The position numbers were made by a program, and so were the translations under genes. A model generated the notes under the pieces. It was not told the origin of the DNA. It worked only from the letters and a program-made list of their open reading frames with translations, and did not search any database. Below are positions 1 through 64,000 of a stretch of 64,000 bases of DNA, piece by piece; position 1 is the first letter of the stretch, and each line of letters opens with the position of its first letter. Source of the DNA: Eledone cirrhosa (Eukaryota); NCBI GenBank assembly GCA_964016885.1, contig OZ024743.1, forward strand, positions 30,566,001-30,630,000, given 5' to 3'.

Positions 1-359
1 AAAGTATGAAATCAATCAGGAGGATTTGCACCGAATGTGCAGAGCGCCGGCATGCTGACTACTATGGAGTCTACTATGCACGTTCGAACGTCTTTCCCAT
101 TGCATTGGTCATATATGTGACACATATAACATCAAAAACAAATACGTGGTAATGGGTGGAAATATATAAATGCAAAGTGTAATATATTAGATGATTGCAC
201 ATTATTCATGTAGGCATGCAGTTTTTTGTACATTGTTTTTCGAGCATGTGTAATTAAATATTTAGATATATCTTTGACATTTCCAAATATAGATTAATAC
301 AGATATGATAATCCACGTTACAACACAAATATCACAAACACGCTTGTATATATAAACAT

Positions 360-949
<590 letters not shown>

Positions 950-1451
950 CATACATATTTGTTTGCATACCTCTGCATTTGTGCGAGTATATCTGTCACT
1001 CGTAGATATTTATCAGTAACAGAGTCGAAAGTTATTAAAAAAATATGCGTATTCAAACTAAACTAACATGCCACATAAAAATATTATACATTGGTAGTTG
1101 CACAAATATTTCTGTATACATTTATCTTCATTAAATGAATATGCATCTTTAATTTCAATAACCCCTGCCCTTTATGTAATATAGGGCGTTCTTCTGTTAG
1201 TTAATGCGATCTAAAAAGTCTAAAAACTAAGTGTTGTACCTTATTTTCCATATGTAACATGATTTTTTCCTTTTAATGTCTGTTCCATGGACTACTTGGA
1301 TGATCACATTAACATATGATTACTGCTATGATATGTGTTTGGATGATATTCACTAGATTTCATATCCTTTTGAAGAAACAGTGTCTACAACTGATCCGCC
1401 CAGGAATTTCTCAGAGAAAAGGTGTCTGGATATATATATATATATATAAAG

Positions 1452-1722
1452 ATGAAAAAATGAAAGAATCCTAGAAACACACAATATCCTTTAAATTAAA
1501 GGCAACCCACTAAACCCACTAAAACACATTTTCACTGCAACAAATATACCCACACCAATCTCCGGTCCTACGGTAACAAAATGCGGGAGAACAAACTGTA
1601 GCACATGCCTAGACTCATTTGAAGGAAAAAAATCACATTTAAAGATGGCCAAACGTTTACAGTGAAAAACAACTTCACTTGCAACTCAGAGAACCTGATC
1701 TACGTAATCACATGCGGTGGAT
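1452..1722 (+). pseudogene. Neptune-like PLE fragment (linker + start of GIY-YIG endonuclease)
   Basis: Manual translation VTKCGRTNCSTCL...TFTVKNNFTCNSENLIYVITCGG matches KKCGRSNCGTC...FTVKNHFTCSSKNLFYAIKCKG at 49.26-49.41 kb; frameshifted. Confidence 0.85.
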
Positions 1723-3199
1723 ATTGACATAACAACATAGATATAGCGAATGGCTGAAGTAATAGGTGCATACCGATTTTTAAAACATGTATCACTCCAC
1801 GGCAATATAAAAATATGGTATATAAATCTACAAGGCCTACGCATTCGGTGTTTATTTTATTGAACATAGTATATTTAACTTTCTGCCATAGGAAGAATTG
1901 AAGTACACTATAGAACACTAATAATTCAAAGTATGACCTTTTGTAAAAATTTACTTTATTCTTCAGGAAATGAATATTTTCTAATAATTTGATATGCCTA
2001 GTTAGCCAGCATATTTTCTGTGATACCTAATGTATAATATTTTATCTATTTAACCATAATGTTTCACCTCACAAACTTTTCCATTCAGTAGAAAATAGTA
2101 ATGTTATTTAAAACATATTAATGCGGTATTATATATCATGTATGTCTTTTCATCTATATACAAAACTTGTCAAATGAAATATTGAAAAACGATGTTCTAT
2201 TTTTTTAATTTTGTTTTTGCCGCATCTCCAAACAGTTTCATTATATATAATTTGTTATCCTGATTGAATAATTAAGATAATCAAAAAATAAATTAGATTC
2301 AAGAGACAATTTATATACCTCATAAGAATACCTTATGCAGTAACATAATGGAAATATACAGTTTCTCGTTTGAAATATATAACAAACATTATGCAAAACA
2401 GTATTCATTTATATCGTAAGCATGATAAGTGAAAGCCAGTACATTCAGTTATATCTACAAAGGTAATTGACTGATATTTCTTATTTCCATGCCAGATAGA
2501 TGAAAGTCAATGTACTCGGAGGTAGCGGCAAATAAAATTCACCTTAGATGCTAATCAATTAATTATGCAAATATAGGAAAATTATAGAGCAACGAGTTTC
2601 ACGCATGTAAGCCAGATACATCATTCTGATTCTGGATCAGTTCATTGTCCTTTTATTTCATTTACATAGATTATGTCTTAGAAAAACCATGAGAGTGTAT
2701 CTGTCATACTTTTCCAGTATTTGAGCATTACACGCCAGATTTAAGGCTTTCCAGTGATAAGTTCAGTTTAATGCTGAAAGAATGTTGTTAATGCTTCAGT
2801 TCCTTATATTAATATCGTCAGTTATTTAAATAAGATGGTAAATACAGTGAGTATTTATACATGATAAAACACTAGACGGACAAACATATGTTATTCCTTC
2901 TACGTTACTCGAATTTAAAATTAAACCAACCTGATCTTATAATCACTTCACCCGAGATCCATAGCATAATATGTTTAAGGTCCTGTTTTCAGCAATGACA
3001 ACATTGAATATTACCCTAAAGAGATCTATATTATCTAAAACACAAGACAACAATAATGGCTTGTTAAAGGTTTTTTTGCTGTTTTAAAATTGATTTTTGT
3101 TTATGTTTACTGCTAATGCTTTTCCGGGATTCAATGAGGTTTCATTTTGTGAGTAATTCTGTTTATTAAGTTTGGATGTTATCATTGAAATTGTAGTCG

Positions 3200-3830
3200 G
3201 GGGCCTTGTATATAGCCTCATACTTCGACCTTTTTTTATTGCAAATGGAGGAAAAATAATTGATACCAGAAACAATCTTAAAGATCTGGTCCAGTAACTG
3301 AAGAAGTGAACAAATGGGGAACGTAACAGAGCGGATACGAACACCATGAGTAACAGCGAAAGAAGAGGGTGCCCAACATGATTGCTGAAGAAGGAATTGA
3401 AAATGTGAGCCGATTTAAGCATCATGGATCTGTATGCTCGATAATGAAGAGATTGAAATGAATGTCAACATTTGAAACTGGAAACAGAAGTATTTCAATG
3501 AATATAAATGAGTATAAATCTAGAAGATACCAACAACAAATACACGTCGTCCATATTATTCTAGCAGCAGCCATGTTATATCCAATAGAAATTTGAAGAT
3601 AAATACGAGAATCACCAAAATGTTGGATGATTCTCTCTAAACGTTAATAGGTAGAATCTTGGGTGTTTCGAAACCTACATATATCAGAGACAAACACTAT
3701 GTAAAAAATGGAATCTCCTTGAACAATTAGGCTGTATATAGATCCAGCTCCTAGGGAGAGAGTAAAATGAGGCATGACGAAACACAGAAGGCTATGTGTC
3801 ATATAGTATTAGATCTTTAAGGAGGGTCAG
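3200..3830 (+). mobile_element. Possible highly degraded non-LTR (R4/Dong-like) remnant
   Basis: Purine-rich decayed coding-like sequence; weak resemblance to an RLE C-terminus. Confidence 0.25.
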
Positions 3831-4806
3831 AATGTTGTTAAGAAAAAACTGGGAAAACATAGAACTAGCATCTGTGGAAGAGAACTGTAACTTGATTTTT
3901 AAACACATTGAGCAATACAGAATTCTGTTTACTATAAAATATTGAATATGCGTGCTTCGTGAAACATATTACTCAATATTGTTACAAATTGAGAATGACA
4001 AATTTATAAAAATTAAATCGTTTGTATATCGTGAAGAATTTATAAAATATAATGACATCAATTATCTTAAACAGGGAAACAAACTATTTAAGCCCTAGCA
4101 GTAAGATATCAACGCTCTTCAATTAACATATTAAAACAATTCCAGTATATTGATATATATCGATATAGCCATTTGAATTGAATCCAGCACCTTACTTATA
4201 ATGCACTTACATACATCGTATAATATAATGCAAATTTACCTAAACCATGCAGAGATGTCTACCATTATTTCGTTGGGTTATTTTCGCATTAAAGAACAAC
4301 ACCTAATCAAATATGCTCTAATCTATGTGACAGATATCAAACGTAAATCGTAAAGACAAACCACTTTGAACATGTTTAGATATACGATTACTTGAAAATA
4401 TTTACGCAGCACTTTAGTATTTGTTCAAGATGGGCAGTTAATTAAAAATCAATTTCAACAGTCACATTAAGCAATAATGGAATATTCGAAATTGTTCCTA
4501 TGATGTGGATGTCCAATCATCTATGAAGGTTTTGGCTGACACTTTACTAGGAAAACTACATTATATAATGGATTGACCTACAACGTATGTCCTGCATAAT
4601 CATAATATAATACGCATGGCTTTTTAGTTATTTAGCGATAACATACGATAAAAGGAATGCAGCATCCTAGAAAAAGAAATCAAGTATATATTTATATATA
4701 TAGTATTAGTTATACTATTTATGGTTATGTAAACACAAAACCTTAAGCAGTTGTAAGTATTTTACACACACCCTAAATAGTGGTAGGCAGTAATGTATTA
4801 CTACCA

Positions 4807-4881
<75 letters not shown>

Positions 4882-5124
4882 AAATCTCCGTGGAACCTGA
4901 GCTAATATTTACACCACATTAACTCTTGACTGATGATGGATCATACAGGAGGTGATTGTATTATCTCAAATTAATGCTGTAAATTATAACAGACAAGATG
5001 TCTTAATGTTTGTCGACGCATCCGTCGTAGGCTTCTCTGCATCTTTCTCTTATTTTATCTGTTATACCTTACGTTAAATCTGCCTATTCATGAAACACAG
5101 CAGGTGTATTTTATTTGTAAATCT

Positions 5125-5283
<159 letters not shown>

Positions 5284-5479
5284 AGGCCACATACATGTTG
5301 TCCAATAACTACATTTTCTAGCATATTGCATATATATATATATATATATATAAATGAAGTAATTCCGTCGGAAAAGTCCAGGAGAAAAGAGTGCTCTGTG
5401 TAGGTAACAGAGCTTAATAGTTATGTAATAAACAACATAAGGCAATTATTCCATTTACCAGTGGTTTCTTAAAAGCAAA

Positions 5480-6907
5480 TTACAAGGTAAAAATAAGTGT
5501 AGATTTAACCAATTTGATATTGTCGATTTTTACCCATCTATTACTGTTTCCTTATTAACTAATGCCTTAGATTGTGTAAGACCCTTCATTAATATTTCTA
5601 AATTAGAAGAAGACATTATCTGTCATGCTAGAAAAACTTTACTCTTTACTAATGATAATATTTGGGTTAAAAAGTCAAACCCTGAAAACTCTTTTGATGT
5701 TGCAATGGGTTCATATGACAGTGCGGATGTGTGTGACTTAGTAGGATTACTCCTTCTCCACACCCTCAAAGAGAAATTTCCGTCCCATAATATCGGTTTA
5801 TACCGTGATGACGGATTAGCAGTTTCTCATACCACCAACGGCCATAACCTTGATAAATTCCGTAAAGATTTAATCAATTCTTTTGCTAACCTTAACCTTA
5901 AAATCACTATAGATACGAACCTTACTAATGCTAACTTTCTTGATATTAATCTTGATCTACTTACCGCCTCTTTTAAACCCTATCATAAACCTAATGAAAA
6001 TCTTAGGTATATACACAAAGACTCTTGCCATCCCCCTATATATTTTAATAATCTTATTCCTAACATTAGCCGTAGGATTTCTACCTTATCTTCGTCTATA
6101 TACATTTTTAATAAAGCCGCCCCTTATTATAATAAAGCCCTTAAGAACAGCGGTTTTACAGAAAAAAATTCTTATTTACCTACCCCCCCCCCCCCCCCCC
6201 CTAAAACTAACCAGAATAACAGGAAAAGGAAGATTATTTGGTTAACACACCCCTTCTCTCTAACTGTCAAAACTAATGTAGGAAGGAAATTCCTTGAACT
6301 ATTAGACAAACATTTTCCTCCTAATCATAGATATTATAAGATATTTAATAGGAACGTAGTTAAGATCAGCTACTCTTGTTGCCCATCTATGAAGTCCAAA
6401 ATCACCAGTTCAAACCATACGAGAATAAATCCAGGATGCAGTTGCAGGAAGCCGGATGAATGCCCATTGCAGGGTAAATGTAACACCAAATTTGTTGTTT
6501 ATGAGGCTAAGGTAACCCCGGTAATCAACAACCAGCCATCCAGGAGTGAGCGATATGTCGGTATGACCCAGGACAGGTTTAAAACCAGATTTTACTCACA
6601 TGTCGCTTCTTTTAAGCACTCCGATAAACGAACATCAACGGCCCTCGCAAGTAAGGCGTGGGAACTCAAGGATAGTAATATCCCGTACTCTATTGATTGG
6701 TCTATATTAGACCATTCGAGGGAGTACCAAAGAGGCACAAAGAATTGTTCTTTGTGTACCACAGAAAAGTATAGGATTTTGCTTAACTTGAGAGCCACTT
6801 CCGCTTGCCTTAACTCAAAGACTGAGATCTTCAGATGCTGTCCTCATCTGAAATCGCATCTGATCTGCAACTGGATTGACACTCCTATGATAAATCAACC
6901 GCCTTGA
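5480..6907 (+). CDS. PLE reverse transcriptase (partial) + GIY-YIG endonuclease, Naiad-type
   Basis: Frame is open upstream of the tracked ATG (QFDIVDFYPSI); MGSYDSADVCDLVG, GLYRDDGL, CSCRKPDECPLQGKC, VVYEA...YVGMT, CSLC..EK, LNSKTE motifs. Confidence 0.9.
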   Translation, partial: LQGKNKCRFNQFDIVDFYPSITVSLLTNALDCVRPFINISKLEEDIICHARKTLLFTNDNIWVKKSNPENSFDVAMGSYDSADVCDLVGLLLLHTLKEKFPSHNIGLYRDDGLAVSHTTNGHNLDKFRKDLINSFANLNLKITIDTNLTNANFLDINLDLLTASFKPYHKPNENLRYIHKDSCHPPIYFNNLIPNISRRISTLSSSIYIFNKAAPYYNKALKNSGFTEKNSYLPTPPPPPPKTNQNNRKRKIIWLTHPFSLTVKTNVGRKFLELLDKHFPPNHRYYKIFNRNVVKISYSCCPSMKSKITSSNHTRINPGCSCRKPDECPLQGKCNTKFVVYEAKVTPVINNQPSRSERYVGMTQDRFKTRFYSHVASFKHSDKRTSTALASKAWELKDSNIPYSIDWSILDHSREYQRGTKNCSLCTTEKYRILLNLRATSACLNSKTEIFRCCPHLKSHLICNWIDTPMINQPP

Positions 6908-7204
6908 ATTCCTTCTCTGCTCTTTACTTCTGCTAAGGTTTTTTTTTTGCTGATCTACGTTCTGTACTCTTGTATATTTATTTTTTTCTCCCTTACCTCC
7001 CCTTATATTTCACCTTTTCCTATGACCCCCACCCCCCCCCCCCCGCCCATATATTATTTTTGCCTTGCACTTCACATACCCATGTGTATGTGTATGTATA
7101 TTTGTGTGCATATATATAAATGTATGTATATATGTGTGTATATATATGTATATATATATATTTGTGTGTGTATATGTATGTATATGTAGATAGACCAGGT
7201 TTTT

Positions 7205-7263
7205 TTCATTCTGAAGATTGAAGGAAACATTTTTTTGCTTTTAAGAAACCACTGGTGAATGGA
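7205..7263 (+). ncRNA. Type I hammerhead ribozyme motif, probably inactive (GUG cleavage triplet)
   Basis: UUCAUU-CUGAAGA-stem II-GAAA-CCACUGG-UG-AAUGGA. Confidence 0.75.
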
Positions 7264-7299
7264 ATAAATGCCTTATGTTGCTTATTACTTTATTACTTT

Positions 7300-7546
7300 A
7301 CTGCTATATATATGTATATGTAAGATTCATATAAATTATCTAAGACTGAGTTTTACACACACACACATGTATATGTGTATGTGTGTGTATATATATATGT
7401 ATATGTGTGTGTGTGTGTGTGTTTGTATTAGGTTGTGTGTGTTTATGATATATACGTATGTGTATGTGTATAATTGTATAACTATGTATGTATATGTATG
7501 TGTGTATGTATATATATATGTGTGTGTGTGTATGTTTATATTTATG

Positions 7547-7579
<33 letters not shown>

Positions 7580-8244
7580 ATAATTACATATACATATGTG
7601 TCTGTATAATTGTATACGTGTGCGTGTTTGTGCATGTATGTGTATGTATGTGTTTACGTATTTGTATATGTATATTTATGTGCGAGAGTGTGTGTATGTA
7701 TTTACTATTTCGTACGTATGTATACGTGCATTTGTGTGTATTACTTACCACGCGTGTCTGTCCAGTTAGCTGCGTTCTGTATCGCTGTCAAAAATTGTTT
7801 TATATATATATATATATTTTATTTTTCTCATATTTATTTGCGTGTGTGAATATGTAGAGGAGTGCATTTATGTATGTGTATGTATGTACATGTGTATATA
7901 TGTATGATTGTGTGCATGTATGTATGTATGTTTATGTATGTGTGTATGGCTATGTTTGTGTATGTGTATGCTTGTACACATATATATATATATATGTATA
8001 TGTGTGTATGTATATGTAATTATATTTATGTTTCTATGTGTATGTATGTGTGTATATATGTGTGTCTGGTTGTATATATATATGTGTATGTATGGATGTG
8101 TTGATATTTATGTGCGTATGTATATATGTGTTTGTGTGTATTTATATACACATATATGTGTGTATATATGTGTGCGTGTGTGTATGTATGAGTGTATGTA
8201 TGTGTATATATATATGTATATGTATGTATATATATGTATATATG

Positions 8245-8275
<31 letters not shown>

Positions 8276-8320
8276 ATGTATGCTTTTGTGTTTTTGCGTG
8301 TGTGTTTGCATGTGTAGTTT
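7300..8320. repeat. Degenerate (TG)/(TA)/(TATG) microsatellite tract within the PLE 3' region
   Basis: Directly visible. Confidence 0.95.
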
Positions 8321-8418
8321 TATTTTATTTTTCCTTTCCTTCTTCCTTCTCCAGCCTCACTTTCATATAGATTGCATTTTTGTTTTTAAAATCCAAATTC
8401 AATAAACAGACCAGGATT

Positions 8419-8480
8419 TTTTCATTCTGAGGATTGAAAGCAACATCTTTTGCTTTTAAGAAACCACTGGTAAATGGAAT
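8419..8480 (+). ncRNA. Type I hammerhead ribozyme, intact core
   Basis: Stem I UUCAUU/AAUGGA, CUGAGGA 8427-8433, stem II UUGAAAGCAA/UUGCUUUUAA, GAAA, short stem III ACC-ACU-GGU, GUA cleavage site at 8472. Confidence 0.88.
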
Positions 8481-8504
8481 AATTGCCTTATGTTGTTTAT
8501 TACA

Positions 8505-8544
<40 letters not shown>

Positions 8545-8597
8545 GACAAATTTGAACAGGGACAGAACAGAGGCAGTACAATAAATGTTTATTAAAT

Positions 8598-8717
<120 letters not shown>

Positions 8718-8832
8718 GGCAAATAACTTTTTTTTTAAATTCTAGCTAACAAGTTATATGTGCATGTACCATATTCTGTGTGTCTGTGTATGTTCAATAA
8801 TGTACCATTACTATAATCTTTATAATGAGATA

Positions 8833-8946
8833 ATTGTTTCTACTTTTAGCACAAGGCCAGCAATTATCCCAGTGTATTACTGGTACTTTATTTTATCGAC
8901 CCCGTAAGGATGAAAGGCAAAGTTAACCTCGGCGGAATTTGAACTA
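8833..8946 (-). mobile_element. tRNA-derived SINE (3' part)
   Basis: Reverse complement of the 35456-35648 family: GTTCAAATTCCGCCGAGGTTAACTTTGCCTTTCATCCTTACGGGGTCGATAAA...AGTACCAGT. Confidence 0.85.
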
Positions 8947-11769
8947 ATGAGATAATGGCATGTAATTAGGATAATACCTGTTTGTTATTATGCATTGTCT
9001 ATGTATTTGTCATGACTGATTAGAGTCGTTAAATTTTCCTTTCAAAAATCTTCTTCGATGCCCCTCTCTAATCCTTACATCGTTTTTCTATATTTAGTCA
9101 TGGTTTCAATTAGCAGTATTCTATTCACATCTGATAATTGTTTACAAATAATGGGCCTAATTGAATGAGATTCAAGTCCGAAGTTTCATTTCCTTTCACT
9201 TTGACAGAAAATACGGTTTTCAGGATATTTTTACACTTGCTTGTATTTATAATTTTCCTTTTTTAATGTTCTTCCGTCGTCTGCAAAAAGCATAGTATCT
9301 ATAGAATTCATTTTATTCTAGTATTATAAGATGAATCGTAAAAAAAAATAAAACAATGCAAATCGTTATAATTGATATTCATGATACAGAAACTGAAAGA
9401 AAAAATGGAATAGAATTGAAATAATTAATCTTGATGTAATGTCGCTTTTCAATTCTAATATATAATATTTCTATGTTTATCCAAAGCAATTCTTCTGAAG
9501 TGAAACACAGCTTTCGTGTTTAGAATCTTACACATTATAACCTATTACTTCAAGTTAATTAGCACATGCACACCCCTAAAATATAGTCGTTATCGTGTTA
9601 CACATAACAGATTTAGCTACATTTCCTCAAAGGATCCTTTCCCTGTATCTTGTGAAGTTAAAGGAATCTTGGAGTGATTCACTTGCTTAATGAAGTTGCG
9701 GTAAAATGCTAGAATCGCTAGAGTGTCCTATAGAATAACGAATACTATTTATTCCATCGTTCTCTGTTTTGATGACAAATTATGTCCAAGTCAAATCCGA
9801 CTTATATTCGTCTGGTCCAAATGATATAGTAATATACAAGTATTGTGGTCGGATATTTCCTCTTTCACTCATTCTATCTTGGTGTCAATTATATTGTGCA
9901 TTTAGATTGAATATGTGGCGCTATTTAGTCTCTTCTTTCCAACCCCGGAATTGGAGAAACAGCGAATAAGGAGGGAACTTCCTCAACTCATAGATACTTG
10001 ATATATCAGTGGAACGGGCGATGTGTACGTCACATATGAGGCGCATTTATAAAGAGATGAAACATGTATTTGGGGATTTAAACAGAAATCTGAAATGATC
10101 TGGCTAGTGAATATTGTGATGACGTTTTGGTTGCCGAATGATGAAATTATATTTAATTTATTCTGCTCATAACATTATAAAAGATATAAACATCATGCTC
10201 ACATTTTTTCTTAATTCTTAAACTGACAACCTCCTATTAAAGGAGAATCAGTGTTCCCTCGAGTATCGACGATTTGTTTGCATCAATCGCAAATTTTGTA
10301 TAAAGATTTGCGTTTCATGATAGTATATGACTTTGAAGACTCCAAATGTTTTGATATATGAAACTGATTCGTCATTTATATATCGTGATAAATGCTGCTA
10401 ACAGACCTTCTGCTTGTGCTTCAATAATTCATCATTGTTGCATCTCCAAATTCATGAGAATTATAACTATTTTGGCTGATAAAATAAATCCATAGAAAAC
10501 ATATGATGCCAGCATTAATATAAGTTATTATTCTATGCAATACACTTCACAAATATCATCGATAAATCGGTAGCAAAATTATTCTAAGCAATATAATACA
10601 AATATATATAATACAAATATATATACATGATATATAAAAGAAAGATATTTAATGAAAATTGTACAAACCGAATTATACGAGTCCAAGCCGTTCCTTATTA
10701 CACACCCCTATATTGTATATCACCAAAATCTTTGAAAATATTATTCAGAATAAAGTGCAATATTAACATTCTAAATTCCAGTATTAACATATAGCAATAG
10801 TTTGCGTTGTACTCCACTTTGAACGTTTAAATATATCCTTTACTACACTTTTCAAAATGCTGCTAATTATAAGTGATTATTAGTTGAAATTCATATAGCT
10901 GCTTAAGGATAATTACGTTTTGAAATACTTATTATTTACATTGTCATTATAGATTCGTGTAAACTAGCTTGTTTATCAGCAGTGTATACGTGCCATGTCA
11001 TTTAATTTAAATGTTACAAAAATCAATTTTAATATTTTCTATGCCAGTCAGGAAATAATGCGTCATGTGTAGGCCCAAGTGATATCAGAACGTATGAAGT
11101 ATAATGTGGAAACTATCCTACGAGGGAAGATATGTGTTCACGGTCAGATTAATAGAAGGATCAGACGATTTAATAGAAAGATCAGACGATGGCTAAAAGG
11201 TTGAGAGAAAACTACGACCAGCATATTATGGCCATAGGGTTGGCTGACATGATGTCAATTTGTAAATATATAACGAACTTGCCTACTTTATGTTTAATTA
11301 TATTAAAACGAAATATGACAAGAAAAAGGAAAGACAGAGAAATACGTGTTTCTGTAATTATACACAAGAAATGATAGAATTTCAATACATAAAACACAAA
11401 CTAATATTTTAGAAATAATTCACACCAGTTCATTATAATATTTATAGTGGTGATGTTTTCCGCCAGAATAGTCCTGGTGTATAGCAGGCTCATGGACACA
11501 GACTATTCCATATATTCTCCATACCTAATATATAAAATATTATCTTGTCCAATGTATCCTCCTCATATAAACATAGTTAAAATGCATTAATCTAAAGTTC
11601 TCTAAGCTCACTAGTATGTCCATCGCGAAATTGATATTGATGTATATGTTTTCAGTGAAGATATCTAGGAGTTGATTCAACTTTATGCAGAGTAGGATAT
11701 GATACCTACCACGATTAATTACAGAATAATTGAGAATATTTACAATAGACCAATCTATATTACTTGATA

Positions 11770-12010
11770 ATCGCGAGTTCTCGAGCCTCTGGCGGTGGAG
11801 ACTCCTCGTGTCCTTGACCCTAGAGCCACCAATCTACCCACCACCATCAGCAGGTGTGAGCCTCGCAAACTGGAATGGCTCTTCCAGCGTGACTCCCTGA
11901 CTATCCTCCAAGGAAAAGGTTTCTTTATTCTGTCCGTCGGGCCACAGGGTGGCCAGCGCATGGGCTCCCGTTTGCTTATAATAGTGAGAGATGGGGAGAG
12001 TGAGCGAGAC
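11770..12010 (-). mobile_element. Possible LTR fragment with PBS-like sequence
   Basis: GC-rich island; minus strand shows TATAAG, then AATAAA, then TGGTGGCTC; no clear TG..CA ends. Confidence 0.3.
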
Positions 12011-12353
12011 GGAGTAAATGACAGCGATTATAATTTCGATGGTTTAAAACAATTACTATTTATTTGTCCACAGAATTTCCATCTATCAATAATACAGATG
12101 ACTATTAATTTCTGGTAATACAACTCCCATGGTTATTTTATAATGAGTAACTTAAACTGATCCAATCACATAAATTAGCATAACTTAATCGAATATTGCT
12201 AAGCAGCGTGTATGGTTGTGTACAAAGGATGTATCTCATATGCACACAGGCATACACACATATTCTTTCACATACACAAACACAAACACACTCTTACACA
12301 CACAGACAAATACAGGTCCACCCACAAATTTACAAGCAGACACACACACACTG

Positions 12354-12429
<76 letters not shown>

Positions 12430-12869
12430 CGATTAAAACCAATTTCTTAACATTAAATTCATCTTTATATGTTCAGAGAAAATGTTCTCATGATGAATCA
12501 TTGCAATTAAAAGTCTTAAGGGTATAATCTCTCTAATGATTAGCATATAGATCACATAACTGTATTCTAATATTTATTAATTTATATGTTTATTCGTTTA
12601 TATGTCATATTTCAATATTCTGTTTTCTTGTTCTCATTGTTGCCATGTATTTAAGGATTGTGAATTGGCAGTATTGGTTGAGCGTCTTATTTATTCTTAT
12701 TGGGGAATTTCTTAAATAGACGTTCATTGTCAGTTGATAAAGCAAAGTACAATTAACGTACTAGGGTTCATTGATCCAGCTTTGGCGCTTCCAATCACAC
12801 TAGCAATTGTATGAAAATAAAAATGAATAATAATTTGATTCAATCCACCCTTCTCGCTTAGATTTCGAA

Positions 12870-13400
12870 ATTATGTAGGTAAGAAATGCATAGTGCTTCT
12901 AGACAAGCGCTTCCCTGTAGGGCATAACAACAGATCTATCTTTAACAGACACGAGGAGAAACTCGAATATTCCTGTGCTAAAAATACGAAAGCACACATC
13001 AACACCAACATGAAGAGTGCTCCGCAACCCGGATGTTCTTCATACAATCGCAATCATGCTCTCTAAAACCACAGTGTAGCACACCGGCAGTGGTCTATGT
13101 GGCTGAACTGACATCCTCCGAATTAACAGTAGTATTTCAAGACATATGTAGTTATTTCGGGGGGTTCATTTAACGAATGTTTCCTTAAACATCAGACACC
13201 TTTTAGACACTCTGATAAGCGATCGCTCACGGGGATTGCAAGCCACGGATATTCACACAAGGATGCAGCCATGAACTGCCGTATCCAAAGGAAAATCCTT
13301 ACAAAAGAGAGAAATACGCAAAGGAAACGATGTCCTGTAAGTTGTGCATCGATGAAGGACAACTATATTCCAGATGTTACGTAACAGCGCTTGCCATAAC
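12870..13400 (+). pseudogene. Degenerate Naiad-like PLE (RT C-terminus + GIY-YIG)
   Basis: YVGKKCIVLLDKRFPVGHNNRSIFNRHEEKLEYSC and FRHSDKRSLTGIAS parallel NVGRKFLELLDKHFPPNHRYYKIFNRNVVKISYSC and FKHSDKRTSTALAS of the 5.7-kb ORF. Confidence 0.8.
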
Positions 13401-13978
13401 GCGAGAACTGATTTTTATATTCCCTGCCCTCATGCTGCAAAATATCTACTGCATAACCAGAAGGACTCAGGATATCCAGATGTTTAAACAGGCTTGAATT
13501 ATTATAAGGGATCGTTCTTGAAACGTTTTTCCCATTCTGACACATGCTTCGCAGAATTCAGCCAGCACACAATACTTCCGTATTTATATATGCATATTAA
13601 AAGTTTAAGCAAACGAATTTCTGATTTCCCCCGGAGCGGAATCATCTGAAACTGCGGAAAATCAATATGTAAGAGCCAAATAAATATTTCATGAAACATT
13701 ACGACCAAATATTTCCATTAGAAAACGGGAAGACATAACGGTTGTCAGTAAGGGCGTACTCTTGAGATAAGCGAAATGCATGCAAGTAGAATTATGTCAT
13801 TATTTGCAGCGAGAAGGATACATTCTTGATATGGAAACATCTCTTATCCTCTTTTTCAATTCACAGGAAATTCGTATTATCTGGTATGTTCATATTGCTA
13901 CAAATTAGATATGTGAGTTTATTAATACACGATGGTGCAATCTCCGTTACACACTCTACATTTATAATATACAACTTT

Positions 13979-14012
<34 letters not shown>

Positions 14013-14015
<3 letters not shown>

Positions 14016-14938
14016 CAATATGTTAAAAAGATAACACACCAGAAAGAGAGAGATATTGCGCCATTAATCAAACAGGGAAAAACCACCAGTGTATGGAATA
14101 TATAGCCCATGGAAGGCAGAGTAGACACACAATAATTTAAAGTTTAAATTAAAGTGTAAATAGTTTACGAGGTATGTATTTACACTTTAATTTATACTTT
14201 TAATTATTATATGTCTACTCTGCCTTCCATGGGCTATATATTCCATACACTGGTGGTTTTTCCCTGTTTGATTGATGGCGCACTATCTCTCTCTGGTGTG
14301 TTATCTTTTCAACATATTGTATTATAAAGAGCTCGGGATTCCTTCTCCTTTGAGTAAATTACTGACAGGGAATAACGAGAGTCTATGGCTCCGTTAATTT
14401 ATCGTGATATTTCGCTCCTTATAACAAGCTTTCCTCTCACTCTGTTTGGTTGAGCACACTTCTCTGGATGGTTTGGGCTTCCCTTTCTAGCAGCTCGTTC
14501 CTCAGACGCCACTGGTTACTGCCCTAGGCACGCTCTGAATTCTCTCTCCCACGTGTGACTGGACGGTCGTTTTAGATTCTCTTAGAGTTGTCTGAAATGT
14601 ATAGCCTTACACACGCTGATGCACCATCGGCTAATCATTTCTGTCAACAACTTATTTGGCGAAACAGATCATTTTGGATTTGTACGTGTGTGTTAGATTG
14701 TTATCGAGGTATGTATTTACACTTTAATTTTTAATTTTAATTATTGTGTGTCTACTCTGGCTTTCATGGGCTATAGATTCCATACACTGGTGGTTTTTCC
14801 CCGTTTGATTGATGGCGCACTACCTCTCTCTTTCGTGTGTTATCTTTTTTTTTCAACATATAAAGAGCTCGGGATTCTTTCTCCTTTGAGCACATTACTG
14901 ACAGGGAATAGCGAGAGTATATGGCTTCGTTAATTTAT

Positions 14939-14945
<7 letters not shown>
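14013..14945. repeat. Unclassified element: ~150-bp hairpin plus ~240-bp direct repeats
   Basis: 14013-14162 inverted to 14177-14322; 14168-14408 repeated at 14705-14945; flanked by (TA)n. Confidence 0.9.
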
Positions 14946-15023
<78 letters not shown>

Positions 15024-15115
15024 TAAAAGGTAAAAGAAAATGCTGCCAAATTTTTCCCAGTGAAAAATAATTTAATTAGGAATAAGTATAAATAAGTAAT
15101 AAGTATTAGTTTTAA

Positions 15116-15156
15116 GTTTTTACCGGATGCGCATTTCTTATGCTTTTCAAAAATAA
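15116..15156 (-). ncRNA. Variant minimal hammerhead-like motif (UUGAAAA...GCAU-CCGG-UA)
   Basis: Same position and fold as the 50695 motif, but GAAA box altered. Confidence 0.5.
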
Positions 15157-15254
15157 TTTTGAGATAGAATGCCCGTGATTTTTGCTCTAATCTGATCAGT
15201 TTTGGAAATTCTTCCTGTTTATGTGAAAAAAGTGGCTTGGGAGGTATTTAAATT

Positions 15255-15410
15255 TGGTTGATTGTTGAAAGTCACGTGAATATGCACTATAAATTTCGCG
15301 CCAATTCGTGTTGCAAAAATTCATGTAGTCAAAACAATTTTGATTGGTCGGTAGAAGTCACGTGAATGTTTAAATTGATTTTAGCGCGAACTGGTTTTGC
15401 GCCAAATGTA
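15255..15410 (-). promoter_or_regulatory. Putative PLE internal promoter (E2F-like, E-box, CCAAT motifs)
   Basis: GTCACGTGA x2, TTTCGCGCC, TTTTGCGCCAAA, GATTGG; recurs in related copies at 45.9, 50.4 and 57.9 kb. Confidence 0.55.
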
Positions 15411-17090
15411 GGTTTGTCGAAGAGAGTCCTTTTCCGCTTGATTGAGTTTCTGTCATGTTGAAAGGTCAACAGTTCAGGTGTCCATTAAGACAAATATGTG
15501 TGTGCGTGTGTATGTGTGTGTCTGTGTTGCAAATGGTTCATTGTTGTGATAATGGAAATGAATCGGTTAGTAGGAATGTGTTTGTACGTGTGTGTGGGGG
15601 GGGGGGGTATTTTAACATGTTGAAACATCTTTTTCAGCTCTTGCCTTATACGGAGAAGTGTGTGTGTATGTATGTCTGTATGTCAGTGTGCGCGTGTGTA
15701 TGCGCGCATGTGTCTGTGTGTGTTGGGGGGGGGGGGTGCATGTGGATGGACCAGTATTTTTATGGTACTGGTATTAAGGGTCTACATTATTCGATATTTT
15801 CAGTCATTTGCAAAAACGATTCTCTCAAAAGAACACCAAAAACATCAATAATAAAAGAGGTGAAATGATGTATAGTATTGTCATAAAACCAAGTCGTGTG
15901 TGAGTCCAGATTGTACGTACTGCAAGGGGAATCCATTACACCCTGCTGTATGGGATACTTGTGTACAAATATGTATGCACCCATCAATGTGCAATGCATG
16001 TATGCGTATGTGTATGTGTGCGTGTCGGCACGTGTATATCTATAAACATCAAAATGTATGCAAATGTGTGTATATTTGTGTTGCACCATAGAACATGTGT
16101 GTTTACGTTTGTCATTGTGTTTATAAGTGGATAGAAATGTATGTAGGATGTATGTTGATGTAGGTATGTATGTGGCCGTGTGTATGTTGTGAGTTGGTCT
16201 TAGGAAGAAGTGTTTAGACAACGTCCGCATTTGTTAATAAAGGGAGATTCCTTGCTGATGCGCTGAGTGTTGGGGGCATAATCTTTAAATTTGTAGAGGG
16301 GAAAGATTCTAAATTTGGGATGATTTTGGGCGGCACAGGTATCAATATGTTCACTCGGTGGTATTTTTCTGTATTCCCGTATTTTGATTTGGGATATATG
16401 GACAGTCGTGCGTAGGCGGAGGCTGTTTTTAGTCTGGCCTATGTATTGTTCTCGATAACCTGAGCAAGTTAATACATATATCAGGTTTTCTGATGCGTAT
16501 GTGAAATTGTGTTTTACAATATAACGTTGTCGTGGTTGGCAGTACTTTGGCATGTGTTCGGATGTGTTTCATGACTTAGATTGTCTTTATGATATCGTGT
16601 GTTCGAAGGATTTGGTTCATTCTCTGGTCCTTATTTAATACAGAGATGTTCTGGAGGGTGGTGTCAAAGGCCTCATTGTTGAGGAGGTTGTGTGTGGTGA
16701 TGTATGGAAGAACTTTTAGTTTCGGTTGATTACTTTTAGTGTATCTAAGTTCCTGGGTACTGAGTTTTAGGGCACGTTGGATTCCATTGTCAATTCGTGA
16801 TGTAGGGTAGTCCCTGCTTATGATTGTGTCCTTTAGTTCTTGTAGACGTAAGTAACAGGTGTTTTTATTGGAAATTATAGTACAGATTCTTTTGGGTAAG
16901 TTGTAGGGAATATTGGTTTTAACGTGTCTAGGGTGGCATGAATTGAAAGGAAGATATTGCTTGGAGACTGTGGGCTTGTAGTATATGTCTGTTTATATTT
17001 TTTTGTTATGAATCGTAATGAGTATGTCGAGGAAGGGGAGTTGTTTATGGCTGTATTCCATTGTAAAATTATGTATTCGACAACCTACAC

Positions 17091-17961
17091 TTAAGTATCA
17101 GCCGTACTAAGAGTGAGAAATGAAATTTCATTTTTTCCATTTATCGTTTTCGGTACGCCCGGCCCACTAACTCACTCGATATACAAATTAGGCTGCTCAG
17201 CCGTTAATATGCATAAGGAAAGTATAAACCGTACTTTCAAACGTTCAATCGAGAGACAGGAAGGTATACAGTGCTATATGACAGCGAATAAGCTAGAAAC
17301 TAGTTCATCGTTCTTTTGTGAGTGTTGAACAGAAGGGCACCGATGGTTGCCGAACACTCTACGGCTTAATTCGGGATGTTTGTTTACAAACAAACCAAAC
17401 ATTATAATAAATGTTCGGTAAACACATACGTACATATATATATATATATATATGTGTGTGTGCATGTATGTATGTATATACATACTGCTGTACGTCTGTA
17501 TACATATATGCATGTACGTATACATTCTTATATTTAAGTATCAGCCGTACTAAGAGTGAGAAATGAAATTTCATTTTTTCCATTCATCGTTTTCGGTATG
17601 CCCTGCCGAATAACTTACTCGATATGCAAATTAGGCTCCTCAGCCATTAATATGCATAGGGAAAGTATATACCGTTCTTTCAAACGTTCAATCGACTGAA
17701 ATAAAGGTATACGGTGCTGATGACTGATAATAATCTAGAAACTAGTTCATCGTTCCTTTGTCAGTGTTCAACAAAAGGGCAACGATGGTTGCCGAATATT
17801 GTACGGCTTAATTCGGGCTGTTGGTTTACAAACAAACCGAACATTATAATAAATGTTCGGTAAACCCATACGTACATATATATATATATGTGTGTGCATG
17901 TATGTATATATATACGAACTACTGTACGTCTATATACATATATGTGTGTACGTATACATAC

Positions 17962-17975
<14 letters not shown>
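17091..17975 (+). repeat. Two tandem ~443-bp units, each with a hammerhead motif (retrozyme-like)
   Basis: Units start TTAAGTATCAGCCGTAC at 17091 and 17534. Confidence 0.9.
17703..17759 (+). ncRNA. Type I hammerhead ribozyme motif (degenerate homolog at 17261-17315)
   Basis: ACGGUG/CAUCGU stem I with distal AAAGG/CCUUU, CUGAUGA, weak stem II, GAAA, palindromic CUAG, GUU. Confidence 0.7.
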
Positions 17976-17992
<17 letters not shown>

Positions 17993-18270
17993 TCTTATAT
18001 TTAAAAATATCCCATAAGGTTGAGATGCATTTTGGCAATTTTGGCTGCGCCTTGTAGCAACCAACCCACTCACCGTAAGCAACCAATCACATTATTTCTG
18101 ACTTGACCACTGCCACGTGACAATTCTTAGTCATTTTGAATTCGTGTCTGGCGGGGACCACTTTACAAAATAACCTGGTCTAATTGATTTGTTGTGTGGT
18201 TATTTATGCTAATTGGGAGAGGAAATGGTGTATATATATTATCAAATGATTCTCTGGACATACTTTATAG

Positions 18271-18305
<35 letters not shown>

Positions 18306-18314
18306 CTCTCTCTA

Positions 18315-18605
18315 TATATATAACGAAGGAGGTATGGTAAGGAATCAGATGGACCATAACGCACAAGATTACTCAATACTTAGGGTAGTAGAGTGGGTAA
18401 TAGGAATATGGTAGACCCCGACGGCAGAGATCAAGCCATTTCGGCGGCTATTTCTGGAGTTCAGAAATAGCCGTTGAAACGGCTTGAGCTCTGCCGTCGG
18501 CGTTAAACATTTTCCTATTGCCCACTCTACTACCCTAAGTATTGAGTACTCTGGTGCGTTATGGTCCATCTGGTTCCTTACCACACTTCCTTCGTTATAT
18601 ATATA
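18315..18605. repeat. Foldback/MITE-like hairpin (~140-bp arms) in (TA)n; partial copy at 52150-52198
   Basis: Arms are reverse-complementary around TTTCTGGAGTTCAGAAA. Confidence 0.92.
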
Positions 18606-18610
18606 TATAA

Positions 18611-18696
<86 letters not shown>

Positions 18697-20119
18697 CTGT
18701 GTGTGTGCATGTACATTAGATCACCAATTTTCACTGTAATAAAACCTGTTAGACCACTGTTTAAAGTGGGATAGCCCTACAGTTTTATAAAATTATGTAA
18801 ATATGGAATGATCGAAGACTCACATATATTCTTGTAAATATTCTCATATCTATTTATCAATCCTGAAACGGAAAGTGACGGTCACTTCAGGTGCTTACAT
18901 TTCATCTAAAAGGGTGAATATGAAAGGAGAATGGCTAAAAGCATAGGAATAAGAGCTCATAATGCAAATGAAAAAAAAAATTAACATTTACAAAAATGAA
19001 CATCAGAATATTTCAGAAGAATTCACAACACAAGGATGTTGGTTTCAATAACAAAATGACGACATACTCTACATATCTATATATGTAGTAATGGTGTAAG
19101 TGCATACAACTAAAAAACCAAGAAAGTCGATCATATTCTTAAAAGCGTAAACGTAGCAATCACACCCCCGACGTGATTTCAAGATAAATGGAAAAGATCT
19201 TTTCTGGAAAAATGCCATTTAGCAATTATATATTCAGAGAAGAAAATAAAGATGGCCCTTCTAACAAGGTGAAGTAAAGCTCTTTACACTGATGACAGCG
19301 CATTTTTATCACTTCAGATACATAATGCCCAACGACAGAATTACCATAAATCAATTGTGATTGCGAAATGAAACAAAAGATTATGTGTGACGATGGAAAT
19401 GTTCAGTGATATTGTTTTATACAGTTGCCAACTTATACGTCATAGTGTGAAGAACATAGTTTAAACATTTTTTGTAATTCGTTATACTATATCCAAAGTA
19501 GTTTGCCTAGCAACAAACTCCATAAACATACTCCAGACCATGGATCCCCGTGAAATTTAACATGTCGAGATTTCGTTCATTCTGCATTCTTGCTAGTATC
19601 TTGCTGAGAAAATCATATTCTACTACTATATATATATGTGAGAGAAGACATATTAATATGTGTATGACTGTAGATGCATTCTCAGAAAATAAATATATTG
19701 TTGTGGAGGGGCCACACACTGATTTCACGTTTCAGATAAAACCTATGTCCTAATATCATTGTGGCTTTATACCTGAAGGTACTGTGATTTCTCTTGTGAT
19801 TAAATTTCATTAATTCATCAAGGTTCAATCTTTATTAAAAAGCAATAGCTTAGTATAGAATCTAATTATTTTGCTCATTGCCAATTAGCTATATATAAAG
19901 TTTGCAGAGTAAAACAATGGATTTAGAACGAATAATAATTTCTATAATACGCATTTTCCCCAAACACCTGTTGAAATCGATTTTTTGTAATTTATATATC
20001 TTTTCTTTCAACACTACAATGCCTGTTCGAAAATTCTATGCTTTCAGCGAATTTGTTCGTAACGTATGCATTAACATTAACATATGTTTGTTACTGGCGC
20101 AATATACAGAGGGTATTCA

Positions 20120-20600
20120 TTAAGGATGCGTGATGGCATCACGCCTCTATAGTAGAGTGTGCATCTATCGAAATAAATGGAAGTCTAGAGAACTAGAGCC
20201 ACGCATTGTGTTGAGGAACAGCCGATTATATCTAGACAGTATCATCTTGTCTCCTCCACTAGGTCCGTGCTCCTTATATGTAATGGTTGTAACATTCTAT
20301 TTCCCAGTTGTTAAGATTTGCTTCCTTCCAAACACTATTTGATGTCTTGGGATACTCTATACGTCCATTCCACGGCTCTCAAGACATTTCGCATGCACAT
20401 CGACATATCTAAGAGTGTTGGATTGCGACTTCGACTACAGTAAGTCTTGGAATCGGTGCCACTACCGAAAGCCTAAGCACCTTCCTTGTTACCCCTTGCA
20501 AAGAACGATGTGGCATGAATGGTTTTCATTCTTCTAAACGTTTTCTTGCATTTTGCAGTTGTTTTGTGGTCGTATTTGCGCCAGAAACCTAATTGTTACT
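20120..20600 (-). pseudogene. RTE-clade LINE 5' remnant (APE N-terminus)
   Basis: Minus strand G.*NVTTIT..KEH..VEETR*YCLDIIGCSST resembles the start of RTE/Expander endonuclease. Confidence 0.5.
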
Positions 20601-21399
20601 TCTCGCAGATTTGCGAGGTCTAGGATCTTTTAGAAGTGAACTTTACTCGCTTCAATATATCTACATCACTGGACTGTGAGAGTTTCCTACGGAAATAACA
20701 ATGTTATCTATTGCTCCACCTTCCCTTTTAGTTTACTGCTGTTGTTCCGGTGTTGCTTATTCACTCCACACAAACCCCCTTATATGAGGTTGGCGTATCA
20801 CGATTCACCACCAGCGACCAGCTCACTAGTAAAATCGTTCTACGGGAAATGACCCAATCAATATTATAACAAATAGTTATACACAGAACGGCGTGTTTGA
20901 ATACATTCAAGTAAAATATAGTAAAGGCATTGCTACATTTAATAGTTCTCATTGGGAAAATATAAATATATGTTTTTTTCAAATATGTTATCCTTTTCAA
21001 ACTATTCATCGCTTTAAATGAAAGTCCGTTTTTTTCTTAAAAGAGGGAGAGAATGAGCGAATGTATTATGTTAGCTCCCATGTGTAATATTTGATAATAT
21101 ATAAGGAGTATTGTCATAAGCAGTGACTTTGGTTGCTTGAAGCGAAAGGATACACAATCGCATTTGCTATGTATCTCTTCAAGTTGGTAAACACAGTGAA
21201 GTAAAGAGTGATAATTTAGGAAGAAAGTTCACTATGTTATACATTGTAGTCTTCCGCAGAAACAGACTGAATACACCAAAGATTGTTTCGTGGAAGAAGA
21301 AATTATAATTCTAAATTGAAACATAGAAAAGAATGATTCCACAAATTTGGTAGATGTTACTTTGGTGTGATAACCTGGAGAATTTAGTGAAGTTTCTCG

Positions 21400-22480
21400 A
21401 AAAGACTAACGTTTGAGCATTTGCTTTTTTCTATGTAACGTCTTCAATTCAATGTGCTGCCAGTTAATTAATTTGAGGCTGCAATTTAAATCATGATGGC
21501 TAGCGTTTCTTGTTTATGGTATTGAGTATTTTTTTAAATATCATATCCACTCTTTTTAGTAATCTTCTCTCATTGTATCTAATATTGCTATTTCAGCTGT
21601 TCATATTTTAGTGGTTTCGTCTAATTTGAAATATTTGTTTGGATATTTCTGGTGTCATTCTACGATTTGTTTTCTATGTCGCATTTAATATTTTCAGCTT
21701 CAGTTAATTTGCCAATTCTCATATTAGATTTGGCAGATTTCTGTTATTTTATACTTACTCTTGTGCCAAAGTTGAATCTCTCAAGAATTAGGTATCTTAG
21801 CTGGATATAAACACTGGTAAATATTTTCGAGTTATTTATGTAAAAAAGACGTTTTAGAATTATAGATTTCCATATATTCACTATCTAATTAGGTTTGCAT
21901 TCGATATGTTTTTCTGTGGAGTTAGCGAAAGGTAAAGGTGAATGATATTATTAAAGTCTTGTTTTAATTAACACATAATTAATTTGTAATGATAGGTATG
22001 ATATTAATGTTCTTGTACCCCGTCAGCAGCATAACCTTTGGTTTGGTTCTCGATATTAATATGTAGTTTCATCTATATACAAGCCTGGTCCTGGTCATGG
22101 TAAGCTTTGTTTCTTTCTCCTTACTCAATTTATTACCAACCTATGATCACTTTGTCGTTAAGCATGCGTATAATGGTTTTATATTTGGTCGAAACCAAAT
22201 CATGTTATATGCCGATACATTTAAAAACACCATTGATTGTGCATTGTTCCGGATTCTGCATTTATTATGTTGTTAGGGATTGCTCTGTACTCTCTCCGAA
22301 TATACTTGAAGTTTCATTTGTATCGAGATATATGCGAATGCTATAAAATATATTTTGGAAATTGAATAGAATATTTTATTTTCTTGGACAAAGGAATTGC
22401 TTTATGTTGCATGCCTTCGTGTTTTGTATATTTTTGTTATTAAATATGCATTTTGAGTGTATTTCTAAACCATTTTCGTA
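21400..22480 (-). pseudogene. Old, highly decayed PLE RT remnant
   Basis: Scattered matches in the correct order (ETSSIFG, NKCRIRNNA, FRP, HRL, QTKGYAA.GT, LPFANS) to the 47-kb RT. Confidence 0.45.
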
Positions 22481-23167
22481 AGTATTACCCAACGGCAAAG
22501 GAGAAATTCCTGGTCCCTATAGAATATATGCAATATTTTCTTCTACGAATATGAAAATGAAGATATATATATCCAGGTGTCAAAGATATTCAGATATACC
22601 AGTGCAAAATATGATTAACCGTGCAAGAAACATAATATCTAAAGCTATAATTTTATACGTATAACTGTTTATAACGAATTGGAAAATATGCGGTAATGTC
22701 TGAAGAAAAGGTGCTAAGAACATTTAAATAAAGTTTCTTAAAATTAGCAACTGTAGAGTTGAAGGGATATCTAGCCCTCCGTTTAAAAGCCTGAATCGCC
22801 GCCTGATATTCTTAATGTTATGAGGCTATATTTGTTTATAGCATACTAATATTTACTTCTTTTATATGGATAAATAAGTTAGTTTTAAAATATGGAGAAA
22901 ACATGTTAAGCATAAGAAATTCTAAGGTGTTAAAACACATTCTTAATAATTGGTATTGAATTTTTCCAGTTATTTGCAGTTAAAAAAAAAAAACAATTTA
23001 AAACAACTTGCATTGCATATGTTAGCAAAGCTGTATGTCGCTTACTAATCATCAACATGACAACTGGCGACTGTGAAAAATGAAATACGAATATAAATGT
23101 ATTATACACACAGCCACAACTTACCCATAAATATGTATTTGGATATACATATATATATGATTGTATG

Positions 23168-23210
<43 letters not shown>

Positions 23211-23214
23211 CTAA

Positions 23215-24560
23215 ATATTTATTTATTTATTATGGCTATGTGGTGAGCCTTGTTACTCTGGAGTTTCACAAGCGCTCTCACAAGATCATCATACAAGAAT
23301 AATTTTTTAAATATCGGAAACAGTGTACATAGTGGAAGATCTAAGTACAAATTAGGGATACGTATTTTTGAATGGGTGTGTAGAAAAATAAAATGGGTGT
23401 TATAAAAAGGAAAAGCCGAAGTTAAATTAATTAAAGAGAAATAAGAAAGGTATGGAATTAATTAGTATATGCAATGATCATTACAAAGATTTGCAAAAGG
23501 GGTTCATTTCTGGTTATAATGATGGTAAAGAATAGAGTAAATGAAATGAATAACATATATCTGGGATGGTTAGGTGTGTAGATATCAATCAATATAAAAT
23601 ATTTACTGAGAAATAGAATAACTTTAGAAAATAGTAGGTGTGTTATATCCGATGGTGTTGAAGATGATGGAGTTGAAATATAAATTAATAAAGAATCGGT
23701 AGAATGGTAATCGCCTTCGATAAAGTGACTCAAATGAAACGTGATTTCTGCTGGTGATAATGTATGAAGTGGTGATGCTAATGAAAATAGCTTTTATATG
23801 TAGGTGAGTTTATAAGTTTTTTAGGAGAATGGATATACGTTTGAAAGTAGTAGGTGACGATGATGAAGTACATAAGGAAAAGAAGAGAAAAGGATTTATA
23901 ACAAAAAAAATGAAAAGCAAAAAAGAAGCAAGGAGTAAGAGAAAAATTAAAATTAAATTGGTATGGAATATACGCTGGTGATGAATATGATGAATAGACA
24001 ATATCTTAGATGGATATATGAGTGTGTACCAATTGGGAGAGGGAGAGAGATAAATACTTAGTGGATAGCACAATTACGTAAGAAGACATAGGAAATGTTA
24101 TGTGAGATGATGGTGATAAATAAATTTGAAATTAGTGAAATTATATTGATAATAAATTGATAATGTCGATGACATTGTTGAGTCAAGAGAATATGGAGAT
24201 AAAATATTTTAAAAAATCAAACATGAAATGTATTGTACTACTACTAATGGTTTGGCGAGGGGAAATGGTCGTGGAGCACAAAGCGAAAAGATTCGGAAAT
24301 GGAGAAAAATAGGAAAGTAATAAGGGAGAAATTAAGAAATGAAGAAATGAGGAATGGGGAAATCATAAAATAATTGAATAATGAAAATGATGAAAATAAG
24401 AGAATAATGAAAATGAAAAATGTGAACATACGGGAATAATTGAAATAAAAATAAAATGAAAACGTAATGTTGGATAACTCACAGTCAACACAGCTCAGAG
24501 TGTGGCAGTAATTCAGGAGATATAGAAACTAGAAAGAATGGTGGGAGACGCTCATAACCT
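23215..24560 (-). mobile_element. Decayed CR1/L2-like LINE 3' remnant with (TAAA)n tail
   Basis: Minus-strand LAKPL, ESLYRRRL and THSKIRIP-like fragments; tail at 23215-23235. Confidence 0.45.
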
Positions 24561-24829
24561 TAGTATGTATGGATTGATTTTTGTGGTTTAGGATTTGTGA
24601 CCCTATATTTTAAGGCGGATGTAGCTATTTTTAACAGAATGTTGGTACAATCGCAGTGAGGTGGAGAAGTATTTTTTCACAAGGGAAGGAATATACTCGG
24701 CTATACTGTTGAGATATTACCGCAGTAAAGAAGATTATACAGAAGAATCATCCTGGCTCTGTGTTCCCTGTCCTTCTGGGGAGCTTCTATTTAAAGCTAC
24801 ATTTTTCTAATGTCCGTCTGTTTGAAAAT

Positions 24830-25040
24830 AGGTTGGGATTGCGCGGCAGGTGTAGGAATTCTAATGACAAGGTAGACAACTCATTAGACAACGTTTGAAG
24901 AACCATCACCCGATTTACATATTTGCATAGATTGGGTGAGAACTTTCCATTGAATGGAGAAATTCACGTATAAGTGAATTGCCATCTTCGTGGACAATCG
25001 CTTATAAAAGTGTCTAAAGCGTCTGAAAGTTTTAGCTCTG
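24830..25040 (-). pseudogene. Naiad-like GIY-YIG remnant
   Basis: Minus strand FRHFYKRLSTKMAIH...FSIQWKVLTQS parallels FKHSDKRTSTALAS...YSIDWSILDHS. Confidence 0.55.
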
Positions 25041-27948
25041 ATTACAAAAACGAGTATATCCTACTTGCTTATAATAATTAATGTCTTCAATAATATGAAA
25101 TATAACTTCGAGAACTAAGCCGCAAAAACAGATTGACACCAATGCGCGTTAAGAGATGATAATCGGCCATCGTCTATATAATCATAAATAAATGTTTTAG
25201 GCTGCAGATAAAATTATGTATTGTGTAAGTTGCAGTCTGTTAATTGCTACAGTTTTCGTTTTGGAAACTACGCATGCTACATCGGCAAAAGAAAAATAAA
25301 TATAAAACATCAATTAATATATGTTATATAAATGGAATCGAATAAATAATAGATAAATAGACGTATGATAATAGACAAATAGACGTTAGATAAATTTAGA
25401 TACTATTATTATTGTAAATATAGCTAAAAAAGTTGAATACCCTAGCTGTACCAATAATAAGTTGCAATTATCTGAAATCCTCATCTCTATCTTAAGTGGA
25501 TTAGCAAGCAACGAAAAGAAAAATTAAATCTAGAGTTAGAATATAGTATGTAAAAGCAGAGTAACGAGTACATGAACGCAAAGCTTCTCTTGTAAATCTA
25601 TTGTAAGAAATATTTTCTGTAACATGAATATGAAATTCTATAAGATATCTACATTAAATGAATATTTTATTCCGGTTGAAGTTAATTCTAAACATAGGAA
25701 AAGCAGGAGAATATATTAGTATAGGGATGGAAATAATACACATATAATTTAGTCATAAGTGATGAAACAAAAAGACAAAAAACTGCTAAATAGCCATAAT
25801 ATTAGGCTATTGTTAAGTTACATAAACATATCAGCCCTGCTTTATTATTGCCTAAATAATCACTGAGATCTAAAGAGATATGTTTGCGGCACAATGGCAA
25901 AATCCTATTTAAAAGAAAATTCTGTGTGTGTGTGTATGTTGGAAGGAAACAGCGTATTGTAATGGAAATGGAGTATAAACACAGACATATGAAGGTTTAA
26001 GGTTACATGTATAAGAACACATTATGCTAGCACGAGGATATATGCGCAGAAGCATAATCATGTGAAAAAAACAAAAAACAGTTACACTTCGTATGAGATT
26101 GTAAAAGAGCCTATACATAGGAATATGTCAACTTGTATTGAGCAAGATAGGACAATTAATCAACTTAACAATTCCTATTGTCGAAAAAATATCGAATCAG
26201 AAAAGCATACCTTTTTAAATATAATCTCTGGAAATAGAGATAACCTGAATATGGAAAGCGAAAATATAAGCATCTTTCGTAATACTAGTACTGCCATGGG
26301 AATAATGGAAATAATGCTGACAAATATATGAACAAACGGCAAAGTGCATATTAGCAGGAAATGTGAGAGGAGGGGGGACTCGATTATAGCTACTCCAGTA
26401 TTTGACAACTACATTATTTCATGATCCCAGAGAGATGGAACGAAAAGTAAATGAGCTGAATAAATAACACAAAAGTCTTCTATCTAACATTCTGCAAAGT
26501 GTATCATTCTACCACGTTTCAACCAGAAACAAAGACTAATAGGTACACCACATGTATGATGTATATTACTTCTAATGAAACATAAAGATGTAAAAAATAA
26601 TACCGATATTAAAGTATTGCCCATTACAAACCCACACTTAGCTATTCTTAATTTTGCAAGCTGAAACATGCAATTGGTTGAAAATATGGATTCAGAAATA
26701 TGAAATACTTGAATAATCTTCAGAGGGCCTTGTTTAAAATCTTTTCATTTATATTCTCGATTACGGCAAAATTGATAATAACATCACCAATAGCTATACC
26801 AACAAAGACAAACACAATGCTAGTGACAATTAAAAAGCATTCATCGATTCGGTTAACAGGTTTCTTTGCGATATTTTTAATGTAATTTATGTCGAATCAC
26901 ATTAATTTTCGGGAACTTACCTCATGTTTATATGTGACATGTCATTAGTATATAAAATGTAATTAGATGTGAACACAGGTATGGTTAGTTGGTTAATAAA
27001 TTAACATCGCAATCTGACATCACATGTTAGATCCGATTGTGTTGCATCTTCCGTCCACTTAAAATTAGCGACTGAATCTGGTTTGACGGAAAATATATGG
27101 AAACTTATCTGGTATGTTGTACTTTTACGTCAGATGTCGATGTAATACTGCTAGGGAATTTAAATGTACACATTTATATTGATTACATAGCCAATTGCAA
27201 AATATTTTAACCTGACAGATGATACATCTAGCCAGACAAATAATTCGGTGCCAATGTGGAACGCAATCGAGCTGCATAATGTGCCTGTCAATGATCTTTT
27301 TAAATACATATTACCTTATTATTCAATGAATGACAGATTAGAAAAATGTAACCTACATAAATACTTTGTGACAATACTTTTCGATCAAGGCAGGGGTGAC
27401 TTTTCTCATCCCGCTGGTAAATTAGTGGCGAAAAACAAAGACTAATAAAAAAAACCAATAACAATGTATTTCAGAAAACAAATGTACATTCTATCTATCC
27501 GCTTGAATTGAGATACATAGTTTTAAAGTATAAATTTAAATAAATTATCTTTAAGATGACAGAAGGCTTGAACAATGCTTTCCTATTGTAAAATTTTGCT
27601 CTACAAAATCATGACAGAATACTTGCTAACTAAAAATTGATTAGAGAATAATCCAAATGGAGGAGCAGGCAATATTCAGCATCTAGAAAAAAGAAAATTA
27701 GCATTTGCTTCTATTCATTTTTTCATAATGGAAGGAGAGAAAATAACTGAAAATAAAGATTGTGTCTTTTCTACTTTTTTCTTTATAATACACATTCAAA
27801 TTGTAGCGGCACTTTAATCTGATTAGCGAATTAATTCGAAAATTGTGTTTTTTACCTATTCGTTTTACTGACATTATCGTGTACTCATACACACGCGCAG
27901 GCGTTATAAACACATACATTATACCAAAATCTCGTACACAAAATGGCA

Positions 27949-28060
<112 letters not shown>

Positions 28061-28489
28061 TACATATGTGTGTATATGTGTATATATGCCTATCTGTGCG
28101 TGTGTGAATAATTGTAAAATTAAATAAGGGAAGAACCCATCTCACTAACATCAAGTTATATTGACATTAAACGACTCTAAATAACCACAATTTCGAAAGA
28201 AGTCGAAAAAGTGCATAACATTTACAGAATAATTTGATTATGGAAGATACCTCCTCACATAGTCATGTGATTATAGGAGTGGTTACCCAAATAACATTCT
28301 AGGCCATTAATCATTCCTGAAACATAGATAAAAGATTTGGCAGAGTGGCTTTTCAAGGGCGTGGTGGCTGTTATTGGCAGCATATTCAATCACCCGTAGA
28401 TGTATATGTGGCAAATTCACCCTCATGAAATTATCGCTCTGACACACAGTGCAGATGGATAATGCACCAGAGTATTTAGGCATAAGTCA

Positions 28490-30480
28490 AATCGCATCAA
28501 GGACCTCAGAGTGATAAGAATTTTCTCAAACTGTGTGCAGTACCTAACAAAGACGCCTTTTGTATGACTACCAAACTGTATGGATTCCTCAAACGCTTTA
28601 AGAAGTCTTGCAGTTTTTATGGGATTAACTGTAATACTGCAACCACAACTGGTATCACTTCCACTTTATTCTCTTCCTCACATTCTTGCTAATTCCACCT
28701 TCAATTCAGTTTACTTGGTGATTTTTACTATCTCCTTTGTCGCAATATTCGTGTCATTTGGTATGGCCATGTCGATGATCTGACAGGATTTGTCTTTCGA
28801 GCTCAACCCTATTAGTTTGCAAATCATAATCGTAAGAAATCGTTGCTTTCACATCCTCTTGCAGGAATGTATAGGACTCATACTCATACCAAATCTTTAT
28901 GAATTCATATTGGTATAGATGCCAATGTAGGTATGGACAGATGTTTTTCATGGCGGTAATATTATTTCAGAATGCTCTCATCCACTTACCAATTAGACCA
29001 GATTTTACACATTCTTAACACATAGCCTGTATTTTTGTTAACCACACGTTCAGAATATATTTTATTTCATTGATTTGGTAGCAAAATATTGGTCTTGTGC
29101 TGCAGTTTTAACGTCTTCAGTGACATGGATCAAATCGCCTAGCTAAAGCCATTTCCACGATGTTGCACTATCCTTGATATCCCGTGGTTTTCTCTCAAAC
29201 TGACCAAACTGTCTCATTCCTAGATCTTTTCTTTTTTCTTTTGCTCTCTGTTTAAATTCTTCCTTTTCTACCATTTCTACTGCATTTATATTCATATTTT
29301 CTGTTGCATATTGCAACAATTCGCCGTCGCTATTTATCAAATATTCTGCAAGGGTTTTCCTTTCAAAACTTATACAATGATCCACACTGATGAGGCTTCA
29401 GCTACCATTCTTTCTCTCCGTGCATAGTCAATTAATATTTGCTTTACAATGACATTAATCTTCTCGTCTTTTCTATCTAAGTTTGATACTTGTGTTTCAG
29501 TCCGACTAGCAATGAATGCACAGCAATTGCCAAGATATTCATTGCAGTAACAAGATTTCTCGCATTCAAATTATATTTCAATATCATGTTTACTCTTTAT
29601 AAATATATGCCTCTAATATTTTCCTACATATATGTGTGCAAAATATCATCTCGTAGTACTAAGGACCCAAGATATGTATAGCCACTATCTTCTGGTTCTC
29701 CCATGGTTTCTCACGATGATAGATGTAATCATCTATAGCTTTGTTGGGCGCTGAACGTGCGGTCGGTTAAAGTTGCTTCGGTTTGGGTTCGGAGCAGAGC
29801 ACTAGTAGTAGTAGTAGTACTAATTGTTGTTGTTGTTGTTGTGATATCAGTTTTGCGTCAACTTTCAGTATCGGGCATTGTGGATTCTCGTTTGATTTCA
29901 GAAATTCATTAATATATCCATCATTTCACTCAGCAAATTAAAACATTTGAGTCCTAAGATTCGTGTTACTATTGCGATAATAATATTTTCATTGTTTTTT
30001 CCAGGTTCTTTGCATATTGTTTTTTAGTTCTGGAATTACTCAAAACTCTAGGCTTTTCTACTACAAGTTAAAATCTCTCCAAGAATATTTATGTATCATA
30101 CATTCTTTAATTTTCATTGAGAATATGAATATCTGCGCATATATTTTTCATTTCCTTGTCCGTTTCAACTGTCATATCGCACCGTACATTCAAAGGCTTG
30201 TTTTCAAGAGGCTGATTAGTTTTCTGTTAATAACACTTTTGGGGCTGAAAGGAATTTAAACGTTTTTTTCAAATTATCGAAATAAGATTTTTGTAATGTC
30301 ATCGAGTCTCCAGTTCTTTTGAGTATGCAGAAAACTGCAAGTGCCATCGTTTCATCTATTTCACGACTTTTTATCTAGGCTGCTAATGTATCGTCCTTAC
30401 CTATATTCTTTATAATGATTCTGGTTCCTTTTTCTCCAACCCATTCCTTGTCTCTTTATTTAGAATTCTTATTCAGACGC
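28490..30480 (-). mobile_element. Decayed R4/Dong-like (RLE) non-LTR retrotransposon
   Basis: CQIIDMAIPNDTNIATKEIVKITK..ELKVELARM, VEVIPVVV and QKASLLGTAHSLRKFL (RLE C-terminus); ORF 29143-29385 is part of it. Confidence 0.75.
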
Positions 30481-31799
30481 TGGCATAATTCCTCGGTCTT
30501 CAGTATTGTAGCAGAAGTATCGTATTGTTGTATTCTAGCTTTCAGGGGTTTATTTTTCACCCTTTCTCTCACCTCATAACACCTCTTCTCAAACTTCACC
30601 ATTAGCACCACCTCACTACTCTCACCGAGGCACTCTGAAACACGTTAATTTTAAAACTGCACATACCTCGACACTGAGTATTATTCCATGTCACATTTTT
30701 TTAAAGATGAAATATAATGTATGGTAATTTAGCTAGATAACTGGCATCTGCATTTCGAGAAAGTAAGTCTTCTTCAGTTATTGCAAGACGTCATAGGATT
30801 ACTAATAGAGGTGAATCTTTGAATATGAAGAAATAATTGCCACTTATTGAATCAGACGTCTCAAATATTCAGTATTGGACACACGAAGATTTAAATAATA
30901 TTTGAAAGTATATTTTCATCTCTATACTCTCCTAGGAGGTAATTTGTATCAGTACTCACCATGAATATTAAATGATGTAAAGCTATACACATTTATTTTA
31001 GAGTTATTGAATACAAGTTTGGCTGGCTAGCTGAAGGAAATTAGCTATGGGTGGTGATAGATGTCGAAGTCACAAACAATATACTTGCCATCGATTCATT
31101 TGAGTTATATACCTTAAACCAATTGTGCTTTCTGATCATGCATATTTTTACACACCAAACATTTATCGGGACACCCGTCTGTATGTAAAACGTATGTTTA
31201 TTGATCATGTATACTCATGGTTTATATAGGTTAATGTAGATTGTATTCCCTCTCTCATTAACACAAATCACATTCTTCATAAGCATGTGAAATGAATTAT
31301 TAATGTTTTTTTGCGATGATAAAAATGTTGCTAGACGTTTGCATTCTTTCTCCAACTAAAAGGAAAATTCAGTTAGATAGGAATTTTTAGTCATTAATTC
31401 ATCGTGTTCTGCTTGATTCAATTCAAACACAATCATTGGCTCATTTGAATTATTTACCTTAGTTAACTCTACCTCGCCATCTTAGTACTTTACTATTATG
31501 GATAGACTAAATTTCTGTTTCCTCAGGTTCCTAACGCGATAAAAATAGTGACTATTTACCATTTACAAGTTTGTGACACTTGAAATAATACATCCATGAG
31601 AATGAATGAACTGGACATTAATTTTTTTTATTTATGATTTATTAGCCAAATATTTCGAAACTCTAATAGGCATTTTTTATTGACTTTCTAAATTGAACGA
31701 AATGTATGGATATTTAGATATTCCTCCTTATGGTATTTGTATTAATCTCGTTCTCAATATAAGCTCACAATACAACACTTGTACCTGACCATCACAGGT

Positions 31800-32500
31800 A
31801 ATTTCTTGCTTCAGCGAGAATCTCAGTGCTAGGAAATAATGGTGAGTGATTTATACTGGGAATCAGGGCGGAGGCATTTCAGGGTGACCATTCTAACATT
31901 TTTACATGAGTTGTGTATATTGTCCAGCTTTCAGAAGAATACAACGATGCAGAAAGAAAAGATGAGACATATACCTCAATCTTTCTGTCACTTTCGAATT
32001 TAGATTCTATGACCAGGTTTGGATTTAGAACTTGCAGAGCCCAGGCCCTACTGGTTTGGGGGCCGCTGATACACAAACAATTAGAATACATAGCAAAACC
32101 CCAGCGTTACATATCAAAGTTAGCTTCGTGTAAGTAATTGGAACTGAAGTGTTATACATACAGATATTGAATTAAAAAATTCCAACCACCCTAAAACTAA
32201 AAAGCCCATCTGAGAGCACACATATATTTCTACGGCTGTCGCTGGTAGCACCCTAGTCCAGGGGACCCGGGGCAATAATCCCCTTTGCCCCAAATTAAAT
32301 CCGGTTCTGTCTATGCTGCCAAAAGCATGTGCTGCCCTTTTGATGCGAGAAATGATACCCATGTCTAAAATTCCCTTAACAAGTACCAGATTAACTAGAT
32401 AATGAGAAGCCTGAAATTTAGGGGACGTTTTAGTTGTACATCTGAAAATACTCAATAAAAGGTACTTGTCTTGTGGCAGGTTCTTGTAGTTGTTGACAGC
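31800..32500 (-). pseudogene. RTE/BovB-like LINE remnant interrupted by a MITE
   Basis: SRIKRAAHAFG ... KIEVYV...SLYSSESWTIYTTHVKMLE (post-RT motifs). Confidence 0.7.
32014..32309. mobile_element. hAT-type MITE
   Basis: TIRs CAGGTTTGGATTTA / TAAATCCGGTTCTG; imperfect 8-bp TSD TCTATGAC/TCTATGCT. Confidence 0.65.
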
Positions 32501-33076
32501 GAGCTGTCCTTCTCTAACTGAGGGTGAGATTGATTTGCCCAATGGAATCCTCGTTACACCATTTACATATAAGTTCATATATGTAAACAGGTCAAATGAT
32601 TTTTTTCGAAACAAATTTTCCCTGATATATATTTATACTGTGTGTCTTCAATGTAGTAAATGCGAGGTTCACAATTAGAGTAACCACACATTTTGACTCT
32701 CGGTATTGTGTTTTAGTGGGTAATTGAAGCGATTTTGGTAGTCATCTGGTTGTGAAAATTTTATGTTTCTAGTGGTATATCAATTCTTTGGGCTTGTCTC
32801 ATTCGTGGGATGATCTTGTGGATAATTATGTATGCCTGCGTATATCGTGGATTGTGAAATGAGATATGGGATAGAGTATTGGATATTTTTGAAGTTGTGT
32901 TTGTTTTCAGTAATTCTTGAATGTCGATTGTTTTGGCACGGACTATTCTCTTGTCTAATAATAATGAGAGATACAATCTTTGGAGTAGTATTTCCTTTAC
33001 TTTTGGGAATCTATTCTTTCTGTTGTTTTATGCTTTGAGACAATTGCACAGATTTCTTCTTCTTCTTCTTCTTCTT

Positions 33077-33104
<28 letters not shown>

Positions 33105-33107
<3 letters not shown>

Positions 33108-35050
33108 ACCAGTATCCAAAATACCCTTCCAGTCGTTCATCATCAGTAAAGAGAGGATCGTTCCTAGAAAGATTTCAAGGCGCCCGAGGAAATCAGGCCA
33201 GGCTGCCCCTGTCGGGGCATAGGTAGCCAAAAGCTCGAAGACTTGATATGTTCTACTGGATACGTCCAACGCAGCCAGCTTACTTTTCGGATACAGGAGA
33301 ACAGTCCACATTGCAGAATCCATGTCTTTCGGAAATAACACAGCTTCTTTAGCCCCAAATCCAGTCGAGTTTGAAATGTGTACACTCAATAGTCACAGAT
33401 AATGGGAGCGAAATTCGTGTGACTGAATTTCTAGTCTTGCTGATGACCACCACATCTATGTTTAGTAAGCTGAAGTCGTAGAGTAGGTGGTCCTGCTTTC
33501 AGATGACTACACGCTATGTGCAGTCTCACTGCTTACCCCAAGAGAAGCCACGTTTGATAAGGAGAAGAAAACAGTGCCAAAACTATCTACCTTGGTCGTT
33601 TGCGGTTTCCATCACACGTATTTCTTTGTATAATCTATTTGTACATTCCCCTAGCAGCTGTGAATATTTTTCTTTGTATCAGCTTTTTTTGGTCTCTAAT
33701 TAATGACTTTGCTTGTGGGCGGCGCAATATTTTGGCGTAATGTGTATTTTGTTTTCGAAATTGTGGTGTTGTGTTTTAAGTAGTTTAGTAATTTGTGTTG
33801 TTTATGTTTAGTGCTGTATAGTGTGTGCGCGTTGTGCTTTTTATTGGATTTGCCTTTGTTATTATGGTTGTGGGTTTGTTCTCTCTCTCTCTTCTTCCCT
33901 TTGTTGTAAATATTTAAACTCATTTTAGTAATGTTGCTGTTGCGGATGAGTGTCAGGAAGAGTACGGGCTCCCTTTCTGTTCTTTTCCGTTTAAAGCAGA
34001 AAGCTCTCAGATGGGTGTTTGCACCTCATATATTACAGCGGGAGACCCCTCTTCGACAGCTATTAACAGCTCAGGGACATTCGTTGGTTTAATGATGTCA
34101 AGAATGTGTTGTAGCTGCAAATTCCGTCCAGATTACCGTAAATGATAAATGAATTTGGAGGACTTTTTCGTTATTCTGTACGCCATGCACGATTCTAGCC
34201 AGGAGATCTATATTTCAGGCGCCACCTTTTTTTCACGGTCACCCTCGATACACATTTCCCTATATAAGTAGCGATAAGCAGAAATACCTCACTTTTTCGT
34301 GGTTGATAGATTGCGCCTTGCTTTAGCCTTTTATGCAAATCTCACATCCATCGTCACGTATTCTTTTTTCTCTCCAATCAACTGGATTTTTTTTTCTTGC
34401 CATGCTTCCTTTAAGGCCCTTTGAATTTCTAGAATAGAGAGATTTCCCCGGCGTTTATTGCGGAGTTTTGCATATTTACAGATGATTGTATAATTCTGTA
34501 TATTCGAAATGATATCTCCCGGCATTGCTAGATGGATCTTTTTACCGTTCCTCTCTACTAGAAGTTTCGCTTCATTGAAACTAGCCAAATCCACATTGAT
34601 GTTTGTTGCAGTTTAATACAACTTTATACTTCTTCACTTATTTGGCATTGGAAGCAGTGTTGATTTTGTTGTTGGTAACCTTATCTTTGTTTTGGTTCTT
34701 GGTGCTGCTGTTGCTGTTGTTGTTGCTGTTGCTGTTGTTGTTGTTGTTGTTGTTGTTTTTGTGTGGCGTTTGCTTTTGGTTTTGTTATCATTGCTGTTGC
34801 CGTTATTGAATTTGTAGTAAGTACACCTGTCTTGTCTGCCCATTTCCTTTTTGTACCAGTCACCGATGAGACCTCAGGCGTCCTAGGAACCTAGACAGCC
34901 GACCTCCTCTGTAAACGCTGAATGACCACCATTTGTGACAGGATGCCCACGAGGTGGGATGACTCTTACAGTGGGTGTCGTTGGCTATCTTCCACGTCAA
35001 TGTCTTTGCCATTTTGTCCGATGGGTGCACCCGAATCACCAATCTAACTG
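33105..35050 (-). mobile_element. Older degenerate copy of the Tx1/L1-type LINE (ORF1 + APE)
   Basis: LATYAPTGAAWPDFLGRLEIFLGT..DWKGILD matches LVAVYAPTGAGRPDFFRRLETFLGT..DWNGILD at 41.9 kb; truncated at a (TTC)n run. Confidence 0.8.
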
Positions 35051-35177
35051 AGTTACAGATTCTGTCACATTCTCCTTTTAGCTTTTTCTTTTATTCGTTG
35101 CTTAATATTTTTTGTTGTTTTCTTCCTTTTCCTTTCACGTATAGTCTTTACGGTATTAATCCCACCTAATTGCCAAC

Positions 35178-35250
35178 TCTGTGTTCAAATCCCGCCGTCG
35201 TCAACTTTGGCTTTCATCCTTTAAATATCGATAAAGGAAGTACAAGTCCA
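35178..35250 (+). mobile_element. SINE fragment
   Basis: GTTCAAATCCCGCCG..CAACTTTGGCTTTCATCC. Confidence 0.7.
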
Positions 35251-35455
35251 GTCGAGGGATCGAATCTTCCTCTGTAGGAAAAATTGACTGTTGAGATCTA
35301 GAGAGGGTTGAGCTCCGCTAGGTTTAAATGCGCCCTACACATACTGTATGCCGGTGCTTCTACGATTCCACGATGAGTTATATGATCTTTATCCTATCAT
35401 TAACCTATAGTATTTTATAACGTTACTTTCTTTTTCGTTATGTTTGACTAAATAT

Positions 35456-35648
35456 TGGGGCGGTGGATTGGCAGTATCGGTAGAGGGTCGGACCACATGC
35501 TTTGACGCATAGTGTTACGGTCCTTGCCATTCTGAGTTCAAATCCCGCCGAGGTTAACTTTGCCTTTCACCCTTACGGGGTCGATAACATAAAGTACCAG
35601 TAATGTACTGGGTAATTTCTGGCCTTGATCCAATAGTAAAAACAATTA
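35456..35648 (+). mobile_element. Near full-length tRNA-derived SINE
   Basis: A-box TGGCAGTATCGG, B-box GTTCAAATCC, conserved GCCTTTCACCCTTACGGGGTCGATAA..AGTACCAG body (resembles the MetaSINE core as recalled). Confidence 0.85.
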
Positions 35649-36061
35649 TATTTCTTATTATGCTTATGAAATTGAAAATTTAGATGTTACTAATAGAATT
35701 TGTATTCACAATAAAAAATAAAAAGATTGACAATTGAACGATTACTACTAGGTCTCTCGGAAATTGCTACGGAAACGTCTGATTCATTCTCCAGTGATTC
35801 CATCTCATTTACCTTGCTACAGGCTTCAATAAATTCTGTTTTGACAGTTAAAGGACTGGCAATATTTAAATTTGGAGGTGATTGTAGTAAAATCCCATTT
35901 TACAGTAAATATCTTCCATATACTTGAGTATACACACTATCTAATGCAAAAGATTGTAACAGTGTTGTGACCACTGTCAACAAAAGTAAAACAACATTTA
36001 AATACTCATTAGTCGTGAAACCCTGGTGGCCGTGTTTCTCATGTGCAAAATAATAATAATA

Positions 36062-36270
36062 AAAATTGTTTCTACTTTAGATACAAGGCCAATTTGAAGG
36101 GGAGAGGAAAGTGACTTAAATTGACACCAGTACTTACTAGTGTTTTATTTTATCGATCCCGAAAGGCACAACTAATCTCGGTGGAGTTTTAAATCAGAAG
36201 GTAAAGGACCGTAACTCTCAGCCGAGAAGCAATGGGTCGGATGCTCTACTGATACTGCCAATCCACCTAA
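36062..36270 (-). mobile_element. SINE copy
   Basis: Reverse complement of the 35456 family. Confidence 0.8.
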
Positions 36271-36274
36271 GTGA

Positions 36275-38030
36275 AGAATGTTTAGTGGAATGCGACTTGC
36301 GGGGTAGGCTAGAAGTAAGTAGTATAGAAAAGGTGATTACGATCTGGAATGAGATAGGTGTCTTCCATGTAACTGAATCACAGCTAACTCTCCAGTCAAA
36401 ATGCATACGAGAAAGGGGTTGGCTGTCATATAAAAAAAAAATAAAGGAGATTGAAACAATGATTAAGAAAACTGCAGGGAATAGTGAAAAGATAGAGGTT
36501 AAGGGAAATCATGATACAGAGAACGAAAGCAAAACCAGTGACATTTTGATGAAAGCGCTATTGAAGGAAATATGGCAAAAAATGTTGTTGATTTTGTGGA
36601 TGAGATTACTGAAGTGGAAAGCCGGCAGTTTGAAATTAGAAACAAAAGTTGTGATGAACAACAAACAATCAATAACATGTTTACGACAAAATTGGAAAAT
36701 GGGCTGGTTTTGATGTAATTAATTTTATCGATGATGATAGAAATAACAGGGATTAACATGCAACAATGTTGGAAGAAAAGGGTTCAGGAATGTGTTACAA
36801 AATTGGAGAAATGAAAAAACTGTTATGTTACAGAATGAATGGGAGACAAAGAAACACTGGAAAGACAAGACCATGTGAAGAAGTAGAGAATAAATTCAGT
36901 CGTGGAGAAGTTGAAAAAAAGAATACATACAAAGATTGAAAAACTAAAGAAATATGAAGAAATAACTAACGAATACATGTAGAATAGATATTTACAAATC
37001 CACCAAAATCAAGTATTTGCGAAACTGGCAGCAATCCAAAGGGAGAATAATATAAAATCAGATGGAGAACAAAGCATCGGTGCAAATCTGTCCAACACAA
37101 TGAGAAAGCAATTTAAGAATCAAGTCACTGGAAACATACAAAGCATATAAATATGTAGGTTTGCTACAACCCCTAGAAATAAAAACGAGTAAATGAGTGA
37201 AATGGGCAGAAAAAGTACTTTTGAAGATGGAGGACGTCCATATTGCATGTTGGAAAATATTGTGAAACTATTAAACACCAGAGTTGTTTTAATAATTAGG
37301 CACAGTGTTACAGTGCAGGTATAGTCGAAAGGACGAAAGAAAGAGTTTGAAGGAAATATATCTGCCAAACTATGCCCCAACATGATAATGTAGACCGGCT
37401 GCATTGGAAAAGAAAGAAGTGTGGTATGGGATGGCTGAGCGTACAGGATACTGTCAAAATAGAAGAAAGTGGTATGGCCTTCTACATAAAAAAAGAAGAA
37501 AAACTGCTATTGGAGGTTATCCGGTAGGAATAACTGGGAAAGATCGAGGCATAGATATAACAAGAAATGCAGATCGTAAAGAAGCATTTGATGATAAGCC
37601 TCTGCTTTCAGCATTTCTTAAAGATAGAAGAAACGTAATTGATGACAAAAATACTTTATGTTTAAAGAAAAGCTACATTAAGGAAGAAACGGTAGGACTT
37701 ATATTAGCAGCACAAGATCAAGACATATGAAAAAGCAAGTTGTGTAATGAAAAACATAGACAAGAAAGATGAATGCAGAATTTGTGGGGAAAAGCAGAGA
37801 CAGGTGTTGTATCATTTTGGAGAAAACGCAGTGTGTCCAAATTGAATACAAAAAGGACTGACATGATCAGGTGACTTCCAGGTGGTAGAGGAGCATGTGT
37901 AAAAGTATGGATTTCCATTTCCAGAAAAAAACACAATTAACATGGTATCCCAGATGAGAGGAGAGTGCTAGAGTTTGAAATAAATTTGCTTAATTCAGAC
38001 TTAGGTGATGGTTGAGCACAACATACCATG
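36275..38030 (+). mobile_element. Decayed R4/Dong-like non-LTR retrotransposon
   Basis: WNEIGVFHVTESQLTLQ..IRERGWLS (N-terminus) and LKKSYIKEETVGLILAAQDQ, then CRICG zinc-finger remnant. Confidence 0.75.
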
Positions 38031-38162
38031 TATTGTTGTAATTGAGGAGGAAGAGAGAAGCTGTACCCTCTTCGTAATAGTCTGCTTTTTGACACGAGAA
38101 TGAAAAGAGGTGAACATTGGAGTATATACCGTCGTAAAATATGAGACACTGAAATGTTGAAA

Positions 38163-38310
38163 TAATGGGTTCTGATTTAGGCACAAGGCCAGCAATCTTG
38201 GCGAAAAGTACAGTCGATTAAATCGACCCAAGTGCGTGGATGTTAGTTTAATTTATCGACCCCGTAAGGATAAAAGGCAATGTTAACATCGGTGAGATTT
38301 CAAATGCTGA
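38163..38310 (-). mobile_element. SINE copy (another fragment at 38452-38530)
   Basis: GGCACAAGGCCAGCAAT...TTTATCGACCCCGTAAGGATAAAAGGCAA. Confidence 0.8.
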
Positions 38311-38850
38311 AATAATAAAGTGAAGATAATCACCATTATTCCAATGGTGATTGTTGCGTTTGGCGGAGTAACAACGAAACAAACAACATCAATATTGGTC
38401 GTGATATTCAAATAATAATAATAATAATATAATAATCATTATAATGATAATTATTTCTACTTTTGGCACAAGGCCTGCAATTTGAAGAGGAGGGGAATGT
38501 CGATTCAATCAACACCAGTGCATTACTAGGTTCGGTGATCTACCAATACTGTTAATAATAATAATAAAAATAATAATTATAATAATAATGATTTCTTTAT
38601 TAACCACAAGGGTTTACATAAAGTAGACATTAAGGACAGTGCAGGACAATGCAGGACGGTACAAATGGGCATTTCTGCGTGTAAAAAACAAAAACAGAGG
38701 ATGTAACAAAAATAACAATGAAAATAACAATGAAAAATTCCCCAATAGGGGGGAGACTTCGGAGGGACATTTGTGGAGAAAGCCCAGTAAAAAGCCACAA
38801 TGACCCTGACCACCAAGGCAAGTGCCCTCTCCCAGTTTTCCACCTTTAAT

Positions 38851-41800
38851 TTACAGATATATACTCAGAGTAGGCCCATTCACTCGGGCCATTCTTGCTT
38901 CTCTCACCCATCTTTCAACAAAATGCTGGGAAGAGAGCACTTCCCTCTCTACTCTGATTTTCCTTTTCAAATGAAATTTGAAAAAGTCAATCAGAGCATC
39001 ACCGAAGAGGTAAGTGCTCGTCTTCAGCCCTTTCAAACGTGTCCACCATACTATCTCTTTCACCATGGCCACCAGGCAGATAAAAACTGCCTGCCCTTCC
39101 CGGCTAAAGGAGGAGGGCGGGGCGATCCTCACGATGGACTCAGATGATAGCCGGATCCGTCCTAAACGCGACAGCAGGTGTTCGACATAAACCCACAAGT
39201 CAGCAATTTTCGGACACTGGACGAGTGCGTGCAGGACGGTTTCGTCGCCCTGCGCGCATCTCGGACATGCCCGGCTGACGGCACCTCCATGCCTGTAGAG
39301 TTTATCCCGAACTGGCAAGGCTCCTCGGTAGCACTGCCAGGCCAGAGATTTCTGGAAGTTGTCCATAGGCCCTGGCCCGAAAGTTCTTCCGAAGAGATTG
39401 GCTAGTTGATTTTCGTCGACGCCTAGAGTTTCCCCAAGTACGTCGTCGCTCTTCCCCTCCACTAATCCTCTATAGAACGCCGAGGTGGAGTTTCCACCGA
39501 TCACATTGCCCGATTGGTCGAGGGCTGTGAGCGCCTGAAGACATTCCAGTCTCCAGGCGCTCCCTCTCGGTCTTCGCTTGACCCAGGACTGCAGCTCCGT
39601 CAAGGAAACGAGCTGGGGAAAAACGCGTCTAGCAAACGGCGACCATACCTGATCACCGTCGAGGAAGAGGTGGAGATGTCGTAGCCTGAGCGCGTGCCTG
39701 CGCATCATCAGCCACGGCATGCCCAGCCCTCCACGTAGCGGGTGTTGCCAACAGATGGACAGCCTGACCATCGGAGCACGTCCCTTCCACAAAAAGCGAA
39801 AGAGCAAACGCTCCAGCGCAGTCAGGCGAGGCTTAGGACAAGGTACGACTGGTTAGGCGGTAGCAGATGACAGACGCGATGTACGCGTTAGCCACCTCCG
39901 CTCGACTTTTCAGGGATAGCTTCCTCTCCGCCCATTTCTGGGTGAGAGAAGCCACCCTGCTCGTCACCTCGTCCCAGTTTTTGTCCGTCTGGAGGTTCGG
40001 ACCGAACCAGACCCCTAGCAATTTAACCGGTCCGTCCATCCAGCGCCCGACGACGCTGTTGGACGGCATGGACCTGCCTCTCCAGGTGCCGAGCTGCAGG
40101 CCCACTGACTTTTCCTGGTTGATCATTGCTCCTGTCACCGCTTCGTATTCTCTTAGTGTAGTGCCGATCGCCTCGATGTGTTTGGCGTTCGACACCACTA
40201 CGGTGACATCGTCCGCATATGCTGATACGGATCTTCCGCATCCTAGTTCGCGCGGGACTCCCCTCAACGTCTCCAGTTTGTGCAGTAATGGCTCGAGAGT
40301 CAATACGTACAAGAGGGACGAGAGGGGACATCCTTGGTGGACCGAGCGCATGATGTTGAACGGTTCCGACAGGTGACCGTTCACTCTCACCACAGAGCAG
40401 ATGTCGCTGTGCATGGCAGCGATCCAGCCTCTGAAGACGGGCCCAAAGCCAGCCGCCCTCAGGACTGCCGTTAGGTAACGATGGTCGACCCTATCGAAAG
40501 CTTTCGACTGATCTAAATTGATCAAGGACCCACTCGTGCCAGGTTCCTTAGCTACCCTCTCTATGATGTATCGCATGAGGTGGAGGTTGTCGTGGATGGA
40601 TCTGTCGGGAATGGCGCATGTCTGCGCCTCTCCCACCAGACCACCAACGACAAGCGCCAACCTCTTTGCTAGCACCTTGGCCAAAATCTAGAACTCTGTG
40701 TTTAGCAGAGTTATGGGCCGGAAATTGTCTATGTTATCCCCCTTGTTCGGATCCTTTCTCAGCAGTGCCACCGCTCCTCGGCTCACAGAACTGGGAATTC
40801 TCCCATTCTGTTGCCAGTTGCAGTAGACGTCCGCCAAGAGGCCTCCGAACAAGTATGGCATCTGTACGTAAAGTTCATAGGGCAGACCATCCAAACCAGG
40901 CGATTTACCCCTTGTGCAGCCAGTCATTGCCTCCCTTACTTCAGCGGCTGTTATCGGCTTTTCGCAACACTTCGCCTCAGTGGCCGAGAGCCGCGGCAGT
41001 CCGTCGTGGTAGACACTAAAGTCCATCCCTCTACCCGGCCCCCCGCTGCCCCCGAACAGCTGAGCGAAGTGTCGCTGAAAAGCTTCACACATTTGCCCGG
41101 GATCGAGTAGCATGCGCCCGTCGTGGTCCACCAAAGACCGGATCGTGGCTCTGTTGCCACGACGCGCCTCCGCCACTCGGGCCCATTGAACGGCTTTCGT
41201 CCCCTCGTGTCTGAGAGCACGCACCCTAGCTCTGACAACGCAGCCTTCGTGCTTTGCATTGAAGAATTGGTCAAGGGCCAATTTCGCCGCAAGCACGTCG
41301 GTCGCAATGCCTTTGCTAAGCCCACGTCTAATTTTCTAACTAGTTCTCCCTCTGCTCTATTTTTCTCTATTGCTAAAGCCTTACTAACCCTAATCGATTC
41401 TATTATAATCGCTCTTTTCAGAGCAAACCACCACTTGTTGTTGACGATGGCCCCCGTCAACGCCCGCTTAACTAGTTCGCTAATCCGGTCTCTGTAGGCC
41501 TTGCGCGCTGGTAAGGACGCGTTTAGCTTCCAGTAGCCGGGTCCTCGTCTATGAAGCCTATCTAAGTCAAGCACACAGGTCACGAATTTGTGGTCCGTGT
41601 AGCTGACTATCTTGAATTGTGGACAGCCTATGCTAGACCTATCTATTTCCCTACAAAATACTCTATCTAGATATGATCTGGATGACCCTATGCGGTTTAT
41701 CCAAGTCCACATTGGCACATTCGGGAAATCCAATCGGTACCTGTCAGACAGTTCAAAACGCCTGAGCAGGTTGGTGAGCCTCTTGCACCCTCCACCCCTA

Positions 41801-42270
41801 TCCGCTAATCCCACACAGTCCCAGCGTGCATCTAAGATCCCGTTCCAGTCGCCTACTAACACTAAAGAGCAGGACGTTCCAAGAAAGGTCTCCAGACGCC
41901 GGAAGAAATCAGGCCGCCCTGCTCCTGTCGGGGCATAGACGGCCACTAGCCTGAAAGCTTGCCCGTCTCCGCTGGTCACGTCCAGCACCACCAGCTTACC
42001 CTCTGTGTCCAGGAAGATGGCCCGTATGGCGAGATCCAAACCTCTCCGAAAAAGCACAGCAACTCCTCCACCCGATCCAGGACGGCTGGGAGATGCGTAC
42101 ACATCGTAGCCGCCGAAGATCGGTTCGAAGGCCCGTGCTTCGGAGATTCTGGTCTCGCTGATGGCCACTACATCTATGTTTAGTGACCTGAGGTCGTTGA
42201 GCAGGTGACCCTGCTTCCATGACGACCCCAAGCCACGCGCTTTTATGCTGCCTATTCTGAGTGAGGTCAT
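38851..42270 (-). pseudogene. LINE ORF2: APE endonuclease, reverse transcriptase, C-terminal zinc finger
   Basis: VAISET, GDWN, YLDR, TDH (APE); KSPGLDG, RPITLLN, LDQSKAFDRVDH, QGCPLS, YADD (RT); CPRC..ETVLHALVQC; frameshifts near 41320 and 39835 and an in-frame TAG at 40688. Confidence 0.95.
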
Positions 42271-42305
42271 GTTTAAAATAGAGTGGAAAAGATGGGAAAG
42301 ACCAC

Positions 42306-43858
42306 TTACCGTACTTTTGGTAGAGGAGGGATGGTTTTTACATTCCTTTTCACTTGATCGTCTGGTGAAGGGACCGTTGAATCGTCCCTTCGGCTGGTCG
42401 TCGGCTCTTCTAAGAGAATGTCTGAATATACTCTTCGATTGATGGTTCCTCCTAGGTCCCTGAAATCACCAACTGCGTTGGGGAATTTCGTTTTAATGTT
42501 TGTGTATTGTTTCTGTGCTATTTTTAGCAGTCTTATGTTAGTTGGCGTTTTGATTGGTGCTATTATGTAGTCCTGTTGTGAAATGTCTGTGAGTTCAATT
42601 ATGTAAGTCATTAGTTTCTTGTTGTGTGTGTTTATTGCCGTGCATTTGTTTTTCTGGGGGTGGGGTGTGGTTCTGCTATTTTCTTGTCGTTGTTGCTGGG
42701 TGTGTGTGTTTTGTTGTTGTTTTTGCGATGTTGGTGCTTGTGGTGGTGATGTTGAAGGTGTTGTTGGCGGTGGGGTTGTCGCCGGTGGTGATGGTGGTGC
42801 TGGTGTGGGTGGTGATGGTGTTGGTGGTGTTGCTGCTGTGGGTCTCTTTGCAGTAGACTTTACCCTTTTCTCATTTCTTTCCTCCCTTTTCAAAGGCGAC
42901 GATGCGCTGCTTCTGCGTTTGTGCCTTCTTGCGACCTTTTGCCATCCCTCTCCCACCTCACACTCCATGTCTGATTCTGTGAGGTCGGGGAGGGGTACCA
43001 GCTCCTTCTTTCACTTGTTGTTGTTGGTGATGTTTGCACTGGAGTCTCTGTTGCAGCTGCATTTGGTATTGCTGTTGTTGTTGTTAATACTTCCACTGCT
43101 GCTGCTGTTTTTGATTTCCGTGGAGTGGGTATGGGTGCCACGGACCTATCGTTCCTGGTTGCCGCTTGTCCTGTTGCTGGTAGCCGTGGAGCCGGATTCG
43201 GAAGGAGGGGGGTTTTCTCCTTTCTCAGGGTCTTCTCGTTGCAGAAGGCCCTGAGGTGAGTCTTCGATCCACAGCGAAAGCATTTCGGGCGTTCGCCCTC
43301 AACACTTATGGGCAGTTGAGTGCCGTTATCGAAGTCTATCACATCCAAGTTTTTCGCAATACCTGCAAATGAGATTGGTTTTTCTCTGCTGTTGTTGTTG
43401 TCGTCAGAGCTGCTGGTACTTTTGTTGTTGCTGCAGGTACTACGACTACTGCCTCCGCCGCTGTTGCTGTGGTTGTTCTTGGTGTTGCTGCTGCTAAAGC
43501 TGTTGTTGTTTATGCTGCTGGTGATGCTGTTGCGGCTGCTACTGTTGTTTTCATTGTCACTGTTGCTGTTGTTATTACGGCTGCTACTGCTATTATTCCT
43601 GACGTCAGACGAATGAACTGGGTTTTCGTATTTCCCGCACACCTGTTTCGTCGCTGTCGTCGTCGTCGTGGAGAAACCTTGCACGCTTTGCACGAGACTT
43701 TTCTTTTCTTTCGTCACTTGCGAAAGAGAAGGGAGGGAGAGAGACACATTTAAAGAAGGGAGGGAGAGAGACAATCTTCTCTCTGCTGTAGTGATGATTG
43801 AGGAAGAAGAAGACGGAATGAGTGGGAGTGACGTATGAAATCTCTTTTTCGTAGCCAT
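42306..43858 (-). pseudogene. LINE ORF1 (gag-like, zinc knuckle), internally deleted and frameshifted
   Basis: CFRCGSKTHLRAFC knuckle; S/N/T/P low-complexity tracts; WQKVARR motif. Confidence 0.8.
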
Positions 43859-45267
43859 GTTGTTTTTTGTTTAAAATGAAATTTTGGGTACAAAACCCCA
43901 ATAACTGGTTATTTAACTCCGAAGGGCCAAATAACGGACAGAAAGACCCCTCTCACGAGGAGGAGGGTGTCTTTATCAACAATTTGGTTCAAGTTTTAAA
44001 CAATTTACAATTGTTTTAACGGTTAAAAATTACTATACCTTACAGAGCCGAGCCTCCGTCAACCATGGCATTCAATAATAATAATAATAAGCAAAAAATG
44101 AAGAGAAGTAGTAGTAGTGGGAGGATGAGGAGGGGGAGGATGAGGAGAAGGAGCAGCAGCAGTAGTAGTAGGTAGAGGAGGGAGGGCAGCAGCAGCAGCA
44201 GTAGTAGTAGTTGTTATAATAATGTCGATGTTGATGAGTCAAAAAAAATTAGAAGCGGTAGACATTGAAGATGGTATTGGTGTTAATTATAATATTGCGC
44301 CTAGAGTAATATTTTAATCGTACCAAGGCTACACTTCTCTTTCGAATAATTGATATCTGAATTCGTCAGAGCTTTGTTCATATCTGTGGCCAATTCTCCT
44401 GATTCAAGTAGCCGTAACAATTGTATGAAGCATGAATTATAAACAATATACTATTCACTATCACTTCAAATTTGATTTCTTGTACTTATGAAGTGGCAAA
44501 TACTGACTGACATTTTACTAATAAGTAGGTTAATGTAGAAGAATATATCTAACATAACGTCTAATGAGGTCTTCGGGTCATTTGCTGTTAAATAAACATT
44601 CATGTGCAATGTATCGATAAACTGCACAGTATATAGATAATTACATTATTATAAGAGATATATATGCTAGTGCGGTTATTGTTTCTTCTCTGTTTAGTTC
44701 TGTTCATACAACCAGAGGTAATCTTGTCTACTGTATTTAGAGAGCATTTACATTATTACCCTATTCATTGACCGCACACACAAATATTATAAATATGAAA
44801 AATTAATCCATAATTTATATATGAAATAGCAACTAAAAACAGTATTTCTATATTTTTAAATTTTATTCATGATCATGGTAAGAGATATGTGAGCGTCAGA
44901 CCTAATCGACGTTGGCTGGCTAACGAAAACTCACAAACTGACACAATACTGAGCGCTCACCGATTTGTGTCTCGTTTACACCAGTGCTTTTGAAACATCT
45001 GGAGCCCAGATTTTCTGAACAATTTTACTATTCATCTCAAGAGGTTTGAAGACAGACATGTGCTAGAACAAACACATCGAATAAGGTTAGAACCTCCCAC
45101 ACAATCCGCCAGCAAGCCCTCACGGTGCCACTAGTTCTGAACGAAAATAAAGTTTCTATATTTATCTGCCCAACTGCCTAATCAAGCCTATCCTACTTAA
45201 CGTTTTACCCCACCCCCCAAAGAGGCGTTTCACCAGCTAGAACCGGATATTTATATATATATATATA

Positions 45268-45545
45268 TAGTTATGTAATAAACAACATAAGATAATTATT
45301 TCATTTACCAGTGGTTTCTTGACAGCAAACACAATTTGCTTTCAGTCATCAAAATGATAAGATGCTGGTGTATTTATTGACAGTCGATTTTAAAAACAAA
45401 AATATAATATATATGAAAGTGAGGTTGGAAAAGCAAGAAGGAAAGGAAAAAGAATAAATGTAAAAGTAGATAAACACACATGCACACACACACACACACG
45501 CACGCACACACGCACACACACATACACTCAGACACGCATATACAT

Positions 45546-45560
<15 letters not shown>
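45268..45560 (-). mobile_element. Solo 3' end of the Naiad-like family with HHR remnant (45300-45358, C3U core mutation)
   Basis: Reverse complement of 8290-8511. Confidence 0.85.
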
Positions 45561-45595
<35 letters not shown>

Positions 45596-45727
45596 GTGAG
45601 GTTTTTTTTACAAAATGATAAATAACCGAGGTGTCCTACACGAGTGGAAGTATAAAGAAAAAGGGATGAAATCGAAAATGCAACTGAAGTCTTATTTTTT
45701 AAAAAAAATATATATATTTATTTGGTT

Positions 45728-45765
45728 CCTTTACCGGTTTCGCAGTTCTTCTGCTTTTCAAAAGG
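45728..45765 (-). ncRNA. Minimal type I hammerhead, U3-A8 core
   Basis: Inverted copy of 50695-50732. Confidence 0.8.
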
Positions 45766-47328
45766 TGAGTTGAGATGTAGGGTCTGTGGTTTTTCTCACA
45801 TCTGGTTGGTCTCTAAATGTTACTTGTTTTATATGGAAAAAGTGGCTCGAAAACCAGGTTTTTCGAGAAGTAATTTGATTGGTTTGTCAATAATTATAAT
45901 AAATTTCGCGCCAGTTCGCGTTACAATAGTTCCTCAAATAAGAGAGGGGGGGGGGGTTGTCACAGGTTGTTTTTTCATATATGAGTGTTTGAATTTCTTT
46001 TTACTTGAAAAAATGAGGCTCACGAAGGCTTTTTTTTGGTTGGTTATAAATGAAATTTGGCTGTCACGTGAACAAGTTTTCATTACATTTTTGCGCCCTT
46101 ATTTGGAAAACTATTCTGTATTCTTTATAGTGAATGTTATGACAAGGGAGAGATAGTGGTCAAGGGAAAAGGGATTGGGAGAAATGTTCTGGTTCAGTGA
46201 ATATGGCCAGCTGTCAGAGTTCAGGTGTCAGAGTTCAGATTTTCTATTGAGACTGAAGATATGTGTTTATTTGTGTGCTTGTGTGTATATGTGTGTGTGT
46301 GTGTGTGTATGTGTGTATTGGAAGATGATTCTATTAGTAGAGATGGGGGAGGGTGTTATGTGTGTGTGTGCGAGTATGTTAGATAGAGAGAATATATATT
46401 TTGTGTGTGTGTATATATATATGTGTGTAGGAAAGTGGTTCTATTAGTAGAAATGGGGAGGGTGTTGTAGGTGTGGGGGTTGTTATGTGTGTGTATGAGT
46501 GTTATGTGTGTGGTAGTATGGTTAGCATGTTAAGATGAAGAGAATATATATATATATATATATATATTGTGTGTGTGTGTATGTGTGTGTGTAGGAAAGT
46601 GATTCCTTTAGTAGGAATATTTTTGAATGAACATATTTTCCTGACTTTTTCGTGTTTGCTGTTGTATTGCCAGTGCAAACGTATGTTTAAGGTTTATTTA
46701 GTTCGGCTTTTTATTTTCTAAAGTAGAAGGTGTTATGTGTGTGTGTGTATGTCATATTGTGGTGTTTACATAATGTATATTAAACCTTATTTAATGTTGG
46801 TCTATATTTTTGAATAAACATATTTTCCTTATTTATTCGCATTTGTTCTGTTGTATTGTTAGCGCAAAGGTAAAATGGGAAGACTTGGAATTTGGGTGTC
46901 TTATTACTTGCGCAAATGTCTAGATATGCACTTAGTGGTATCTGTCTCGTGGTTGGATCTCGTAATTGTTGGCGATGAACTGTCATTCTGTTTCTGAGTG
47001 TGAGTTTAGTTTGTCCTATATAATCTTCATTGCATCCTTTACATTTAATGGCATAAAATAGATTTTTTGATGAGCAAGTGAAGTGATTTTTTACAGTAAA
47101 ATTTTGTCCTGATTTAAATGTATACGTGTTGCCTTCAATGAGGTGAGTGCAGGTTCCACAATTACAGCGACCACATTTTTTGATACTTGGTTGTGGGTTT
47201 GTGGTAGGTCATTTGGCATTGGTGAGTAATGTTTTCAGTGATTTTGGTTGTCTTTTGCTTTTGATTATTTTGTGTGTTTCAAGGGCTTTTTTCATTCTTG
47301 GGTATACTAATTAGATATAATAATACCA

Positions 47329-49662
47329 ATGAAAAAACATTCCAGAAAAATCATTTTTGTTAGACCAAGGCTACAGGACTCACGACACCCGGTGGCACAA
47401 ACCGATTTTGAAAAACCGAAAATAATTAACATTTCAAATACAAACCTCTCAGCCCAACAAGTAAAAATTATCTCCAAAGGTCTGAAATTCACACCAACAC
47501 CACAATATCCTAACCCCAACGAGATAAATGACGAAATCTCACACTTCTGTAGAAAATTACGTCTCACAGAGGAATTCTTTGACAAGGAGAATAACGACGA
47601 ATCAATTGTACGGAATAAAAGCAGCTACAACCCAACAAAAGGTAGAAACAGAGTTCTGGACAAATTTTGTGACCACATAGCTACCTTCCCATACCATGAA
47701 CTACCGCAACCTAAACCCAAACCCAACACAAGTCGAAGGGAATGGGAGATTGTCCATGAACTAAAAAACAATCCGGACATTGTAATTAAGGAAGCGGACA
47801 AGGGAAGTACTGTTGTCATTATGGAGGCTGAAAAATATAAAAATTATATGTTCTCTCTCTTACAAAATGCTAATTACTATGAAAGAGTAAAAAACTACCA
47901 GCAATCAAAAATAATGACCAAATTAAACACACTGATTTATCGATACCAGGAAGACCTAACTAAAAAGGAACGCGGTTATTTAACAAATTTTGAATACAAA
48001 ACCAGCAACCTTTACGGACTTCCGAAGATCCACAAATGTAAAATAATCAACGATGCCTGTAAACAATCCACCTCAGCCTGCGTGAACACACAATACCCCA
48101 CATACCTTAAATTAAGACCAATTGCAGCGGGCCCACAATGTGAAACACACAGATTGAGCAACTTTATAGACATACTACTGAAACCAATACTGAAACACAT
48201 ACCAAGCCTTGTAAGAGACGATCTGGACCTCTTAAACCACCTCCCCAAACATGTCAACAACGACACTATTATTGTGTCTTTCGATGTAGTGAATCTCTAC
48301 ACAACGATCCCACACCAATACGGACTAGAAGCAATAGGATTCTGGCTAGAGAAATATCCCAATGAGATACCTGACAGAATAGAAAAAAGCTTCATCACCG
48401 GCGGATTAAAATTCATCCTACAGAAGAACTTTTTTGATTTCGATGGCAATACTTACAAGCAAATATCGGGGACTGCGATGGGCACAAAAGCCGCTCCAAC
48501 TTATGCCAACTTAGTCATGGCATACTTAGAAGTCCAGATATATGAACAGTCCAAATCAAAATACGGATTGAACTTCCACAAATATTTATCAGAGAATTGG
48601 AAACGCTACTTGGATGATTGCCTCATTCTTTGGTCCCAGACACTCGACCAACTGAAGGATTTCAAAAACTTAATAAACGGCATCAATAACCACATCCAAT
48701 TCACAATGGAATACAGCCAAGATCAACTCCCATTTCTGGACATCTTAATCACAAAAAAAGACACAAATATCGAAACTGACATACACTACAAACCAACAGA
48801 TTCCAAACAATATCTGCTATTCACCTCCAACCATCCAAAGCACACGAAGACGAACATTCCTTTTAACCTAGCAAGAAGAATTTGCACAATTGTCTCCAAT
48901 TATGAAACGCGAAATAAAAGACTTCAAGAATTAAAGGAAATTCTACTTGAGAGAGAGTACCCACTATTACTAATAATTAATGGAATAGAAAGGGCTAAAG
49001 CAATAGGCATTGATGAATTACGGAAACAGAAACAAATTCAAGGTACGTCCAATATTCTATCATATATCTCAACACACAACCCAAGAAATGCGGAAGCTTA
49101 CAACACTATTCACAATAACATCCCACTACTAAAACAAAACCCAAGAATGAAAAAAGCCCTTGAAACACACAAAATAATCAAAAGCAAAAGACAACCAAAA
49201 TCACTGAAAACATTACTCACCAATGCCAAATGACCTACCACAAACCCACAACCAAGTATCAAAAAATGTGGTCGCTCTAATTGTGGAACCTGCACTCACC
49301 TCATTGAAGGCAACACGTATACATTTAAATCAGGACAAAATTTTACTGTAAAAAATCACTTCACTTGCTCATCAAAAAATCTATTTTATGCCATTAAATG
49401 TAAAGGATGCAATGAAGATTATATAGGACAAACTAAACTCACACTCAGAAACAGAATGACAGTTCATCGCCAACAATTACGAGATCCAACCACGAGACAG
49501 ATACCACTAAGTGCATATCTAGACATTTGCGCAAGTAATAAGACACCCAAATTCCAAGTCTTCCCATTTTACCTTTGCGCTAACAATACAACAGAACAAA
49601 TGCGAATAAATAAGGAAAATATGTTTATTCAAAAATATAGACCAACATTAAATAAGGTTTAA
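47329..49662 (+). CDS. PLE RT + GIY-YIG endonuclease; one in-frame TGA at 49231-49233
   Basis: KGLKF, ADKG, YGLPKIHK, LRPI, SFDVVNLYT, GTAMGT, RYLDD, PFLD; after the stop the same frame gives CGRSNCGTC, LFYAIKC...YIGQT, R..VH, E, LN. Confidence 0.92.
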
Positions 49663-50694
49663 TATACATTATGTAAACACCACAATATGACATACACACA
49701 CACACATAACACCTTCTACTTTAGAAAATAAAAAGCCGAACTAAATAAACCTTAAACATACGTTTGCACTGGCAATACAACAGCAAACACGAAAAAGTCA
49801 GGAAAATATGTTCATTCAAAAATATTCCTACTAAAGGAATCACTTTCCTACACACACACATACACACACACACAATATATATATATATATATATATATTC
49901 TCTTCATCTTAACATGCTAACCATACTACCACACACATAACACTCATACACACACATAACAACCCCCACACCTACAACACCCTCCCCATTTCTACTAATA
50001 GAACCACTTTCCTACACACATATATATATACACACACACAAAATATATATTCTCTCTATCTAACATACTCGCACACACACACATAACACCCATATACACA
50101 CACACACAACTCCCTCCCCCATCTCTACTAATAGAATCATCTTCCAATACACACATACACACACACACATATACACACAAGCACACAAATAAACACATAT
50201 CTTCAGTCTCAATAGAAAATCTGAACTCTGACACCTGAACTCTGACAGCTGGCCATATTCACTGAACCAGAACATTTCTCCCAATCCCTTTTCCCTTGAC
50301 CACTATCTCTCCATTGTCATAACATTCACTATAAAGAATACAGAATAGTTTTCCAAATAAGGGCGCAAAAATGTAATGAAAACTTGTTCACGTGACAGCC
50401 AAATTTCATTTATAACCAACCAAAAAAAAGCCTTCGTGAGCCTCATTTTTTCAAGTAAAAAGAAATTCAAACACTCATATATGAAAAAACAACCTGTGAC
50501 AACCCCCCCCCCCCTCTCTTATTTGAAGAACTATTGTAACGCGAACTGGTGCGAAATTTATTATAATTATTGACAAACCAATCAAATTACTTCTCGAAAA
50601 ACCTGGTTTTCGAGCCACTTTTTCCATATAAAACAAGTAACATTTAGAGACCAACCAGATGTGAGAAAAACCACAGACCCTCCATCTCAACTCA

Positions 50695-50732
50695 CCTTTT
50701 GAAAAGCAGAAGAACTGCGAAACCGGTAAAGG
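50695..50732 (+). ncRNA. Minimal type I hammerhead, U3-A8 core
   Basis: CCUU-UUGAAAA-GCAG(AAGAA)CUGC-GAAA-CCGG-UA-AAGG. Confidence 0.82.
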
Positions 50733-50802
50733 AACCAAATAAATATATATATTTTTTTTAAAAAATAAGACTTCAGTTGCATTTTCGATTTCATCCCTTT
50801 TT

Positions 50803-50859
<57 letters not shown>

Positions 50860-51495
50860 TATATACACATACATACATATATATATATATATATAGCCAT
50901 ACATACACATATACATAAATACACAAACACACATGTATATATATATATACACACACACATATATATATACACATACATACACACACATACATACACACAT
51001 ATATACACGCATACATACGCACGCACACAATTAATTAATAAAATAAGACTAAAGAAAATAAAAATTATGAAGTTTTTATTAAGTTATTTCCTATACAGGA
51101 AAGGACACAATTAAATATAAATAAACAAACACACGTGGTAAGCAATACACACATATACACATACACACATATAAATCATTACATACACACACACATATAC
51201 ACACACATATACATATATATATTAAAAAAATATATATATATACATATATATATATACATATATATAAAAAATATATATAAAAAAATAAAAAGGTGGAAGG
51301 GGTAAATAAATAGTTGGAAATATGACAAATAATAAATAAATAAATAGATAAAAGTATAAATGTTTATAGCTGATTTAGAGCACTCAACAAGTTCCTGGAG
51401 CGAATAATCAATGAAAATAAACATTAAATCACTATGTATGTAATTATGCATATACATACGCATATATCCATACATACACACACACTCTCAACCAT

Positions 51496-52070
<575 letters not shown>

Positions 52071-52102
52071 ATAATAACTTGTGTGTTACACCTCTATTCT
52101 TT

Positions 52103-52150
<48 letters not shown>

Positions 52151-52589
52151 AGAAAGTATGACCCCGACGGCAGAGCTCAAACCGTTTCGACGGCTATTAT
52201 ATATATATATATATATGTACAAATATATATATATACACACACACACTAATATACACACACACATATATACAAAAAGTTACATCACCACGATAATAAAAAT
52301 ACACACACACACATATAAATACACACACACATATATATATACACATATACACATACATATACACAGAAATAAATAGCTATAAATAAAAAAGGTGGGTATG
52401 TAAAGGGTAAGCTAGAAAGTAGGGGGGAATAAGGAAAATAAATAACATAGGAAAAGGTTTAAATATAAAGGGAGATAGGGAGGAAAAGAATATAAGGGTA
52501 CAGAAAGTGAGTTCAGAGAGTAATACAAAACGCAGTGGATGTAAGGCGTAAAGAGCAGAGAAGAAGCTCAAGGTGATTGAGTCATCAAG

Positions 52590-53110
52590 GTGAATGAGTT
52601 AAGAAGGACCTTGGATATCTGCAGCCGAAGTTTTTTACGGCACTCCTTTGTCTTTGCCAGGGCAGATGCTTGTCCCCGTCGATCTTTCTACTCAGGACCT
52701 TACACTCTATGTGGACTGTTTGCGTTTGTATTTTCAAGTTCTGCCTCCTATGAACACTAGGCAACAAGCCATTAAATCTTCGGTTCGAGGGACATTGCCT
52801 CGTGGACCCATGTTTTTTGTCAGAAATGACGCAGTGAGAAGTCCTCTCACGCCACCTTACGCTAGACCCTATCGCGTACTAGTACGTACAGACAAACATT
52901 TCACAATTGACTTTAGTGGAAATAGAGACACGGTCTCTATTGACAGACTAAAGCGGGACTGCACAGATGTTTTCACACCAGAGCCTCATACTCCCCCTCC
53001 TATAATGTGTCAATACAAACACCACCGCAAATGCCATAATTTCATACACACACTCATTTATCGTCAACATACGTCACGACAATTCCTAGTGGTCGTCGTG
53101 TTCATTGGCC
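52590..53110 (+). pseudogene. Ty3/Gypsy integrase C-terminal fragment
   Basis: YGTPLSLPGQ, FVRNDAVRSPLTPPYARPYRVL, DTVSIDRLK, SGRRVHWP. Confidence 0.85.
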
Positions 53111-53262
53111 CAATATACTTTGTAAAACAATTTACATATGAATTATTCTATTATTCTTTTTTTCTCTTGTTCTTGCTTTTTGTATTTGCTTTGCTTTGTT
53201 ACCTTTGCAGACATTTTCTCCTCATTTTTTATCGACTGCTTCCCAGTCTAAGCAGATGGTGA

Positions 53263-53444
53263 TGTAGAGGAATTACGTCATACCTCGCAATAGCAACATT
53301 TCATATGCAATTTTGTTGAACAGACCAATGGTAAGTGAATACATTAAATACATGGTCACCTTCTCGTTAAAACCAATATACACAATTAGAGATGAACCAG
53401 ACCAGGAAGACGAGAATACCTACTACAGGCTAACTCCTGCTACA
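53263..53444 (+). mobile_element. Probable 3' LTR of the Gypsy fragment
   Basis: TGTAGAGGA ... TCCTGCTACA inverted ends downstream of integrase. Confidence 0.5.
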
Positions 53445-53661
53445 TTCCTCCCATAATCATGTGAGGAAGAATAGAACAGTTTTCAACAAACCATGTTCTA
53501 CATGTATACGGCCTATCTGCTATACGAGACATTCTATTGTCTGTACAGAAAATCAGCTTTCGACAATAAATTTATATTTATAGAGAATTGAGTGTTAAAG
53601 GGACATTTATTTATATCATAGAAGTCAGAAACCTATCGCTGCAAGTACGAAGCAACAAACG

Positions 53662-53744
<83 letters not shown>

Positions 53745-54190
53745 GACAGTTCCCACACTATGACTTGCTTGAACAGACTACATGCATAGTAGAAACAAAA
53801 CTAATATTTTGCCTGAAGGTAAGGTCTACAATACTACCCAAAACTTTCTCAACGCAATTAAGTTCAAATTAATATATAACGTAGAGCAATCACACATGGG
53901 CATGGTTTAGTTTACCTTAAATCAATCTAGTGTCAACAAAAAAAGTATGTTGTCAATCTTATATTCTATCTCATATGCATATAAGATTCACAAAATAAAA
54001 GTTAAAAAAGCACACCTTAACCACGGATGAAATCTCATATACGAAAACAATTACCTGTCCATTAGAGTTCTTTCTAGCCTTGGCTTGGAATCACTATGTA
54101 TTCGCTGATTCCTGTATATATACAAAAATCGATAGGTACACGCACAAACACACACACTCACACACATTATCAAACACATATATGCGTGTC

Positions 54191-54234
<44 letters not shown>

Positions 54235-54725
54235 TGTGATTTGCGTGTGCGTGTGAATATTTGCTAGAATATTTGTAATAAAATAAATAAATTGTACATG
54301 TTGATTTGAAACCCACACATAGAATATTATATCGGAGCAAGTTTATGACTGTTTAAAACATATTTTTTTTTTGTATTTGCATGATACCAAACTCTATGAG
54401 GCCGTGAAAAACATACAAGCATCATGTGTAATACTATTTCGAAGTCCAGTTCTTAAATTTCATAGGATTTCCACTAATCTCTGCATATTGAGCATTCCAA
54501 AACGGTATGTACCACCATAGATTTCTGTGTCAAACCAAGTCATGTAATCTTCACATATACTTTAAAATTTCGCTTTACACACATATCTTTCCATTCATCC
54601 ACATACTCAAACATGCATCCATCCATCCCTTACTACTTACATATATTTACATACACACACATATATATATATTTAAATACACACATACGCCCACAGACAC
54701 ACATACACACACACACATACACACA

Positions 54726-54800
<75 letters not shown>

Positions 54801-54965
54801 GAAAGGTATAGAAAGTTTTGTAGCAAGAAGCCAAGAGTATTCCATAATAGATAAGTGACTATTGCGTCAACATGGGAAAATAGTTAACGTAAGATGTGGG
54901 AAAATAATTCAAACTCAATTCAAAAGTAATCAGGATATAGATTTATCCAACAGAATTTATATATA

Positions 54966-55060
<95 letters not shown>

Positions 55061-56664
55061 ATCATACACAAAACGCCAACACCAACAGTTTTGCAACAGA
55101 TGTCAACACGAATGGACCTGTTATTTTTATCTAAAGACGGTTTTTCCGATTCCAACCCGCCCGTCCCCTCAACCTATCTTACTTCTCATTCTTTCTTCTG
55201 ATTCTAGCGTCCGAAATGTTAAGACCCTCATCCTGCTATATCAAGCGTTGACCTAATATATCCTTTCCATAAATTGTACCGATTATGTCGTTTTTTTTTT
55301 TTTGTTTACCTTTAACATACATATATATATATATACATAGAGAGAGAGAGAGGAGTTATATAGGCACGAAATGTGTGGGCTTATGTGTGTGAATGAATTG
55401 TCAATTTACGTACACAATATGCTTAGAATTTTCCTGCGTTTTCGTTCCATGCTTCAATTTAACAACCTAATAGATTAATAAATGAAACGATTAATCACGT
55501 TGCAATTAAATAGAATTATATATATTGTGTATCAACCAGTGTTAGGTTTATTGCGTGTGTTGATTTTGGTGTTATAGTAATCATTACATAATTATCGATT
55601 AGGTAGTATAAATCCACTCAATAAAATATTTACTGATCGGTGTAAGTTTAAATCTTATGATGCTTTGGTATATACACATGATATGTTTTTATTACTAGGA
55701 TTGATATCAGGGCACAATTCCCATACGTTAATTTATTAATAATCTTTAGATCAGTCATATATAGCAGATATCGTTTTGCTGTATATTGTTTCATAGTTAT
55801 GAAATATTGAAAATAGTTGAACACGAAGTGTTATTCGATTAAATGTATCGTTACATATATGATAGAAAATGTAGATGAATAAAGTCATTATCTTGTTGAA
55901 AGGATATTCAGTGGTTTATAGTACTCAAATCGATAGCCAGATTTTCGTAGCTAGTTAACTAGAATAGTTATAGAACTTTCATGACTTTATTCGTTTATTC
56001 AGATCAAAAGAATTAATCAGTTTTTAGAAAAGCAATCTTTTCTTCAGACACAGGGCGTCATATATAGTAGCTTAATTGCAATTATTGTCGTGCTCTAAGA
56101 CAACCTACGGTTTGAGCGCGAACACTCACATGTATTGGATGTCAATAACTGAGGTAGTATTGAAACATAAATAGCGTCAATATTGTATATTATTCAGATT
56201 AGTGTGTAGGAATATGATTATATCATCACTTCGTCAGGTCTGAGTCACAAAAAAAGGATGGAATATTTTAATCAATACTATCGAACAGTTAAGTGTTTGA
56301 GTGTATAATTTGCGAAACACAAGAAACTGTTTGTTATTGGAACTTACATAAATATTATAGTACCTTTGTTGGCTGTTATTTCATTACTTAAGCTATTGCA
56401 TTGCGGTGACACAAGGACAGTGTCATCATGTTAGTTGTTTCTATCAATACTAGCATTTCCATTCGAGAATGTTTGCACCAAAGTGTGCCTGATCCAATAT
56501 GTGGAGATCCATTCATAACTATATATATATATATATATATATAGTAATAAGAATATTTATATTTATATCAGTTTAATACAACTATAAATATGGGAGGTGG
56601 TACTAAGTACTAGCCGGTTACCGGTATGACAAAAGGCTCAATGCAAGTATTTTACAGAGCCGAG

Positions 56665-57555
56665 ATACAAAGTGTTAAAACGACCAAATTTTACTTTAGA
56701 ACATTTATTTGCTGACAATTGTTTGTTCGAGAGGGAAGTCTGGAATATTCAGAGCATAGGAAATATCGAAACATGTGACTAAAATCCTAGTCATTCAGAA
56801 CATTTAGGGTACATAATTGTTGTTAGTGTCATAGGCATCATGTGGAGAGTCAGGAGTTAAAAAGATGTTATGCTTGAGAGAACACAATTACAGGCAGCAC
56901 TGGCTGAAAATTTTATTCAGTGGAATTTACATTTAACAAACAAACACCTATTAACTGTATACGACTCAAAATAATCCCATGGTTAATAGCCGTGAGTTAC
57001 AATCAACATATACACATACATACGAACTACAACACAAAAACACTTGAATGAAAATCACATATCCAACTCTATCATTTGCATTACACCTCACATGACACAT
57101 ATCTACATTATCACCACATACCTCTCTAACAAATTGCACACTATCTTAAACATTTCTAACAATTATAACATGCTTTAACACCCCACACAAAATATGTATA
57201 TTTCAACTGCATTATAACTCTTCCCTCATACATGCCTTATTGGTTGTATTGAGCCCTTCATTGTACACCAATTTTCTTTGCTTTTTTGCTGGTACTTTTC
57301 GCTTATACCTCTTACACTTCCAACCAGTGCTGCCCGTAATAGTCTTCTCTCAAGCATAACATATTTGTAATTCCTGACTCTCCACATGATGCCTATGACA
57401 CTAAGAACAATTGTGTACCCTAAATGTTCTGAATAACTAGCATTTTAGTCACATGATCGACATTCCCTATGCTTCGATGATTCCAGATTTCCCTCTGGAA
57501 GAAGCAATTGTCAGCAAATATATGTTCTAAACTAAAATGTGATCCTTTCAACGCT

Positions 57556-57560
<5 letters not shown>
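56665..57560. repeat. Diverged inverted repeat (~245-bp arms, ~410-bp spacer)
   Basis: 56665-56910 vs 57320-57560, e.g. GTGTCATAGGCATCATGTGGAGAGTCAGGA / TCCTGACTCTCCACATGATGCCTATGACAC. Confidence 0.9.
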
Positions 57561-57604
<44 letters not shown>

Positions 57605-57639
57605 GTAGGAGGTGAGTTTTATTGTAGTTTTATTGATCT

Positions 57640-57661
<22 letters not shown>

Positions 57662-57670
<9 letters not shown>

Positions 57671-58360
57671 GAAAGATGAAATCGAAAATGAAACTGGAGT
57701 CTTTTTTTTTTAAATATATATATTTATTTGGTTCCTTTACCGGTTTCGCAGTTCTTATGCCTTTCAAAAGTATAGTTGAGATGGAGGGTCTGTGGATTTT
57801 CTCTCATCTGGTTGGTCTTTGAATGTTAGTTGTTTTATACGGAAAAAAGACCTCGAAATGCCAGGTATTTAGAGAAGTAATTGGTTGGTGAATAAGTATA
57901 ATAAATTTCGCGCCAGTTCGCGTTACAAAGTTCTTCAAATAATGGGGCGGGGGGGGGGGGGGGGGGGGGCTCAGGTTGTTTTTTCATGTATGAGTAAAGT
58001 TTGGTTGGTTGATTCAGTCACGTGAATAAGCACATCAACTTTCGTGCCAGTGTGTGATTGAATTTCTTTTTACTTAAAAAATGTGGCTCATTAAGGCTTT
58101 TTTTTTATACATTTAATTTGATTGGTTATAAATGAAATTATGACTGTCACGTGAACAAGTTCTTTACATTTTACGCCTGTATTTGTGAGTTTATTTTGTA
58201 ACCTTTTAGAGAATTTTTTGCCAAACAAAAGGTAATGGTCAAGAGAAATAGGATGGGGAGAATTGTTCTGGTTCAATGAATATGCCTGGTTCGCTGGGGT
58301 GTCAGAATTCAGACTTTCTATTGAAATAAAGAAAGTAGAAATATGTATGTTTATTTGTGT
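57662..58360 (-). mobile_element. Solo pLTR/3' end of the Neptune-like PLE family with HHR remnant (57734-57772)
   Basis: Diverged homolog of 45651-46280. Confidence 0.9.
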
Positions 58361-59345
58361 GCTTATTCGTTACAGGAGTACCGCAAGTTAAATTTGGAAA
58401 TACTTTGTACCAGAGGAATCCTTTTTTCGAACAAGACTGTTATTTACAACGAAAATGCAATTTATAGAAGAATTGAATTTTGAGGCATGTTTATCGCCTC
58501 AAAATTAATTTCTTAATAACGACAGTGAACCCACTCGAAAAACAATTGATTATAATACAAAATTGAAAATTCTCATGAATCGGTTTGTGGTATTGCAATT
58601 TTCAGAAATCACAGAACTTTAAAATATTTTTATTTGTCAAATATTTGAATGAATTCGATTTGATATGTAATTAATTCTGGCAATATCTAAAGATTTATCT
58701 GAAGTGTAATTAACATTTTAGGTGAGATTATTGTTTTAATATCTTGAAATATCTTTTAAAAACTTTTGTTTATAAACATGCAGGTCTAGCTGCTTTTTCG
58801 GACACATTAGGAAGGAAATTACAATTTGTATGGATATTCATTATGTAGCATTAGGACTTCTCAAAAGTCCTTATTTGCTATTGAACTAAAAACTGCATAG
58901 AATTTAAATTAATTTATCTTTATGTTCTCTCAATGCACTTGTTTTCTTGCTAATGACATGTCCGGACACTAATTCTTGAAAGTTTAGCTTAAACAATTCT
59001 CCGAGTCACTATAAGAAACGAGACATTTCTGCTAATACTTGCTTCACCAATATGCCAGAATACCAAACACATCGTAATGACTAGACTGATATATGTAGGG
59101 TTTTATAAATTATTAATGATCCGCATGCAAAACGGTTGAGCTAAATCTAACTCTGTTGTTGCGGTAAATTACAGATAATGCCAATAATTACGTTCAAGTG
59201 CCTTAGCATTCAGTATTTTAGAGATGATATGTTGGAGGTAGGTGATTGATATCGTAATTAACTCGTAACTGAGATTAAAGTAAATACTTGCTATTTGCCG
59301 TATGTGGTGTGTGTGTGTGTATGTGTGTGTGCGTGTGTGTGTGTA

Positions 59346-59416
<71 letters not shown>

Positions 59417-59704
59417 GTTCTTGGGTGTGCGGTTAGGTGTGTCTATCTGAAGATGAAGTCACATGTTTGGTTTAGCTATTACCGAAGGAAAATGATCACA
59501 AAAACAATGGTTACTGCATGCGACGTATATATTTAAAGATTATAAGTGATATAATATTTCATTGGATTATATAGATAAGATCATTTCCTTACGGGGCCGT
59601 GATGAAAGGAGAATAACTCAATGATAATTCAAATCAAATCTTGAAATCAAATTGTTGTGAATAAAATATTACAATTTTGATGTGTTAGAAAAATATCAAA
59701 TAAC

Positions 59705-59822
59705 TGTCTCTACTTTAGGCACAAGGCCAGCAATCACCCAATGCATTACTGGTACTTTATTTTATCGACCCCGTAAGGATAAAAGGCAAAGTTAACCTCA
59801 GCGGGATTTGAACTCAGAATGG
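59705..59822 (-). mobile_element. SINE copy
   Basis: Nearly the same sequence as 8833-8946. Confidence 0.85.
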
Positions 59823-60504
59823 CCAAATAACATTGAGAAGAAATTACTTCTAATGTTAGTTTCAAAGAGGAATATAAAAAAAGGAACTAAAGCAGATTGC
59901 ATTATGGGAGTTGTGCTAAAGTTATATAACTTAGATAAATTATTTCCCGATATATAATAAATTATTGGCCAGGATATGTCTTTAAAATGTTCGATAAACG
60001 GCCAGTCTAGCATTGGGATAAAGGTAGTCTTGTTGTCAGGTATACGATAGAGTTGTGTTTGCACCTCACGAGATATAATCTCTCTGCTTTGACTCCTAAT
60101 GGTGTATATTCCAAATTTGTACGACTATGTCTAATAGTGAAAAAACATAGCATTGAAGCGGATTTATTTAACTTAAGATTTTTCCCATAGTTGATTCTAT
60201 ACACACACACACACACACACATACACATGTATATATATATATATATATGTATATAATTATCACTACTATTAAAGACCAGAGACCAATTCTGTAGAATCAG
60301 GTTTATTCGTTGACAGACCATGCCTTTGTGTGACCAACACATCCATGTTAAACCCTGCACGTGCACACACATATATCTATATATATATGCGCACACAGAA
60401 TTCACCACTGTCGGTTGCGGGGCCCAATCTACATGAAGAACTCAATGTGATCAGAATGACTTGTATTTTAATGTCACTGTCCTAACTTCTTATATTATGG
60501 GAAA

Positions 60505-60602
60505 ATATATATGTATATATATGTGGGTGTGTGTATGTATGTGTGGGGGTGTGTGTGTATATATATGTGTATGTATATGTGTATGTATATGTGTATGTAC
60601 AC

Positions 60603-60666
<64 letters not shown>

Positions 60667-60697
60667 GTGTATTTGGATGTATGTGTGTGTATATATA

Positions 60698-60732
<35 letters not shown>

Positions 60733-60930
60733 GTGTGTGTATGTGCATATATATGTGTGTGTGTATGTGTGTGTGTATGTGTGTGTGTATATATATGTAT
60801 GTGTGTGTGTATGTACGTGTGTATATGTATAGATGTATATATATATACATATATATATATATATGTATATATGTGTAAGTATATGTATATGTATGTATGT
60901 GTGGATGAAGGTATGTGTGTATATATAGGT
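60505..60930. repeat. (TG)/(TA) microsatellite block
   Basis: Directly visible. Confidence 0.95.
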
Positions 60931-61240
60931 GTAAGTGCACTAAATCCCTTTCTATCAATCTCCCCTCTCCTACCTACCACAGGAAAATATATATATATGT
61001 ATATTGCTTCCAACCCCTCACTGACCAGCAGCTGGCCATCTGGCCATTGCTAAATTTGACCTTTATAAAATAACCCACACCCCCAAATAACTTCTCTTTC
61101 ACTACCAGAAAGGCATCCAGCAGTCAACGAACTGCAACCAAGATGAAAACTACTGTGAAATCCCACAATGAATTTTATACTTGAATTTTCAAATCTCAAA
61201 TTTTAACTCTTCTTATTATTAATTTTTTATAATATTAATC

Positions 61241-61288
61241 AACATTTGAAAAGATGGCTTTTGCAGACCCATCGAAACCGGTCATTTT
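61241..61288 (+). ncRNA. Minimal type I hammerhead, U3-A8 core, GUC site, 5' of PLE ORF
   Basis: AACAU-UUGAAAA-GAUGG...CCAUC-GAAA-CCGG-UC-AUUUU. Confidence 0.78.
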
Positions 61289-61458
61289 TTATACCCTTTA
61301 TTATTTCCTTACCTTATAAAATTATATGTTTTTTCACAAAAAATATTCTGTCTCTTATATATTCCATGTGCCATTACCAACCTCAATTTTCTCTATAACC
61401 TTCGTTTTGTGTAGTAAATTACACTTTTCATATATACTAACCTACGCAAATACGGAAA

Positions 61459-64000
61459 ATGGCACTGGAACAAGACAACACAACTTCAAACTCCAATATA
61501 AATGAGGAAATCCTGAAAATCCTAAAAGAGATAAATGGAAAACTCACCATTCTGACAAAAAAACAGGATATACCCTAAACCACCACACCGACTGACAACC
61601 AAATTTATTTAAACGTTCAAAACGTATGCAACTCCATCGAAAAACTTATGAATACCAACACAGAACAGACGACATTGCTCCATATCAAAAACCAAATGGG
61701 ACACCTCTGGAAAAAACATCTAAAACCAGAAAATTCACTTTCTGGAATGTGATAAACAACCTCAACAAAGCTGGAATTTACCAAAAATGGATTAACTCAA
61801 CACCGATAGTTTTACTACGTAAATTCTAAATAAAGCATATTACAAACGAACCTGAACCGGAAAGAAAACTCCGTGAACAAATGTCACTCAACAGGATAAA
61901 CATGGAAATAGAACTACTAAAATTAAGGGCCACCACCAACGAGCAAGAGTATAAGAATACTGATAAAAATATGGAGGAAGGATGCACTAAAAAGGCCGAG
62001 GGAACAACCCTACAAAATTTAATCAAATCGTGGAAACAGGACTGCGAGAATGCAGAAATTATTTCCCTTAAACGGTGGGAAAAATCCGAAAACTGGTTCC
62101 TCAAATATGAAGAAGACTTTAAAAGGACGCACCAAACAGGTAACCCCTTTATAAAACATTTGAACATAACAAGAACTACAACAGACACATTTACACCACC
62201 AAACCCAACACACACTATCCACACGCACATTCCCCACCAACACAAACCAAATACGGCCAACTATACCAACAGAAACACACCCAACCACCACAACACAGGT
62301 TTCCGTAGAAATGCCCCCTACATAAACCAACGACGAAATAACATAGATCCAACTCACAACACATACACCACATTCCTCAGAAGAAATCCACCCAGACCAC
62401 TTGAAATCACAACAGAACTTACCCACAACCACACCAGACATCACCCTCAATCCAACAAAAGCCAACCCCCCAACCTCAACACTCTGTACCACAGAAATAA
62501 CGCACCCAGACCACATGAGCCAACAACAGAACCCTTGCTCATCAACAACCACAACACATGCCACCCCCAGCATCACATTCACCCTCATGAAACAACAAGC
62601 TACAGACCCACACGCAACAGACCAACAAAATATAATCACACACAAAACTACATTCCTTTTTTAGGGAAAAGCCTGAAATACCAGGATACTCGATGCCCCC
62701 CCCCCCTCCCTCAGGAGAAACCAAAAATAATCAACCTCTCAAAGACACCTCTAACCAACACACAAATCAACATTTTAAGTAAGGGCCTGAAATTTACACC
62801 TACACCACGTAAACCAAACTTCCCCGAAATGAAGGATGACATCATGGAATACTGCCGAAAGCTGCGACTAACGGAATTCTTCCACAACGACACCAACACT
62901 GAAGACGAATCACTGGTTAGAAATAAAAGCAATTTCTGCCCACAAAAGGGAAGAAATAAAGCACTGGACACGTACTGCGAACACATCACCAACTTTCCCT
63001 ATGAAAAAATTACAAATAAACACACGAAATCAAACCTATCTACACACGAATGGGAAGAATTATTCACTCTTAGAAACAACCCTGAGATAACTTTCAAAGA
63101 AGCCGATAAAGGCAGTACTGTTGTAATTATGAATACGGACTACTATAGGATCCTCGCACTTAACATTTTAGAAAACAACACATACTATGAAAAAACAGAA
63201 AACTACAAACACACCAAAACAATGGGGAACCTTTTGACCTTACTGAATAAATACCGCAACAGCTTAACCACAAAAGAGTTTAACTATATAAGCCACTTCA
63301 AATGCAATACAAGCTCTTTTTACGGCTTACCGAAACTCCACAAATGTAAACCCATAAACGATGCATGTGACACCTCAACCAACAATTACATTGAACTAAC
63401 ACCACCAGAAGACCTAAAACTCAGGCCAATTATAGCAGGCCCTACATGTCAAACCCACAGACTTAGCAACTTTCTGGACATCCTACTGAAACCCTTTCTA
63501 CAACATATACAGAGCTACATACGAGATGACCTTGACATGCTGAAACACCTCCCTAAAACAGTAAGTGCAAATATAATTCTTGTCTCCTTTGACGTAATAA
63601 ACCTCTACACAAACATACCCCACAATTATGGAATAACAGCAGTCCAATACTGGCTTAACACACACCCATCAGAAATACCGACACGCATCAACAAAGATTT
63701 TATCACTGACGGACTCCGCTTTATCCTACAAAATAACTACTTCACATTCTATGGTTCAACATACAGACAAGTATCAGGTACGGCAATGGGCACGAAAGTA
63801 GCACCCACATATGCCAACCTAATCATGGGATTCCATGAACAACAAATATACAGTCAGTCCCTTCTCTTATTTGGAGACTCTTTCCACACACACCTCAAAG
63901 CCAATTGGAAATGATATCTAGACGACTGCTTTATCCTATGGCAAGAAGACATGAACTCACTTACTATGTTTAAAAACATGATAAACAACATAGATAATAA
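61459..64000 (+). pseudogene. Neptune-like PLE with intact 5' region: coiled-coil/low-complexity N-terminal ORF followed by RT (runs off window)
   Basis: ATG 61459 (INEEILKILKEINGKL); stops/frameshift before 61881; RT motifs as in the 47-kb copy; TGA at 63912 in WK*YLDD. Confidence 0.92.

Follow-up and report, generated by a model that had tools for sequence, protein, structure and literature searches.

A U3-A8 hammerhead motif in the pseudo-LTRs of a Neptune-like Penelope element of Eledone cirrhosa

Hammerhead motifs and their carrier elements in the window

The window analysed here is a 64,000-nt stretch of the Eledone cirrhosa genome (contig OZ024743.1) with a GC content of 35%. The genome (3.0 Gb) is microsatellite-rich, and the output of repeat finders run on the window was dominated by microsatellites. 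Hammerhead motifs were located by a descriptor scan of both strands. The relevant features are as follows:

45585..47303, minus strand: inverted arm of a Penelope-like insertion, a copy of the 3' ~1.7 kb of the element, found by self-comparison
45728..45765, minus strand: second family A motif, identical to that at 50695, U3 at 45761, in the inverted arm of the same insertion
47310..50807, plus strand: main arm, a 5'-truncated Neptune-like Penelope element without ORF1 start or 5' pseudo-LTR
47311..49233, plus strand: reverse-transcriptase (RT) frame with DKG and YLDD (Pfam RVT_1)
49234..49662, plus strand: CX4CX2C linker and GIY-YIG endonuclease (EN; Pfam PF01541, E 4.5e-7)
50695..50732, plus strand: family A type-I hammerhead motif from the descriptor scan, within the 3' pseudo-LTR
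57734..57771, minus strand: decayed family A motif (U3 at 57767) that carries A9G and a mismatch in stem II
61244..61285, plus strand: motif of family B with U3 at 61246, occupying the 5' pseudo-LTR position; cleavage predicted after 61283
61830..63914, plus strand: broken ORF1/ORF2 frame of a Penelope-like element of family B; a T-TTT-TTA heptamer lies near 62657

The motif at 50695 reads, 5' to 3', UUGAAAA, a GCAG/CUGC stem II with an AAGAA loop, GAAA, CCGG and UA, and is closed by a stem I of CCUU (50695-98) and AAGG (50729-32). U3 is located at 50699 and A8 at 50704, and cleavage is predicted after A17 at 50728. The core boxes (U3 U4 G5 A6 A7 A8 A9; G12 A13 A14 A15.1; U16.1 A17) are those of a type-I hammerhead: YUGANRA with Watson-Crick pairing of positions 3 and 8, then GAAA and UH. 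In the family B motif, stem II is GAUGG/CCAUC, the site is GUC and stem I comprises only two contiguous pairs; the ORF1 ATG follows ~175 nt downstream, at 61459. The motif at 57734 sits in an older fragment (~87% identity across 57675-57942). The scan recovered motifs at all four positions named in the original prediction, which had been made from the sequence alone, and the motifs were as described there, including a stem II that differs between families yet pairs through compensated changes. Their Penelope-like pseudo-LTR context had no part in that interpretation. Motifs 45728 and 50695 lie in two arms of one inverted insertion and are therefore not independent events.

Beyond the predicted cut, the main arm terminates after 79 nt and the inverted arm after 147 nt, both in (TA)n. 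The RVT_1 match (E 1e-6, 28.9 bits) falls just under the cut-off of 29.6 bits. The RT frame closes with a TGA at 49231; selenocysteine insertion or read-through at this codon was rejected, as a sense codon occupies the position in all 20 intact copies fetched. Together with the 5' truncation and an altered ORF1/ORF2 junction, this stop between RT and EN marks the copy in the window as dead, and the motifs at 50695 and 45728, coming from a dead truncated insertion, are probably inert. Elsewhere in the genome, RT identity was 97-100% in the 128 scored matches of 34,036 candidates, and on this sequence evidence family A is a young Penelope-like family. Among 20 fetched copies picked for an intact 775-codon RT-EN frame, 19 had the motif on the same strand, ~1.05 kb beyond the frame. 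Of 23 loci picked for long 5' repeats, 17 contained a pair of motifs in the same orientation at a distance of 4.6-5.0 kb, as did three loci of the sister family B (L093, L094 and L100). The motif is thus found in both pseudo-LTRs of a Penelope-like element (PLE).

The order of domains (RT with DKG, then a C-terminal GIY-YIG) and the layout, with a partial tandem, an inverted 5'-truncated arm and a tail at one end, are those of EN+ PLEs. The linker CGRSNCGTC (CX2-5CxxC) and the targeting of microsatellites match the Neptune type described by Craig et al. (2021, PMC8557442), whose elements share these domain and layout features and also carry a hammerhead near the 3' end. We call the carrier Neptune-like on the basis of linker, target and layout features. 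It differs from the Neptune elements described there in its tail of 68 nt (vs 30-40) and in a separate ORF1 of 400 codons. In intact family A copies, this ORF1 and ORF2 overlap (-1 frame), and the overlap contains a T-TTT-TTA heptamer that was in correct phase in 46 of 50 rows of family A and three of four rows of family B (e.g. L117:3055-3061; window ~62657-62663). Judged from sequence, the heptamer is likely a candidate for programmed -1 frameshifting; only a weak hairpin is predicted downstream of it. A frameshifted ORF1 in some PLE types is noted in the legend of Fig. 1 of PMC8557442; our literature search on frameshift or slippery sites in PLEs gave no match, and an earlier description is possible. 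Seven copies (L143, L150, L172, L181, L190, L207 and L213) cease to resemble the reference at about -580 to -593, and several of them share upstream sequence, which suggests a subfamily with a different 3' region.

Abundance and conservation of the U3-A8 core

The family A pattern matched exactly at 12,279 places in the 3.0-Gb genome, compared with 0 for the reversed control. A wider U3-A8 pattern, which covers families B and C, gave 3,420 matches (46 in the control), and another gave 1,265 (2 in the control), where family E accounted for 87 of the first 100 matches listed. For the C3-G8 pattern, 9,764 matches (191 in the control) were obtained, mostly from 466-bp tandem arrays among the first 100 matches listed. 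All U3-A8 patterns together thus amount to ~17,000 matches vs ~9,800 for C3-G8, with pattern strictness not identical between the two. The expectation of a high-copy motif, for which a genome-wide U3/A8 search had been proposed, is borne out by these counts. With the same reservation about strictness, searches based on CUGANGA only would miss more than half of the hammerhead motifs in this genome. Under-annotation was likewise confirmed, as no hammerhead appeared among the 150 matches listed of 166 in an Rfam scan of the window. As a C3-G8 motif at 8427 was overlooked too, the failure is not specific to U3-A8. As for other matches in the scan, long inverted-repeat (fold-back) insertions at window 14016-14326, 18323-18595, 51608-52073 and 56665-57561 gave rise to spurious miRNA matches.

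Stem II was paired in every family (GCAG/CUGC, GAUGG/CCAUC, GAUG/CAUC, GCU/AGC, GCUA/UAGC and GCUU/AAGC); helix II contains G10.1-C11.1, has 4 bp in family A and 5 bp in family B, and is compensated in six families. The variable positions between families are N7, loop II, H17 (A, C or U) and the compensated stem II pairs. Stem I has 4 bp in families A, F and C2 (3 bp in a common A subfamily) and 0-2 contiguous pairs in B, C and G, i.e. two each in B and C and none in the single family G copy. Most family C loci have no linked ORF, and one linked locus is present in each of C2 and F. Core invariance in families C, E, F and G follows in part from the search patterns; only the comparison of A and B is anchored on protein homology.

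Between families A and B, identity is 57.5% for ORF2 and 35% for ORF1, and their ~1.1-kb 3' regions can be aligned only in microsatellites and short AT-rich words. Nevertheless, both core boxes are exact between them (10/10 and 9/9) and occupy the same position, flanking stems II that differ in sequence and still pair. The 10/10 box is the longest non-microsatellite exact match between A and B except for an 11-nt A/T run, and none of 20,000 shuffles of the 1,338-nt family B 3' region matched the descriptor. From this comparison, the core appears to have been retained by selection between families A and B. These observations, together with the fit of the motif to a published type of PLE hammerhead, render it extremely improbable that we are dealing with a chance resemblance amplified passively with the repeat, which the neutral decay inside family A (see below) would otherwise agree with.

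Another explanation is that the motif has been kept as a structured cis-acting signal (for RT or ORF1 binding, packaging, as a promoter, or as a translation element just ahead of ORF1), with little or no cleavage in vivo. The weak stem I in families B, C and G and the misfolding of the family B motif in prediction (see below) favour such a role, and so does the absence of insertion ends at the cut. Moreover, non-cleavage roles were left open by the authors of PMC4209133, and Naiad PLEs spread without canonical hammerheads according to PMC8557442. On the other hand, the part common to A and B coincides exactly with the catalytic core, differences occur only at positions on which hammerhead chemistry places no constraint, and the 3-8 pair is complementary in all families. 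We therefore regard a cis-signal without appreciable cleavage as a serious but rather unlikely alternative to a hammerhead that cuts.

At the level of copies within family A, the variants counted were 51 at N7, 51 at A8 and 56 U3C, and G8 accompanied C3 in none of the 56 C3 copies. We thus observed neither covariation of positions 3 and 8 within the family nor an excess of changes at N7 over those at A8 or U3C, so copy-level variation gives no sign of selection. Such neutral decay is the pattern expected of dead insertions, and any selection would act on source lineages only. The claim that the ribozyme class is functional is not upheld in this respect, since genomic copies of family A decay neutrally and the family B motif is not predicted to fold as a hammerhead. 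Contigs from four runs over 50400-50800 contained no variant of at least 3% in 50696-50727; ~2 would be expected by our estimate, and the difference is not significant. At C1:348863669-348911674 (L251-L254), the family A motif occurs as a U3C variant repeated six times with ~9.6-kb spacing, apparently due to segmental tandem amplification.

Dimer folding, insertion ends and the RNA template

The family A motif has the palindromic, unstable helix III of the minimal PLE hammerheads, with ACCGGU and a 2-nt loop III. In a monomer, helix III is predicted not to close, as this would need a loop of 2 nt, while stem II is predicted with a probability of 0.90. Predicted energies are -21.1 kcal/mol for the hammerhead dimer, -22.5 kcal/mol for the best dimer fold and -15.0 kcal/mol for two monomers, placing the hammerhead dimer within 1.4 kcal/mol of the best fold; the ACCGGU duplex has a predicted energy of -8.3 kcal/mol. 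For family B, the prediction gave no hammerhead fold: stem II had a probability of 0.00 in a 58-nt fragment, and the dimer (-7.9 kcal/mol) lost to an alternative fold (-24.1 kcal/mol). The proposal that U3-A8 hammerheads need dimerisation via ACCGGU is hence energetically plausible for family A, but it does not extend to U3-A8 motifs in general, as helix III of family E is able to form within a single copy (see below).

Full-length elements contain two same-strand copies of the motif ~4.7 kb apart, which would permit a dimer. They represent a small minority, as only ~140 copies span the junction of pseudo-LTR and body, vs 12,279 motifs. Some 99% of copies, that at 50695 included, have no same-strand dimer partner, and ~1% are in full-length tandems. 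In 30 sampled loci, a partner on the opposite strand was found in 18, no partner in 12, and a same-strand partner within 1.5 kb in none.

We then consider where insertions end relative to the predicted cut. Among 74 rows with 3' ends, 36 ended at about +147, 30 at +70 to +79, four ran into the body and four ended elsewhere. The two fixed 3' ends (66 of 74 rows) are UA-rich and nearly all run into (TA)n. As for 5' ends, determined in 95 rows of the 140 junction-spanning copies, 59 extended through the whole 5' motif (some for more than 1.9 kb), 31 started at +8 to +130 and five at -14 to -17. None of the 74 3' ends was situated at the predicted cut and none of the 95 5' ends was within 7 nt of it, ruling out the cut site as an insertion boundary. 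The five 5' ends located 14-17 nt upstream of the cut (L114, L146, L186, L193 and L204) coincide with the 3' strand of stem II and possibly reflect stops of RT at this hairpin, a post hoc reading.

The two repeats of one element differed by 1.2%, as opposed to 2.2% between elements (16 elements; 0/20,000 permutations; L115 was excluded because its 5' repeat was shorter than the compared window), and a sample-private variant was present at both ends in eight of the 16. From the lack of ends at the cut, the extension through the 5' motif and the similarity of repeats, it can be inferred that the RNA serving as template comprises more than one unit and includes an intact motif. The absence of a cut footprint is compatible with a circle and equally with no cleavage. 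Similarly, homogenised repeats are explained by a circle, and also by template jumping on uncut RNA. The latter enters another scenario, in which the ribozyme cuts in order to produce a linear 5' end or to trim read-through RNA, as HDV-like ribozymes do in R2, and tandems arise via template jumps instead of circles. The position of the cut, 168 nt ahead of the ORF1 ATG in family A, would suit this scenario. However, no accumulation of 5' ends is seen at the cut and the 3' copies are always uncut in the template, for which reason we consider it improbable.

Taken together, the motif is in our opinion probably a pseudo-LTR hammerhead with a U3-A8 core, carried by a young Neptune-like PLE, that cleaves weakly and only as a dimer, releasing a ~4.7-kb RNA for circularisation and reverse transcription. 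According to this model, two motif copies in a full-length tandem transcript would pair through ACCGGU into a dimer, which would cleave weakly after A17 and free the unit-length (~4.7 kb) RNA. This RNA might then be religated into a circle and reverse-transcribed, primed on nicked (TA)n targets at the UA-rich sites that lie 79 or 147 nt beyond the cut. A broader picture can be offered only tentatively, namely that U3-A8 is the majority core in this genome and is fixed both in a very young, Neptune-like, -1-frameshifting element of two ORFs that replicates via a ribozyme-cut, religated 4.7-kb circle and in a monomer-competent 316-bp retrozyme. If this were true, the pair of element and retrozyme would make the long-open role of Penelope hammerheads directly testable. 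Whether PLE hammerheads cut and circularise RNA was called unclear in PMC8557442, and a young family with intact copies is good material for this question.

Relation to known systems and other hammerheads of the genome

The C3-G8 pair is established (PMC3884650). Natural U3-A8 covariation was reported in several hammerheads and stated to be active in vitro (Perreault et al. 2011, PMC3088659). U3-A8 is also covariant in the hammerheads of Cercyon PLEs of Schistosoma mansoni, with ~1,300 hits (Cervera & de la Pena 2014, PMC4209133), and a PLE-linked UUGAAAAA box is listed in the supplement of that paper. The original prediction of a rare or new class does not hold, as U3-A8 was published for Penelope elements in 2014 and as a natural variant in 2011; the motif is a further example of the U3-A8 hammerheads of PLEs. 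The 3-8 swap is the same as that of Perreault et al., and in Eledone it is fixed in whole retroelement families. In PMC4209133, dimeric and trimeric constructs of one minimal hammerhead from a Schistosoma PLE cleaved weakly and monomeric ones did not (the core type is not stated in the account of these constructs), and a circle model was put forward. The dimer dependence of such hammerheads is summarised in a review (PMC6765202).

The likeness to Cercyon as described in PMC4209133 is considerable, comprising type-I motifs in pseudo-LTRs, U3-A8, G10.1-C11.1, palindromic 15.2-16.2, copies that are mostly solo or on opposite strands, and the dimer model. In contrast to the strict minimal hammerhead consensus given there, which has an extra nucleotide between A9 and G10.1 and no loop III, the Eledone motif lacks this nucleotide and possesses a palindromic 2-nt loop III (ACCGGU rather than ACGU). 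Instead of the strict consensus, it matches the variants with a 'small palindromic helix III' from rotifer and shrimp in the same paper. Further differences from Cercyon are a shorter stem II (3-5 bp), a Neptune-like carrier, a copy number ~10x higher, and the excess of U3-A8 over C3-G8 under the patterns used.

U3-A8 was also found in family E (L123-L128, L130-L134 and L271-L274), a 316-bp tandem retrozyme-like repeat inserted in (TA)n, with a bulged stem I of 10 bp. Its helix III has 4 bp and is compensated (CAUG/CAUG in eight of 22 rows, CAAG/CUUG in 11 of 22). As this helix can close within one copy, U3-A8 is not tied to a dimer-only architecture. We rejected the view of CAAG as a non-palindromic loop challenging the dimer idea, since family E has its own 4-bp helix III. 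The hammerhead is not the predicted minimum-energy fold of family E (-9.6 vs -16.3 kcal/mol). The 466-bp tandem arrays (L061-L090) contain a canonical CUGAUGA hammerhead with C3-G8, an ACUAGU palindrome, a 7-bp stem I and a covariant stem II (GUUGU/ACAAC vs GAUGU/ACAUC), and a decayed relative of them is present at window 17091-17875. Both arrays, with one type-I hammerhead per unit, are similar to non-LTR retrozymes (PMC7229834; bioRxiv 10.64898/2026.07.22.740005), whereas the motif at 50695 sits in a protein-coding PLE. A search of the main text of PMC7229834 (Cervera & de la Pena 2020) for 'U3-A8' gave no match. Sequence comparison connected neither of the two retrozyme units with element A, element B or the element at 5441-8600.

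The last of these is represented in the window by a PLE-like frame different from those above (5441-6907), followed downstream by a hammerhead at 8420-8479 (plus strand) with a canonical core (CUGAGGA), a 2-bp helix III and a 7-bp stem I. A relative of this motif near 45300 (45270-45441, minus strand) reads UUGAUGA. Finally, ORF translations point to a degraded non-LTR (LINE-like) element at window 38851-43870 (minus strand), with a long first frame and APE/RT-like frames.

Follow-up and report, generated by a model that had tools for sequence, protein, structure and literature searches.

The window, that is, the whole 64,000-nt stretch analysed, comes from a 3.0-Gb animal genome and carries two PLEs on its + strand, which belong to two families (A and B). 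The family A element begins at approximately 61.2 kb and runs past the window end. Its ORF1 (61459..62730, +; family stop TAA at 62728–62730), which in intact copies is approximately 420 aa long with a helical core and a low-complexity tail, is disrupted in the window by premature stop codons and by the loss of 1 nt near 61721. Its RT (62657..64000, +), which the common form of the family has in the −1 frame and which leads into a CX4CXXC linker past the window end, contains an in-frame TGA at 63912–63914, immediately 5′ of YLDD; this copy is dead. The family B element (47.3–50.8 kb) encodes an RT, a CX4CXXC linker, and a GIY-YIG domain (47356..49662, +), with a stop at 49231–49233 ahead of the linker and endonuclease (49234–49662). 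It is 5′-truncated at about 47304, where an inverted copy of the family's 3′ end is found (45651..47303, − strand; inverted repeats I1–I3), a typical PLE structure that gives the terminal repeat its inverted arrangement. Truncated and interrupted by a stop ahead of the endonuclease, this copy is also dead. Pfam matched family B to RVT_1 (weakly) and GIY-YIG (4.5e-07), so that it has the RT and C-terminal GIY-YIG domain of an EN+ PLE; the family A coding sequence was followed as far as the Cys linker. The linker, of the CX2-5CXXC type shared by Neptune and Nematis, reads CGRSNCGTC in family B and CGRTNCGTC in family A.

Hammerhead-like motifs were located by pattern match approximately 175 nt 5′ of the family A ORF1 ATG (61245..61283, +) and, by pattern match and fold fit, in the family B 3′ repeat (50698..50728, +; mirror at 45732–45762 on the − strand). 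Both were matched to what we take to be the hammerhead consensus, with TTGAAAA standing where the usual core would be and a distance of 170–190 nt to the ORF1 ATG in tandem copies; Rfam gave no hammerhead match on three family loci. A TACTAAC motif within 61434–61458 (also in loci L009 and L148) is followed in sister copies by CAG, directly before the ORF1 ATG, and judged by eye is possibly a 5′-UTR intron acceptor as in Penelope. Elsewhere in the window, a third PLE-type ORF (5441–6907, +) has an RT with YRDDG, a Cys-rich linker, and a GIY-YIG-like end, motifs that are presumably like those of the Hydra clade, and had no Pfam match. The window also contains a fragmented non-LTR retrotransposon (38851–43870, −; Pfam matches to AP endonuclease, RT, and zf-RVT), a near-perfect palindrome (51601–52073; 235-nt arms, 98% complementary, 3 nt between), and an older fragment of the family B terminal repeat (57675–58284, −; 79–94% alike).

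The initial annotation had proposed a −1 frameshift site between ORF1 and RT, and the T TTT TTA GGG on which it relied was found at 62657–62666 in the ORF1 register. The slippery heptamer (T TTT TTA, X XXY YYZ) occupies 62657..62663 (+), and the next codon is GGG (62664..62666, +), or AGG (Arg) in the −1 frame. In each of two samples of family A, the heptamer was present at 30/30 loci (6 loci common to both), and within the portion of one family copy that was checked no other T6 run occurs. Because TTTTTTA is common in the window (23 occurrences on the + strand), its significance rests on conservation at the junction position.

Downstream of the heptamer lies an expanded poly-C tract (62696..62710, +), 7 nt longer than in the common family form, which brings RT in frame with ORF1 in the window copy. 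It includes the annotated C11 run (62696–62706), and with one C fewer ORF1 does end in RRNQK-stop with RT in −1, a state that sister loci L005, L014–L016, and L025 show. Among the 30 loci retrieved with a junction-spanning query, the heptamer was invariant and the C-run varied by −3 to +5 nt, giving 12 fused copies, 10 in +1, and 8 in −1; among 30 loci chosen by RT alone, 23 shared one short tract of constant length (7 nt less than in the window) and 25 had RT in −1. As the former sample is skewed to the window's C-run and the latter to little-diverged copies, exact genome counts were added, which gave 77 short-form copies (RT in −1) and 71 with an expanded C-run (mixed phases in the 30 examined). 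In these 71 copies, the phase-variable tract sits inside the ORF1/RT overlap, and some read as ORF1–RT fusions; RT slippage, germline slippage, or assembly error may lie behind the expansion, and it is conceivable that some fused copies are active. In the stable family form, ORF1 ends in ...DTRWPPLRRNQK-stop and RT is in −1 behind a short fixed tract; the fusion in the window is therefore a product of homopolymer expansion, the accident of the C-run that the annotation had suspected.

In family B, the annotated T TTG TTA at 47356–47362, with RT in −1, was found in place, but it is not the site of the diverged family: a private 2-bp insertion created it in the window copy alone (heptamer with insertion at 47354..47362, +), and the 29/29 other copies read CAT TTT TTA GAC. 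The 0 frame of the 47-kb copy reads LDQGYRTHDTRW...NRK-stop, as described, with the stop (47423..47425, +) overlapping RT codons K-I-I-N. When family B copies were chosen by ORF1 (400 aa in length), the junction was identical in 30/30, and the first Met of the RT frame is residue 156, well past the conserved GxKF motif at 42.

Families C–F were found by protein searches of the genome. In all six families (ORF1 30–70% alike) and in one outside contig, L241, the heptamer stands in the ORF1 register and the RT-endonuclease frame is in −1. RT was in −1 at 28/30 loci of family C; the heptamer with RT in −1 was the majority state in the older families D and E; in family F (ORF1 core 30–41% identical), the heptamer was present at 6/7 loci with RT in −1; and in L241, the ORF1 of which is only 27% identical, heptamer and RT phase were unchanged. 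When metagenome, viral, and GTDB contigs were searched, ORF1 matched nothing and RT matched 2, 0, and 1 loci; L241 alone has the junction, L242 has lost it, and L243 is a single ORF without the heptamer. In L243 (1–2644), a PLE-like RT is preceded in frame by a long N-terminal extension; this contig, filed in a bacterial MAG, is likely host DNA.

The codons of the heptamer are conserved beyond what the protein needs. Fourfold sites among families A, B, and C are saturated (0.20–0.40 identical, 0.32 expected), and among the 23 RT Leu residues conserved three-way in these families, none is TTA in all three. By codon use, the chance of the three codon choices is about 0.012 per family. Since synonymous sites are saturated and the Phe-Leu codons invariant, T TTT TTA appears to be kept for more than its amino acids. 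The family consensus was not one uninterrupted ORF with Phe-Leu codons free to vary synonymously, the outcome that the annotation had set against its own proposal, but a split form with those codons fixed. The −1 frame opens 1–20 codons before the heptamer and stays open after it, and its first Met falls after GxKF in families B, C, E, and F, is lacking in L241, and is residue 13 in A and D. Upstream, the low-complexity tail of ORF1 (134–184 codons) has 0 stops in frame 0 and 4–12 in the other frames, indicating that ribosomes must reach the heptamer in register.

A protein survey extended these observations. The ORF1 profile matched 826 clusters at 50% identity, of which the best 150 were taken, giving 154 proteins in all; no protein among these 154 exceeds 553 aa. 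For the 80 homologues of at least 330 aa, heptamer and RT phase were inferred from residues, not from DNA. FL occurs in the last 45 aa of 69/80, compared with 2/80 and 3/80 in the two preceding windows, and neither FL nor FF occurs in the tail of 8/80; the FF case P0049 was excluded as not the site. At the 71 F[LF] sites, the preceding residue is never Q, K, E, M, or W, none of which has a codon with a final T (19% by background; P 2e-7 without correction), whereas one of these residues precedes FL elsewhere in the same proteins in 37/69 cases. The lineages are related, and such P values therefore overstate independence. The C-terminal FL with its residue filter is, as read from these protein sequences, the apparent shadow of U UUU UUA. 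P0036 and P0053 have tails close to those of P0023/P0033 (ADHNW) with YFR where FL is expected, possibly a variant or lost shift site.

The 20 homologues that were looked up comprise two named "hypothetical protein" and others without a name, and one further ORF1 homologue fragment is from Octopus bimaculoides. ORF1 is predicted to form long helices (mean pLDDT 75.7, 11 sequences); it had no credible Pfam match, no PDB fold match at E 0.001, and no usable Atlas match. ORF1 was not taken as Gag, as the Gag-like lead from ESM stayed under 0.9 and neither Pfam nor PDB gave a Gag match. Its position and basic tail suggest that ORF1 may have a structural or RNA-binding role.

The region downstream of the heptamer offered no conventional stimulator. 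The small CCTG/CAGG hairpin noted by the initial annotation is present (62672..62685, +; 4 bp, 8 nt past the heptamer), but its role as a stimulator was not supported, as it is unconserved and insignificant against shuffles (z −0.41, −1.54). Across the seven lineages, z for the downstream fold ranged from −2.05 to +1.62, none significant, with C and E nearly unstructured; shuffles did as well on a simple pseudoknot score, and Rfam returned only microsatellite noise at family loci. The stable RNA structure 5–9 nt downstream of HIV-type sites was thus not found among the local folds covered. DTRW as an RNA stem was also rejected, because third positions differ and pairs are missing in C–E.

The position of the ORF1 stop is unusual. 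Among the 71 sites, no ORF1 stop occurs within 10 codons after Leu, where 28–38 would be expected at stop densities of 0.05–0.075 (measured densities, 0.072–0.078), and in 20 of them it falls exactly at the next codon, 10 codons (about one ribosome length) after the heptamer, although the intervening sequence is unshared; the tails of the other 51 are longer than this form. This codon, the 13th from Phe and 10 codons after UUA, is also a stop in families C (TAA), D (TGA), and E (TAA) and in L241 (TAG), whereas in A, B, and a number of closely related proteins it reads TGG (TGC in the window copy; 62694..62696, +). A rule that codon 13 is always Trp or stop holds in A–E and L241 and fails in F and most distant proteins. 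In family F (L274–L280), a poly-Lys stretch (AAA AAG AAA AAA) starts at precisely this 10-codon distance, and this A-tract is possibly a pause that replaces the stop. On a quick tree, 20 of 22 exact-spacing rows fell in one clade (SH-aLRT 97; 8 changes vs 19 for shuffles), indicating long retention rather than 20 origins. In one shorter protein, FL lies 8 from the end and is probably not the site. Longer tails are Gly-richer just after FL (1.8 vs 0.4 per 10 codons; P 3e-5, kinship ignored), which would fit G-rich RNA stimulators there.

Taken together, these comparisons point to a −1 ribosomal frameshift at U UUU UUA that probably joins ORF1 to RT, a reading to which we assign a probability of roughly 0.85. 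The proposal passed every comparative test that was run, as far as sequences can speak to it: the heptamer lies in the register of the upstream ORF, the −1 ORF is open from it, the heptamer is conserved beyond amino acid need, and the −1 ORF has no start of its own in B, C, E, F, and L241, with a Met at residue 13 in A and D. ORF1 and the RT-endonuclease would be the two overlapping frames of an EN+ PLE; a minority of ribosomes would slip back one base on the heptamer and yield an ORF1–RT–endonuclease fusion in the retroviral gag-pol fashion, with ORF1 presumably the more abundant product. Against this reading stand the failure to find a stimulatory fold in the seven lineages, the AG at the end of the heptamer in 7/7 DNA lineages, which is compatible with a 3′ splice site, and the 22/30 junction-chosen family A loci that are out of −1 phase, shifted copies being common in the genome.

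RT might instead be made separately, either by termination-reinitiation or by initiation within the overlap, at the −1 codon lying across ORF1 codon 13. That codon is ATG in A and D, GTG in B, and ATA in C, E, and L241, stop and start overlap as AUGA in family D, and two family D copies have in common a −1-frame stop upstream of it; however, an NTR codon in −1 is forced by any 0-frame stop, the codon must be Leu in 3/20 proteins, and the −1 stop is limited to 2/30 old family D copies. Furthermore, family F has Lys there and its first Met only at residue 166, and ORF1 of A, B, and F stops 21–33 codons on, at a conserved RT motif. Separate synthesis would also leave the in-register heptamer and the filter on the preceding codon unexplained, and we consider it very improbable.

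The annotation also named TTTTTTAG as a possible 3′ splice site, which would join an upstream exon to RT. Besides the AG after the T-run in the seven DNA lineages, a G-starting residue follows FL in 49/69 proteins, and PLEs carry and retain introns (PMC8557442). However, the codon after the heptamer, although G-starting in 7/7 DNA lineages, is non-G in 20/69 homologous proteins, and Y, W, P, N, L, F, or H follows FL in 15/69, where AG is impossible, which argues against a splice acceptor. The best phase-2 donor in ORF1 scored 1.4 of 8.8 in A and was negative in B, C, F, and L241 (simple matrix). Neither the invariant AG nor the in-phase donor of a U2-type site was found. The site is always TAG with exactly six T, with an upstream T fraction of just 0.10–0.25, and it keeps an ORF1 register that splicing does not need; family B has 0 joined copies against 185 intact ones, a weak point given that PLEs retain introns. 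The chance that this is a splice acceptor is very slim.

A similarly slender prospect is that RNA polymerase inserts an extra U while transcribing the T6 run, which would produce a fusion protein identical to that of the −1 slip and would need no RNA stimulator, in line with the finding of none. The codon register would be equally unneeded, yet it is kept in 71/80 proteins, and six T is short for polymerase slippage. The remaining suggestion, one continuous ORF1–RT frame of which the split copies have decayed (or, in the annotation, a 47-kb copy with an indel), has a negligible chance and, as far as the family form goes, is refuted: twelve of the 30 junction-chosen loci, the window copy among them, are in phase 0, six of these loci being open from heptamer to locus end, but fusion arises solely via the variable C-run, the 77 exact short-form copies are in −1, the five other families and L241 are split, and no long homologue was found among the 154 proteins or, more weakly, in a search of proteins of 738–2105 aa.

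If the −1 frameshift is accepted, its stimulator may be the ORF1 stop itself. The larger eukaryotic ribosome would suit a 10-codon spacer. Stop-bound ribosomes in E. coli reporters promote −1 slippage of the ribosome that trails them, with an optimum spacer of 9 codons (PMC6815119). By analogy, the leading candidate, although only tentatively, is a ribosome that terminates or pauses 10 codons farther on and would hold up the trailing one on the heptamer; a protein-bound stimulator, a long-range stimulator, or bare low-level slippage are also possible. More broadly, and still doubtfully, these PLEs might form a large and undescribed two-ORF EN+ lineage (826 ORF1 clusters at 50% identity) with a collision-driven −1 frameshift, in which the terminating ribosome 10 codons past U UUU UUA is a roadblock replacing the pseudoknot, and in which lineages that no longer have this stop have gained Trp, a poly-Lys/A-tract, or G-rich sequence at that position. 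Enzyme output would then be tied to the ribosome load on ORF1. A fixed 10-codon stop distance predicts that a terminating ribosome is a natural eukaryotic frameshift stimulator, for which synthetic bacterial reporters are the only precedent in the literature covered, and the stop spacing is the part of the finding most worth testing first.

PLE RT expression has been little studied. A gag-pol-like organisation that recurs over hundreds of lineages, with a helical ORF1 that has had no name, changes their annotation, where RTs are being separated from the protein that precedes them, and points to a particle rich in ORF1. Some 70 natural versions of an HIV-type slippery site for which no RNA stimulator is evident become available as well. 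In the literature covered, which lay outside subscription papers, Repbase, and the Athena/Terminon papers (PMC5850863, PMC1890498), no frameshift in EN+ PLEs and no natural stop-collision stimulator was found, and 300,000 of the 449,034 characters of a frameshifting review (PMC5009743) contain neither "Penelope" nor "Athena".

Among known systems, U UUU UUA is the frameshift site of HIV-1 and SFV, and a 25-nt element with the slippery site alone can slip (PMC6771820, PMC4373837). The PLE junction resembles HIV-1 gag-pol and Semliki Forest virus 6K/TF in heptamer, 0-frame register, and the G after it (GGG/AGG in family A, as in HIV-1), and it resembles gag-pol in having the enzyme ORF in −1 behind a non-enzymatic ORF. 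Unlike HIV-1 and SFV, the PLEs showed no downstream stem-loop or pseudoknot in our folds and the host is a non-viral retrotransposon; neither Pfam nor PDB connected ORF1 with Gag. Athena/Terminon is presumably the clade meant where PLEs are described as having a frameshift with a pseudoknot; Athena has no endonuclease, whereas the PLEs described here are EN+ and have no evident pseudoknot. The legend to Fig. 1 of Craig et al. 2021 (PMC8557442) allows for a PLE ORF1 "separated by a frameshift with a pseudoknot"; in those elements a coiled-coil-like ORF1 is connected to RT through a frameshift, as proposed here. Neptune-clade EN+ PLEs, as described in the same source, share with the present elements RT, the CX2-5CXXC linker, C-terminal GIY-YIG, GxKF, DKG, the inverted terminal repeat, and (TA)n surroundings. 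Canonical EN+ PLEs are called single-ORF there (PMC8557442), unlike those described here, which have a separate 400-aa ORF1 in a different frame. Esterases are reported in Neptune-like PLEs (PMC5408684), in contrast to the helical ORF1 found here, which has no esterase match. Finally, although the E. coli collision reporters (Smith et al. 2019, PMC6815119) are synthetic and bacterial with an optimum of 9 codons, and the PLEs are natural and eukaryotic with 10 codons, as inferred from spacing, the two share the slippery heptamer, the lack of RNA structure, and a 0-frame stop approximately one ribosome length on.
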